Origin: a virus
DNA: 15,908 nucleotides
Strand: one strand, 5' to 3'
Virus genome (UHGV): UHGV-0361135
How positions within the stretch are numbered: the first letter of the stretch is position 1; every line of letters starts with the position of its first letter. The notes below the pieces were generated by a model. The model had not been told where the DNA came from and made no database searches. It saw only the letters and a list, made by a program, of their open reading frames with translations. Both the position numbers and the translations under genes were made by a program. Shown piece by piece: positions 1 through 15,908 of this stretch.

Positions 1-1
1 T

Positions 2-583
2 CACCTTATCAGAACCGCTTATGAAATTAACGAAGAGCCGACCGCCTATGGCGATCACGGTATTCGTATTTATGGCATCTGGTCACCCATTTCAGAGGGC
101 AAGATCTGCACTCATGCAGTGAAGTGGAAAATGGTTCGTAAGGCCGTTGACGTTCAGGAGGCGGTAGCCGACCAGGGCGCTTGCGCCCCTTGGACTCGTG
201 GCAATAACTGTCCCCTTGCTGAAAATTTGAACCAACAGGAGAAAGATAAATCAGCTGATGGGGGCACCAGAACGGACATTACCCGCATGGATGACAAGCA
301 GTTGCACGATTACCTGCACAGTATGAGCAAAAAAGAGCGCCGGGAACTGGCAGCAAGGTTACGCCTGGTTAAACCGAAACGGCGTAAAGACTACAAACAG
401 CGAATTACAGACCATCAGCGACTGCAGCTCGTCTATGAGCTGAAGTCCAGAGGATTTGATGGTAGCGAGAAAGAGGTCGATTTACTCCTTCGCGGCGGCA
501 GTATTCCGTCAGGAGCAGGCCTGCGTATCTTCTATCGGAACCAGCGTCTGCAGGAGGATGATAAATGGCGGAACCTGTATTAA
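2..583 (+). CDS. 3' end of a long ORF that enters the window already open (5' partial); probably the C-terminus of the P2-family replication initiation protein (gpA-like), judged by synteny
   Basis: Frame 2 is open from the first base of the window to TAA at 581-583. The position immediately upstream of the tum/DinI-like module and the cargo island matches the P2/186 gene order. I do not recognise the protein sequence itself. Confidence 0.5.
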
Positions 584-675
584 TTACGCTGGTTAACAAT
601 TCGTGCTCTTAATAATACCAGGCATATCAGGCTGATGAGCGTAAAAAAACGTTTTACATCAGTAAGATTATTATA

Positions 676-695
676 TACTGTAAATATAAACAGTG
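676..695. promoter_or_regulatory. LexA operator (SOS box) overlapping a putative sigma70 promoter for the downstream small-ORF/DinI-like operon
   Basis: TACTGTAAATATAAACAGTG has CTGT at 678-681, an 8-nt AT-rich spacer and ACAG at 690-693, matching the gammaproteobacterial LexA consensus CTGT-N8-ACAG. A TTTACA -35-like hexamer lies at 653-658 and TATACT at 674-679. The first downstream start codon is 42 nt away. Confidence 0.75.
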
Positions 696-736
696 GTTAT
701 GTGTACAGTATTGCTTGTGGTGTCATAGGAGGAAAA

Positions 737-925
737 ATGCAGGACTATTTTTTGGAGTCTTTGAAGCTCCAGCGCATTGATTTTTTTCTTAAGCTTGTAG
801 CGGCTAGTGAGTGTAGTGATGAAGAGAAGGGGCTGGCCCTGCAGTGGGTTTCTGAACTGACAGATGAACTCATGGCAAAAATCAGAACCCACGAATACAA
901 CCGCTCAATGGATGTCATCAGTTGA
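737..925 (+). CDS. Small hypothetical protein (62 aa), first gene of the SOS-regulated operon; possible antirepressor-like partner of the DinI-like protein
   Basis: ATG at 737 is preceded by a strong RBS, AGGAGG at 727-732. The longer ORF in the track (from 635) lacks an RBS and would overlap the LexA box. No recognisable homology. Confidence 0.6.
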   Translation: MQDYFLESLKLQRIDFFLKLVAASECSDEEKGLALQWVSELTDELMAKIRTHEYNRSMDVIS

Positions 926-935
926 GGTGACTTTT

Positions 936-1169
936 ATGCGCATTGAAATAATGATCGATAAAGAGCAGAAAATTAGCCAGTCTACCCTGGACGCCCTTGA
1001 ATCCGAGCTTTACCGCAATCTGCGCCCCCTGTATCCCAAAGCGGTAATTCGTATCCGTAAAGGTAGCTCTAATGGTGTGGAACTGACCGGACTGCAACTG
1101 GACGAAGAAAGAAAACAAGTGATGAAAATTATGCAGAAGGTGTGGGAAGACGACAGCTGGCTGCATTAA
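936..1169 (+). CDS. DinI-family protein (77 aa), resembling the DinI-like C-terminal domain of phage 186 Tum antirepressor
   Basis: MRIEIMIDK...LDALESEL...SSNGVELTG...KQVMKIMQKVWEDDSWL aligns well with E. coli DinI as I recall it (MRIEVTIAK...IDALAGEL...ILQETWESADDWF). A GAGGTGA RBS precedes the ATG at 936. Confidence 0.88.
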   Translation: MRIEIMIDKEQKISQSTLDALESELYRNLRPLYPKAVIRIRKGSSNGVELTGLQLDEERKQVMKIMQKVWEDDSWLH

Positions 1170-1170
1170 G

Positions 1171-1213
1171 AAACGTTGCTGGCGTCTGAACTTGCTTCTG
1201 ACGTCAGCAACGT
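1171..1213 (+). repeat. Inverted repeat (15-bp stem, 13-nt loop) immediately 3' of the DinI-like gene; possible terminator or boundary element
   Basis: aacgttgctggcgtc (1171-1185) pairs with gacgtcagcaacgtt (1199-1213) with one G-U position. There is no U-tract after it, so it is not a canonical intrinsic terminator. Confidence 0.5.
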
Positions 1214-1435
1214 TGAACAACTAGTTTAGTGGGGCATTAGTCATGGGGTAAAATACAGTAACCATTATTTTCACTTCCGCTCAGATTTAACCGAACGTTA
1301 GTTTTGCTACGTATGATGGGCTGCAAATTACCTTTTGGGATTTGTGATAGATACGAAAATCCTATTAGATGCTTGTTAGACCGGAAGCGCCACTTCGAAC
1401 GAAAAGTAATGGCCACTTATGCCGGTTTAAAAGCC

Positions 1436-1966
1436 TTAACCTTGTATAGTTATTTGAATATTTTCTTCATTAACACCAAAGTATAGGGCTAGCCCTGCTT
1501 TTGCCTCCTGAAGTGTTAACGGCTTAACTACATTTTCTTCTTCTTCTTCGTACTCATCACCCGCTTGATCGACAATCGAATTAGTCGGGGTTAATTTGGG
1601 AAGAGCTTTAAATTCCAACTTGTCAGCCTCAATGCCAATGTCTTTGAGGTTGCGATAAGAAACGGGATTCCGATTGCCATCCCATTGTCCTGGGATGTCA
1701 ATTTCAGCATAAGAATTGATGTTTATGATCCAGCGTTTAGGGTTTTCTGGAGCCCTGCTTACTCCCGAGATTCGACCGATCATAAAAGCATGATGATGTT
1801 TTGCTTCTTGTGATCCCCAGTCCTTTCTCGAATTTTGTACACAAACTAAATATTCGTGCTTAGCTGCATGGCTGGCGTCAAGTCTCCATGCTTGGCTTCC
1901 CCCTGTGTTCAAAATCTCTGTTAAACCACGAGCAGTAAGTACAGTAATACAGTTGGTAGTAGCCAT
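1436..1966 (-). CDS. Hypothetical 176-aa protein in AT-rich cargo island 1; function unknown, candidate accessory or anti-phage gene
   Basis: Intact 531-nt ORF on the minus strand with a purine-rich stretch (GACGGGG) upstream of the ATG at 1966. Composition differs from the flanking phage genes. It has an acidic patch (DEYEEEEEN) and a His-rich segment (KHHHAF). I recognise no family. Confidence 0.7.
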   Translation of the reverse strand: MATTNCITVLTARGLTEILNTGGSQAWRLDASHAAKHEYLVCVQNSRKDWGSQEAKHHHAFMIGRISGVSRAPENPKRWIININSYAEIDIPGQWDGNRNPVSYRNLKDIGIEADKLEFKALPKLTPTNSIVDQAGDEYEEEEENVVKPLTLQEAKAGLALYFGVNEENIQITIQG

Positions 1967-2283
1967 TGAATTGTGACCCCGTCTTTTTTAGAGAAATACT
2001 GTTGATGAATGTAGTTTACGTATTTTTTTATGGGGTAGTCAAGTTAGTATTATGCTCATTATTGGCTGTTTGTTGAGTGTTGTGAGTTGGTACTTTGTGT
2101 AGTATCTCTTGATTTATGAGGATTAAATCTAAGTTATGACAAAGGGAGGCAGGGGGAACGCGCAGCGCAAGGTGGACAGGAGGCCATAAGGACTCACTTG
2201 AAGTAAGAAAAGATCGATAAAGCAACAATGCATGTCTATGCCGCATGAATTCGCATGATCGTTTGAGGATCGTTTTAGTTGAG

Positions 2284-2311
2284 GCCCGCCAGGAATGGCG
2301 GGCTTTTGTTT
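2284..2311 (+). terminator. Rho-independent terminator-like hairpin on the plus strand with no annotated upstream plus-strand gene
   Basis: GCCCGCC (2284-2290), loop AGGAAT, GGCGGGC (2297-2303), followed by TTTTGTTT (2304-2311). Confidence 0.55.
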
Positions 2312-2481
2312 ATGTCATGCAAGTGCATGAAAACCACTACATAAAGCGGGCAGGCGTGGCGGGGATACGAGCGCGCGCTCATGGTTGAATTAATGAAATT
2401 ATGGTGTTAAATAGGCTAGCTTTTTAAGTCGTGAATATTCAATTTTTCAACTCATTTTTTTCATAGGGAGGAGTAATTGAC

Positions 2482-3180
2482 ATGGTTATGTTAGTGGATG
2501 ACTGTCCACGATGTGGATCACAAAAAATAGCGTTTGATGTTAATGGGCTGAATTGCACTAGGGTTTACAATGCATTGGGCGGGGGTAAAACATACGAGTA
2601 CGAGGTCTATTGTGTTTGCCGAGAGTGTCATAAAACGACAATGTTTCTTTGCAGACCTTTAACGAAAAATAAAACTTTAGATGGCTATAATTGGGAAAGT
2701 GGAATATTCGGCTTAAAGGAAGTTGCAGAGGTTGTTAGGCCTATATCACCGGCAGACTTAGCAGTAGAGGAGCCACCAGAGTTCTTACCTGAGCATATCA
2801 ATAGTGCATATGAGGAAGGGGCGAAATGTTTGGCTATAGGTTGTTATAATGCAGCAGCAACCATGTTTAGGCTTTGCCTTGATTATGCCACAAAAGGACT
2901 TCTTCCTGATGGGGAGCAAGGGCCTGCGCAAAAAATAAGGAGAAGCCTAGGGTTAAGAATGGAGTGGTTATTTGATAATCATCTACTGCCTGAAGCTTTA
3001 AGGGAACTAGCTGAATGCGTTAAAGATGACGGAAATGATGGAGCGCATGAAGGTATTTTGGATAAAGCTGCTGCTGAGGATCTTGAAGATTTTACCTATC
3101 TTTTTTTAGAACGGCTTTACACTGAACCTCAACGCCTTATCGAAGCCAAGACAAGGCGTGAACAAAGAAGAAACAAATAA
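2482..3180 (+). CDS. Zinc-ribbon plus DUF4145-like domain protein (232 aa); candidate single-gene defence or abortive-infection protein in cargo island 1
   Basis: GGGAGGAG RBS at 2466-2473, 8 nt before the ATG at 2482. The N-terminus has CxxC...CxxC (CPRCG...CRECH). The C-terminal region (AYEEGAKCLAIGCYNAAATMFRLCLDYATK...LRELAECVKDDGNDGAHEG) resembles the DUF4145 helical domain pattern as I recall it. Lower GC than the adjacent portal gene. Confidence 0.75.
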   Translation: MVMLVDDCPRCGSQKIAFDVNGLNCTRVYNALGGGKTYEYEVYCVCRECHKTTMFLCRPLTKNKTLDGYNWESGIFGLKEVAEVVRPISPADLAVEEPPEFLPEHINSAYEEGAKCLAIGCYNAAATMFRLCLDYATKGLLPDGEQGPAQKIRRSLGLRMEWLFDNHLLPEALRELAECVKDDGNDGAHEGILDKAAAEDLEDFTYLFLERLYTEPQRLIEAKTRREQRRNK

Positions 3181-3188
3181 GTTCGGAA

Positions 3189-4226
3189 TTATTCTTCTGA
3201 AAGAATATAGGGCGTAAATTTAATCACTTCTTCGCCCAGCCAGTCGTTCAGCTCTTGTAGCCTTTTTTGCAAGGGCGTTAATTCATTACGTACAAATACG
3301 CGACTGGCCTTCTCCACATCCCCAAATCCCCCAACATTATTAGGCATTATCCCCATCATTTGTGGCGGTACACGGTGCGCAGCCATCATGTCATCGCGGC
3401 TGACATTTTTGATATTCAGAAACTCATCCTTCGCCGCGACTTCTGACAGAGGAATGATCTGAAGGCCGTCCTTTTTGCCGTTCGGCGAGTACATAAACAG
3501 GTTACGGAAATTGCCAGGTCCTTTGGCGCTTTTCATCGCATTACGGAGGTTGTTTACATCCTCCTGGTTCTGCGCGGCGTCGGTCATGTACATGATGAAG
3601 CCTGCGTGGCTGCCGTTAATGTAATACTTGCGGCGGAACAGCGTGGCGGACTCGTTGAGTAGGGCTGACGGAATGGCAGAAAGATAACCGGGCAGGCCGT
3701 AGATCTCCTGGTTGATATCCGGTTCCATCAGGTGAAAAATGCTGCCTTTCGTGAACTGATACGGTTGCGTGGTCATGCCGTATTGCACAAACCAGTAGGT
3801 ATCCAGGTCTAATCCGCGTCGGGTGTATTTTGCCAGGGCAGGTTCAAGGGCGATAACTTCACCGAAGCGGTTCGTGCGTTTCTCCAGGTAGGCGTTACCA
3901 AAAACCAGATAGTCCTGCACAAAACGCGAAAAAGCCTGCTGGCTGAGCAGCGGGTGAGGGATGTAGGTGCTGGTCAGAATGTTGCACTTTACTGCAATCG
4001 GGGAACTATGATGCACGGCAGCGCGGAAGGTGCGCGCCAGTCCGTCAAAGCTGACGGGCGGCTCATACCAGCGGTCCATCTGTACGCATTCCACATAATC
4101 CAGCAGTTCTCGGCGGTCCAGAACAGGAACGGGATCGCCGAAGCTGAATGCTTCGGCTGTAGTTTGACTTTTAAGCTGGATCTGTTTCGTCGCCGCAGCG
4201 CGGTTCTTCTTACTCTTTCCCATCAA
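3189..4226 (-). CDS. Q: Capsid portal protein (P2 gpQ homolog)
   Basis: 345-aa ORF with a P2 Q-like N-terminus (MMGKSKKNRAAATKQ...), located immediately downstream of P on the minus strand with a 4-nt ATGA start/stop overlap. Canonical P2 Q-P arrangement. Confidence 0.92.
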   Translation of the reverse strand: MMGKSKKNRAAATKQIQLKSQTTAEAFSFGDPVPVLDRRELLDYVECVQMDRWYEPPVSFDGLARTFRAAVHHSSPIAVKCNILTSTYIPHPLLSQQAFSRFVQDYLVFGNAYLEKRTNRFGEVIALEPALAKYTRRGLDLDTYWFVQYGMTTQPYQFTKGSIFHLMEPDINQEIYGLPGYLSAIPSALLNESATLFRRKYYINGSHAGFIMYMTDAAQNQEDVNNLRNAMKSAKGPGNFRNLFMYSPNGKKDGLQIIPLSEVAAKDEFLNIKNVSRDDMMAAHRVPPQMMGIMPNNVGGFGDVEKASRVFVRNELTPLQKRLQELNDWLGEEVIKFTPYILSEE

Positions 4227-5989
4227 AAAATCTCCACAATATTGCTGGTATTGGCGGATTCGCCCTGCAGCGGTTCGTTAAACAGTGCGTGCATTGTTGC
4301 CCAGGCCAGATCGGCATGGCTGGCTTCTTCGCTGCGGCTGGCTTCATAGGTTGGGCGGTTGCCGCTGGCGGTGGTGGCGCGACGGATTGCCATAAATGAC
4401 TGCGCTATGTCGGTGTGTCCGGCGTCAAACTCCAGACGACGGTGACTGATAATGTCGTAGGCCTTGAGTACCAGGGCGTTTTTAACGTTGGGGTTGTAGA
4501 CAAACTCCCGGACGGCTGGAAAAAACGCTTTCACGTTCTCGTAAACCCCGTGGCCGACACCTGTCGAGTCGATGCCGATGTAGGTCACGTTGTACTGTTC
4601 GGTCAGTTTTTTGATGGCGTCAGCCTGGGCGCGAAAGTCCATTCCGCGCCACTGGTGACGCTCAAGAATGCGGAACTTGCCGCCCGGCACGGCTGGCGGT
4701 GCCACCACCACGCATCCGGCGCTGTCGCCATTCTGCGTACCTTTCGCCGGGTCATAACCGATCCATACTTCGCACCAGCCAAACGGGCGCAGGGCCAGTG
4801 CATGAAAGTCAGTCCAGACTTCCCAGCTGTCTACCATGCACGCCTGCAGCTCGCTGAGCGGGAACACGGACGCGAGATCGTCCACGAACTCACACATCAG
4901 CAGGTTCTGGTATTCGTCCGGGCTGTACTCCATGCGCAACTGGTCGAGATCGAACAGGTTACATCCGCCGCGCACAGCATCTTCCACGGTGACTATCTGG
5001 CGGTATTGCCCGTCTGCGCACAGCAGGCCGGGGGCCAGATTGCTGTGGGACAGGTCGATGTCCACCTTATCGGCTTTGTTGCGCCCACGGTTGAACAGCG
5101 CACCGGACCAGAACGGATAAGCACTGTGTGTCAGGCTGGATGGCGTGGAAAAATAGGTTTGTCGCCATTTTTTGTGAATAGCCATACCGGAAGCCACTTT
5201 GCGCAGCTCCTGGAATTTCGGTATCCAGAAATATTCATCCAGATACAGGTTGCCGTGGTAACTCTGGGCCGTGCGGGCATTGGTGCCGAGGAAGTAAAGC
5301 GTGGCCCCGTTGGGAAGCACCATCGGATCGCCTTTCAGCTCCACCTCCACTTCTTTGGCGAAGTCGATGATGTACTGTTTAAAGACGTGGGCCTGTGCCT
5401 TACTGGCAGAAAGGAAAATCTGGTTACGTCCGGTAAGCAGGGCGTCAATCAGGGCTTCACGGGCAAAATAGAAGGTCGCGCCGATCTGGCGTGACTTCAG
5501 CAGGTTGCGGATGCGGTTGGTTTTTCCGGCTTCCCACCAGTGGCGCTGGTAGTTGAACATGGAGGAATGGAAAATTTCTTCCAGCTTCTCAATCTGTTCA
5601 TCGGTGAAAACATTCTTTTCAGGCTGACGGCGTGGGCCTTTGTTGCGGTTGGCGACGTTAGGGTTTAAGTCAGCTTCGTTGCCGCCATTGTTAAACTTGC
5701 CGATCCGCGCGTGGCGCTCCGACTGGCGCGCCAGCAGGTCAATCTCTTTGAAATCTTTCCCTTCTTTGTGCTCCTTCATGATGAGCTGGCAGTAGCGTGC
5801 GGCGGTAGTGAGCTGCATCTGATCCAGCGGCCCATAGTCACCCCACTTGTCGCGTTTTTTCCAGCTGTGAACGGTTGCAACTTTCTCGCCCAGCATTTCA
5901 GCAATGCGGGCTACGCGGTATCCCTGAAAGTACAGCAGCATGGCCTGCCGACGGGGATCGAGATCTGCGGGTGTCAGTGTGGTGTTCAT
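4223..5989 (-). CDS. P: Terminase large (ATPase) subunit (P2 gpP homolog)
   Basis: 588-aa ORF, matching the size and position of P2 gpP. It is divergent from O across a 142-bp late-promoter region. Confidence 0.92.
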   Translation of the reverse strand: MNTTLTPADLDPRRQAMLLYFQGYRVARIAEMLGEKVATVHSWKKRDKWGDYGPLDQMQLTTAARYCQLIMKEHKEGKDFKEIDLLARQSERHARIGKFNNGGNEADLNPNVANRNKGPRRQPEKNVFTDEQIEKLEEIFHSSMFNYQRHWWEAGKTNRIRNLLKSRQIGATFYFAREALIDALLTGRNQIFLSASKAQAHVFKQYIIDFAKEVEVELKGDPMVLPNGATLYFLGTNARTAQSYHGNLYLDEYFWIPKFQELRKVASGMAIHKKWRQTYFSTPSSLTHSAYPFWSGALFNRGRNKADKVDIDLSHSNLAPGLLCADGQYRQIVTVEDAVRGGCNLFDLDQLRMEYSPDEYQNLLMCEFVDDLASVFPLSELQACMVDSWEVWTDFHALALRPFGWCEVWIGYDPAKGTQNGDSAGCVVVAPPAVPGGKFRILERHQWRGMDFRAQADAIKKLTEQYNVTYIGIDSTGVGHGVYENVKAFFPAVREFVYNPNVKNALVLKAYDIISHRRLEFDAGHTDIAQSFMAIRRATTASGNRPTYEASRSEEASHADLAWATMHALFNEPLQGESANTSNIVEIF

Positions 5990-6035
5990 GGCACAAACCT
6001 ACAACCTTGAATGAAGGCTTTCCCCGCCTGCGGTT

Positions 6036-6053
6036 TGTGTGGTTGTCGGTACA
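6036..6053. promoter_or_regulatory. TGT-N12-ACA dyad, candidate Ogr/B-family late-activator binding site of the P/O divergent late promoter region
   Basis: TGT at 6036-6038, 12-nt spacer, ACA at 6051-6053. The centre is about 88 bp upstream of the O start codon, consistent with the P2 late-promoter rule of a dyad centred near -55. Confidence 0.55.
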
Positions 6054-6131
6054 AATACCGCGCATTGTTTCACTGCCCCCATCACCGCAACCATAAGGCT
6101 CCAGTAAGTTTTTTCTAACGGAGCACGGCTC

Positions 6132-6965
6132 ATGACAGTGAAAGCAAAGCGTTTTCGCATCGGGGTGGAAGGCGCCACCACCGACGGACGCGAAATCCAG
6201 CGTGAATGGCTGGAACAGATGGCAGCCAGCTACAACCCGGCGGTGTATACCGCGCTGATTAACCTTGAGCACATCAAGTCTTATCTGCCGGACAGCACCT
6301 TTAACCGCTACGGTAAGGTGACGGCGCTGTTTGCTGAAGAAATCACGGAAGGTCCGCTGGCAGGCAAGATGGCGCTGTATGCCGACGTTGAGCCAACGGA
6401 GTCCCTGGTGGAACTGGTGAAAAAAGGCCAGAAATTATTCACCTCTATGGAAGTCAGCCCGAAGTTTGCTGATACGGGCAAAGCCTACCTGGTCGGCCTG
6501 GCTGCCACTGATGACCCTGCCAGTCTGGGCACTGAAATGCTGACATTCAGCGCCAGTGCAGCCCATAACCCGCTGGCAAACCGCAAGCAGAATCCCGCCA
6601 ATCTCTTTACAGCCGCAGAGGAAACGGTGATCGAACTGGAAGAAATCCAGGAGGACAAGCCGTCCCTGTTTGCCCGTGTCACGGCGCTGTTCACCAAAAA
6701 AGAGCAGTCCGATGACGCCCGGTTCTCTGATGTGCATAAGGCCGTGGAACTGGTCGCCACTGAGCAGCAGAACCTGAGTGCGCGCACCGAAAAATCCCTG
6801 TCTGAGCAGGAAGAGCGCCTGTCTGAGCTGGAGACAGCCCTGCAGGCACAGCAGACCGCCTTTAACGAACTGGTGGACAAGCTGAGCCAAGAAGACAGCC
6901 GCCAGGACTACCGCCAGCGTGCAACAGGCGGTAACGCCCCCGCTGACACTCTGACCAATTGCTGA
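6132..6965 (+). CDS. O: Capsid scaffolding protein (P2 gpO homolog)
   Basis: 277 aa; the N-terminus (...RFRIGVEGATTDGREIQ...INLEH...RYGKV) matches P2 gpO (...FRIGVEGDTCDGR...INLEH...RYGDV). GGAG RBS upstream. Confidence 0.93.
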   Translation: MTVKAKRFRIGVEGATTDGREIQREWLEQMAASYNPAVYTALINLEHIKSYLPDSTFNRYGKVTALFAEEITEGPLAGKMALYADVEPTESLVELVKKGQKLFTSMEVSPKFADTGKAYLVGLAATDDPASLGTEMLTFSASAAHNPLANRKQNPANLFTAAEETVIELEEIQEDKPSLFARVTALFTKKEQSDDARFSDVHKAVELVATEQQNLSARTEKSLSEQEERLSELETALQAQQTAFNELVDKLSQEDSRQDYRQRATGGNAPADTLTNC

Positions 6966-6981
6966 TGGAGCACAAAACCTG

Positions 6982-8040
6982 ATGAAGAAGAATACCCGCT
7001 TTGCTTTTAACGCTTACCTGCAGCAGCTGGCGCGTCTGAACGGTGTGGCAGTTGAAGAACTGTCCAGCAAGTTCACCGTAGAGCCGTCCGTGCAGCAGAC
7101 ATTGGAAGACCAGATCCAGCAGTCCGCCGCTTTCCTGACGCTGATTAACGTCACGCCAGTGACTGAGCAGTCCGGTCAGCTGCTGGGGTTGGGAGTTGGC
7201 AGCACCATTGCCGGAACCACTGATACCACCGCGAAAGAGCGTGAACCTGTCGATCCGACGCTGATGGTCGATGTGGAATATAAATGCGAGCAGACCAACT
7301 TTGACACGGTGCTGACCTACGCGAAGCTGGACCTGTGGGCGAAGTTTCAGGATTTTCAGGTGCGTATCCGTGACGCCATCGTGAAACGTCAGGCACTGGA
7401 CCGCATCATGATCGGCTTTAACGGCGTGAAGCGTGCGAAAACCTCCAACCGTAGCGAAAACCCGCTGCTGCAGGATGTGAATAAAGGCTGGCTGCAGAAA
7501 ATCCGTGAGGATGCACCGGATCACGTCATGGGCAGCACCACCACGGGCGGTGAAACCACACCGGGCGCGGTGAAAGTCGGTAAAGGTGGCGAATATGCCA
7601 ACCTGGACGCCGTGGTGATGGATGCCGTTAATGAGCTTATCGACGTGGTCTACCAGGACGATGACGATCTGGTGGTGATTTGCGGTCGTGAACTGTTGTC
7701 TGATAAGTATTTCCCGCTGGTCAACAAAGAGCAGGAAAACAGTGAAAAACTGGCTGCCGATATGATCATCAGCCAGAAACGCATGGGTGGCTTGCAGGCC
7801 GTGCGTGCGCCGTTCTTCCCGCCGAATGCGCTGCTGATCACCCGTCTGGATAACCTGTCCATCTACTGGCAGGAAGACACCCGCCGCCGTTCAGTTATCG
7901 ACAACCCGAAACGTGACCGGATTGAAAACTTTGAATCCGTTAACGAAGCCTATGTGGTTGAGGACTACCGCTGCGCAGCACTGGTGGAAAACATCCAGAT
8001 TGGCGATTTCAGCGCCGCTGCAGCAGAAGCCGGAGCGTAA
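6982..8040 (+). CDS. N: Major capsid protein (P2 gpN homolog)
   Basis: 352 aa; strong similarity to P2 gpN (TRFAFNAYL...KFTVEPSVQQTL...IGFNGVKRA.TS.RS.NPLLQDV..GWLQK). Confidence 0.95.
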   Translation: MKKNTRFAFNAYLQQLARLNGVAVEELSSKFTVEPSVQQTLEDQIQQSAAFLTLINVTPVTEQSGQLLGLGVGSTIAGTTDTTAKEREPVDPTLMVDVEYKCEQTNFDTVLTYAKLDLWAKFQDFQVRIRDAIVKRQALDRIMIGFNGVKRAKTSNRSENPLLQDVNKGWLQKIREDAPDHVMGSTTTGGETTPGAVKVGKGGEYANLDAVVMDAVNELIDVVYQDDDDLVVICGRELLSDKYFPLVNKEQENSEKLAADMIISQKRMGGLQAVRAPFFPPNALLITRLDNLSIYWQEDTRRRSVIDNPKRDRIENFESVNEAYVVEDYRCAALVENIQIGDFSAAAAEAGA

Positions 8041-8043
8041 TCC

Positions 8044-8694
8044 ATGAGCCTGAGTCCCGCACGGCAGCATCGCCTGCGCGTTCAGGCTGAACAGGCCGCC
8101 CGCGAGGGCGGCAGTGTTCGCCACGCGTCGGGCTATGACCTGATGCTGCTGCAACTGGCGGAAGACCGCCGCCGTCTCAAGGGCGTTCAGTCCACGGTCA
8201 AAAAAGCGGAAATCAAAGTGGAGCTGCTGCCGAAGTACGCCGCCTGGGCGGAGGGTGTCCTGGCTGCCGGAGGCGCACAGCAGGATGACGTGCTGATGTA
8301 CGTGATGCTGTGGCGCATTGATGCCGGAGATTATGCCGGGGCGCTGGAGATCGGGCGTCATGCCCTGCGTCATGGCTGGGTGATGCCGCTGGGTAACCGC
8401 AACGTGCAGACCGTGCTGGCAGAGGAAATGGCAGATGCAGCCCAGAGCGCAATGCTTGCCGCCACCGGCTTTGATGCCGATCTGTTGCTGCAGACGCTGG
8501 AGCTGACAGACGGACTGGATATGCCGGACCAGTCACGGGCGCGTCTGCATAAAGCGATTGGCGCTGTCCTGAGTGAAAGCAATCCGGCTTCCGCCCTTAA
8601 TCATCTCAACCATGCGTTACAGCTCGATCCCCGCTGTGGCGTGAAAAAAGACAAACAGCAGCTGGAGCGCAGACTGCGCAATGACAGCCGCTGA
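8044..8694 (+). CDS. M: Terminase small subunit (P2 gpM homolog)
   Basis: 216 aa; matches P2 gpM (...LMYVMLWRIDAGDYAGALEIGRHAL.HGW.MP...LHKA...GVKK...LER). Confidence 0.93.
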   Translation: MSLSPARQHRLRVQAEQAAREGGSVRHASGYDLMLLQLAEDRRRLKGVQSTVKKAEIKVELLPKYAAWAEGVLAAGGAQQDDVLMYVMLWRIDAGDYAGALEIGRHALRHGWVMPLGNRNVQTVLAEEMADAAQSAMLAATGFDADLLLQTLELTDGLDMPDQSRARLHKAIGAVLSESNPASALNHLNHALQLDPRCGVKKDKQQLERRLRNDSR

Positions 8695-8789
8695 CAGAAC
8701 GTGCCCCCGCGCACGGGCGGCACGGGGTGGCGAAAGGCTCTGCCACATCAAAACCCCGTCCACCGCCCTTTATTTCAGGAGAAAGCAGC

Positions 8790-9254
8790 ATGAAGTTTGT
8801 TGCGCCAGAACAGGCACCGGAACAGGCGGAAATCATCAGAAATACGCCGTTCTGGCCTGATGTGGACCTGTCGGAGTTTCGCAGTGTGATGCGCACTGAC
8901 GGCACGGTGACGCAGCCGCGTTTAAAGCAGGTTGCGCTGTCGGCAATTTCGGAGGTCAACGCAGAGCTGTATGAGTTTCGCAGACGCCAGCAGATGCTGG
9001 GGTATGCCTCGCTGGCAGAGGTTCCGGCAGAACAGCTGGACGGGAAAAGTGAGCGCATTCAGCACTATTTCAACGCGGTTTACTGCTGGGCACGCGCCAT
9101 GCTCAACGAACGATACCAGGACTATGACGCCACGGCATCCGGTGTGAAGCGAGGTGAAGAACTGGCAGAAGCCAGCGGTGATTTGTGGCGTGACGCCCGC
9201 TGGGCCATCAGCCGGGTGCAGGATGCGCCGCACTGCACAGTGGAGCTTATCTGA
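8790..9254 (+). CDS. L: Head completion/stabilisation protein (P2 gpL homolog)
   Basis: Start chosen at ATG 8790, which has an AGGAGA RBS at 8777-8782, rather than the longer track ORF from 8727. FWPDVDL..FR..MR.DG.VT..RL and the C-terminal VELI match P2 gpL. Confidence 0.9.
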   Translation: MKFVAPEQAPEQAEIIRNTPFWPDVDLSEFRSVMRTDGTVTQPRLKQVALSAISEVNAELYEFRRRQQMLGYASLAEVPAEQLDGKSERIQHYFNAVYCWARAMLNERYQDYDATASGVKRGEELAEASGDLWRDARWAISRVQDAPHCTVELI

Positions 9255-9457
9255 TGAAAGTACGTGCGCATCAGTATGACACGGTGGACGCGCTTTGCTG
9301 GCGTCATTACGGGCGCACGCAGGGTGTCACGGAGCAGGTACTGAAGGCAAATCCGGGGCTTGCCGAATACGGCCCCTTTTTACCTCACGGGCTGCAGGTG
9401 GAGCTGCCGGACATTCCGACCACCACCACCGTGCAGACCGTCCAGCTATGGGACTGA
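9254..9457 (+). CDS. X: Tail protein X (P2 gpX homolog)
   Basis: 67 aa; MKVRAHQYDTVDALCWRHYGRT.GV.E.VL.ANPGLAE.G..LPHG..VELPD closely matches P2 gpX. Confidence 0.93.
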   Translation: MKVRAHQYDTVDALCWRHYGRTQGVTEQVLKANPGLAEYGPFLPHGLQVELPDIPTTTTVQTVQLWD

Positions 9458-9460
9458 ATT

Positions 9461-9676
9461 ATGACGCTTGAGCGAATCAGCGCCTTTATCACGTATTGCA
9501 TCGCCGTCGTGCTGGCCTGGCTGGGCGATTTGTCCATCAAGGATGCCTCAACGCTGGGCGGCCTGATGATTGGTGTGCTGATGCTGGCTATCAACTGGTA
9601 CTACAAACACAAAGCCTACCAGCTTCTGCGCGACGGGCAGATCTCGCGGGAGGACTATGAATCCATCAGTCGTTAA
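9461..9676 (+). CDS. Y: Holin (gpY position), small membrane protein
   Basis: 71 aa with hydrophobic transmembrane segments and a charged C-terminus, located between X and the endolysin. It overlaps the K start by 20 nt. Confidence 0.8.
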   Translation: MTLERISAFITYCIAVVLAWLGDLSIKDASTLGGLMIGVLMLAINWYYKHKAYQLLRDGQISREDYESISR

Positions 9677-10169
9677 ACGCTGCCTTGTCGGGGCCGTGCT
9701 GGCTATTGCTGCCACGCTGCCGGATTTTCAGCAGCTTCACACCTCCGTGGAGGGGCTGAAACTGATTGCTGATTACGAAGGCTGTCGTCTGCAGCCGTAT
9801 CAGTGCAGCGCGGGTGTCTGGACCGACGGCATTGGTAATACATCGGGCGTCATTCCCGGCAAAACAATCACGGAACGACAGGCAGCAGAAGGGCTGATCT
9901 CCAACGTGCTGCGTGTGGAGCGGGCACTGGAAAGGTGTGTGAAGCAACAGCCACCACAGAAGGTGTATGACGCTACGGTGTCGTTTGCCTTCAACGTGGG
10001 AACTAGCAATGCCTGCAGTTCCACACTGGTGAAATTGCTCAATCAGCGGCGCTGGGCGGATGCGTGCCGACAGTTACCGCGCTGGGTTTATGTGAAAGGT
10101 GTGTTTAATCAGGGGCTGGATAACCGCCGTGCGCGGGAGATGGCCTGGTGTTTACAGGGAGCAAACTGA
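9657..10169 (+). CDS. K: Endolysin, GH24 (T4-type) lysozyme with an N-terminal signal-anchor-release (SAR)-like hydrophobic segment
   Basis: 170 aa; the N-terminal stretch CLVGAVLAIAATL is followed by the lysozyme catalytic region (EGLKLIADYEGCRLQPYQCSAGVWTDGIGNT), which matches the T4/P21 lysozyme E...D...T pattern. Confidence 0.9.
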   Translation: MNPSVVKRCLVGAVLAIAATLPDFQQLHTSVEGLKLIADYEGCRLQPYQCSAGVWTDGIGNTSGVIPGKTITERQAAEGLISNVLRVERALERCVKQQPPQKVYDATVSFAFNVGTSNACSSTLVKLLNQRRWADACRQLPRWVYVKGVFNQGLDNRRAREMAWCLQGAN

Positions 10170-10170
10170 A

Positions 10171-10548
10171 ATGAAAAAGAAATTAATCAGCGGGCTGTTT
10201 CTGATGTTATGGATGGCGCTGTTAATTGCAGCAATGGTGTATCCGCAGGGGATTTTTCCGGTACTGGCAGCGTCCGGCGTTTGGGTAGCCTGTTTACTGA
10301 CATGGGCGGTAATTCCGGTAGCACTGGCTGCGTTAATTAAGAATGGCTCGCTCTGGCAGGAGTTGAGGGCATCTTTGCTGAAGACCATTACCCGAAAAGA
10401 AAACGTATTTATCAGCTGGGTGATGCGATTGCTGATTGTCGTAAGTCTCGCCTGGACGGGGTGGGCTATTACCCTGGTCTTTTATCTACTGACCGTTATT
10501 GCCTTCTGGATCACCCGTAATCAGATGGCGCAACAGGTAGCAGCATGA
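10171..10548 (+). CDS. lysA: Lysis regulatory membrane protein (P2 LysA-like)
   Basis: Start chosen at ATG 10171 (MKKKLISG...), just after the K stop, with a GGGAG RBS. The protein is multi-spanning hydrophobic. The track's upstream extension from 10099 overlaps K and is unlikely. Confidence 0.8.
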   Translation: MKKKLISGLFLMLWMALLIAAMVYPQGIFPVLAASGVWVACLLTWAVIPVALAALIKNGSLWQELRASLLKTITRKENVFISWVMRLLIVVSLAWTGWAITLVFYLLTVIAFWITRNQMAQQVAA

Positions 10549-10973
10549 ACCGGTTGCTGCTGGTTGTGCTGGCGTTATTACTGGCGGCGCTGGGCTGGCA
10601 GACGTGGCGGCTGGCTGATGCCAGCCAGACCATCAGCACGCAGGCAGACGAGCTGCAGAGCAAAAGTCAGGCACTGGCAAAGAGCAACAGCCAGCTTATC
10701 AGCCTGTCCATTCTGACTGAAACTAATAACCGGGAGCAGGCGCGGCTCTATGCCGAAGCAGAACAGACCAGCGCACAGCTGAGACAACGACAACGCCGGA
10801 TCGAGGAACTGAAACGTGAGAACGAGGATTTACGCCGCTGGGCTGATACTCCTTTGCCTGCTGACATTATCCGGCTGCGGGAACGTCCGGCACTCACCGG
10901 AGGTGCAGCTTACCGTCAGTGGTTGTCCGCGAGTGACGCCGTGTCGGCTGGATCAGGCAGCGCCGCGCACTAA
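10545..10973 (+). CDS. lysB: Inner-membrane spanin (Rz-like, P2 LysB homolog)
   Basis: 142 aa with an N-terminal transmembrane segment and a long coiled-coil-like, Q/E/R-rich periplasmic domain. ATGA overlap with lysA. Confidence 0.85.
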   Translation: MNRLLLVVLALLLAALGWQTWRLADASQTISTQADELQSKSQALAKSNSQLISLSILTETNNREQARLYAEAEQTSAQLRQRQRRIEELKRENEDLRRWADTPLPADIIRLRERPALTGGAAYRQWLSASDAVSAGSGSAAH

Positions 10974-11103
10974 CGGTGATCTGAACGCATTGCTGGATGA
11001 AACGGAGGCCGCCTGGGCGGTCTGTGCAGACAAAGTGGACATGATTATTGCGTGTCAGGAGCGAAACAGTGAACAAACCACAATCCCTGCGCCACGCCCT
11101 TAA
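10816..11103 (+). CDS. lysC: Outer-membrane lipoprotein spanin (Rz1-like, P2 LysC homolog) embedded in the +1 frame of lysB
   Basis: GTG start at 10816 with a GAGGA RBS. The signal peptide has a lipobox (LLTLSGC) and the mature region is Pro-rich. The gene starts inside lysB and extends into the start of R. Confidence 0.8.
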   Translation: MRTRIYAAGLILLCLLTLSGCGNVRHSPEVQLTVSGCPRVTPCRLDQAAPRTNGDLNALLDETEAAWAVCADKVDMIIACQERNSEQTTIPAPRP

Positions 11104-11500
11104 TAAAGCAGTGCCTTATGTCCGTAATAACCCGGACAAACTGCATCTGTTTGTGGATAACGGTTCGCTGGTTGCCACGGGGGCCAGCTCCATGTCATGG
11201 GAGTACCGCTACACCCTGAACGTGGTGATAGAGGATTTCAGTGGTGACCAGAATCTGTTGATGGCCCCGGTTTTGCTGTGGCTGCGTGATAACCAGCCCG
11301 ATGCCATCAATAATCCCGCTTTACGGGAAAAGTTATTCACCTTTGAGGTGGATATTCTGCGCAACGATGTCTGTGATATCAGCCTTAACCTGCAACTGAC
11401 GGAACGTGTGCTGGTCAGCACTGACGGCACAGTGTCCAGCGTTGAAGCTGTAGCGGAACCCGATGAACCTGAAGAAATGTGGACGGTGAAACGTGGCTGA
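11069..11500 (+). CDS. R: Tail completion protein (P2 gpR homolog)
   Basis: GTG start at 11069 with an AGGAG RBS at 11057-11061. KPQSLRHALNKAVPYVRNNPDKLHLFVDNGS...RYTLNVV..DF.GD...L...VL.WLR.NQPD matches P2 gpR. Confidence 0.9.
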   Translation: MNKPQSLRHALNKAVPYVRNNPDKLHLFVDNGSLVATGASSMSWEYRYTLNVVIEDFSGDQNLLMAPVLLWLRDNQPDAINNPALREKLFTFEVDILRNDVCDISLNLQLTERVLVSTDGTVSSVEAVAEPDEPEEMWTVKRG

Positions 11501-11939
11501 ATTGCAGAAGGTGGACGACTGGCTGAGTGCCTTGCTGGCGAATCTGGAGCCAGCCGCAAGAAGCCGTATGATGCGCCAACTGGCGCAGGAACTTCGCCGG
11601 ACACAGCAGCAGAATATCAGGATGCAGCGCAACCCTGACGGCAGCAGCTATGAACCGCGACGGGTAACAGCACGCAGTAAAAAAGGCCGCATTAAACGTC
11701 AGATGTTTGCGAAGCTGCGCACCACAAAATACCTGAAAACTGCCGCCAGCGCCGATTCTGCCAGCGTGCAGTTTGAAGGCAAGGTGCAGCGCATTGCCCG
11801 CGTTCATCACTACGGCCTGCGTGATCGCGTCAGTCGCAAAGGACCTGAGGTCCGTTACGCAGAGCGTAAGCTATTGGGTATCCACGATAAAGAATATTAT
11901 CAAATCAAGGATACCCTATTTGAATGGTTATCTAAATAA
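11493..11939 (+). CDS. S: Tail completion protein (P2 gpS homolog); the 3' end is AT-rich and may have been remodelled by the adjacent insertion
   Basis: GTG start at 11493 overlapping the R stop. 148 aa in the expected position after R. Codon composition of the last ~20 codons shifts to AT-rich. Confidence 0.85.
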   Translation: MAELQKVDDWLSALLANLEPAARSRMMRQLAQELRRTQQQNIRMQRNPDGSSYEPRRVTARSKKGRIKRQMFAKLRTTKYLKTAASADSASVQFEGKVQRIARVHHYGLRDRVSRKGPEVRYAERKLLGIHDKEYYQIKDTLFEWLSK

Positions 11940-11942
11940 TAT

Positions 11943-11963
11943 AAAAATACATCTGTATTTTTT
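11943..11963. terminator. Weak AT-rich hairpin flanked by an A-run and a T-run between the convergent genes S and the TOPRIM-like gene; possible bidirectional terminator
   Basis: aaaaatacatctgtattttttc: ATACA/TGTAT-type dyad with an A-tract 5' and a T-tract 3'. It sits in the 25-bp gap between the two convergent stop codons. Confidence 0.35.
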
Positions 11964-11964
11964 C

Positions 11965-12816
11965 TTATTTCATTTCGTGTGGCATATTTATGGCTTTAAT
12001 TTTTTCGTGGTAATGATTAAACTCAATATGAGTATTGGTAAAATTGGATTCAAATGTATTCATTAAATTGGAATATAATGATTCATATGATAAGGATACT
12101 TTTTTTCCATTTTTTTCTGCAGTTGTGCTAATGTACCTATGTACTGCAGAAAAAAGAAAATGACCTCTAAGCCACTTTCTGTATTCTATCGATTTTGATT
12201 TGAAAGATGAATCGATGTTATCTGGTTCCACACCTAATTTTTCAATGATGGTGTTTTTGTAACTCGTGATTTTTTGCTCGCAAATTTCATTTGATTTTCT
12301 AGATTTCATGAAACGATCTGCACTGTCACCAATAACTGAAATGCCTTTTCTATAAATATGATTGTATATATCAAGTTTTATTAGGGGTTCCATTTTGGTA
12401 TAAAAGTCTTCTGTCCAAGAATCGACGTTGACATCGTTCATTATCTTTTGAGGTAATTTTCCGAGAGTTTTTATTGCCTTATATATGCCTGTTTTGTCAA
12501 TAAACGTGTTTTCGATGGAGTGCCCATAAGTTTTTACAATGCGACTATCAGCGTTTTCCTCATTTTCAAATGTAGTGAAGTCTGCATCACATGCAATTAT
12601 AATTTGAAGATCTTCATCAGTAACTCTATCAATATATTTTTTTAATTCTTCACAGCCGCCAACATCTTTGATTTCAACCTTTAATGAACTAGCTTTATTA
12701 AAGATGATTTCCCAAAAGCAAATATCATCTGGGCCTTCAACATAAACCATGGCTTCAGCTTGGTAAAATAAATTCATTACATTTTCTGCTTCGGCAGAAT
12801 AATGGAAATCATCCAT
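11965..12816 (-). CDS. OLD-family TOPRIM-like nuclease candidate (DUF4435-like; AriB-like or AbiLii-like), second gene of the island-2 defence operon
   Basis: Start chosen at ATG 12816 (MDDFHYS...), which has a GGAGA RBS 9 nt upstream and an 8-nt overlap with the upstream ATPase gene. The track start at 12900 has no RBS. The N-terminal VYVEGPDD (Glu at about residue 27) and the later IIACDADF (DxD) fit a TOPRIM catalytic E...DxD arrangement. Strongly AT-rich. Confidence 0.75.
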   Translation of the reverse strand: MDDFHYSAEAENVMNLFYQAEAMVYVEGPDDICFWEIIFNKASSLKVEIKDVGGCEELKKYIDRVTDEDLQIIIACDADFTTFENEENADSRIVKTYGHSIENTFIDKTGIYKAIKTLGKLPQKIMNDVNVDSWTEDFYTKMEPLIKLDIYNHIYRKGISVIGDSADRFMKSRKSNEICEQKITSYKNTIIEKLGVEPDNIDSSFKSKSIEYRKWLRGHFLFSAVHRYISTTAEKNGKKVSLSYESLYSNLMNTFESNFTNTHIEFNHYHEKIKAINMPHEMK

Positions 12817-14068
12817 GAACCAATTTCTCCATATCAAAGATTGCATTTCGATATTTAGAAGCCACTTCTGGTGAATGCGTAGCGGCGATAATTTGCGCAT
12901 TAGGATTAAGTTGTTTGATTGCAGGTATTATTTTTCGTTGCCATGCAATATGTAGCGATAATTCTGGTTCATCAGTAAGATAGATGAAAGGTTTGTTTTG
13001 CTGTAGCAAAGTTTCAATAAAAAGAATTAATAGCTGTTTTTCACCAGACGATAAATTACTATGGCTAATCGGCCCATGCTCGTTTTCTATTACTAGCTCA
13101 CCGGAGATAAAATTAAATTTTTTATCGGTTATGAACTCATGTAATGTTTCTAAAAATAGATTTATAGGAAGAAATATGTTTTTTATTTTCTCCTCGGATT
13201 TTAAAGACATCTTTATAATTCTTTGCGTCTTTCGTAATGCCTCAAATGATCTGTAATCTACATTTAAAATATTTCTGTTATTTTTTTCTGCAAGTCGTAA
13301 TTCTTCAAATGTTTTGGCAATAGATTCAACGTGAAAGTTAATCTTCTTTCTGACATCACTATCAAAAGCTCCAAGCTGAGAATATGCAGCTATTAAATTT
13401 CTACGTTCTTTTTCTTTATCAAAAGAAAAGTTAAATGTGTCATCGATACCATCTTCTTTACTATAAAGAATAGAAGCAAGAACCTCTTTCTGTAATATTG
13501 CAGAAACATCACGAGCTCTTTGTGATAAATAAAGTTGATATTTTGTTAGATTCTGCAATAATTGTTCTAATCGGTAATCAACAGGGTTGATTAATTTTGA
13601 GCCATATTTGTCTCTGATTTCAAAATCTTCACCGCTTCTAAGTCGGTAAACTGATAGAGAAGATAAAGCAACTAATTTATCTAACTCTAACTTAAGTTTT
13701 TCAACGTCTTCCTGATATTTTCTCCTCATATATATAGGTAGTCTACGATCTTCAAAGGATCTGATAATATATTTCTTTCTAGAAATTGTATATTCAAACG
13801 TAGGCAAAGCTTTAGTTATGTCAAATTTACTCACAACTTTTATTGTTTTAGTTTTGCTTCCTTCTTTTATTTTTATTGTTACATTATCAAAACTATTCTC
13901 ATTTAGTGATTCGAGTTCTAATGCCAGAACTGAGTGAAGAATATTCATAAAGGTTGTTTTACCGGTCCCATTTCGACCAATAATAATATTTACATCTTCA
14001 TTAAATGAACATGATGCATTTAGTCTTCCCCAAAAACCTTCAATCTTGACACTAGATAATCTAAACAT
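12809..14068 (-). CDS. ABC/AAA_21-type ATPase (419 aa; AriA-like or AbiLi-like, OLD-family ATPase-like), first gene of the island-2 defence operon
   Basis: AAGGA RBS 5 nt before the ATG at 14068. Walker A GRNGTGKTT near the N-terminus, ABC signature-like LSSGEKQLL, Walker B IYLTDEPELSLH and H-loop AATHSP near the C-terminus. Strongly AT-rich relative to the flanking phage genes. Confidence 0.85.
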   Translation of the reverse strand: MFRLSSVKIEGFWGRLNASCSFNEDVNIIIGRNGTGKTTFMNILHSVLALELESLNENSFDNVTIKIKEGSKTKTIKVVSKFDITKALPTFEYTISRKKYIIRSFEDRRLPIYMRRKYQEDVEKLKLELDKLVALSSLSVYRLRSGEDFEIRDKYGSKLINPVDYRLEQLLQNLTKYQLYLSQRARDVSAILQKEVLASILYSKEDGIDDTFNFSFDKEKERRNLIAAYSQLGAFDSDVRKKINFHVESIAKTFEELRLAEKNNRNILNVDYRSFEALRKTQRIIKMSLKSEEKIKNIFLPINLFLETLHEFITDKKFNFISGELVIENEHGPISHSNLSSGEKQLLILFIETLLQQNKPFIYLTDEPELSLHIAWQRKIIPAIKQLNPNAQIIAATHSPEVASKYRNAIFDMEKLVHG

Positions 14069-14104
14069 AGGAATCCTTTATTTAGTCCATGAGTAAATGC
14101 ACTT

Positions 14105-14122
14105 TGTATCATAACTGGCACA
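14105..14122. promoter_or_regulatory. TGT-N12-ACA dyad in the AT-rich intergenic region upstream of V; candidate late-activator site (P_V-like), with spacing to the V start shorter than expected
   Basis: TGT at 14105-14107, 12-nt spacer atcataactggc, ACA at 14120-14122. The centre is only about 55 bp from the V ATG at 14169, so either the leader is very short or the site is fortuitous. Confidence 0.35.
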
Positions 14123-14168
14123 AAACTAAAGAGTTTTTTTATCAATCTTATCTCGGCATGATTAAATT

Positions 14169-14747
14169 ATGAACGCACAATTAACCGAAATCATGCGCCT
14201 TATCACCAACCTGATCCGCACTGGTGTAGTCACCGAAGTGGACCGGGAACACTGGCTTTGTCGGGTGAAAACGGGCGACCTTGAAACCAACTGGATTAAC
14301 TGGCTGACGCTGCGCGCGGGTAATGCCCGCACATGGTGGCGACCATCGGAAGGTGAGCAGGTGGTGCTGCTGAGTCTGGGCGGCAATCTGGAAACCGCCT
14401 TTGCGCTGCCCGCTGTCTATTCGAATCAGTTCGCACCACCGTCAGCGTCGGTGGACGCCTGTGTGACAGAACATCCTGACGGTGGCTGGTTTGAATACGA
14501 ACCCGCTACCGGGCGCTGGTATGTCAGGGGAATCAAATCCATGGTCATTGAAGCTGCCGACAACATCACCCTGAAAACCAGTGAGTTTGTACTGGAGGCT
14601 GACCGCACACGCATTAACAGCGAAGTAGTGATCAATGGTGGTGTTACCCAGGGCGGCGGTGCAATGAGTTCTAACGGAATTGTGGTTGATGCACATCAGC
14701 ATACTGGCGTCCTGAAAGGCGGCGACACAACCGGAGGCCCGGTATGA
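14169..14747 (+). CDS. V: Baseplate assembly / spike protein (P2 gpV homolog)
   Basis: 192 aa; MN....E..R.I.N.IRTG...E.D.....CRV.TG.....W..WLT.RAG..RTWW.PS.GEQV.....GG.L.TAF.LP..YS matches P2 gpV. Confidence 0.92.
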   Translation: MNAQLTEIMRLITNLIRTGVVTEVDREHWLCRVKTGDLETNWINWLTLRAGNARTWWRPSEGEQVVLLSLGGNLETAFALPAVYSNQFAPPSASVDACVTEHPDGGWFEYEPATGRWYVRGIKSMVIEAADNITLKTSEFVLEADRTRINSEVVINGGVTQGGGAMSSNGIVVDAHQHTGVLKGGDTTGGPV

Positions 14748-15103
14748 CGCTTTATAGCGGGATGAACAATACCAGCGGTAAAGCCATTACTGATATTGAC
14801 CATCTGCGCCAGTCGGTGCGGGACATTTTGCTGACGCCGCAGGGTAGCCGCATTGCCCGTCGGGAATATGGTTCCCTGCTGTCGGCACTGATAGACCAGC
14901 CACAAAATCCGGCATTACGCCTGCAGGTCATGTCGGCAGTGTATGTGGCGCTGAGTCGCTGGGAGCCACGGCTGACGCTGGATTCCATCACCATTAAAAG
15001 CAATTTTGACGGTTCAATGGTGGTGGGGCTGACCGGGCGGCGTAATAACGGTGTGCCTGTTTCCCTTTCCGTATCAACAGGAGCAGAGAATGGCAGTGAT
15101 TGA
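14744..15103 (+). CDS. W: Baseplate assembly protein (P2 gpW homolog, gp25-like)
   Basis: 119 aa, ATGA overlap with V, GGAGG RBS at 14733-14737. Conserved position between V and J. Confidence 0.9.
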   Translation: MTLYSGMNNTSGKAITDIDHLRQSVRDILLTPQGSRIARREYGSLLSALIDQPQNPALRLQVMSAVYVALSRWEPRLTLDSITIKSNFDGSMVVGLTGRRNNGVPVSLSVSTGAENGSD

Positions 15104-15908
15104 CCTTTCGCAGTTGCCTGCGCCGCAGATTGTCGATGTGCCGGACTTTGAGACGCTGCTTGCCGAACGCAAGGCCGAATTTGTTGCGCTTCATCCGAAA
15201 GATGAGCAGGAAGCAGTGATCCGCACGCTGGAACTGGAATCTGAACCCGTCACCAAATTGTTGCAGGAGAACGCTTACCGTGAGTTGCTTCTGCGCCAGC
15301 GCATTAACGAAGCCGCGCAGGCGGTAATGGTGGCTTACGCGATGGGCGGTGATCTTGACCAGATCGCTGCCAACTACAACGTGAAACGCCTGACGGTGAC
15401 GCCTGCTGATAATGACGCTGTGCCGCCCGTTGCAGCAGTGATGGAAAGCGATGAAGCGTTACGCCTGCGTGTGCCTGCAGCCTTTGAGGGGCTTTCAGTT
15501 GCGGGACCAACTGCCGCTTATGAATTTCATGCCCGAAGCGCCGACGGTCGGGTGGCGGATGCCAGTGCAACCAGTCCGGCACCTGCAGAGGTGGTGCTGA
15601 CAGTCCTTAGCCGCGAAGGCGACGGAACAGCAGAAAAAGACCTGCTGGATGTGGTGGAAAAAGCTCTGAACAGTGAGAACGTCCGCCCGGTGGCTGACCG
15701 TCTTACGGTTCGCAGCGCAGAAATCATCCCGTATCGCGTGGAAGCCACCATTTTTCTCTATCCGGGACCGGAAGCAGAGCCGGTAATGGCAGCGGCAAAA
15801 GCCAGTCTGCAGAAGTACATTGCCAGCCAGACGAGGCTTGGTCGGGATATTCGCCGTAGCGCCATCTTTGCTGCTCTGCATGTTGAGGGTGTTCAACGTG
15901 TGGAACTG
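15090..15908 (+). CDS. J: Baseplate assembly protein (P2 gpJ homolog), 3' partial (runs off the window end)
   Basis: ATG at 15090 with an AGGAG RBS at 15079-15083; open frame to the last base. The translation (MAVIDLSQLPAPQIVDVPDFETLLAERKA...HPKDEQEAVIRTLELESEP..KLLQENAYREL..RQR.NEAA.AVM...GADGRVADASATSP) matches P2 gpJ (MPIIDLNQLPAP.VVEELDFESILAERKA...). Not in the ORF track because there is no stop in the window. Confidence 0.9.
   Translation, partial: MAVIDLSQLPAPQIVDVPDFETLLAERKAEFVALHPKDEQEAVIRTLELESEPVTKLLQENAYRELLLRQRINEAAQAVMVAYAMGGDLDQIAANYNVKRLTVTPADNDAVPPVAAVMESDEALRLRVPAAFEGLSVAGPTAAYEFHARSADGRVADASATSPAPAEVVLTVLSREGDGTAEKDLLDVVEKALNSENVRPVADRLTVRSAEIIPYRVEATIFLYPGPEAEPVMAAAKASLQKYIASQTRLGRDIRRSAIFAALHVEGVQRVEL

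Follow-up and report, generated by a model that had tools for sequence, protein, structure and literature searches.

The region at 653-1213 of the window (the whole 15,908-nucleotide stretch of virus genome UHGV-0361135 that was analysed) is very probably the SOS operon of a Fels-2/186-type prophage of the Peduoviridae (P2-like), consisting of a LexA-repressed promoter, the gene of an antirepressor, TumA, and the gene of an accessory DinI-like protein, TumB. In a lysogen, host LexA would sit on an operator at 676-695 and block the promoter, because the operator overlaps the -10 hexamer. Upon DNA damage, RecA would be activated, LexA would cleave itself, and the operon would be transcribed. TumA would then bind the 186-type repressor CI reversibly and non-covalently, CI would lose its hold of the lytic promoter, and lytic growth would follow. 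TumB would act on RecA filaments and modulate the SOS response, as an accessory and not as the trigger. Direct binding of TumA to CI is what we infer for the window prophage by analogy with 186 Tum, whose reversible binding to CI prevents the repressor from binding its operator (Shearwin et al. 1998, as cited in PMC3121763 and PMC7708051).

Both the mechanism and the split structure of the tum gene have already been published, and the module in the window is an ordinary member of a known, experimentally characterised module. It marks the prophage as SOS-inducible, unlike P2, which itself is not. The interval proposed in the preliminary description, 653-1213, runs from the start of the -35 hexamer to the end of a strong hairpin at 1172-1214.

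SOS box and promoter

A consensus scan of the 15.9-kb window at up to three mismatches returned a single SOS-box-like match, TACTGTAAATATAAACAGTG, at 676-695 on the plus strand. This putative LexA operator agrees with the consensus TACTGTATATATATACAGTA at 17 of the 20 positions. None of 200 dinucleotide-preserving shuffles of the window contained any SOS-box match, and the core CTGT-N8-ACAG occurs once in the window against 0.17 occurrences expected. The near-consensus SOS box that the preliminary description had placed in the promoter of a two-gene operon is thus borne out, both by its closeness to the consensus and by its being unique in the window.

The predicted SOS-controlled promoter, which would be the equivalent of 186 p95, has the form TTTACA-N17-TACTGT on the plus strand, with the -35 hexamer at 653-658 and the -10 hexamer at 676-681. 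The latter is made up of the first six bases of the SOS box, so that the box lies over the -10. The layout is that annotated for 186 p95, a LexA-repressed promoter with its operator likewise over the -10, where the -10, TACTGT, opens the LexA site TACTGTATGTTTATACAGTA. As a -10 element, TACTGT is a poor match to the consensus. Only three of its six positions agree with TATAAT, and for this reason the tum promoter was not reported by a generic sigma-70 scan of the window.

About 10 nt 3' of the SOS box, the 5' leader contains a conserved TACAGT element (704-709, plus strand) in an AT-rich context. The alignment of upstream regions revealed that this element is kept in most Enterobacteriaceae relatives and missing from Pantoea/Erwinia-type loci; it could represent either the region where transcription starts or a second, degenerate half-site for LexA. 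In a second LexA box considered at 691-710, overlapping the first, the right half is good, while the left half reads GTG instead of CTG, and this box is not claimed.

The SOS box is identical in Fels-2, in the prophage DuoHS of E. coli HS and in a Klebsiella phage. To look further, a comparative set was used that contained one genome per species and was obtained with a single TumA protein as query; it comprised 33 loci (L013-L045) with TumA proteins of 71-100% identity. A CTG-N10-CAG box lies 20-77 nt 5' of the tumA ATG in 31 of the 33 species-level loci. The two others are a contig that ends 53 nt upstream of the gene and a locus with a frameshifted tumA. When 32 distinct upstream regions were aligned, conserved islands stood out from otherwise diverged DNA: an A-run with TTTAC, always 17 nt from the box, both arms of the box, TACAGT (in most Enterobacteriaceae) and the ribosome-binding site (RBS). 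That 31 of 33 species have retained the box points to selection that is still acting.

The module occurs across the Enterobacterales. A tblastn search found TumA in 66 phage records from Klebsiella, Escherichia, Salmonella, Cronobacter and Yersinia, and a separate word-indexed search for homologues listed relatives of at least 81% identity only.

The two reading frames and their relation to 186 Tum

The operon contains two genes on the plus strand, and the 62-aa and DinI-family reading frames of the preliminary description are confirmed at 737-925 and 936-1169. The first, tumA, encodes 62 amino acids between an ATG at 737 and a TGA at 923-925. It is preceded by the RBS AGGAGG at 727-732 (plus strand), 4 nt before the ATG, and GGAGG is present in all aligned relatives. 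That this frame is a coding gene follows from the third-position bias of its substitutions. Among 31 distinct orthologous sequences, 25, 14 and 50 of 55 sites are variable at the first, second and third codon positions, respectively, and 508 synonymous codon differences were counted versus 247 non-synonymous ones.

The relationship of TumA to the N-terminal part of 186 Tum rests on profile methods, since pairwise BLASTP found no similarity between the two proteins. In a profile search, TumA matched PHROG 698 with an E-value of 3.6e-38, and this PHROG was also matched, in the same register, by residues 1-70 of 186 Tum (6.7e-6). PHROGs 8554 and 1993, the latter being the family of PSP3 TumA, were likewise matched by both proteins. 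A family profile of TumA, built from a 28-member alignment, was aligned to 186 Tum with hhalign at a probability of 94.9% and an E-value of 4.5e-8, over residues 3-44 of each. On this profile evidence, TumA and the Tum N-terminus are significantly, if remotely, homologous. No family for TumA was found in Pfam or PADLOC. Its AlphaFold model is a two-helix hairpin (helices 2-23 and 28-61) with a pLDDT of 88.4.

In public records, tumA usually appears as a 'hypothetical protein' or as a 96-aa 'levan regulatory (domain) protein' (e.g., MK416009, 6146-6436). The gene could now be annotated correctly in place of either label. A 96-aa version starting at 635, which is 5' of the SOS box, was rejected for the window. 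This longer frame is not conserved, and an in-frame ATG further upstream is missing from 22 of 32 relatives.

The second gene, tumB (936-1169), starts after a spacing of 10 nt and encodes a 77-aa protein of the DinI family. It has its own RBS, GAGGTG at 924-929 (plus strand), which overlaps the stop codon of tumA. TumB matches the Pfam DinI family (PF06183) with an E-value of 7e-23 and a score of 81 bits versus a cut-off of 24. The structure of E. coli DinI (1GHH) was matched over residues 1-75 at 2.7e-6, and residues 71-145 of 186 Tum are 40% identical to TumB (E = 1e-23). The established target of DinI homologues is RecA and not a repressor. By analogy with DinI, the role of TumB is most likely to bind RecA filaments and to tune or limit the SOS signal. 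A small conserved stem-loop at 914-931 (GTCATC...GGTGAC, then TTTTATG) spans the stop codon of tumA and the RBS of tumB, and judging by its position it could couple or attenuate the translation of tumB.

Taken together, the two frames of the window match the two halves of 186 Tum, and by sequence comparison the module is a split Tum. In 186, Tum is one fused protein of 146 aa with roughly 25 linker residues, whereas the window has two separate frames. The split is formed by the TGA at 923-925, the GAGGTG at 924-929 and the ATG at 936, and tum is divided in the same manner in Fels-2 and PSP3. A fusion of the 186 kind was not evident among 66 clusters in an exhaustive representative search, as judged by protein lengths and match positions. 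Hence, the earlier proposal of a 186-type module divided over two frames stands. It is borne out by the p95-like layout, by the assignment of TumA and TumB to the N- and C-terminus of Tum, and by the 186-type CI genes of the relatives. The comparison of both frames with 186 Tum that had been suggested as a check gave the hhalign match over residues 3-44 for TumA and the match over residues 71-145 for TumB.

Several known phages carry the same kind of operon. PSP3 has a two-gene split behind a LexA box, TACTGTATAAATATACAGTA, as in the window. Its record describes tumA as 'similar to 5' end 186 tum; UV induction of prophage' and tumB as 'similar to dinI and 3' end of 186 tum'. The TumB proteins of PSP3 and the window are closely similar, but PSP3 TumA belongs to another subfamily (PHROG 1993), which the window TumA matches at an E-value of only 2e-3 and with an hhalign probability of 8.6%. 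PSP3 also differs in its CI, which has a duplicated N-terminal domain. Much closer are Fels-2 and DuoHS, whose promoter, SOS box, tumA and tumB are about 98% identical to those of the window, with few point substitutions, and whose modules likewise follow gene A. In Fels-2, a Salmonella prophage, the product of STM2728 is 98.4% identical to the window TumA, and the neighbouring STM2726.1 is annotated as similar to PSP3 TumB. In DuoHS, the pair is ECHS_RS04495 (tum) and ECHS_RS04500, and 61 of the 62 residues of TumA are identical to the window. More distant parallels are the Gifsy/Fels-1 operons (GfoA, GftA), which are also LexA-controlled and combine a small antirepressor with a dinI homologue. 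However, in these lambdoid phages, the gene order is reversed (dinI first), and the repressor family is unrelated.

These relatives bear on which of the two proteins causes induction. The preliminary description had allowed that the antirepressor function may reside in the 62-aa protein, reside in the DinI-like protein or be lost. PMC3121763 states that tum is split by a stop codon in Fels-2 and PSP3 and that antirepressor activity belongs to the upstream gene of PSP3. The study that introduced Phollow (PMC12055606) used DuoHS and designated ECHS_RS04495 as tum; this is the 189-bp gene directly 5' of the DinI-like gene. An in-frame deletion of tum and a lexA(Ind-) allele each abolished mitomycin C-induced lysis and the formation of virion foci (PMC12055606). 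According to this published work, the antirepressor in near-identical modules is the 62-aa protein, so that of the locations offered earlier the 62-aa protein is retained and the DinI-like protein is not.

The reverse assignment was weighed, in which TumB is the effector of induction and TumA an accessory or a leader peptide. It draws on two facts. Both parts form one polypeptide in 186, and the in-frame tumA deletion in DuoHS could in principle alter the translation of tumB as well, and lower it, given the 10-nt gap and the hairpin at 914-931. Against it stand the activity reported for the upstream PSP3 gene and the known action of DinI homologues on RecA. In addition, the 186 record contains a DinI-like short product, made from an internal GTG and equivalent to TumB, that is annotated only as modulating SOS induction. 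The distribution of the two genes points in the same direction. tumB was undetectable in 13 of the 33 loci, and it is truncated or frameshifted in L027, L044 and possibly L031, while tumA and the SOS box persist. The 13 loci without a detectable tumB indicate that tumA and its operator are the constant unit and that tumB is an optional accessory. An effector role for TumB is therefore regarded as very improbable, and TumA is kept as the antirepressor.

CI repressors and the specificity of TumA

The immunity region of the prophage lies outside the window, and its 186-type wiring is inferred from relatives. Every relative examined that carries the module encodes CI (PF07022, Phage_CI_repr, and PF16452, Phage_CI_C), an Apl-like protein, CII (Phage_CP76) and Fil. 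On contigs that share the flanking cargo proteins of the window, the order is CI, a divergent small Apl-like gene, CII, Fil, DUF2732, a DksA-like zinc-finger protein, a Dam methylase and gpA, followed by the 62-aa gene and the DinI gene. The same early gene order was found in Fels-2, DuoHS and a Klebsiella phage. Over their full length, the CI proteins of the relatives share 30-38% identity with 186 CI.

Nearly identical TumA proteins (96-100%) were found to be paired with many diverse, heteroimmune CI alleles, whose N-terminal, DNA-binding domains are 58-77% identical and whose C-terminal, oligomerisation domains are 24-34% identical. Across 31 pairs, the divergence of TumA was not significantly correlated with that of the N- or C-terminal domain of CI (Mantel r = -0.01 and -0.08, respectively); a correlation with one of them would have indicated the domain that TumA contacts. 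A strictly allele-specific antirepressor would be expected to track the divergence of CI. The absence of such tracking counts against allele-specific co-evolution of TumA and CI within the family, and this idea was rejected.

In L034 (Pantoea stewartii ATCC 8199), a TumA of the window type (84% identical; tumA at 10001-10186) occurs with a CI gene at approximately 3189-3764 whose product is 60% identical to 186 CI, rather than resembling the Fels-2 or DuoHS types. This pairing is either a recombinant mismatch or a sign of broad TumA specificity.

A tentative explanation, which we consider possible but on the doubtful side, is that TumA is a broad-specificity ('master key') antirepressor that would recognise a conserved surface of the CI N-terminal domain. 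Such behaviour would be analogous to that of the Gifsy/Fels-1 antirepressors, which can act in trans on other prophages according to PMC3121763. If this is true, TumA could cross-induce co-resident Fels-2-like prophages of different immunity, and TumB would be a dispensable addition.

The same diversity of CI can be read in another way, namely that the module is intact yet no longer triggers induction, being a remnant within an element that is defective or mosaic, such as one where recombination has paired it with a CI insensitive to TumA. The position of the immunity region outside the window is compatible with this, as are the very diverse CI alleles next to near-identical TumA proteins and the combination in L034 of this TumA type with a 186-like CI. 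Moreover, Salmonella BTP5 carries a tum homologue, yet infectious phage was not detected (PMC7067206). The state of the window itself speaks for a functional module. Both reading frames, both RBSs, the -35 hexamer and the box are all intact, and they are the same as in DuoHS, which is demonstrably inducible. The portal, terminase, capsid, lysis and baseplate genes in the window are full length, and the box, kept in 31 of 33 species, speaks for ongoing selection. A module that has ceased to trigger induction is thus considered improbable, and an SOS operon that still drives induction remains the preferred reading.

Genomic neighbourhood and cargo

The window begins inside gene A. The 3' end of this gene, a homologue of P2 gpA and 186 A, occupies 1-583 on the plus strand, where the megablast matches are annotated as replication endonuclease. 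The SOS operon follows directly 3' of it, and the order of A and then tum is that of 186, in which the tum operon lies to the right of gene A near cos; its position in the window is the same. The cos site was located at 2353-2371; its core, GGCGTGGCGGGGA at 2353-2365, is identical to the 19-nt cos annotated in 186 over the first 13 nt of the latter. This location places tumA, tumB and a 176-aa gene at the right end of the packaged genome and a DUF4145 gene at its left end.

Beyond tumB, the window departs from its relatives. In 186, the operon runs on into orf97, and in Fels-2 and DuoHS, co-oriented genes lie 3' of the tumB stop codon. The operon in the window, in contrast, has two genes only and ends at a convergent gene, which encodes 176 aa (1436-1966, minus strand). 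Between tumB and this gene lies a GC-rich hairpin of 15 bp at 1172-1214 (dG = -33.7 kcal/mol, z = -5.4). The hairpin has no T-run on the plus strand and a TTTCTT tail on the minus strand, and it was not reported by a terminator scan, its loop being longer than 8 nt. Its sequence suggests that it is probably the terminator of the minus-strand 176-aa gene and possibly a bidirectional stop that also serves the tum operon. The homology with Fels-2 and DuoHS extends no further than the stop codon of tumB, which assigns the hairpin to the cargo segment.

The 176-aa protein falls in PHROG 37247 (unknown function), and no match was found for it in Pfam or PADLOC. On other contigs, its gene always adjoins tumB and is followed by variable cargo: a retron-type RT with STM3845, an AAA_21 ATPase or a HIRAN protein. 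The region next to the 176-aa gene is the P2 right-end defence hotspot.

Further cargo was found elsewhere in the window. A two-gene insertion between tail genes S and V (11965-14068, minus strand) codes for an AAA_21/AAA_15 ATPase of 419 aa and a DUF4435 protein of 311 aa. In PADLOC, they match AriA (5.7e-40) and AriB (2.8e-24) best, which identifies the insertion as a PARIS-like anti-phage defence system. DuoHS lacks it at the same position. Since the prophage is SOS-inducible by the reading preferred here, quinolones, mitomycin C, trimethoprim and other DNA-damaging treatments are expected to mobilise it together with its defence cargo.

Between cos and the portal gene, a gene at 2482-3180 (plus strand) encodes a 232-aa DUF4145 protein of PHROG 1305 with a weak PADLOC match to PD-T7-4 (1.2e-6). 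This protein is very widespread, with 4680 index blocks. Among 5426 complete E. coli genomes, 1302 match some part of window positions 1-3300, which hold the end of gene A, tumA and tumB and the adjacent cargo.

Follow-up and report, generated by a model that had tools for sequence, protein, structure and literature searches.

The region between gpA and gpQ of P2-like prophages has been described as an anti-phage hotspot, which holds old and tin in P2, and about a third of the hotspot cargoes that have been tested defend against phages (Rousset et al., PMC9122126). Separately, PUA-like readers are emerging as common sensors of modification-dependent immunity, in type IV restriction, DISARM, Metis, and PUA-Cal-HAD. 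Readers of the EVE, YTH, and ASCH types occur either alone or as the sensor parts of the VcaM4I EVE-HNH enzyme, PD-T4-3, McrB (its N-terminal domain), and DISARM DrmA. To our knowledge, the modification-dependent defences described so far all carry a nuclease or another effector. The base/phosphate pocket of PUA-Cal is built of aromatic and Arg/Lys residues (10.64898/2026.01.15.699771), and BapA, a protein of the ASCH fold, strips glucose from glucosyl-5hmC so that the Brig3 glycosylase can act (10.64898/2026.02.25.707755). The gene described here lies in the P2 hotspot and encodes a 176-aa protein with a predicted PUA-like fold. Both the type of locus and the fold are already known; what appears to be uncharacterised in the libraries and literature that we searched is the family, which is solo, effector-less, and carried by mobile elements of many kinds.

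The window, i.e., the whole stretch of 15,908 nucleotides that was analysed (UHGV virus genome UHGV-0361135), is part of a P2-like prophage. On the plus strand lie the C-terminal portion of gpA, the replication endonuclease (positions 119-583; PHROG annotation "nicking at origin of replication"), and, after it, a DinI-like gene (864-1169). The open reading frame for the 176-aa protein occupies 1436-1966 on the minus strand, so that it opposes gpA and DinI, as had been noted from the sequence before. Further along, a cos-proximal conserved block includes a GC-rich hairpin followed by a T-run (2281-2306), which is terminator-like on the plus strand. The portal (3189-4226) and large terminase (4223-5989) genes are then found on the minus strand, and the scaffold, capsid, lysis, and tail genes lie beyond the terminase on the plus strand. 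Between the hairpin and the portal, a cos-type sequence, GGCGTGGCGGGG, begins at 2353, and the putative cohesive-end sequence, GGCGTGGCGGGGATACGAG, spans 2353-2371; we take it to resemble the cos sequence of P2. The record of Escherichia phage Cartapus, which is identical to the window from about 2321 through the portal, starts approximately 30 nt before the cos-type sequence (about window position 2321) and annotates a cos site there. Because the 176-aa gene lies between the early operon and cos, it sits at the right end of the phage genome. The earlier note had placed it in the position of P2 tin and old, and the location between gpA/DinI and cos, within the gpA-gpQ hotspot (PMC9122126), bears this out.

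We compared 17 P2-like loci, of which 14 are IMG/VR contigs, two are from complete E. coli genomes, and one is the window itself; the identities of the gpA C-terminal part range from 67 to 97%. All of them have the same gene order, namely, gpA, usually DinI, the 176-aa gene, a spacer, cos, variable cargo, and portal, and the motif GGCGnGGCGGGG is located 387 to 418 nt from the ATG in each of the 17. Thus, homologues do recur at this position, a check that had been proposed earlier, and the gene is kept in related prophages. The putative cos splits the slot of the 176-aa gene from a cargo slot between cos and portal. The latter holds at least 10 different kinds of cargo among the 17 loci; in the window it is occupied by a DUF4145 protein that resembles PD-T7-4, and elsewhere by, e.g., a retron St85 pair or a HIRAN protein accompanied by a partner. 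Since these cargoes vary, the 176-aa gene is an independent unit and not part of the systems beyond cos. In other P2-like prophages its own slot is empty or holds a GNAT acetyltransferase gene in the same orientation, and in two contigs a 74 to 79% identical copy adjoins tail genes instead. The gene is rare; of 5426 complete E. coli genomes, 8 have it, whereas about 1250 have a portal of the same type. The 176-aa gene is one allele of the variable slot for cargo that separates the early operon from cos. Defence genes found in the same prophages are the PD-T7-4-like DUF4145 gene, retron St85, and PARIS. We also considered a link with the phage-borne Dam methylase and rejected it: the methylase is found in 1239 E. 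coli genomes, against 1248 with the portal, and since it is nearly as frequent as the portal, it is not specific to the eight genomes that bear the gene.

The reading frame at 1436-1966 is almost certainly a real gene. It is intact, as claimed previously, with the ATG at 1966-1964 and the stop codon at 1436-1438, and its product is identical to RefSeq WP_000246368.1, annotated "hypothetical protein." The choice of the ATG is backed by the N termini of homologues, which read MA(T/N)TNC. Pairwise dN/dS values against seven homologues (75 to 98% identical), restricted to pairs with unsaturated dS, were 0.06 to 0.17, revealing purifying selection. Our confidence in the gene comes from these low ratios, from the 1007 clusters of same-length proteins described below, and from the preservation of a promoter core amid diverged flanks. 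This core belongs to a sigma-70-like promoter, TTGACT-N18-TAAACT, at 2013-2042 on the minus strand; across six diverged P2-like loci, the flanks have drifted but the cores, TTGAC and TAnACT, are retained without exception (6/6). Thus, the 176-aa gene has its own conserved promoter-like element. As for the ribosome-binding site ascribed to the gene, a purine motif, GGGG, is present on the minus strand at 1980-1977, 10 nt upstream of the ATG, and a GGRG-type motif is kept at this Shine-Dalgarno place, about 10 nt before the ATG, in the six diverged loci, although the motif is a modest one. A 72-aa open reading frame upstream (2028-2246) was evaluated as a partner and discarded: it has no family matches, and because the indels in its relatives are not multiples of three and break the frame, it is noncoding. 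An Rfam scan of the window returned no RNA family. The base composition of the gene had also been singled out; its GC content (0.42) does differ from that of the portal, terminase, and late genes (0.52 to 0.57), but this is not peculiar to the gene. The adjoining spacers and the DUF4145 cargo gene likewise have a GC content of 0.42, and it is therefore the whole cos-proximal cargo region, rather than one gene, that is low in GC.

Sequence-based annotation of the protein yielded little. Pfam, NCBIfam, and PADLOC scans of the 176-aa protein gave no real match, the weak match to T4 Gp8 (E of 0.03 to 0.11) being noise. Pfam scans of 44 family members were likewise negative, and in the same 44 members no EVE, YTH, ASCH, or related Pfam profile matched at E≤10. 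Searches of PDB sequences with the protein and with the family profile produced nothing usable, and a search of a viral structure library produced weak matches. On the other hand, the protein matches phrog_37247 (E=6e-94), a family whose function is unassigned. The statement that no family could be recognised is hence correct for Pfam, NCBIfam, and PADLOC but not for PHROG. Protein queries were derived from 1436-1963, without the first Met, and raw positions in alignments and models equal the true residue number minus one; true residue numbers are used throughout.

An AlphaFold2 model built from the alignment of 44 sequences (mean pLDDT, 83.5) divides the protein into three parts. Residues 1 to 125 (nucleotides 1592-1966) form a beta-rich core with a pI of 9.0, predicted to be PUA-like (EVE/YTH/ASCH); residues 126 to 148 (1523-1591) form a variable linker predicted to be disordered, with a pLDDT below 50 at about residues 128 to 144; and residues 149 to 176 (1439-1522) form a conserved C-terminal helix and strand with a pLDDT of about 90. 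The invariant or near-invariant residues of the core are G22-G23-S24-x-x-W27, Y39, Q44-N45, H57-H58, F61, R78, Y86, W95, R99-N100-P101, and Y104. The C terminus carries the motif PLTxxEAKAGLALxFGVxxxxIxITIxG, with A155, K156, G158, and I172 conserved, and this motif is kept even in plasmid paralogues of 31% identity. No acidic residue is invariant in the family. The linker varies in length from 13 to 44 residues, and its net charge is -3 or lower in 23 of the 44 family members. The acidic patch to which the earlier note drew attention, DEYEEEEEN (residues 137 to 145; nucleotides 1532-1558), exists as described but lies within this linker and carries no weight, because the linker is variable and disordered.

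The structural relatives of the model are the VcaM4I EVE-HNH enzyme (score, 7.3), DISARM DrmA (6.9), the 5hmC-specific PD-T4-3 (6.8), ASCH proteins (6.0 to 6.7), THYN1 (6.3), and the N-terminal domains of McrB (5.3 to 5.5). Foldseek matched the ASCH domain of TRIP4 (E of 9e-3; probability, 0.97), with weak statistics and a TM score of about 0.41 to 0.47; the structures of the ZmASCH ribonuclease and of the ac4C amidohydrolase YqfB were also among the fold matches. The model thus superposes on solved PUA-like members, and sequence profiles do not detect the relationship. Taken together, the protein is likely a single PUA-like (EVE/YTH/ASCH-type) domain with a disordered, often acidic loop, as judged from a predicted structure whose match scores are moderate, and membership of the EVE, YTH, or ASCH sequence families cannot be demonstrated. 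The C-terminal helix and strand are probably integral to the fold and not a separate module: since the Foldseek alignments to ASCH domains span 140 to 153 columns and the C-terminal motif is conserved, the helix appears to belong to the same domain, into which the linker is inserted. These searches revealed no housekeeping or structural protein among the homologues.

A first, word-indexed search retrieved 84 homologues, down to 37% identity. An exhaustive profile search retrieved 1007 cluster representatives with a cutoff of E≤1e-3 and 285 with a cutoff of E≤1e-30, the clusters being defined at 50% identity, and nearly all representatives are 160 to 190 aa long and match end to end. The description of the protein as an orphan is consequently not tenable: about 1,000 clusters share its architecture, and a PUA-like fold is recognisable in the prediction. 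A survey of fusions among the representatives gave only a tandem duplication, likely mis-called starts, and, in one representative, a probable AbrB/MazE-like C-terminal extension, recognised by eye.

The family consists of solo proteins of about 170 aa, and its carriers are nearly all mobile elements. In PLSDB, a translated search located members on 193 plasmids, mostly of 4 to 6 kb, 163 of which are mobilizable. Among these plasmids are ColE1-type ones from Salmonella, Enterobacter, Klebsiella, Citrobacter, and E. coli, one RepM/MOBV plasmid, and the pRAY family of Acinetobacter. The pRAY-family plasmids keep the gene in a backbone without a recognisable rep gene, and in one of them, pABLAC2, it follows mobA after 108 bp and reads in the same direction. 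An integrative conjugative element (ICE) of Pseudomonas has the family gene inside the TraC-TraU-TraG mating-pair cluster. Further copies adjoin a serine recombinase, belong to an integrase-primase island, or accompany ParDE in a small islet of Pectobacterium. Besides, in alphaproteobacterial prophages of the lambda-terminase type, the family gene directly adjoins the small and large terminase genes, with a ParB-methyltransferase gene flanking the other side in one such locus, and virulent phiCbK-like jumbo phages of Brevundimonas carry a 28% identical copy among small hypothetical genes.

No conserved partner gene was detected when the neighbours were clustered across 56 distant loci, in which genes were called by a simple longest-ORF rule: no neighbour family occurred in more than five loci, and those recurring most were integrases and relaxases. 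Similarly, among 124 neighbours at 46 non-redundant loci, the commonest Pfam assignments were phage integrase (6), MobA/MobL (3), and resolvase (3). Defence-type neighbours (Hma, DISARM-like, and PDC-S20 genes) were each seen at single distant loci, and a type-IV-like HNH gene directly downstream of the family gene was seen at one locus only (L003). Toxin-antitoxin modules (ParDE, RelE, and YoeB) lie near the gene at several loci. PADLOC matches of neighbours to DpdH, which would have pointed to 7-deazaguanine systems, were dismissed, as these genes are really MobA/MobL relaxases of small plasmids.

None of the annotation libraries used gives a function for the family, and WP_000246368 appears, by accession, neither in the literature searched nor in the supplementary files of the P2 hotspot paper. 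We consider it likely that the protein binds nucleic acid or a nucleotide. The conserved residues W27, H57, F61, R78, Y86, W95, R99, Y104, and K156 may form a candidate pocket, and we infer base binding because characterised PUA-like domains bind bases through such pockets; the set of residues resembles that of the PUA-Cal pocket. By analogy, the ligand, probably a modified one, would be either a base flipped out of DNA or RNA or else a free nucleotide. Since the protein has neither an effector domain nor a conserved partner, it would act either by occupancy, masking or blocking the recognised base, or by a small hydrolytic reaction on that base, in which case killing would be left to nucleases already in the cell. 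The second mode has a precedent in BapA, whose hydrolysis serves the Brig3 glycosylase. On balance, the gene appears to be conflict-related cargo of mobile elements, and defence or exclusion, the hypothesis offered in the earlier note, is the single most likely direction, although we propose it only tentatively. Specifically, a moron expressed from the prophage might exclude superinfecting phages with modified-base DNA, i.e., a tin/old type of job might be done by a reader of the type IV restriction kind. We favour exclusion because the gene lies in a defence hotspot, forms a moron-like unit with its own promoter, and keeps company with PD-T7-4-like, retron, and PARIS genes. What speaks against it is that an effector is absent, that BapA needs an Asp whereas the family has no invariant acidic residue, and that the distribution among carriers suits an element-serving function at least as well.

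The next most likely direction, although unlikely in our estimate, is that the solo reader works for the mobile element as a counter-defence or establishment factor. It might cover the element's own modified (e.g., methylated) bases from the modification-dependent nucleases of a new host, or it might soak up a modified-nucleotide alarm such as m6dAMP, the trigger of Metis or PUA-Cal-HAD immunity; either way, it would compete with host PUA-like sensors for the same ligand. A small, solo, effector-less protein with no conserved partner at the 46 non-redundant loci would suit this role, as would its presence on elements of every kind, including mobilizable plasmids (163/193) with ColE1, RepM/MOBV, and pRAY backbones and virulent jumbo phages. 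The same is true of its neighbourhoods, which are enriched for integrases, relaxases, and resolvases and include mobA 108 bp ahead in pABLAC2, the TraC-TraU-TraG cluster of the ICE, and terS/terL and a ParB-methyltransferase gene in other prophages. Moreover, the structural relatives are the very sensor domains of type IV enzymes, DISARM DrmA, and m6dAMP sensors, and in the prophage the gene, separated from cos by about 390 nt, is read from the end toward the interior under its own promoter. Against this, no precedent for a PUA-like anti-defence protein was found in the literature searched, and the known Ard, Klc, and Ocr families are unmatched. An m6dAMP sponge would be of little benefit, as P2 and plasmids leave host DNA undegraded, and the phage-borne Dam methylase is carried by nearly every P2-like prophage of this type (1239 genomes) and is not specific to those with the gene. 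A separate moron-like unit opposite the early operon is also more typical of genes expressed in the lysogen, and the exclusion genes of P2 itself occupy the same position. A still narrower version, in which the family is a previously undescribed counter-defence factor, a pan-element, reader-only PUA-like protein used by plasmids, ICEs, and phages as a decoy for host PUA-like sensors, seems quite improbable to us; such a decoy would either mask modified bases on incoming DNA from type IV restriction and DISARM-type systems or sponge up modified-nucleotide alarms.

The protein may instead have nothing to do with immunity and be a small enzyme or a nucleic-acid-binding accessory protein, for instance, a hydrolase or RNase of the ASCH type with modified RNA or nucleotides as its substrate, or a DNA/RNA-binding factor for maintenance, transfer, or gene regulation of the element. 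We regard this as unlikely, too. The invariant polar residues S24, Q44, N45, H57, H58, R78, R99, N100, Y104, and K156 resemble an active site more than a cage and ASCH-fold enzymes such as the ZmASCH ribonuclease and YqfB exist. The family has no invariant acidic residue, and no catalytic motif of any family scanned was matched. The lack of a recognisable rep gene in the pRAY backbone and the co-orientation of the gene with transfer genes would fit an accessory role, as would the AbrB/MazE-like extension of one representative (by eye), but no such factor is needed for the replication of ColE1-type plasmids or P2. Furthermore, the gene is dispensable cargo, since most P2-like prophages do without it, and it moves among backbones that are unrelated, as conflict or addiction cargo typically does. 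An addiction module, in which the protein would be a growth inhibitor checked by a neighbouring antitoxin or small RNA, is in turn very improbable. Toxin-antitoxin modules are common on small plasmids and in prophage cargo slots, and ParDE, RelE, and YoeB modules do occur near the gene at several loci, but these pairs are already complete by themselves; a conserved adjacent partner is missing, the 72-aa reading frame at 2028-2246 is noncoding, and no Rfam RNA is present.

The importance of the family lies in the combination of a PUA-like domain, devoid of an effector, with carriage on small resistance plasmids (pRAY), ColE1-type plasmids, ICEs, and phages. If the defence reading is true, the protein would be a minimal exclusion factor working without a nuclease of its own. 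If counter-defence is true instead, it would represent a new evasion of modification-dependent immunity by plasmids and phages, which would matter for how resistance plasmids spread in Acinetobacter and Enterobacteriaceae.

Several small mobile-element proteins invite comparison. ArdA, KlcA/ArdB, and Ocr are likewise small solo proteins found on plasmids, ICEs, and phages, and some anti-restriction proteins are acidic, yet neither the 176-aa protein nor the 44 family members match a Pfam profile of ArdA, KlcA/ArdB, ArdC, or Ocr. The protein is not a DNA mimic, because its acidity is limited to the variable disordered loop and its core is basic (pI 9.0). It also differs from type II toxin-antitoxin systems, as a conserved adjacent partner gene was not found for the family. 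With P2 tin and old it shares the slot, the orientation relative to the early operon, the nature of a low-GC, moron-like unit, and the optional occurrence (PMC9122126), but no Old, TOPRIM, ATPase, or Tin match was obtained with PADLOC or Pfam, and the size and predicted fold are different.

Among modification-dependent systems, type IV restriction enzymes are set apart by their nuclease, as no HNH, PD-(D/E)xK, or GIY-YIG nuclease is found in the 176-aa protein or in a conserved operon. Relative to the EVE, YTH, and ASCH readers, it has no profile similarity and no fused or adjacent nuclease or ATPase, and it has a disordered acidic insertion before the last helix. Metis (MisA) (10.1101/2025.11.05.686725) and PUA-Cal-HAD (10.64898/2026.01.15.699771) have the kind of PUA-like domain that is predicted for the 176-aa protein, and in each of them it binds a modified mononucleotide in an aromatic and basic pocket; their sensors, however, are fused to a metallophosphatase and accompanied by a second gene, and the 176-aa protein has neither. 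BapA is ASCH/PUA-like, as the 176-aa protein is predicted to be, and likewise without a nuclease of its own, and it acts on a modified phage base (10.64898/2026.02.25.707755). By its description, however, BapA has two beta-barrels, shares an operon with Brig3, and depends on an Asp, whereas the 176-aa family is single-domain, solo, and without an invariant acidic residue.

The predicted PUA-like 176-aa protein (window 1436-1966, minus strand) is encoded in a prophage that carries cargo at further positions. Between the putative cos and the portal gene lies a plus-strand gene (window 2482-3180) for a 232-aa DUF4145 protein with a Cys-rich stretch at its N terminus, which matches the PADLOC PD-T7-4 model (E = 1e-6) and phrog_1305 and whose DNA is 100% identical to that of Escherichia phage Cartapus. 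Among sister prophages sharing the 176-aa gene (L001, 7247-9295; L002, 7324-8975; L064 to L080, from cos to portal; coordinates local to each locus), this slot holds at least 10 different cargoes: one of them is a retron St85 effector together with a reverse transcriptase, and another pairs a HIRAN-domain protein with a partner. Besides, a 30%-GC island on the minus strand (window 11965-14068) encodes a PARIS-type pair, consisting of an AriA-like ABC ATPase (12809-14068; PADLOC AriA, E = 6e-40) and an AriB-like DUF4435/TOPRIM protein (11965-12900; PADLOC AriB, E = 3e-24). The island is inserted with tail-completion genes on one side and baseplate genes on the other, and is therefore a second cargo slot of the same prophage.

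Elsewhere among P2-like E. coli prophages, the slot between DinI and cos is occupied by a 139-aa GNAT acetyltransferase gene (L097, 3878-4297, minus strand) in the same orientation as the 176-aa gene; it is empty in L098. Copies 74 to 79% identical to the 176-aa gene are located elsewhere than at cos in two viral contigs (L077, 1-534; L078, 424-957), where their direct neighbors resemble P2-type tail genes (ORFs of ogr, D, U, and tape-measure size). Just before cos in the window, a strongly conserved GC-rich hairpin followed by a T-run (2281-2306) is terminator-like on the plus strand; transcription running on past the early operon would cross the 176-aa gene in antisense and only then reach this hairpin.

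Homologues of the protein also occur on small plasmids. In the 6.2-kb ColE1-type Salmonella plasmid p11-5006.2, a cluster beside lpxO (L090, 1578-3253) comprises, in this order, a homologue, a 4-nt gap, a tetratricopeptide-repeat protein gene, and a gene for a 153-aa hypothetical protein, and may be a lineage-specific operon. The PADLOC "DpdH" model matches MobA/MobL-type relaxases of small plasmids (L017, 1187-2479; L029, 973-1854; L026, 1440-2606) with E values down to 5e-86, and could thus produce false Dpd calls on plasmids.

A single contig attributed to the thaumarchaeon Candidatus Nitrosotalea sp. TS carries two family copies approximately 6 kb apart (L054, 4067-4582; L055, 10001-10516), reflecting either archaeal occurrence or contamination. 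Of the representative family proteins P0224 and P0145, one has a C-terminal extension that, by eye, looks like an AbrB/MazE-type swapped-hairpin domain, and the N-terminal core is tandemly duplicated in the other relative of this pair. In Noviherbaspirillum agri (L003), a homologue is followed on the same strand, after 62 bp, by a gene for a 318-aa HNH protein (8579-9532, plus strand). The HNH part of that protein gives a PADLOC match to type IV methyl-directed restriction enzymes with E = 7e-17, and no other locus resembles a split reader-nuclease pair.

Follow-up and report, generated by a model that had tools for sequence, protein, structure and literature searches.

A probable P2-family cos packaging site with a predicted terminator in its spacer, bordered by exchanged cargo cassettes

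Introduction

The cos site of phage lambda is organized as cosQ-cosN-cosB and carries R sites for the small terminase together with an IHF site. Lambda packages concatemers, whereas monomeric circles are the preferred packaging substrate of P2-type phages. The P2-type site is described, in papers citing Ziermann and Calendar (1990), as a conserved 55-bp core with 19-nt 5' cohesive ends, and for the satellite P4 cos is the sole homology with P2. Longer cos flanks raise P2-mediated cosmid transduction ~10^4-fold, and the elements responsible were not identified in that work. The hotspot between gpA and gpQ and the slot between cos and Q have also been described, with variable genes lying on both sides of cos. 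The record of phage 186 shows a LexA-controlled p95 (tum/DinI) operon with two terminators: t95a, which is partial, follows the DinI-type gene, and t95b, the final one, lies shortly before cos.

The DNA analyzed here is a 15,908-nt stretch of the viral genome UHGV-0361135, referred to throughout as the window. The original prediction drew attention to a long non-coding gap in it that contains a terminator-like hairpin, a palindrome, several GCATG copies and a 19-mer resembling a P2/186 cohesive end. Every one of these features is present exactly where it had been placed. Comparison with known phages and with complete E. coli genomes indicates that positions 2229-2378 are very probably the cos packaging site of a P2-family prophage, with a terminator in the spacer and exchanged cargo cassettes on either side.

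Results

The gap occupies the P2-family cos position

The gap (1967-2481, 515 bp) separates a 176-aa gene on the minus strand (1436-1966) from a 232-aa gene on the plus strand (2482-3180). Pfam identified the genes to the right of the site as portal Q, large terminase P, the GPO scaffold O, the P2-type capsid N and small terminase M (PF05944). These five packaging/head genes adjoining the site are all full length with strong family matches, and the large terminase (TerL) contains Terminase_6N/6C domains plus the gpP N-terminal domain. On the left, comparison with annotated relatives revealed the end of a replication-endonuclease (gpA-type) gene, and the same side carries a 62-codon ORF (orf62) and a DinI gene. 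The site is located beside the terminase genes, between the gene A side with its accessory genes and portal Q, which is the map position of cos in P2, 186 and P4. The layout of the genes agrees with the records of P2, 186, Cartapus and SEN8, and the window is apparently part of an intact P2-family (Peduoviridae) prophage. The original prediction reasoned that, if the gap holds cos, the 232-aa gene sits between cos and Q; the gene does have the cos-like sequence on its left and the portal gene (3189-4226, minus strand) on its right, as in Cartapus.

The cos block aligns to P2, 186 and P4 without gaps

The circular cos junctions of P2, 186 and P4 were rebuilt by joining the right and left ends of each record, and window positions 2229-2378 aligned to all three with no gap in any alignment. 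The similarity to P2 and 186 that the original prediction had proposed to look for extends over the whole of this interval, and 2313-2384 matches the P2, 186 and P4 junctions column by column, which upholds the assignment as cos. The counterpart of the 55-bp core shared by P2 and P4 is 2324-2378 (plus strand), with 42/55 identities to P2, 44/55 to 186 and 43/55 to P4 and zero gaps. Homology with the ends annotated in P2 and 186 places the predicted 19-nt 5' cohesive end, GGCGTGGCGGGGATACGAG, at 2353-2371 on the plus strand. It has 15/19 identities with 186 and 14/19 with both P2 and P4, and it fits the G+C-rich P2-family form GGCG(A/T)GGCGGGGA.... The 13-nt match to the P2/186 end given in the original prediction is exact for 186, whose first 13 nt are identical; the P2 figure applies to the 19-mer overall. 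Positions 14-19 of the cohesive end are TACGAG here versus AAGCAC in P2 and AAGCAT in 186. The corresponding cleavage positions would be 2352/2353 on the top strand and 2371/2372 on the bottom strand. The element shows all sequence-level hallmarks of the P2-family cos sites, an ordinary, already known kind, and cleavage at it is predicted by homology.

The right flank of the predicted cohesive end is CGCGCGC (2372-2378, plus strand). The family form YGCGCGC, shared with P2, 186 and P4, is nearly invariant at +20 to +26, columns that lie outside the pattern used to collect the sequences. Its reverse complement in the window, GCGCGCG, mirrors the GCGGGCA left of the top-strand nick and suggests a two-fold symmetric nicking site; the family-wide pair is GCGCGCR versus GCGGGCR. 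The window lacks the hairpin that P2 has immediately ahead of the nick (CCGCCC...GGGCGG).

The identical 19-mer lies in annotated cos sites of two phages. Escherichia phage Cartapus (Elveevirus) is 100% identical to the window over 2325-2550 and 95.7% identical over 2229-2320, and its record annotates a putative cos, by homology to P2 cos, over the equivalent of 2321-2379 with the 19-mer inside. The record of Salmonella phage SEN8 (Felsduovirus) starts at the 19-mer, annotated as putative cos, and ends at the equivalent of 2352; the genome announcement gives the cos site as ggcgtggcggggatacgag, and the DNA came from phage particles. The cos annotation in both records is by homology only ('putative'). 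For the ATACGAG cos variant, the open literature yielded homology-based cos calls and the 55-bp core, and no experimental end mapping was found in it.

The same alignments could be read as the trace of a fossil, the disused cos block of a defective prophage. The visible prophage is 15.9 kb and the window holds no direct sign of activity. Against this reading, the block is identical or nearly identical to those of Cartapus and SEN8, the latter sequenced from particle DNA, and none of the five neighboring packaging/head genes is truncated. Decay of the site is unlikely, and the alignments favor a cos block belonging to an intact prophage.

The conserved unit is 150 bp long

Scanning viral contigs with a sequence pattern gave 120 loci, from which three false positives and the loci that were too short were removed. 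The 116 cos regions analyzed, which include the window, P2, 186 and P4, were anchored at the nick and reduced to 62 representatives with <85% mutual identity. Alignment columns -5 to +13 are fixed by the search pattern and are uninformative about conservation; all other columns are free. The window's end, GGCGTGGCGGGGATACGAG, is the commonest of 9 cohesive-end variants among the 116 loci. The window's variant is shared by 43 loci, whose column identity stays at 0.8-1.0 between -124 and +26 and falls to ~0.3 just outside on both sides. These limits define a conserved block at 2229-2378 on the plus strand, numbered from the top-strand nick before 2353. Left flanks at the 43 loci are of 21 kinds and right flanks of 34 kinds, whereas the core forms only 4 clusters. 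The block was found in 1272 of 5426 complete E. coli genomes and in 104 phage records.

Cos variants and terminase clades go together. Those loci that have the window's variant encode TerL proteins at least 84% identical and TerS proteins at least 81% identical to those of the window, and loci with other variants encode TerL proteins 58-70% and TerS proteins 48-53% identical. Co-segregation of this kind is expected for a cognate site, and it could also be mere linkage, as the genes are 1-4 kb away.

The spacer between the distal and proximal motifs of the block has diverged nearly to the level of random sequence between lineages with its length unchanged; over -95 to -39, the window and P2 are 28% identical. 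Within the window's lineage, the spacer carries the tandem 11-mers GATCGTTTGAG and GATCGTTTTAG at 2257-2278 (plus strand), which place two Dam (GATC) sites 11 bp apart. Both GATC sites are nearly invariant in the 43 same-variant loci and are absent from the P2/186/P4 consensus, making them lineage-specific.

A 47-codon ORF (2245-2388) crosses the predicted nicks and could in principle be a real gene that is intact only in circular or prophage DNA. Its reading frame is uninterrupted in the window and some relatives, and several phage records list it as a 'hypothetical protein'. In about 20 of 43 relatives, however, it is interrupted by in-frame stops between codons 6 and 22, the variable columns are spread evenly over the three codon positions (31/29/29), the product has no Pfam match and the ORF is missing in P2 and 186. 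Conservation follows the TGCAT motifs and not the reading frame. The stops in relatives and the lack of codon-position bias led to rejection of this ORF; the idea is largely refuted and a functional gene here is extremely improbable. The constraint on the interval is attributed to the cos block.

TGCAT motifs are fixed in distance to the nick

Five copies of GCATG/CATGC lie within 102 bp: GCATG starts at 2230, 2243, 2253 and 2325 and CATGC at 2316. The whole 15.9-kb window has 30 GCATG copies in both orientations, and the Poisson expectation for this cluster is 0.19 with P(at least 5) = 1.9e-6. Three of the copies are distal direct repeats on the plus strand, TGCATG at 2229-2234, CGCATG at 2242-2247 and CGCATG at 2252-2257, with spacings of 13 and 10 bp. 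The other two form a proximal inverted TGCAT pair, the palindrome TCATGCA-ag-TGCATGA at 2315-2330. The distances from the distal repeats to the proximal motif are 72, 82 and 95 bp, or ~7, 8 and 9 helical turns.

The positions of these motifs were compared across the 62 representatives, P4-like satellites among them, for which the background of a position-locked motif is 0.2/62 per position. GCAT occurs at -123 in 26/62, at -110 in 46/62, at -100 in 49/62 and at -28 in all 62. The palindrome's left arm, ATGC, occurs at -36 in 37/62 and is missing in P2. P2, 186 and P4 share with the window the ungapped block from -124 to +26, the three distal TGCAT repeats at the same distances from the nick and the proximal TGCAT at -29; the proximal repeat is TGCATG here versus TGCATT in the three phages. 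The GCATG copies and the palindrome, which the original prediction had listed as separate elements of the gap, are real, and they turn out to be conserved parts of the cos region and not separate curiosities.

The TGCAT motifs are most likely terminase recognition elements, because their distance to the nick is fixed and because they are present in P4, which shares only cos with P2. The published effect of the cos flanks on cosmid transduction fits such a role for the distal repeats. No description of the TGCAT repeats, and no test of terminase binding to them, was found in open papers. An array of short repeats beside the nick, a candidate counterpart of lambda-type cosB, is present and position-locked, and the gpP-type N-terminal domain of TerL has a weak helix-turn-helix match; either terminase subunit, TerS or TerL, could read the repeats.

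A regulator of the adjacent accessory-gene promoters might instead use the repeats as operators. Repeat spacing of about one helical turn is typical of operators, and the P2 old-tin mRNA starts ~150 bp left of the nick, so its promoter must overlap the distal repeats. The distance of the repeats is fixed to the nick, however, and not to any gene. They persist beside any cargo in any orientation, including the 21 left flanks of a single lineage, and they are common to the satellite P4, which is otherwise without P2 homology. The candidate promoters of the 176-aa gene are 140-215 bp away. An operator function is improbable on these grounds, and recognition by the terminase is the preferred role for the motifs.

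A predicted terminator is built into the spacer

The hairpin in the spacer is a predicted intrinsic terminator on the plus strand (2284-2311). Its stem, 2284-2290/2297-2303, is extendable to 2281-2306 and has the sequence GCCCGCC-AGGAAT-GGCGGGC followed by TTTTGTTT, the U tract at 2304-2311. RNA folding gave -20.8 kcal/mol with z = -4.1, and 0/200 shuffled sequences were as stable. A stem of 7 to 11 bp stands directly 5' of the U tract UUUUGUUU, as in intrinsic terminators; on the minus strand, the hairpin is without a U tract. This is the sole strong plus-strand terminator-like site in 1100-3400, and it is kept within the lineage of 43 same-variant loci.

The original prediction considered the terminator an orphan that might mark an sRNA or tiny ORF. 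Such a small independent plus-strand unit would lie within 1967-2311. The strength of the terminator on that strand is compatible with it, as is the distance to the nearest upstream plus-strand gene, which ends 1.1 kb away at 1169, and a 17-codon ORF can be read from an ATG at 2135. Both strands of the whole window were compared with Rfam 15 covariance models, and no sRNA or cis-regulatory family matched at E <= 1; a search of 1100-3400 for plus-strand promoter-like sites found none. The sole ORF that runs across the hairpin, the 47-codon one, is interrupted in about half of the relatives. The terminator belongs to the conserved block, whereas the DNA upstream of 2229 is cassette DNA present in 8 genomes, and a unit spanning that junction would be accidental. 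In relatives, the terminator lies directly past the DinI operon. An sRNA or tiny ORF ending at the hairpin is very unlikely, and the notion of an orphan was not borne out: the terminator is part of the conserved cos block.

The relation to the DinI operon can be seen in E. coli JML285, whose prophage lacks the left cassette. There, the DinI stop, a post-DinI hairpin, 35 bp, the TGCATG repeats, the terminator and cos follow one another in this order within 230 bp, and the DinI-to-terminator distance is ~135 bp. In the window, a LexA box, TACTGTAAATATAAACAGTG, is located at 676-695, ~40 bp before the 62-codon ORF and DinI; no other CTGT-N8-ACAG occurs. DinI is followed by a 15-bp hairpin that lacks a U tract (1172-1214). 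The terminator seems orphaned in the window because an insertion of ~1 kb of leftward-transcribed cargo (~1223-2228) separates DinI from the cos block. The terminator would probably serve to halt rightward early/SOS transcription before cos and the antisense strand of Q and P, with the identity of the transcript presumed from gene order.

Phage 186 offers a close parallel. Its t95b is likewise an intrinsic terminator that ends a rightward SOS operon before cos, and the window has the same LexA box, DinI and partial post-DinI hairpin. The terminator of the window is inside the block (-69 to -42), and that of 186 (-189 to -162) is outside it, to the left of the distal repeats. The two are analogous rather than positionally homologous.

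In the family at large, conservation of the hairpin is limited to the inner CCAG-N4-CTGG(CG) part; a U tract is present in only a few lineages, and P2 is without the hairpin. The spacer of the window differs from those of P2, 186 and P4 in holding both a full terminator and two GATC sites. The terminator form is lineage-specific, and the conserved CCAG-N4-CTGG core may serve a role other than termination, because most lineages lack a U tract there. The central hairpin was also considered as a universal cos structure and rejected. Pairing was found in 61% of alignment cells versus 30-45% in slid controls, at least 6/7 pairs form in just 14/65 sequences and P2 does not have it. The palindrome's left arm and the central hairpin are both missing in P2 and are therefore not universally required for packaging.

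Two cargo cassettes border the cos block

The 515-bp gap consists of three joined parts: 262 bp upstream of the left-cassette gene, the 150-bp cos block and ~100 bp upstream of the DUF4145 gene. The gap is so long because the promoter regions of two independently exchanged cargo cassettes flank cos.

The first part (1967-2228, minus strand, 38.9% G+C) is the promoter and leader region of the 176-aa gene and lies outside cos. It contains minus-strand promoter-like sites at 2086-2058, 2076-2049 and 2042-2013. Homology to relatives ends sharply at 2228/2229. The region is present in 8/5426 complete E. coli genomes, all with the same cassette, and no homology was found beyond those 8 E. coli genomes. 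The whole left cassette spans ~1223-2228, its left junction being set against the empty-site prophage of JML285. The 176-aa gene has no PADLOC or Pfam match. A 72-codon minus-strand ORF (2028-2246) was rejected as a gene: it has no Pfam or PHROG match, is unannotated by RefSeq in the near-identical JNE082640 locus and has no Shine-Dalgarno sequence before its start.

The third part (2379-2481, plus strand) is AT-rich (27.8% G+C) and carries a Shine-Dalgarno sequence, GGGAGGAG, at 2466-2473 before the start of the DUF4145 gene at 2482. Homology to most relatives stops at 2378-2383, and 2379-2481 is common only to Cartapus and to E. coli H22-type prophages with the same DUF4145 gene. The 232-aa product has the DUF4145 domain in Pfam and a weak PD-T7-4 match in PADLOC. 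In Cartapus, the same DUF4145 gene lies between cos and the portal gene; SEN8 has different cargo there, including an HNH endonuclease. The left flanks of both phages are unlike that of the window, with two rightward hypothetical genes in Cartapus and another leftward gene in SEN8.

The two cassettes exchange independently on either side of cos, as judged from genomes that share one side of the window. Strain JNE082640 shares 1170-2383 at 99.8% and then has a retron St85 system before the portal gene, and strain H22 shares 2229-3250 at 97.8%. Both halves together, the 176-aa cassette and the DUF4145 cassette, were found in 0/5426 complete E. coli genomes. A portal gene lies right of cos at 87 loci. 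Roughly half of these leave just 164-229 bp from cos to the portal stop, and the others have 0.4-4.4 kb of cargo; nearly all loci of the window's lineage carry cargo between cos and portal. Relatives have retrons and further defence genes at this position within the known gpA-gpQ hotspot, and nothing essential differs here.

Discussion

The course of packaging proposed for this prophage draws on P2 and P4 biology. After induction, the phage terminase would recognize the excised and circularized genome. The likely recognition elements are the direct TGCAT repeats at -124, -111 and -101 together with the inverted pair at -37 and -29, which are separated by roughly integral numbers of helical turns. 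Two nicks by the enzyme, staggered by 19 bp (top strand before 2353, bottom strand after 2371), would then yield linear DNA with the 5' overhangs GGCGTGGCGGGGATACGAG. The spacer terminator (2284-2311) would end rightward transcription of the early/SOS operon that comprises the LexA box, orf62 and DinI, which would keep this transcription from crossing cos and reading the late genes Q and P in antisense.

A mechanistic comparison can be made with lambda cos, in which a symmetric nicking site also stands beside an array of short repeats that positions terminase; in the window, the symmetry and the binding of protein to the array are predicted. The two sites have no sequence similarity. The lambda overhang is 12 nt versus the 19 nt predicted here, and, unlike in lambda, the repeats lie toward the future right end of the mature DNA.

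A broader interpretation is offered tentatively. The functional P2-family cos may be the whole 150-bp block and not the 55-bp core, with a looped or wrapped terminase complex formed through the three distal TGCAT repeats and the proximal TGCAT ~7, 8 and 9 helical turns away from them. In this lineage, the spacer may have been adapted twice, through a terminator that insulates cos from transcription of the SOS operon and through two Dam sites that could couple packaging to methylation. In phage P1, packaging at pac is coupled to the methylation state. The exact cos sequence is already known in the literature, by homology only, and what novelty there is would lie only in the possible reading of the entire 150 bp, comprising the phased repeats, the terminator and the two Dam sites, as one functional unit.

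The current understanding of P2-like phages is unchanged by this locus. The 'hypothetical protein' that several phage records place across cos is a spurious call, and the cassette boundaries are now precise for both cargo slots beside cos. The comparison would fix the genome ends for this prophage lineage, at the level of a prediction from sequence, and the natural limits of the block, -124 to +26, suggest which sequence P2/P4-based cosmids would need for a minimal yet efficient packaging signal.

Cargo genes on either side of cos

The right cassette encodes a 232-aa cargo protein (2482-3180) with a CxxC...CxxC motif in its N-terminal part, and Pfam places a DUF4145 domain at its C-terminus (E = 4.5e-7). 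The protein also matches PHROG 1305 and, weakly, the PADLOC model PD-T7-4 (E = 1.2e-6). Its gene, in the slot between cos and the portal gene Q, is a candidate anti-phage gene. The stop codons of the DUF4145 gene and the portal gene are convergent and lie 8 bp apart. Similarity to empty-site relatives, represented by locus L069, restarts only at 3223, within the portal gene, and the DUF4145 cassette therefore supplied its own last ~11 codons of Q. The empty-site relatives carry a strong terminator, tQ, between cos and Q that is absent from the window; a weak AT-rich hairpin lies at ~3192-3207.

The left cassette is rare, with 8 carriers among 5426 complete E. coli genomes. Searches of Pfam and PADLOC returned nothing for its 176-aa protein (1436-1966), and the sole match was PHROG 37247, a family of unknown function. 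In E. coli strain JNE082640 a retron St85 system lies on the opposite side of cos from this cassette.

A probable SOS operon left of cos

The only CTGT-N8-ACAG match in the window is the LexA box TACTGTAAATATAAACAGTG at 676-695. A 62-codon ORF (737-925) begins ~40 bp downstream of the box and is followed by the DinI gene (936-1169). Phage 186 has the same arrangement in its SOS-inducible p95 operon. Immediately 3' of DinI is a 15-bp perfect-to-wobble hairpin (1172-1214) that lacks a U tract, has a folding energy of -27.8 kcal/mol (z = -4.4) and is kept in relatives such as the prophage of E. coli strain JML285. This hairpin may be the counterpart of the 186 partial terminator t95a.

Dam sites and possible terminase recognition at cos

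In the spacer that separates the distal repeats from the terminator, tandem 11-mers, GATCGTTTGAG and GATCGTTTTAG, occupy 2257-2278 and give two Dam (GATC) sites spaced by one helical turn. Both sites are near-invariant within the cos lineage of the window, whereas P2, 186 and P4 lack them. The pac site of P1 is Dam-dependent, a property that the paired GATC sites recall. A 'hypothetical protein' is called over the cos block in MLG42, ST13-OXA48phi12.1, SE479_1PHIH2 and other public phage records, but comparison of relatives indicates that these calls are spurious.

The large terminase (4223-5989) has a gpP-type domain (PF06056) at its N-terminus, in which residues 13-46 weakly match the helix-turn-helix of sigma-70 region 4. 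This match suggests that the large subunit, and not the small terminase gpM alone, could read the TGCAT motifs. The cos forms of the 10 P4-like satellite loci among the 120 matches listed (L007-L126, from the pattern scan of viral contigs) are AGAGCAT, AAGCAC or TAGCAT, and none of the 10 has ATACGAG, the variant of the window's lineage. Judging from these listed matches, the terminase clade with the ATACGAG cos may not be parasitised by P4-like satellites.

Follow-up and report, generated by a model that had tools for sequence, protein, structure and literature searches.

The window, which is the whole stretch of DNA analysed here (15,908 nucleotides of the viral genome UHGV-0361135), contains the region known as the gpA-gpQ hotspot of P2-like phages (Rousset 2022, PMC9122126; Vassallo 2022, PMC9519451). 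The late genes Q, P, O and N follow from position 3189. From the end of gpA to the portal gene Q, the following features were identified:

119..583, C-terminus of gpA
within 635..925, small ORF of phrog_698, its true start probably being M35 of the listed ORF
864..1169, DinI-like gene (Pfam DinI, E 1.4e-22)
1436..1966, minus strand, ORF of 176 amino acids (aa), cargo on the gpA side of cos (phrog_37247, E 6e-94)
2281..2306, plus strand, terminator-like GC-rich hairpin with a T-run (11-bp stem, 7 GC pairs)
2353..2371, no strand assigned, P2-type cos core GGCGTGGCGGGGATACGAG, from the alignment with P2 cosL
2388..2465, plus strand, AT-rich leader specific to the DUF4145 cargo module, presumed promoter site
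2466..2473, plus strand, Shine-Dalgarno sequence GGGAGGAG, read from the sequence, 8 nt 5' of the ATG
2482..3180, plus strand, DUF4145 gene, coding sequence for 232 aa with a zinc ribbon and a DUF4145/HEPN domain
3189..4226, minus strand, P2-type portal gene Q (phrog_68, E 3e-177), a convergent neighbour and not a component

The ORF call on the window placed the DUF4145 gene, with an ATG start, at 2482..3180. Its stop codon has 3180 as its last base and that of the convergent portal gene begins at 3189, which leaves a gap of 8 bp between the DUF4145 gene and Q. A preliminary description had reported a 232-aa gene with its own strong ribosome binding site, located between cos and the Q stop with an 8-bp gap, at a position which is non-coding in P2. 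All of these points were confirmed. In P2, cosL (1-19) and Q (187-1221) are separated by 167 bp of non-coding DNA containing only the terminator tQ. The alignment with P2 cosL spans about 35 bases, and the homology to P2 ends at about 2387; the DUF4145 gene starts about 110 bp past the cos core. In the record of Escherichia phage Cartapus, bases 1-59, which correspond to about 2320-2378 of the window, are annotated as the cos site.

The 232-aa protein is identical in sequence to WP_000245245.1, to CARTA_1 and to LF82_788. CARTA_1 is gene 1 of Cartapus, and Cartapus is prophage 4 of the adherent-invasive E. coli strain LF82. Identity of the DUF4145 gene with CARTA_1 extends from 2400 onward, and the leader at 2388..2465 is 100% identical in LF82/Cartapus. 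The GC content of the DUF4145 gene and its leader is 0.40-0.42, compared to 0.53-0.60 in the structural genes. The hairpin at 2281..2306, which is conserved in Cartapus as well, at the right end of its record, ends the rightward transcription from the gpA and DinI side ahead of cos, and the DUF4145 gene downstream of it therefore needs its own promoter. A scan of the plus strand upstream of the gene for the sigma-70 consensus gave no promoter match. Between the DUF4145 gene and Q, no canonical terminator was identified, only weak hairpins with z about -2.

Transcription of the gene in a lysogen can be followed in a published re-analysis of LF82 RNA-seq data covering five conditions (PMC9928086, S1 Table), in which values are given as log2(fpkm+5) with a floor of 2.32. 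CARTA_1 (LF82_788) was at 4.65 and 4.71 in LB stationary phase, at 7.0-7.6 in B1 and B6, and at 9.2-9.6 in MB1 and MB6, the MB6 sample representing bacteria inside macrophages 6 h post-infection (PMC9928086). For CARTA_2, the adjacent portal gene, the corresponding values were 2.9-3.0, 2.5-2.8 and 2.45-3.07 (PMC9928086). CARTA_1 was thus well above the portal gene in all five conditions, and since it is up while the portal gene is silent, its transcription in the lysogen appears to be independent of the late operon. This is what a defence gene requires. In LB, CARTA_1 was under the 5-fold cut-off used for morons in that study, and it is absent from the moron list (PMC9928086). The Cartapus hotspot genes CARTA_45 (DinI), CARTA_46 and CARTA_47 and also CARTA_1 rose strongly in the macrophage samples compared to LB, and the Cartapus structural genes were at background in the macrophage samples.

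The 232-aa protein is built from two domains, which are located on the gene as follows:

2482..2766, plus strand, N-terminal beta-rich zinc-ribbon domain and linker, aa 1-95 (strands of the AlphaFold2 model)
2503-2505, 2512-2514, 2617-2619 and 2626-2628, plus strand, codons of the Cys4 ligands
2767..3126, plus strand, helical HEPN (DUF4145) domain, aa 96-215
3022..3048, plus strand, active-site motif K181-D-D-G-N185-D-G-A-H189, family pattern [R/K]xxGNxxxH
3127..3177, plus strand, end of the long C-terminal helix (aa 195-231, 37 residues) with the basic tail RREQRRNK (AlphaFold2 model)

The N-terminal CxxC...CxxC zinc ribbon and the C-terminal DUF4145 domain proposed in the preliminary description were both borne out. 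The Cys4 ligands are C8, C11, C46 and C49; at least 283 of 292 family sequences share them, as do 79-80 of the 80 cluster representatives. The Pfam DUF4145 profile matched aa 114-203 with 30.3 bits (E 4.5e-7), above its gathering cut-off of 23.1 bits. A search of NCBIfam identified no model for the protein, and a search of BFVD gave two unnamed full-length matches without interpretive value. DUF4145 has been assigned to the HEPN superfamily, and fusions of zinc ribbons to DUF4145 have already been recorded (Anantharaman 2013, PMC3710099). Both hallmarks of the superfamily are present in the 232-aa protein, namely the helical core and a motif of the Rx4-6H type, here in the DUF4145 variant [R/K]xxGNxxxH. 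Among the 80 cluster representatives, the histidine of this motif is kept in 78, the asparagine in 75 and the glycine in 75. At its first position, 51 of them have R, 23 have K and 4 have Q, and L and T also occur. R130 is invariant (80 of 80), and R225, R226 and R229 of the basic tail are invariant or nearly so in the family. Four further cysteines lie in the HEPN domain (C116, C121, C132 and C179, encoded at 2827-2829, 2842-2844, 2875-2877 and 3016-3018). They are kept in 86-96% of the 292 sequences and are exchanged for A, S, V or T in relatives; judged by this pattern, they look more like buried small residues than like a second metal site.

An AlphaFold2 model of the 232-aa protein, calculated with an alignment of the 80 cluster representatives (50% identity), had a mean pLDDT of 94.7 and a pTM of 0.80; a single-sequence run reached a pLDDT of 39 and was discarded. 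In the model, the strands of the N-terminal domain comprise residues 3-6, 16-30, 36-46, 52-59 and 82-88. Structure comparison of the model identified the C-terminal domain as a HEPN fold, with listed values of 11.8 for AF0298, 10.0 for TT1696, 9.3 for the HEPN domain of sacsin, 9.2 for AbiA, 9.1 for Csm6 and 8.8 for the HEPN toxin 7ae2, and Foldseek weakly agreed with this fold. The two halves of the protein differ in their variability, with a column entropy of 2.30 bits for aa 1-60, 2.94 bits for aa 61-95 and 1.53 bits for the HEPN part. Variability in the family is thus highest in the zinc-ribbon half with the linker, while the HEPN half is conserved.

This architecture is known from RAZR, the ring-activated zinc-finger RNase formerly named PD-T7-4, from E. 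coli UMB1727 (RRL46918.1; PDB 9Y9C and 9Y6U; PMC9519451; PMC13017515). PD-T7-4 was obtained by functional selection in E. coli and was described as 'Zn finger-HEPN' (Vassallo 2022, PMC9519451). RAZR consists of an N-terminal Cys4 zinc-finger domain and a DUF4145/HEPN RNase with the catalytic residues R146 and H154, and exchange of R146 for alanine abolished defence (PMC13017515). The protein is non-toxic alone, and is activated by the assembly of 24 copies around phage proteins that form rings, the triggers being the portals of T7, T3 and SECphi18 or an Erf-like recombinase, with a ring about 170 A across (PMC13017515). The outcome is non-specific cleavage of ssRNA and abortive infection, and the zinc-finger domain was described as the most variable part and the determinant of specificity (PMC13017515).

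In a PADLOC search, PD-T7-4 was the only family matched by the 232-aa protein, with E 1.2e-6 and 26.1 bits against a profile for which no curated cut-off is given. The alignment places residues 36-200 on positions 39-165 of the 211 of the profile, which is about 60% of its length. PD-T7-4 was also the sole PADLOC match in 8 of 8 further relatives, including phage homologs from Burkholderia, Gordonia and an Stx phage, and in several relatives the aligned part begins at the first CxxC and extends through the whole HEPN domain. In a set of 48 family members, 46 matched PD-T7-4 (best E 8.2e-10), with weak matches of 16-31 bits. In the coordinates of the profile, H189 falls at about position 154 and K181 at about position 146. 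The catalytic histidine of RAZR is therefore present as H189, while the position of the catalytic arginine is occupied by K181 with identical spacing.

Both RAZR and the 232-aa protein are one-protein systems of similar size (about 220 aa for RAZR), and both combine an N-terminal Cys4 zinc ribbon with a C-terminal DUF4145/HEPN domain, the zinc finger being the variable half. The basic residue and the histidine have an identical 7-residue spacing (R146...H154 and K181...H189). However, similarity at the profile level is weak (26 bits), a lysine replaces R146, and the zinc-ribbon region is divergent. The location differs as well, since homologues of RAZR were reported to overlap an integrase gene, while the gene in the window lies between cos and Q of a P2-like prophage. 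RAZR was compared via its profile and its published description, so that the link consists of the profile match, the architecture and the motif. On this basis, the 232-aa protein is most likely a distant relative of RAZR on a separate branch.

A second validated defence protein from E. coli with a zinc finger and a HEPN domain is DS-38 ('HEP2', WP_001313577.1; DefensePredictor, PMC13092281), of which only the HEPN domain aligns with PD-T7-4 according to the authors (PMC13092281). DS-38 shares the combination of zinc finger and HEPN domain with the 232-aa protein, but with its 366 aa and its own accession it is a separate protein, and an identity of the two was rejected. In the accessible part of the DefensePredictor supplementary tables, DS list included, the signature GNDGAHEG was not found (PMC13092281). 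Other systems with HEPN domains carry different regulatory modules: the MNT antitoxin of HepT/MntA-type toxin-antitoxin pairs and the CARF sensor of the Csm6/Csx1 RNases are both absent from the 232-aa protein, in which the fused zinc ribbon is the regulatory module.

The cargo genes of the gpA-gpQ hotspot, like old and tin of P2, are accessory genes at the same cos-side hotspot which are expressed in the lysogen and exclude other phages (PMC9122126). Old and tin differ in being located on the gpA side of cos, while the DUF4145 gene is on the Q side, and the proteins are unrelated. In the available portion of the P2 hotspot arrangement table of Rousset 2022, WP_000245245 is labelled 'DUF4145' with at least 17 occurrences (PMC9122126). 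The accessible main text of that paper contains no mention of DUF4145 and no sign of WP_000245245 having been tested (PMC9122126). In many P2-like prophages, the phrog_698 ORF and the DinI-like gene recur between gpA and the variable cargo. The 176-aa ORF, which in the window constitutes the cargo on this side, has no match in Pfam, NCBIfam or PADLOC, and is a candidate for a hotspot defence gene in its own right. An identical gene adjoins retron St85 in E. coli JNE082640.

The stretch between cos and Q was occupied differently in other genomes. In E. coli JNE082640, the left flank is 99.4% identical up to position 2383 of the window, and is followed by the effector and the reverse transcriptase of retron St85 and then by the portal gene. 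Other E. coli genomes contain genes annotated as SieB-family, PIN-domain, TIR-domain, TIGR02391-family or STAS-like in the same stretch; an IS1 with a DUF6953 gene was also identified, and in some E. coli genomes the stretch is empty. The DUF4145 gene therefore has the characteristics of hotspot cargo, being located between gpA and gpQ beside cos with an occupancy that varies among related prophages, and the arm from cos to Q behaves as an exchange slot in its own right. Among 5426 complete E. coli genomes, none was identified with the pairing of cargo left and right of cos that is present in the window. The left module is matched only up to 2377-2383, and the right module occurs with other left modules, as in LF82, strain 5735 and others. 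From the absence of the pairing it follows that the two arms of the hotspot are exchanged independently of each other, cos being the breakpoint and thus the boundary for recombination between them. Where E. coli prophages carry other cargo, nucleotide similarity to the 3' end of Q (3189..~3310) in most cases sets in 40-120 nt inside the gene. At the protein level, the ~15 C-terminal residues of the portal are not the same in the prophages carrying the DUF4145 gene and in one carrying a retron. Judged by these sequences, the exchanged module appears to extend into the C-terminal tail of the portal protein.

The label 'orphan', which had been attached to the gene in the preliminary description, turned out to be wrong. 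In a protein database clustered at 90%, 603 relatives were identified with E<=1e-3, and an exhaustive HMMER scan of representatives at 50% identity gave 927 clusters with E<=1e-3, 334 with E<=1e-10 and 137 with E<=1e-30. Among the 5426 complete E. coli genomes the DUF4145 gene is present in 43, in 39 of them with at least 99% identity, compared to about 1290 genomes which match this P2-like region at all. In species-level genomes, full-length relatives of 42-84% identity were found in all classes of Proteobacteria and in Nitrospirota, Omnitrophota, Verrucomicrobiota, Planctomycetota and Acidobacteriota. A conserved partner gene was sought in 80 species-level loci, and none was identified. P2-type packaging genes are located near the homolog in 6 of these loci, the other 74 being outside P2-like prophages. 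Among 133 immediate flanking proteins, no Pfam or PADLOC family occurred in more than three loci; the flanking proteins are a mix of housekeeping functions with a few of defence type (TIR, IrrE/CapP-like, methyltransferases, mad2 and RmrA). The lack of a recurring neighbour family identifies the DUF4145 gene as a stand-alone, horizontally mobile unit. An association of the homologs with defence loci, as envisaged before, held for prophages, in which the hotspot slot is shared with defence systems, but outside phages the neighbourhoods gave no clear signal of defence islands.

In IMG/VR, 50 of 70 viral contigs with a homolog have a tail-to-tail junction with a P2-type portal gene, and this junction persists at about 50% identity of the DUF4145 protein and 62-68% identity of the portal protein. 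The remaining 20 contigs represent different phages, with the homolog beside late activators, HNH and terminase genes, integrases or tail genes. In three viral contigs the homolog adjoins an HNH endonuclease and the large terminase, and in four a late transcriptional activator. In Gordonia phage Meyran, a distant homolog at 94-783 is gene 1 and lies between cos and the small terminase, and distant homologs in unrelated phages are likewise located at genome ends or packaging boundaries. A homolog of 25% identity, annotated as 'DNA binding protein', was found at 3040-3714 in Shigella phage POCJ13 / Stx phage 75/02. In Stx-converting phages it has a RelE/ParE toxin-antitoxin pair on one side and a Ren-like exclusion gene on the other, and in its motif, R-I-D-A-N-K-A-V-H, an alanine replaces the motif glycine.

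Taken together, the DUF4145 gene probably encodes a one-protein anti-phage zinc-finger-HEPN RNase, carried as exchangeable cargo between cos and Q of a P2-like prophage, and we would assign this reading a probability of roughly 0.6. It builds on the observed domains and fold, the conservation of the motif, the pattern of variability, the single-gene status, the slot and the transcription in the lysogen. By analogy with RAZR, the protein would be made constitutively from the prophage and would be inactive alone in the lysogen. After infection by a foreign phage, the variable zinc-ribbon domain would bind an assembly made by that phage, and on binding the oligomer would change its arrangement, bringing adjacent HEPN domains together into [K/R]...H active sites. 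RNA would then be cut non-specifically, translation would halt, and the infected cell would release no phage. The activity as an RNase, the trigger, the oligomerisation and the abortive outcome are in this way predicted from the RAZR model, and activation by ring templating specifically is to be held with less confidence than the defence function as such. The zinc-ribbon domain is unlike that of RAZR, so that the set of phages recognised is probably a different one.

The main weakness of this assignment is K181 at the position of RAZR R146. In the family, R and K replace one another frequently, which speaks for a lysine being tolerated, but the residues Q, L and T at this position may leave room for a non-canonical or weakened site. 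Further points speak against the assignment: the PADLOC match is weak, the protein is missing from the accessible part of the DefensePredictor tables, the neighbours of the homologs outside phages show no clear island signal, and the expression in LB stationary phase did not reach the 5-fold level by which the LF82 study defined morons. If K in place of R had weakened or inactivated the HEPN domain, the protein could act as a binder or decoy, for example by sequestering a phage ring protein while RNA remains uncut. Besides the substitutions at this position, the observation that the motif is missing from about 20% of DUF4145 domains (PMC3710099) is in line with such a role. We consider it quite unlikely, because 75-78 of the 80 representatives retain H189, N185 and G184 and all 80 retain R130, as expected for a working active site, and because the repeated exchange of R and K is a conservative change; the conservation of the active-site residues argues against a non-catalytic binder. 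Unlikely, too, is a HEPN RNase moron which serves the physiology of the lysogen, for example in growth arrest or persistence induced by stress or the host cell. The increase of the LF82 transcript from log2 4.7 in LB stationary phase to 9.2-9.6 in the macrophage samples would fit this role, and HEPN RNases are also known as toxins of toxin-antitoxin systems which induce dormancy (PMC3710099). However, the transcripts of CARTA_45 to CARTA_47 increase in these samples too, and the induction may therefore be regional. The slot is otherwise filled by bona fide defence systems, and the nearest characterised relative is a phage-triggered defence protein which is non-toxic alone. No antitoxin-like partner gene is conserved alongside, which argues against a dormancy RNase of the toxin-antitoxin type.

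A phage-intrinsic function linked with cos and packaging or with regulation was also considered, since the family carries the PHROGs annotation 'DNA binding protein' (phrog_1305), the gene adjoins cos or packaging genes here, in Meyran as gene 1 and beside HNH and terminase genes in three viral contigs, and the tail-to-tail linkage with Q persists to 50% identity. It is nevertheless improbable. The gene is present in only 43 of the about 1290 E. coli genomes matching the P2-like region, it is absent from P2, unrelated cargo substitutes for it in sister prophages, it is transcribed while the packaging genes are silent, and 74 of the 80 species-level loci are not in P2-like prophages. The preliminary description had named a single-gene sensor/effector role or an anti-defence role as plausible. 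The former is favoured by the HEPN fold, by PD-T7-4/RAZR as the only PADLOC family, by the missing partner and by the slot used for defence. For the latter, a counter-defence protein helping the P2-like phage to beat host immunity, the sole argument is the general fact that accessory loci of phages hold both defence and anti-defence genes. It is opposed by the expression in the established lysogen and not just on entry, by the conserved enzymatic HEPN core, by the broad chromosomal spread across phyla outside phages, and by the only similarity to a known system being that to a defence effector, and it is considered very unlikely. The sporadic occupancy of the slot and its replacement by defence systems argue against the packaging or DNA-binding role and the anti-defence role alike.

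The hotspot and the presence of the gene there under its DUF name were already known, and for a specialist a probable anti-phage RNase at this site is not surprising. The tail-to-tail linkage with the portal gene might be functional and not an accident of the slot. Since proteins of the RAZR type sense portal rings, the 232-aa protein and the resident gpQ could be a co-adapted pair, a speculative idea to which we give little weight. In one form, the prophage could pair a sensor of portal rings with a portal allele which fails to trigger it; in another, the sensor could respond to the resident portal, but not before the late phase of that phage's own lytic cycle, and so shut down competitors such as other P2-like phages or P4 satellites. 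If true, such a pair would be a built-in discrimination between self and non-self portals. Independent of this idea, the locus raises the questions of how a ring-sensing suicide RNase avoids the portal of the resident phage and how far variants of the zinc ribbon retarget the sensor. With a RAZR-like gene beside its own portal gene, a functional prophage offers a natural test case. So far, RAZR is represented by two closely related proteins, and the DUF4145 family would add a large second branch of the same architecture in many phyla. A likely function can thereby be proposed for a gene annotated so far just as encoding a DUF4145 protein, including the one in the Crohn's-associated strain LF82.

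Follow-up and report, generated by a model that had tools for sequence, protein, structure and literature searches.

Gene content and borders of the S-V cassette

The window analysed in this work, the whole 15,908-nucleotide stretch of the viral genome UHGV-0361135, carries an AT-rich cargo (30-33% GC) bounded on one side by gene S (a Phage_tail_S match) and on the other by gene V (a Phage_base_V match), and both cargo genes, referred to as ariA and ariB, lie on the minus strand (Table 1). The GC profile of the window falls from 0.52-0.59 in the flanks to 0.30-0.34 across positions ~11800 to ~14200. The GC drop, the open reading frames and the flanking Pfam matches agree with the preliminary description of an AT-rich cassette of about 2.2 kb, set antisense between S and V.

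Table 1. Features of the S-V region (positions refer to the window)
Feature	Position	Strand	Basis
Gene S, conserved body; tail completion / virion morphogenesis	11493..11880	+	Pfam Phage_tail_S 140.5 bits; annotation of identical loci
Gene S, 3' end; AT-rich, cargo-linked, ~19 codons past the conserved LLG	11881..11939	+	DNA alignment, GC
AT-rich 8-bp hairpin, then T-runs, between the stop codons of S and ariB	11943..11962	both	RNA folding
ariB; 283-aa DUF4435/TOPRIM predicted nuclease	11965..12816	-	ORF, Pfam, PADLOC, fold
ariA stop / ariB start overlap, 8 nt, ATGGATGA	12809..12816	-	sequence
ariA; 419-aa ABC/SMC-type ATPase	12809..14068	-	ORF, Pfam, PADLOC, PDB match, fold
ariA leader with Shine-Dalgarno AAGGA (14078-14074)	14069..14104	-	sequence
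TGT-N12-ACA dyad; predicted Ogr-type activator site of PV (V-W-J)	14105..14122	+	pattern match
Gene V; baseplate spike, opens the PV late operon	14169..14747	+	Pfam Phage_base_V 65.4 bits and Apex motif; annotation

The left border of the cargo lies within a coding region. In the DNA alignment of five phages, identity along gene S is lost at ~11880, just past the conserved LLG codons. The last 63 nt of the gene are 29% GC, versus 57% in the remainder, and the sequence of this tail differs between all the cargo types compared. The left breakpoint being inside gene S, the last ~19 S codons belong to the AT-rich module, and the variable segment has, as judged from the alignment, its left recombination border in this 3' end of the gene. 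The right border falls ahead of the conserved dyad. TTGT-N12-ACAA is invariant, 55.5 bp upstream of the V initiation codon, in 6/6 loci hosting different or no cargo, and the dyad is predicted to be an element of the phage, not of the cargo. In P2, PO drives O-N-M-L-K-R-S and PV drives V-W-J-I-H-G, and a PV consensus has been given (PMC3931495). Since S ends the PO operon, V opens the PV operon and the dyad is kept, the cassette sits between operons and splits none of them. The earlier suggestion that it interrupts a contiguous late tail operon is thus to be discarded, S and V belonging to separate P2 transcription units (PMC3931495).

The hairpin located between the stop codons of S and ariB has a folding energy of -4.1 kcal/mol on the plus strand (z -2.9) and of -6.5 kcal/mol on the minus strand (z -3.9), and looks like a candidate weak bidirectional terminator; it was missed by a scan for GC-rich terminators, which returned none at the gene ends. 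The promoter of ariAB must fall in the ariA leader, or overlap the PV region (14105-14168). No sigma-70 consensus site was detected on the minus strand in the 100 bp upstream of ariA (14069-14168). The scan as a whole identified 7 sites, fewer than the 11.6 in shuffled sequence, and is therefore uninformative in such AT-rich DNA. Scans of the window for tRNAs and Rfam families returned no matches. Direct or inverted repeats pointing to transposition or site-specific insertion were searched for at the flanks, and only short matches of chance level were found. Cargo exchange is better explained by recombination within conserved stretches, namely the body of S and the PV/V sequences.

Assignment of the two genes to PARIS

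The motifs attributed to the ATPase in the preliminary description were all located, and include the Walker A GRNGTGKTT (residues 31-39, K37), the signature LSSGEKQLL (339-347), the Walker B LTDEPE (364-369, D366-E367) and the H-loop ATHSP (396-400, H398). K37, the LSSGEKQ signature, D366-E367 and H398 are invariant across 48 homologues. The ABC nature of the protein is supported by Pfam matches to AAA_21 (82.3 bits), AAA_15 (64.6) and SMC_N (51.9). AriA is the best PADLOC model (5.7e-40), and the top sequence match in PDB is the AriA chain 8ux9_B (6e-17). The AF2 model (pLDDT 81) retrieves AriA chains at all Foldseek PDB ranks from 1 to 14 (E ~1e-18), with a moderate TM of ~0.6. NCBIfam yielded only sub-threshold matches to PtuA, MADS3 and ABC models.

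The partner protein carries a putative acidic site made of E27, D31, D77, D79 and E102, and a R217-G218-H219 motif, all invariant in 50 homologues. Among these residues are E27 and D77-A-D79, which fit the TOPRIM-like E...DxD arrangement noticed earlier in the 283-aa product. Residues 23-238 match Pfam DUF4435 (91.3 bits), and PADLOC gives AriB matches at 2.3e-24 and 1.5e-9, the other matches at E <= 1 being AriAB and a marginal mad4 (0.034). For the AF2 model (pLDDT 93), the best PDB folds are the AriB chains 8ux9_A and 8v46_D (probability 1.0), with a moderate TM of 0.54. The C-terminal regions of OLD proteins are the next-best folds after solved AriB. For both proteins, the fold matches to 8UX9 and 8V45-49 rank ahead of OLD, PtuA and SMC. 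Sequence searches of PDB with AriB, run both with the single protein and with a 50-sequence profile, did not find a solved AriB, and no NCBIfam model matched the 283-aa protein. Since sequence searches missed it, the link between AriB and the PDB entries was made via Pfam and PADLOC profiles, fold comparison and hhalign. In the latter, a B185-type AriB is aligned at 63% probability (E 7e-5), and E27, D31, D77, D79, E102 and R217-G-H are paired with E26, D30, D88, E90, E122 and R236-G-H. The B185-type AriB does not reach Pfam DUF4435 by hmmscan at E <= 1, whereas the protein described here scores 91 bits.

The stop codon of ariA and the start codon of ariB overlap by 8 nt, as previously noticed, and the same overlap is found in the homologous pairs of Cronobacter, Yersinia and Shewanella. 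ariA and ariB are neighbours on the same strand, and their order and overlap have been kept from E. coli to Shewanella. The overlap implies translational coupling. A longer version of ariB, encoding 311 aa from an ATG at 12900, was considered and rejected, because RefSeq reports a gene of 852 nt and the closer homologues start with MDDF, MDEF or MADL at the 8-nt overlap.

According to a published rule, PARIS systems are identified by adjacent co-oriented genes, or a fusion of them, with matches to AAA_15 (at least 32 bits) or AAA_21 (at least 27 bits) and to DUF4435 (at least 27 bits) (Rousset 2022, PMC9122126). The corresponding values are here 64.6, 82.3 and 91.3 bits, and the genes are adjacent and on the same strand. 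Searches against Pfam AAA_15/AAA_21 and DUF4435 and against PADLOC, proposed in the preliminary description as a way to check it, gave significant matches for both proteins. Its view that a split ATPase and DUF4435/TOPRIM pair reflects the PARIS organisation finds agreement in Pfam, PADLOC, the Rousset thresholds, the folds and the mapping of the catalytic residues. The cassette very probably encodes PARIS in its two-gene form (class 4 of the OLD family), a moron that a P2-like prophage hosts at its variable S-V (orf30) locus. The analysis shows directly how the operon is organised, that both proteins fall in the family by sequence as well as by fold, that their catalytic residues are conserved, that the genes are under purifying selection, and that the operon recurs at this prophage locus.

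ATPases of this type are shared by several defence systems, and the operon could have been mislabelled because of a common domain. AriA matches PtuA, MADS3 and retron ATPase models at 1e-18 to 1e-23, and would thus be compatible with an AbiL-type or other ATPase-nuclease system, such as Gabija, Septu/PtuAB or MADS. The discriminating partner nevertheless matches DUF4435/AriB, and mad4 only marginally, with no match to AbiL, PtuB (HNH) or GajB; its best fold is AriB, and neither a helicase nor an HNH gene is adjacent. This explanation is largely refuted already, and is to be regarded as highly improbable. [quoted passage not shown] P2 Old and class 1 OLD were thus rejected, as anticipated in the preliminary description, given the two ORFs and an OLD-like_TOPRIM match (E 0.15) of 13 bits, below the cut-off of 23.2 bits. 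Gabija was rejected since no helicase ORF is found in or adjoining the cassette and GajA is a weak fold match (E 0.19), and Septu (PtuAB) on the basis of the missing PtuB (HNH) match of the partner. [quoted passage not shown] Yet, AbiLii and AriB are dissimilar in sequence, and their superposition is poor (PMC13064643), and the 283-aa protein has no AbiL-named PADLOC match at E <= 1 (an AbiLii model is presumed to be in the library). The AbiL-like label was consequently abandoned.

The PARIS clade to which the operon belongs is rare in E. coli, as it has been identified in 31 of 5426 complete genomes. Related E. coli loci were found beside gene V in P2-like prophages in all six cases inspected, and at least four alleles, sharing 44-100% AriB identity, occupy the same S-V site. 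Hundreds of intact homologues are known for both ORFs, and dN is far lower than dS for both genes (dN/dS <= 0.07 for AriA), all alleles being intact. The two ORFs are therefore more than chance ORFs, and both genes are under strong purifying selection. Outside of E. coli, the Yersinia pair adjoins the CI repressor of a P2/186-like prophage, and the Shewanella and Pasteurella pairs reside in small chromosomal islets. The contexts of the homologues are mobile or defence-like.

Relatedness to B185 PARIS and plausible mode of action

PARIS of E. coli B185, located in a hotspot of a P4-like satellite and represented by PDB entries 8UX9 and 8V45-8V49 (Rousset 2022, Burman 2024, Deep 2024, Belukhina 2025), provides the term of comparison. 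In both systems the ATPase gene comes first and the DUF4435/TOPRIM gene second, the ABC motifs are common, the RGH motif lines up together with all five acidic residues of the TOPRIM site, and both proteins find in B185 their best structural matches. Either operon occupies a small variable locus of a mobile element of the P2/P4 family. They differ in that the operon described here lies at the S-V junction of a helper-type phage, and that of B185 at the psu-int locus of a satellite. Identity between the two systems is only 16-21%, AriA is 419 versus 464 aa long, and AriB 283 versus ~306-308 aa. The operon belongs, by sequence, to a PARIS clade divergent from B185. The preliminary description had noted that the ATPase is short, and might be divergent. 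The divergence stands; AriA is only 45 aa shorter than its B185 counterpart, and lengths of 411-436 aa are typical in this large clade. Counted against the PARIS assignment are this difference in length, the low identity, the negative promoter scan, and the silence of another tested PARIS, that of E. coli O42, when expressed from its native promoter.

Residues of known role in B185 are differently conserved. K39 and E393 of AriA are required for function, as indicated by mutant data. E26, D30, D88, E90 and E122 of AriB form the metal site, and the E26A and E90A changes abolish defence (Burman 2024). R236 of AriB has been modelled touching the tRNA, R28 and R31 contact AriA, and K60 and K64 hold the anticodon loop (Burman 2024). 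The aligned acidic residues and the RGH motif are kept in the protein described here, but the positions of R28, R31, K60 and K64 are taken in the hhalign alignment by P29, I32, E57 and Y61. As these four residues are not conserved in position, interface, target and trigger may differ from those of B185. A basic patch of AriA (R115-R116-K117) falls opposite R116, a pore residue of B185, in an alignment of low confidence.

The steps of the mechanism can be taken by homology from B185 PARIS, the system described here being known from sequence and predicted folds. In a lysogen, transcripts of ariA and ariB would run opposite to those of the late genes, and translation of the two would be coupled. 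AriA would oligomerise and keep the AriB nuclease inactive; in B185, a hexamer of AriA sequesters AriB in an A6B3 complex. On superinfection, ATP-dependent binding of a phage protein to AriA would set AriB free; in B185 this trigger is a DNA-mimicking anti-restriction protein, T7 Ocr for example. Freed AriB would plausibly dimerise and cleave tRNAs of the host around their anticodons. Translation would consequently halt, and the abortive infection would protect the lysogen population and exclude competitors of the prophage. Complex, trigger, tRNA target and defence phenotype are all inferred from B185.

The operon may alternatively be a member of the same ATPase-TOPRIM superfamily working in a manner unlike B185, PARIS being in this case a family label. 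The system might respond to a trigger other than Ocr, such as a different phage protein or a signal of host integrity, as with P2 Old, and might cut different tRNAs, other RNA or DNA. Along with the low identity and the changes at the four positions mentioned above, additional data are consistent with this hypothesis. PARIS has been subdivided into 11 clades in which the pore residues are poorly conserved, which has been read as a sign of differing triggers (Burman 2024). AriB has accumulated non-synonymous changes in this clade 1.6-1.8 times faster than AriA. The two PARIS systems tested, from B185 and E. coli O42, show unlike defence profiles. Set against this are the retention of the catalytic core and of the RGH motif, whole-chain folds matching specifically AriA and AriB and not OLD or GajA, and an identical order of antitoxin-first, translationally coupled genes. 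A mechanism unlike that of B185 is conceivable, though less likely than not. AriA and AriB are known to co-evolve within PARIS clades (Burman 2024).

Stabilisation of the prophage or of its cargo, rather than phage defence, could in principle be the main role of the operon. B185 PARIS acts as a type II toxin-antitoxin pair, in which AriB is toxic and AriA neutralising, and gene order and overlap are compatible with an excess of antitoxin. [quoted passage not shown] A role as an addiction module is hence very unlikely, and defence by PARIS is the function that we favour.

The clade stands far from B185, the sole PARIS studied both structurally and biochemically. As the catalytic core is kept, and the residues contacting AriA and clamping the anticodon loop are changed, the operon offers a natural comparator for the specificity of triggers and tRNAs.

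The S-V junction as a site of cargo exchange

One more prophage-borne PARIS is in itself a small gain. The operon is already detected by the published Pfam-based rule, and its location is the chief point of interest. Three variable regions are known in P2-like phages, the TO region (old/tin), Z/fun and orf30, and the literature places the latter between S and V, in agreement with the earlier recognition of this junction as the orf30 cargo locus of P2. The region resembles its P2 counterpart in position, AT richness and contents varying among P2-like phages. In P2, however, orf30 is a 261-bp ORF without known function, whereas a recognisable defence operon of 2.2 kb is found here. The comparison of S-V junctions across P2-like phages, advised in the preliminary description to look for alternative cargo, revealed unoccupied junctions as well as six or more further kinds of cargo.

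In the literature examined, the systematic analysis of hotspots by Rousset 2022 was limited to the gpA-gpQ locus. Defence cargo of P2-like phages extends beyond this hotspot, and the S-V gap between operons swaps cassettes as well. The precise borders, one inside S and the other at the PV dyad, may be used as anchors for systematic mining. We tentatively suggest, aware that the whole may well not hold, that P2-like phages could have in S-V a third defence hotspot, not systematically mined so far, that this PARIS clade could be a long-term resident of it, with triggers and targets perhaps unlike those of B185, and that the other cargos might include new anti-phage systems.

The other recurrent S-V cargos, which did not match known defence models, are phrog_4373 (283-288 aa), DUF6216, a P-loop ATPase of Sll1717 type, and a pair formed by a 127-aa protein and a PcfJ protein. 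Most of the other S-V cargo is uncharacterised, and represents a lead. The prophage may moreover carry cargo at two loci, PARIS at S-V and a DUF4145 protein near Q. If so, this would bear on how P2-like prophages shape the immunity of their hosts.

The cassette and its borders

Between about 11800 and 14200 the GC profile of the window drops from 0.52-0.59 to 0.30-0.34. The AT-rich, antisense two-gene cassette announced in the preliminary description between the tail genes S and V is borne out by this drop, by the reading frames and by the Pfam matches of the flanking genes (see the table). The remaining window is a P2-like late region, including portal Q, terminase P, O, N, M, L, X, holin, lysozyme, LysA/B/C and R. 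The motifs quoted for the ATPase (GRNGTGKTT, LSSGEKQLL, LTDEPE and ATHSP) are all found in its translation, as is the E...DxD arrangement of the second protein (E27...D77-A-D79). The ATPase gene has a Shine-Dalgarno AAGGA 5 nt upstream of the start codon and ends with GTT CAT GGA TGA; ariB starts at the ATG within ATGGATGA, which gives the 8-nt overlap and the 283-aa product previously noted. RefSeq calls the same 852-nt gene at identical loci, and at this overlap the nearer AriB homologues start with MDDF, MDEF or MADL. Because of this gene call and these start sites, a 311-aa reading of ariB from an upstream ATG was rejected.

Features of the window and of S-V junctions in other genomes (positions in the latter refer to comparison loci, L-numbers)
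Feature	Position	Strand	Remarks
Gene S		+	flank of cassette; Phage_tail_S, 140 bits
Gene V		+	flank of cassette; Phage_base_V and Apex motif
ariA (ATPase)	12809-14068	-	419 aa
ariB	11965-12816	-	852 nt, 283 aa
Weak AT-rich hairpin	11943-11962		T-runs on both sides; between convergent S and ariB stop codons
PV dyad, TGT-N12-ACA	14105-14122		centre 55.5 bp upstream of V start codon
TGT-N12-ACA dyads	5978-5995, 6036-6053		P-O intergenic region, as expected for PP and PO
DUF4145 gene	2482-3180	+	232 aa
Two ORFs	1436-1966, 2028-2246	-	176 and 72 aa; TO-region hotspot, 40-44% GC
S-V cargo: 176-aa ORF			Cartapus
S-V cargo: phrog_4373 protein	L006 1040-1891, L019 4039-4905	-	283-288 aa; RE2010 and strain YZLc4-1
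S-V cargo: Sll1717-type P-loop ATPase	L017 3371-4882	+	503 aa; ATCC 8739, Klebsiella phage Kp4865-2
S-V cargo: 127-aa protein and PcfJ-domain protein	L018 3354-4926	+	STEC309
S-V cargo: DUF6216	L027 689-1495	-	E. coli B/BL21-type strains
S-V cargo: IS1 and hypothetical protein			strain 61

The left break lies inside gene S, at about 11880, after conserved LLG codons. The last ~19 codons of S (11881-11939) have 29% GC, versus 57% for the rest of the gene. The GC content of this 3' tail is 17-38% in almost all loci with cargo (L003, L004, L006, L007, L017-L019, L025 and L026 were compared), and about 52-56% in the empty site and in RE2010. Since the tail beyond LLG differs with each cargo type, the border of the hotspot falls within a structural gene, every cassette bringing its own S C-terminus. 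On the V side, a TTGT-N12-ACAA dyad is invariant in 6/6 loci compared, each time centred 55.5 bp ahead of the V start codon, amid varying surrounding sequence. Dyads of the TGT-N12-ACA type number five in the window, against 3.7 expected, an excess which is not significant; it is the conserved position that carries weight. P2 late-promoter dyads are centred near -55, and with this spacing PV would have almost no leader. The four Ogr-dependent late promoters of P2 share the consensus TGT-N12-ACA, and in P2 PO drives O-N-M-L-K-R-S, and PV drives V-W-J-I-H-G (PMC3931495). S closes one late operon and V opens the following one; therefore the cassette resides in an inter-operon gap. The notion that it splits a contiguous late tail operon must be abandoned, S and V being under PO and PV, with the PV dyad kept upstream of V. 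A consensus scan did not recognise the ariAB promoter, which has to overlap with the PV region. No flanking repeats suggesting transposition were found at the cassette. The simplest account is that P2-like phages exchange cassettes by recombining in the body of S and in PV/V.

Assignment of the gene pair to PARIS

Profile searches, suggested beforehand as a check, matched both proteins to the expected families. The ATPase scores 82.3 bits with AAA_21, 64.6 with AAA_15 and 51.9 with SMC_N, the 283-aa protein 91.3 bits with DUF4435; the pair thus exceeds by a wide margin the detection rule of Rousset 2022 (adjacent AAA_15 of at least 32 or AAA_21 of at least 27 bits, plus DUF4435 of at least 27 bits). 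The top PADLOC model for the ATPase is AriA (5.7e-40), with many PtuA models next, and the closest PDB sequence is AriA of E. coli B185 (8ux9_B, 6e-17). In Foldseek searches of the PDB with an AlphaFold2 model (48 homologues as input, pLDDT 81), ranks 1-14 are AriA chains of 8V46, 8V45, 8V49 and 8UX9 (E about 1e-18, TM about 0.6), followed by retron and PtuA ATPases at about 1e-12, and then by SMC and Rad50 heads. Across 48 AriA homologues there is no variation at Walker A K37, in the signature motif, at D366-E367 or at H398.

The partner protein matches PADLOC AriB models (2.3e-24 and 1.5e-9), and the best folds for its AlphaFold2 model (pLDDT 93) are the AriB chains 8ux9_A and 8v46_D (probability 1.0, TM 0.54, 16% identity), OLD C-terminal regions coming next. 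Residues E27, D31, D77, D79, E102 and G218-H219-F220 are invariant in 50 AriB homologues, R217 nearly so. The 308-aa AriB of a B185-type PARIS, located between psu and int of a P4-like satellite (L020), was aligned by hhalign to the window family profile (probability 63%, E 7e-5, 196 columns). The five acidic residues pair with E26, D30, D88, E90 and E122, and R217-G-H with R236-G-H. In B185 AriB the former make the two-metal site (Burman 2024), E26A and E90A destroy defence, and R236 has been modelled in contact with the tRNA D-loop. By hmmscan at E <= 1 the 308-aa protein has no Pfam DUF4435 match, hence the window protein is the more typical DUF4435 member of the two. The L020 locus (ariA 3126-4519, ariB 4516-5442) belongs to an E. 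coli genome; its ariA, called in three pieces of 205, 77 and 172 aa, is therefore probably disrupted, and its ariB is intact.

The proposed PARIS organisation, a split ATPase plus DUF4435/TOPRIM pair, thus holds by Pfam, PADLOC, fold and detection rule. A mislabelled AbiL, Gabija or Septu system is highly improbable and was rejected, because the partner is DUF4435/AriB, and HNH, helicase and AbiLii-like genes are all absent; the AbiL option of the preliminary description falls with it.

The cassette represents a PARIS clade without prior characterisation, at a known but little-mined variable locus. As for the short ATPase, taken beforehand as a possible mark of a divergent or distinct subtype, AriA has 419 aa (411-436 in the clade as a whole) against 464 in B185. 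The window proteins are 16-21% identical to the B185 ones. Searching by sequence alone, a profile of the window AriB family does not reach the PDB AriB. The AriA salt-bridge residues R28 and R31 of B185 AriB align to P29 and I32, and the anticodon-loop clamp residues K60 and K64 to E57 and Y61; K59, K60 and R64 of the window protein sit on the same helix as the aligned clamp positions. The AriA basic patch R115-R116-K117 aligns, with low confidence, with the pore arginine R116, required in B185 for Ocr binding. Burman 2024 distinguishes 11 PARIS clades, in which AriA and AriB co-evolve and pore residues vary, and takes this to mean different triggers. The window pair fits in as one of these, and its clade is well populated. 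In an exhaustive profile search, AriB cluster representatives numbered 315 at E <= 1e-30 and 863 at E <= 1e-10, with lengths of 247-307 aa among the 150 matches listed; >3700 ATPase relatives reach E <= 1e-10. PHROGs already holds both families, labelled 'unknown function'.

By homology with the studied system, membership in the PARIS family and its general mode of action are very likely, the specifics less so. AriA oligomers would keep AriB inactive; a protein of the infecting phage would bind AriA in an ATP-dependent manner and free AriB, whose dimers would cut tRNAs, stop translation and abort the infection. That the ATPase gene comes first in a coupled pair agrees with the neutralising partner being made in excess. 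A tentative option, compatible with the former reading, is a PARIS-family system that responds to another trigger or attacks another target. A role as prophage addiction module is unlikely.

Occurrence and selection

Copies of the cassette with 99.8-99.9% identity occur in 18/5426 complete E. coli genomes and in vB_EcoM-813R9, a predicted prophage record. In both loci with annotation examined (vB_EcoM-813R9 and strain EC11) the cassette lies between S and V. The former (ON470620.1, L001) is the sole 'phage' record with the cassette. Because in the stretch 18763-23914 the host genes ybjT, ybjS, amiD-like and artP directly follow the tail-fibre gene H, it is a truncated prophage with host flank, not a virion genome. 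A further 13 E. coli genomes have alleles whose nucleotide identity is 72% or about 65%. All six related E. coli loci inspected, and the Cronobacter allele likewise, adjoin V, antisense, in P2-like prophages. The Yersinia enterocolitica allele (L010-L012, 4752-6837; AriA 64%, AriB 44% identity) is located beside the CI repressor in a P2/186-like prophage, with deaminase-like and DUF6911 genes close by. A similar cI-adjacent hotspot has been described in Vibrio K139-like phages (Rousset 2022). Shewanella and Pasteurella alleles reside in small chromosomal islets.

Both ORFs are intact in all alleles compared (Cronobacter, three E. coli strains, Yersinia, Shewanella and Pasteurella). With dS exceeding 2 or undefined, the synonymous sites are saturated; dN is 0.15-0.61 for AriA and 0.26-0.80 for AriB, which changes 1.6-1.8 times faster. 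The dN/dS ratio is 0.04-0.07 for AriA where computable, and 0.15-0.35, on saturated dS, for AriB. On this pattern, ariA and ariB are functional genes.

Variable cargo at S-V and near Q

The S-V locus, sharply bordered and with mostly unknown cargo, is itself the most useful lead. The literature already counts orf30, located between S and V, among the three variable regions known in P2-like phages, in keeping with the locus initially indicated; the P2-like hotspot analysis of Rousset 2022 was confined to gpA-gpQ. Comparison of S-V junctions, advocated at the outset, revealed empty sites and several different cargos, none of the alternative ones matching a PADLOC 2023 model. The nearest phages (Escherichia phage 500465-1, Klebsiella 4LV2017) show an empty gap of 68 bp, and the site is empty in about half of 60 E. 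coli loci, a spread sample of this S/V lineage.

In the classical old/tin hotspot (gpA-gpQ), a gene immediately upstream of the portal gene Q encodes a DUF4145 protein (Pfam 30 bits; phrog_1305, 180 bits; weak PADLOC PD-T7-4 match, 1.2e-6). As 2384-3188 is absent from the best E. coli matches to that part of the window, the prophage may carry a second, rarer cargo gene near Q. The two minus-strand ORFs of the same hotspot (TO region) have no Pfam or PADLOC match, and in related E. coli prophages their annotation is 'hypothetical protein'.

Follow-up and report, generated by a model that had tools for sequence, protein, structure and literature searches.

PARIS is a two-gene abortive-infection system consisting of an ABC-type ATPase, AriA, and a TOPRIM effector nuclease, AriB, and it is detected in genomes as an ATPase of the AAA_15 or AAA_21 type beside a DUF4435 protein (PMC9122126). 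The mechanism of the characterised system, that of E. coli B185, has been described in PMC11464382 and PMC12409363. The solved complex has the composition AriA6:AriB3, and AriB is sequestered via the region after its residue E26, with R28 and R31 forming salt bridges in B185 (PMC11464382). AriA residue K39 is required in the B185-type system, and E393A is the published ATPase mutant (PMC11464382). The B185 system is triggered by the phage anti-restriction protein Ocr in the AriA pore. The two-metal TOPRIM site of B185 AriB comprises five acidic residues, namely, E26, D30, D88, E90, and E122 (PMC11464382), with RNase M5 as the nearest structural homologue of this active site (PMC12409363); the E26A substitution abolishes both defence and tRNA cleavage (PMC11464382, PMC12409363). 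In the published AriB model, K60 and K64 hold the tRNA anticodon loop, and R236 is placed at the tRNA D-loop (PMC12409363). Across the 11 PARIS clades, the pore residues of AriA vary and the effector part is common to the clades (PMC11464382).

This study analysed a 15,908-nt stretch of DNA from the viral genome UHGV-0361135 (hereafter, the window), in which a minus-strand gene had been proposed, from the letters alone, to encode a TOPRIM-like protein. The gene is very probably ariB, encoding the TOPRIM effector nuclease of a PARIS system that a P2-like E. coli prophage carries as cargo in its S/V (orf30) slot (Table 1). Its 283-aa product, with the N-terminus MDDFHYS, matched DUF4435 in Pfam (1.1e-25, 91.3 bits) and AriB in PADLOC (2.3e-24). 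The product of the neighbouring gene matched AAA_21 (82.3 bits) and AAA_15 (64.6 bits) in Pfam, AriA in PADLOC (5.7e-40), and the solved AriA structures 8UX9 (8ux9_B, 6.1e-17) and 8V45 (~6e-17) in the PDB. The detection rule of Rousset et al. (2022) calls PARIS where adjacent genes score at least 32 bits for AAA_15 or at least 27 bits for AAA_21, together with at least 27 bits for DUF4435; the scores of the window pair all lie above these values, and its genes overlap. The pair adds a new and as yet uncharacterised member to a defence family that is known and well studied, and it is already recognised by the standard profiles for defence annotation.

Table 1. Coordinates of the features discussed in the text; positions are those of the window.
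Feature	Position	Strand	Remarks
Low-GC cargo insert	11940..14168	.	Between gpS (ends at 11939) and gpV (starts at 14169) of the P2-like prophage
ariB	11965..12816	-	True coding sequence including stop; 283-aa DUF4435/TOPRIM effector nuclease (very probable)
R217-G218-H219 codons	12160..12168	-	RGH motif in the C-terminal helical domain; in 31 relatives R217 at least 90%, G218/H219 invariant
E102-N103 codons	12508..12513	-	GHSIEN motif, fifth acidic TOPRIM residue; align with AriB E122-N123; 99% conserved
D77-A78-D79 codons	12580..12588	-	TOPRIM DxD directly after beta3 (73-76); align with AriB D88-R89-E90; 99% and 98% conserved
D31 codon	12724..12726	-	Second acidic residue within VEGxDD; aligns with AriB D30; invariant in 31 relatives
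E27 codon	12736..12738	-	Predicted catalytic/metal-binding Glu at the end of beta1 (residues 22-26 in the model); aligns with AriB E26; 98% in 197 relatives
ariA stop/ariB start overlap	12809..12816	-	ATGGATGA, 8 nt; kept in six related loci
ariA	12809..14068	-	419-aa ABC-type ATPase, predicted sensor/scaffold partner; ends with TGA 12811-12809
ariB RBS	12826..12830	-	GGAGA, read from the sequence; within the final ariA codons, 9 nt upstream of ATG 12816-12814
Spurious in-frame upstream ATG	12898..12900	-	Start of the 311-aa ORF; without RBS; frame closed in six homologous loci
AriA Walker B, D366-E367	12968..12973	-	Aligns with D392-E393 of B185-type AriA
AriA Walker A, GRNGTGKTT (K37)	13952..13978	-	Aligns with GKNGAGKST of B185-type AriA (K39)
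ariA RBS	14074..14078	-	AAGGA, read from the sequence; 5 nt before ATG
Putative -10 of the cassette promoter	14108..14113	-	TATGAT, inferred; inside a block conserved among three S/V-slot loci

Direct sequence searches with the window AriB, either by phmmer with the protein itself or with a profile of its 31-sequence family, missed the AriB of the PDB. An AlphaFold model built on the 31 relatives (mean pLDDT 90.5) has TOPRIM topology followed by a C-terminal helical DUF4435 domain, i.e., an AriB-like fold, and Foldseek returned 8ux9_A (AriB) among its best matches, with a probability of 1.00 at 17% identity. The TOPRIM fold that had been claimed for the protein is thus borne out by the topology of the model and by catalytic positions that align with those of AriB. 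The family of the window AriB is large, with 1,969 representatives at E <= 0.001, and its 51 close relatives are 277-285 aa long, except for two shorter ones (157 and 266 aa). Whereas the window protein is a clear DUF4435 member, B185-type AriB gave no Pfam match at E <= 0.01, so that Pfam is unable to bridge the two AriB families. Relatives of B185-type AriB likewise carry no precomputed Pfam domain, and the window protein hence fits DUF4435 better than the protein that defines PARIS.

For the comparison of individual residues, the B185 AriB sequence was recovered via a Dryocola locus (L002, 5377-6303), the product of which is near-identical to PDB 8ux9_A, and its family was then collected. 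Alignment of the two single sequences by hhalign reached a probability of 45.9% only, and profile-profile alignment of the two families raised this to 94.4% (E 9.2e-8, window residues 22-120). The aligned pairs, from window to B185 AriB, are E27-E26, D31-D30, D77-D88, D79-E90, and E102-E122. A local hmmsearch of the 197-sequence profile against B185 AriB aligned GHSxEN and misplaced the DxD region; the hhalign alignment was preferred because it matches the residues published for AriB and the placement of the strands in the model, where E27 follows residues 22-26, D77 and D79 follow residues 73-76, and E102 follows residues 93-95. All five acidic residues of the window protein are invariant in the 31 relatives and 98-99% conserved in the 197.

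The translation places E27 within VYVEGPDD and D77-A78-D79 within IIACDADF, as expected from the Glu near residue 27 and the later DxD that had been pointed out in the original prediction; the residues aligned with D77 and D79, D88 and E90, form a DxE in B185. The accompanying statement that the AriB active-site Glu has a similar N-terminal position agrees with the published E26 (PMC11464382), to which E27 aligns. D31 and E102, matching AriB D30 and E122, had gone unmentioned. The prediction had been made dependent on these residues occupying TOPRIM catalytic positions, and it stands, since five aligned and conserved acidic residues map onto the published AriB site. An RGH motif is conserved in both families as well (R236-G237-H238 is invariant in the B185 family), a correspondence that was drawn by motif and not from the hhalign alignment.

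The N-terminus had been left ambiguous, because the longest ORF in a six-frame translation, 11965-12900 (-), encodes 311 aa and starts 28 codons upstream of the 283-aa coding sequence. This frame is open in the window, and the real product might on that ground be a 311-aa protein with a 28-residue N-terminal extension, yet the likelihood of this is negligible. As had been stated, its ATG lacks an RBS: the 20 nt before it (aatcaaacaacttaatccta) contain no Shine-Dalgarno-like run. The ATG at 12816 is preceded by GGAGA, in agreement with the RBS assigned to it earlier, and GGAG is kept at the same spacing in five of the six homologous loci with overlapping genes. RefSeq annotates a product of 283 aa, not 311, in the identical locus (WP_033805308.1), and the aligned start Met is common to 159 relatives in the 197-sequence alignment. 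Moreover, TAG or TAA stands one codon before the conserved ATG in six loci, from Enterobacter, Edwardsiella, Yersinia (two), Shewanella, and Xenorhabdus, where a 28-residue extension is therefore impossible; the window carries TGG at this position, which opens 37 codons. The 311-aa ORF is consequently an accident of the window sequence and a longest-ORF artefact, and, judged from sequence comparison, the start at 12816 is the correct one.

With the ariA TGA ending at 12809 and the ariB ATG starting at 12816, the two genes share 8 nt. The overlap takes the form ATGGNTGA or ATGGATAA in the Enterobacter, Edwardsiella, Yersinia, Shewanella, and Xenorhabdus loci, and Pasteurella is the only one of the seven related loci that has a short gap instead. 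The overlap that had been reported is thus real, and its conservation makes translational coupling of ariB to ariA plausible. The fixed stoichiometry that had been derived from it does not follow, given the AriA6:AriB3 composition of the solved complex (PMC11464382). Apart from this interpretation, the statements made earlier about the sequence all hold, with one small coordinate correction.

In addition to the Walker motifs listed in Table 1, the window AriA carries an LSSGE signature and the H-loop residue H398, and its ATPase motifs are intact at the sequence level. In its middle part (about residues 50-230), similarity to B185 AriA was undetectable; the B185 counterpart of this part holds the Ocr-binding pore, and the dissimilarity agrees with the published variation of pore residues. 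Upstream of ariA, a block of about 30 nt that includes TATGAT is kept in the three S/V-slot loci (the window, L005, and L006) and not in other contexts, which suggests that the promoter region of the cassette travelled with it. No good -35 accompanies TATGAT, and a scan for consensus promoters and terminators listed nothing above background, TATGAT included.

The GC content of the ariAB insert is 30-33%, versus 52-59% in its flanks, and in the annotation of an identical locus ariAB lies on the opposite strand between the tail genes S and V. This slot corresponds to the orf30 position of P2, which has long been known for foreign genes (PMC3091744, PMC6823313). The low GC content relative to the flanks was counted in support of ariAB as horizontally acquired cargo of a P2-like E. 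coli prophage, a part of the overall PARIS interpretation, in which confidence is high. The gene pair is kept in seven loci of six further genera, most of which lie in prophages. The cassette occupies the same S/V slot in Enterobacter and Edwardsiella prophages, a cos-adjacent hotspot in Xenorhabdus (L011), a position next to the CI repressor in Yersinia, and sites on the chromosome in Shewanella and Pasteurella. In E. coli, it was found in 25 of 5,426 complete genomes; a similar gene V is present in about 1,049 of the 5,426. An identical ariAB pair (100%) is present in Escherichia phage vB_EcoM-813R9 (ON470620.1, Peduoviridae; 8786-10889; L012); a scan of viral contigs with an AriA fragment gave no match. 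For these two genes, the annotation of ON470620.1 goes no further than 'putative enzyme with ATPase activity' and 'hypothetical protein'.

This distribution is relevant to the proposal that ariAB is mainly a toxin-antitoxin addiction module which stabilises the prophage, rather than a phage-sensing defence. Such a role is very improbable, given that the cassette is also found at further cargo positions of prophages, among them the cos-adjacent defence hotspot, and at chromosomal sites, and that deletion of either gene of B185 PARIS is non-toxic and abolishes defence (PMC9122126). It is nevertheless reflected in the PDB deposits 8V45-8V49, which name AriA 'AriA antitoxin', in the description of PARIS as type II TA-like (PMC13064643), and in the name of Pfam AAA_21, which refers to a putative AbiEii toxin.

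The S/V slot is variable among four further E. coli P2-like prophages (L013-L016): it is empty (68 bp) in L013, and the other three contain reverse-strand ORFs of 176, 283, or 301 aa. None of these ORFs had a significant Pfam or PADLOC match; the 301-aa ORF showed a sub-threshold similarity to SBDS_domain_II (E 2.6e-4, 21.3 bits versus a cut-off of 27.2). The 283-aa ORF of L015 was considered as an orphan AriB, as it has the same length, but it is not a DUF4435 protein. The three ORFs are candidates for uncharacterised cargo or defence genes. Elsewhere in the window, just before the portal gene, a 232-aa DUF4145 protein is encoded at 2482-3180 (+) (Pfam 4.5e-7); in PADLOC it weakly matched PD-T7-4 (1.2e-6). 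Rousset et al. (2022) described this site as the cos-adjacent defence hotspot of P2, and the DUF4145 gene may therefore constitute a second defence locus of the prophage. The small ORFs beside it, 1436-1966 (-) and 2028-2246 (-), gave no family matches.

Mechanistically, ariAB most likely works as PARIS does. By homology with B185 PARIS, AriA oligomers would hold AriB inactive until binding of a phage protein to AriA, together with ATP, brings about the release of AriB. Free AriB would then dimerise and nick host tRNA with Mg2+, producing 3'-OH and 5'-phosphate ends; translation would stop and the infection would be aborted, by which the lysogen population and the prophage would be protected. 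The window contains no tRNA genes, and hence no decoy tRNA is carried by the prophage here.

However, the window AriB is only 17-18% identical to B185 AriB, and several positions with assigned roles have changed. The AriA-contacting residues R28 and R31 of B185 are replaced by P29 and I32, with a conserved F34-W35 in the window family, and the tRNA-clamp residue K60 is replaced by E58, while K64 falls in a 5-residue deletion of the window protein. Together with the dissimilar middle part of AriA, these changes indicate that assembly, trigger, and substrate may all differ, and trigger and substrate in particular are not confidently transferable from B185. The absence of K60 and K64 bears on the choice of substrate (tRNA-Lys(UUU) specificity in B185) and not on family membership. 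It would also suit a PARIS-like pair with a nuclease that cuts DNA of the phage or the host, instead of tRNA, in the manner of GajA of Gabija: DNA cutters occur among TOPRIM nucleases, GajA being an example (PMC12445682), and the AriB model resembles OLD-family TOPRIM domains as well. A DNA target is considered unlikely. For the preferred PARIS interpretation, it is tentatively suggested, at somewhat less than even likelihood, that the window clade senses another phage trigger and cuts another set of tRNAs than B185, and that the S/V slot is a further, undescribed defence hotspot in which the ORFs without matches are new anti-phage genes.

Through this analysis, genes that are publicly named 'DUF4435 domain-containing protein', 'AAA family ATPase', or 'hypothetical protein' can be firmly labelled as PARIS AriA/AriB, and the start codon of ariB is settled. 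The analysis also shows PARIS to be present in P2-like prophages not only at the published cos-adjacent hotspot but in the orf30 slot too. The window ariAB alone opens no new question.

Several known systems share parts of this architecture. In OLD nucleases (P2 Old, the class 2 enzymes of Burkholderia and Xanthomonas, and that of Thermus), ATPase and TOPRIM are combined in one polypeptide, whereas the window has two genes; the Pfam OLD-like TOPRIM (PF20469) scored 13.1 bits on the window protein, under its cut-off of 23.2, and membership of the OLD family was rejected on both grounds. The C-terminal helical DUF4435 domain is, moreover, specific to AriB and unlike OLD. Gabija combines the fused ATPase-TOPRIM protein GajA with a neighbouring UvrD-type helicase, GajB; it was discarded, as the neighbours in the window are the phage tail genes S and V with no helicase, and GajA was a weak Foldseek match (E 0.16). 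The lactococcal AbiL system (AbiLi/AbiLii) is, like the window pair, a two-gene abortive-infection system of an ATPase and a predicted TOPRIM protein (PMC13064643). No significant sequence similarity has been reported between AbiLii and AriB, and their models superpose poorly (PMC13064643); the AbiL model was absent from the PADLOC matches of the window protein.

Within PARIS, the same combination of ATPase and DUF4435 protein is found in PARIS-1 of E. coli O42, in the variant from the cos-adjacent P2 hotspot (Rousset et al. 2022), and in the 11 clades of Burman et al. (2024); the window protein is distinct from the AriB sequences given in the PMC9122126 supplements. B185 PARIS (PARIS-2; PDB 8UX9, 8V46-8V48) has in common with the window the five acidic TOPRIM residues, GHSxEN, and RGH, an ariB downstream of and overlapping a gene for an AriA-type ABC ATPase, and a location on a mobile element of the P2/P4 system. 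It differs in the length of AriB (308 aa versus 283 aa in the window), in the gene overlap (4 nt in the B185-type locus L002 versus 8 nt), in the acidic motif (DxE versus DxD), and in its carrier, which is a P4-like satellite for B185 and the S/V slot of a P2-like prophage for the window. Only B185 PARIS has been characterised both structurally and biochemically, and the window clade is distant from it, which would make this clade useful for comparing trigger and tRNA specificity between clades.

Follow-up and report, generated by a model that had tools for sequence, protein, structure and literature searches.

The closest described counterpart of the locus analysed here is the late promoter pV of bacteriophage P2, whose RefSeq record (NC_001895) annotates an 'activator binding site; activation of pV promoter' at 10239-10266 and a 'transcription start site for V operon' at 10308, the latter coinciding with the first base of the V coding sequence and lying 55.5 bp from the centre of the activator site. 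Because the annotated start falls on the first base of V, leaderless V is a documented state in P2, and PMC4633059 (citing Christie and Calendar 1985) names P2 as one of the few origins of leaderless genes known from E. coli. The motif TGT-N12-ACA is given as the consensus of the four P2 late promoters (PMC3931495, citing Christie and Calendar 1985; Julien and Calendar 1995). Hotspots for foreign genes have been described in P2 at A-Q (old/tin) and at Z/fun, with tail-gene hotspots mentioned in general terms, and the PARIS defence system has been described from P4 satellites. PARIS is an abortive-infection system, and the divergent gap between P and O is known to carry late promoters in P2-type phages. 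The Ogr-dependent late promoter pV of P2 was reportedly treated by Christie and Calendar in 1985, and its arrangement is said to have been known since then.

In this study, we analysed a 15,908-nt stretch of the virus genome UHGV-0361135 (hereafter the window), which by gene order and domains covers late genes of a prophage of the P2 family (Fels-2/186-like). Minus-strand Q and P are followed by plus-strand O, N, M, L, X, holin, lysozyme, lysA, lysB, R and S, and, beyond an AT-rich block, by plus-strand V, W and J (Table 1). Between 11950 and 14100, GC content is about 30%, down from about 55-60%, and the block carries two minus-strand genes, ariA and ariB, which are predicted by HMM matching alone to be a PARIS defence system: AriA matches AAA_21 (8.2e-23) and AAA_15 (1.6e-17) in Pfam and the AriA model of PADLOC (E=5.7e-40), and AriB matches DUF4435 (1.4e-25) in Pfam and the AriB model of PADLOC (E=2.8e-24). 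In the RefSeq annotation the two genes overlap by 8 nt. The longest ariB open reading frame would start at 12900, encode 311 aa and overlap ariA by 92 nt, and the RefSeq start at 12816, giving 283 aa, is the more plausible of the two.

The limits of the inserted DNA could be placed by comparison with insertion-free relatives. On the V side, BLAST similarity to these relatives begins at query position 100/101, that is, at the V ATG, and on the S side DNA similarity ends near 11867, within the 3' end of S, so that the whole pV sequence belongs to the cassette. The cassette is thereby composed of a variant S 3' end, an AT-only hairpin, minus-strand cargo and its own AT-rich pV. The re-coded, AT-rich C-terminus of S, KLLGIHDKEYYQIKDTLFEWLSK, which is a feature of the window and of related loci (L012-L064), is still recognisably homologous. 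The hairpin lies between the converging stop codons of S and ariB, folds more stably than shuffled sequences (z = -4.5 on the plus strand and -2.9 on the minus strand), and is possibly a weak two-way terminator. A scan of the window against Rfam gave no matches.

Table 1. Coordinates of observed and predicted features in the window
Feature	Position	Strand	Remarks
P-O late-activator dyad	6036-6053	.	Between divergent P and O; internal calibration of geometry
Cassette left end	11867-11939	plus	Last ~24 S codons re-coded AT-rich, DNA similarity lost
AT-only hairpin	11943-11962	.	8-bp stem, between converging S and ariB stop codons
ariB	11965-12816	minus	PARIS DUF4435/TOPRIM effector; RefSeq 283-aa start
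ariA	12809-14068	minus	PARIS ABC-type ATPase, 419 aa; AAA_15/AAA_21, PADLOC AriA
ariA-V intergenic region	14069-14168	.	100 bp, 30% GC; right end of AT-rich S-V hotspot cassette
ariA Shine-Dalgarno sequence	14074-14079	minus	AAAGGA; kept in five diverged PARIS cassettes
Alternative candidate ariA promoter	14092-14121	minus	-35 GTGCCA 14116-14121 inside dyad, -10 TTTACT 14092-14097
TGT-N12-ACA dyad	14105-14122	plus	TGTATCATAACTGGCACA; predicted Ogr/B-type activator site for pV
-10-like hexamer TATGAT	14108-14113	minus	Inside dyad
Best candidate ariA promoter	14145-14173	minus	-35 TTCATA 14168-14173, -10 TAAGAT 14145-14150; PWM 9.2
Predicted pV -10	14157-14162	plus	CATGAT; -12 to -7 from V ATG
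Predicted V-operon transcription start	14169	plus	A of V start codon, by P2 annotation
Gene V	14169-14747	plus	Baseplate spike; Phage_base_V + Apex domains
Gene W	14744-15103	plus	Next after V

A preliminary description of this DNA had pointed to a perfect TGT-N12-ACA dyad in the AT-rich gap between ariA and V, centred about 55 bp from the V start codon, and both the gap and the dyad are as it described them. With its flanks the dyad reads TTTGT-N12-ACAAA, and its centre at 14113.5 is separated by 55.5 bp from the first base of the V start codon and by 45.5 bp from that of the ariA start codon. Counted over the window, the motif occurs five times against 3.7 expected, and 62 of 200 shuffled sequences reach five; as this count is not significant, position-specific conservation was used as the test. 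Sixty-four V loci were fetched from different Enterobacterales species, with V and S located in each, and offsets from the V ATG were tabulated for 60 V loci, the window and phage records among them; the dyad begins at -64 in 40 of these, at -65 in nine, and at -63 and -66 in one each. Deduplication left 50 distinct 100-nt sequences upstream of V, comprising 18 empty S-V junctions and 32 junctions with cargo, and a perfect dyad starting at -66 to -63 was found in 47 of them (18/18 empty, 29/32 cargo-bearing), while shuffling of the 32 cargo-bearing sequences left on average 0.04 loci, and at most two, with a dyad at that offset. Outside the dyad and the -10 element, the cargo-bearing sequences share a median identity of 28%, which amounts to no detectable similarity, and since the offset is kept even among these otherwise unrelated sequences, the pattern argues for strong position-specific selection on the dyad that is tied to V. 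In the insertion-free phages Fels-2 and Klebsiella phage 4LV2017 the dyad begins at -64, the same offset as in the window. It had been suggested that the dyad might be fortuitous, namely a chance match in AT-rich foreign DNA with V transcribed from elsewhere, and the slight excess of motif matches in the window would be compatible with this; however, the retention of the offset far beyond the shuffled expectation, its identity in insertion-free relatives and the correspondence of the dyad to the annotated pV activator site of P2 leave such a coincidence a virtually negligible probability.

Sequence features downstream of the dyad are those of a promoter that would depend on an activator. In a dyad-anchored alignment of 31 distinct cargo-bearing sequences with perfect dyads, only TTGT, ACAA, ggcAt..T and ATGAA stand out, and among the 50 related sequences an A at -11 (46/50) and a T at -7 (45/50) keep a constant spacing to the dyad. 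Both belong to a -10 hexamer, as its two key positions; in the window this hexamer is predicted to be CATGAT. The corresponding -35 position reads TTTTTT (14134-14139) and offers no usable -35 element, and a promoter and terminator scan of 11850-14350 found no sigma-70 consensus promoter in the ariA-V gap on either strand. Having a -10 but lacking a -35 is what marks a promoter as activator-dependent, and such a promoter would have its start 7 nt past the -10, on the A of the V ATG. Moreover, the gene order of the V operon and the domains of S, V and W match those of P2, Fels-2 and 4LV2017, which puts the promoter in synteny with P2 pV. It is highly probable, as judged from these comparisons, that the dyad is the activator site of a P2-family pV, a promoter with only a -10 element, whose predicted start on the V ATG would yield a leaderless mRNA. 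A perfect 8-nt inverted repeat brackets the V start, with its left arm, GCATGATT (14156-14163), in the pV -10 region and its right arm, AATCATGC (14189-14196), in V codons 7-10; it was judged a chance occurrence, as about 0.1 such repeats are expected in the region and relatives lack the left arm.

The feature would thus be a diverged, geometrically exact copy of the already known pV promoter. Of the three alternatives in the preliminary description, a V promoter rebuilt by the insertion comes nearest to the evidence, insofar as the promoter sequence came with the cassette, but the native geometry is unchanged to the base, with the dyad at -64 and the -10 at -12 to -7. The same cargo type comes with the same pV variant, as in L014, L024 and L044.

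The start sites and activator sites of P2 and 186 used throughout were taken from RefSeq feature tables. The 15 nt preceding the V ATG of the window, CGGCATGATTAAATT, contain no Shine-Dalgarno sequence, and a Shine-Dalgarno-like 4-mer at -17 to -4 was found in none of the 48 relatives whose dyad lies near -64. The only loci with a dyad at -77, that is, 13 bp further upstream, are those of Scandinavium lactucae (L020) and Tatumella saanichensis (L032), and these alone have a Shine-Dalgarno-like 4-mer before V (AAAGAGGAACAG and AAAGAAGGGCTA). The occurrence of a Shine-Dalgarno sequence just in the loci with a dyad at -77 is the pattern that a transcription start kept at about 55 bp from the dyad centre in every locus would produce, and the two loci look like a leadered pV variant made by the 13-bp difference. 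The stretch concerned in these two loci is 3924-4003. Translation does start at the V ATG, given that codon 2 varies synonymously (AAC/AAT) among relatives. The remark of the preliminary description that a canonical -55 placement would leave almost no leader was accordingly a correct reading of the sequence, but it signals no anomaly, as V of P2 is itself leaderless by annotation.

An internal calibration of this geometry is provided by the gap between the divergent P and O genes (5978-6132), where two other TGT-N12-ACA matches of the window sit. The P-O dyad is centred at 6044.5, and from there the distance to the ATG is 55.5 bp for P and 87.5 bp for O. P, the terminase large subunit gene, has its ATG at 5989 with a -10-like TAGGTT at -12 to -7, and P of Fels-2 (L075 184-250) has the same dyad spacing with a -10-like TATGTT; from these sequences P also looks leaderless in this lineage. 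P2 and 186 annotate a start 22-23 nt upstream of P and orf12, respectively. The second match in the gap, at 5978-5995, extends over the start codon of P and is probably a chance occurrence.

The gene for the late activator falls outside the window. Of 5,426 complete E. coli genomes, 18 carry the segment 11940-14168 with an identity of at least 99.8%, and in E. coli XJW9B277 it resides in a complete 186-like prophage between rcdA and ybjL, which ends, after gene D, with a gene for a 72-aa Ogr/Delta zinc-finger protein (PF04606, E=5e-22). Among deposited phage records the closest, ON470620.1 (Escherichia phage vB_EcoM-813R9), is a prophage prediction that has host ybj genes on both sides and a truncated tail fibre gene H, and lacks the sheath, tube, tape-measure, D and ogr genes, with the PARIS and pV locus retained; it is a defective prophage remnant. 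As a truncated prophage without an activator gene it was dropped as a source of the activator, and XJW9B277 was taken instead. The window also differs from the otherwise matching XJW9B277 prophage upstream of Q, at the old/tin hotspot position (1-3188): XJW9B277 has a TIGR02391 protein there, and the window has a DinI-like gene (864-1169), minus-strand open reading frames at 1436-1966 and 2028-2246 with no family match, and a DUF4145 protein (2482-3180) with a weak PADLOC match to PD-T7-4 (E=1.2e-6). This content may represent a second defence cargo.

Conservation and geometry of the dyad are observed, as is an activator gene in a complete prophage with the same locus; from this we infer that the activator binds, where exactly transcription starts and that V is translated without a leader in the present phage. 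Late in lytic growth, a phage-encoded zinc-finger activator of the Ogr/B type would bind TGT-N12-ACA about 55 bp upstream of the start and recruit host RNA polymerase to pV, which has the -10 CATGAT and no -35. Transcription would then begin on the A of the V start codon, putatively giving a leaderless V-W-J... mRNA devoid of a Shine-Dalgarno sequence. The AT-rich, diverged copy of pV would travel with the PARIS cassette in the S-V hotspot, with selection having putatively kept both half-sites, the A at -11, the T at -7 and the spacing to the ATG, and nothing else.

Cargo in the S-V slot follows a common layout among the loci compared here. The main cargo open reading frames are on the minus strand in 31 of 33 cargo-bearing loci, P2 orf30 included; cargo GC content is 31-44% against 48-61% in V; and the first ATG of the V-proximal cargo gene is 49-103 bp from the V ATG in 26 of the 33 (83 bp in P2). 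S-V cargo is thus almost always AT-rich and divergent from V, so that the cargo promoter and pV have to share about 100 bp. Four other loci have diverged PARIS homologues in this slot, with DNA identities of 75% in E. coli GDSC2227PM and 67% in E. coli S1-type prophages, and AriA protein identities of 74% in [Erwinia] mediterraneensis and 64% in a Klebsiella MAG. The dyad lies at -63 to -65 in the GDSC2227PM, S1-type and [Erwinia] mediterraneensis PARIS loci, and no dyad was found within 90 bp of V in the Klebsiella MAG locus, where the match to V is partial.

It had also been proposed that the dyad influences the divergent defence promoter and thereby couples defence gene expression to the lytic programme. 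Such control of ariA is unsupported, since the same dyad occurs where no divergent gene exists at all. The most direct form of the proposal, in which the dyad would activate both divergent promoters so that the late activator induces PARIS, is not without precedent: in P2, a single activator site (3057-3087) serves pP and pO, whose starts at 3016 and 3127 lie about 55 bp on either side; the 186 record has one B-protein site for p12 and pV; and the P-O dyad of the window itself has a like layout. However, in the ariA-V gap the left-hand position at -55.5 bp, about 14058, falls some 10 nt inside ariA, upstream of the Walker A motif, and full-length AriA could not result from a start there; ariA, having a Shine-Dalgarno sequence, needs a leader; and the distance from the dyad centre to the cargo ATG varies from 27.5 bp in P2 orf30 to 44.5, 45.5, 47.5 and 52.5 bp in the PARIS variants, while the distance to V is fixed within +/-1.5 bp. 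We therefore regard activation of both promoters as very improbable.

With the bidirectional geometry failing and promoter overlap unavoidable, any coupling would more likely be negative. An activator bound to the dyad might interfere with a divergent ariA promoter through promoter occlusion or polymerase competition, so that PARIS transcription would fall as the late genes switch on, which would tie defence negatively to the lytic programme. From the ariA ATG to the dyad there are only 36 bp (14069-14104), not enough for a leader plus a promoter, hence the ariA promoter is bound to extend into the dyad, into the pV core or into both, and the recurrent layout with minus-strand, AT-rich cargo close to the V ATG would extend this situation to most cargo-bearing loci. 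All three candidate minus-strand elements also overlap the dyad or the pV core. The best candidate, whose TTCATA covers V codons 1-2, overlaps the pV core, is not conserved in the PARIS homologue locus L031 and is speculative as an ariA promoter, as are the alternative promoter with its -35 in the dyad and the -10-like TATGAT; the latter was dropped as evidence for occlusion, being partly dictated by the half-site consensus TGTAYCA. Against interference, no minus-strand promoter element is found at a fixed distance from the dyad: when 23 cargo-bearing loci were scanned with a PWM for cargo promoters on the minus strand, the best matches were scattered, with no common offset from the dyad, so that the ariA promoter is not located, and aligning five diverged PARIS cassettes for a conserved ariA promoter revealed none, conservation being limited to the dyad, the -10 of pV and the Shine-Dalgarno sequence and start codon of ariA. 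Besides, pV fully explains a dyad that also occurs without a divergent gene, and AriA and AriB made earlier would persist, leaving late shut-off with little obvious effect. Interference by way of overlapping ariA and pV promoters is thus possible on the basis of the layout, and its operation through the bound activator seems to us unlikely. An extension of this idea, in which the S-V hotspot acts as a promoter switch and binding of a late activator, be it from this phage, from a co-resident or superinfecting P2-like phage or, as Delta, from a P4 satellite, turns pV on and the defence cargo off, is in our view quite doubtful. If true, such a switch would mean programmed silencing of PARIS during the phage's own late phase.

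Reading the dyad as the activator site of pV clarifies what appeared to be an oddity, in that a late-activator dyad without room for a leader, placed beside a defence operon, would be a textbook pV in front of a leaderless V. The dyad should accordingly not be reported as an element of defence regulation. It appears that hotspot cassettes can fully re-code pV with a geometry exact to the base, and the collection of such cassettes amounts to a natural mutagenesis map of the promoter, in which TTGT, ACAA, the A at -11, the T at -7 and the distance to the ATG would be the positions that matter. PARIS variants recur in the S-V slot in E. coli, Erwinia and Klebsiella, and the cloning of S-V defence systems "with native promoter" necessarily brings along the late-activator site.

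Several known arrangements can be set beside the present one. Not every member of the family has a perfect dyad: the P2 site, at -65, is imperfect and reads either TGT-N11-ACA or TGT-N12-CAA, and orf32 of phage 186, the V homologue, has only a TTGT half-site where the dyad would be expected, with no ACA 12 bp away (L005 2160-2232). In the 186 record, no promoter is annotated before orf32, and p12, pV and the B-binding site are annotated elsewhere. Among divergent promoters, P2 pP/pO and 186 p12/pV share with the P-O gap of the window a TGT-N12-ACA between divergent genes; they differ from the ariA-V gap in that both of their starts are about 55 bp from the centre, whereas the left-hand one here would be inside ariA. 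Leaderless mRNAs such as those of lambda cI, P2 V and Tn1721 tetR resemble the predicted V message in having a 5' end at the A of AUG and no Shine-Dalgarno sequence, with the difference that leaderless translation of this V is predicted. The P2-like defence hotspots (old/tin, Z/fun and tail-gene) likewise hold AT-rich cargo between conserved late genes, but here the cargo sits between S and V, where P2 has orf30.

The 186/Fels-2-like phages with an empty S-V junction, Fels-2 and 4LV2017, have V proteins 87-96% identical to that of the window, with an identical dyad offset and an identical -10 position. Their S-V gap is 68 bp and GC-rich, with the dyad beginning 3 bp past the S stop codon, whereas in the window the entire promoter is AT-rich and DNA similarity stops at the V ATG. 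The likeness to P2 pV extends to the cargo as well. Both promoters immediately precede V, with which the V-W-J-I-H-G operon begins; both have a site about 55 bp from the start, a -10 without a -35, a start (predicted in the window) on the first base of V and no Shine-Dalgarno sequence; and in both an AT-rich minus-strand gene diverges from V, namely the non-essential orf30 in P2, across an 83-bp gap, and the two-gene PARIS here. Outside the functional positions the two sequences are unrelated.
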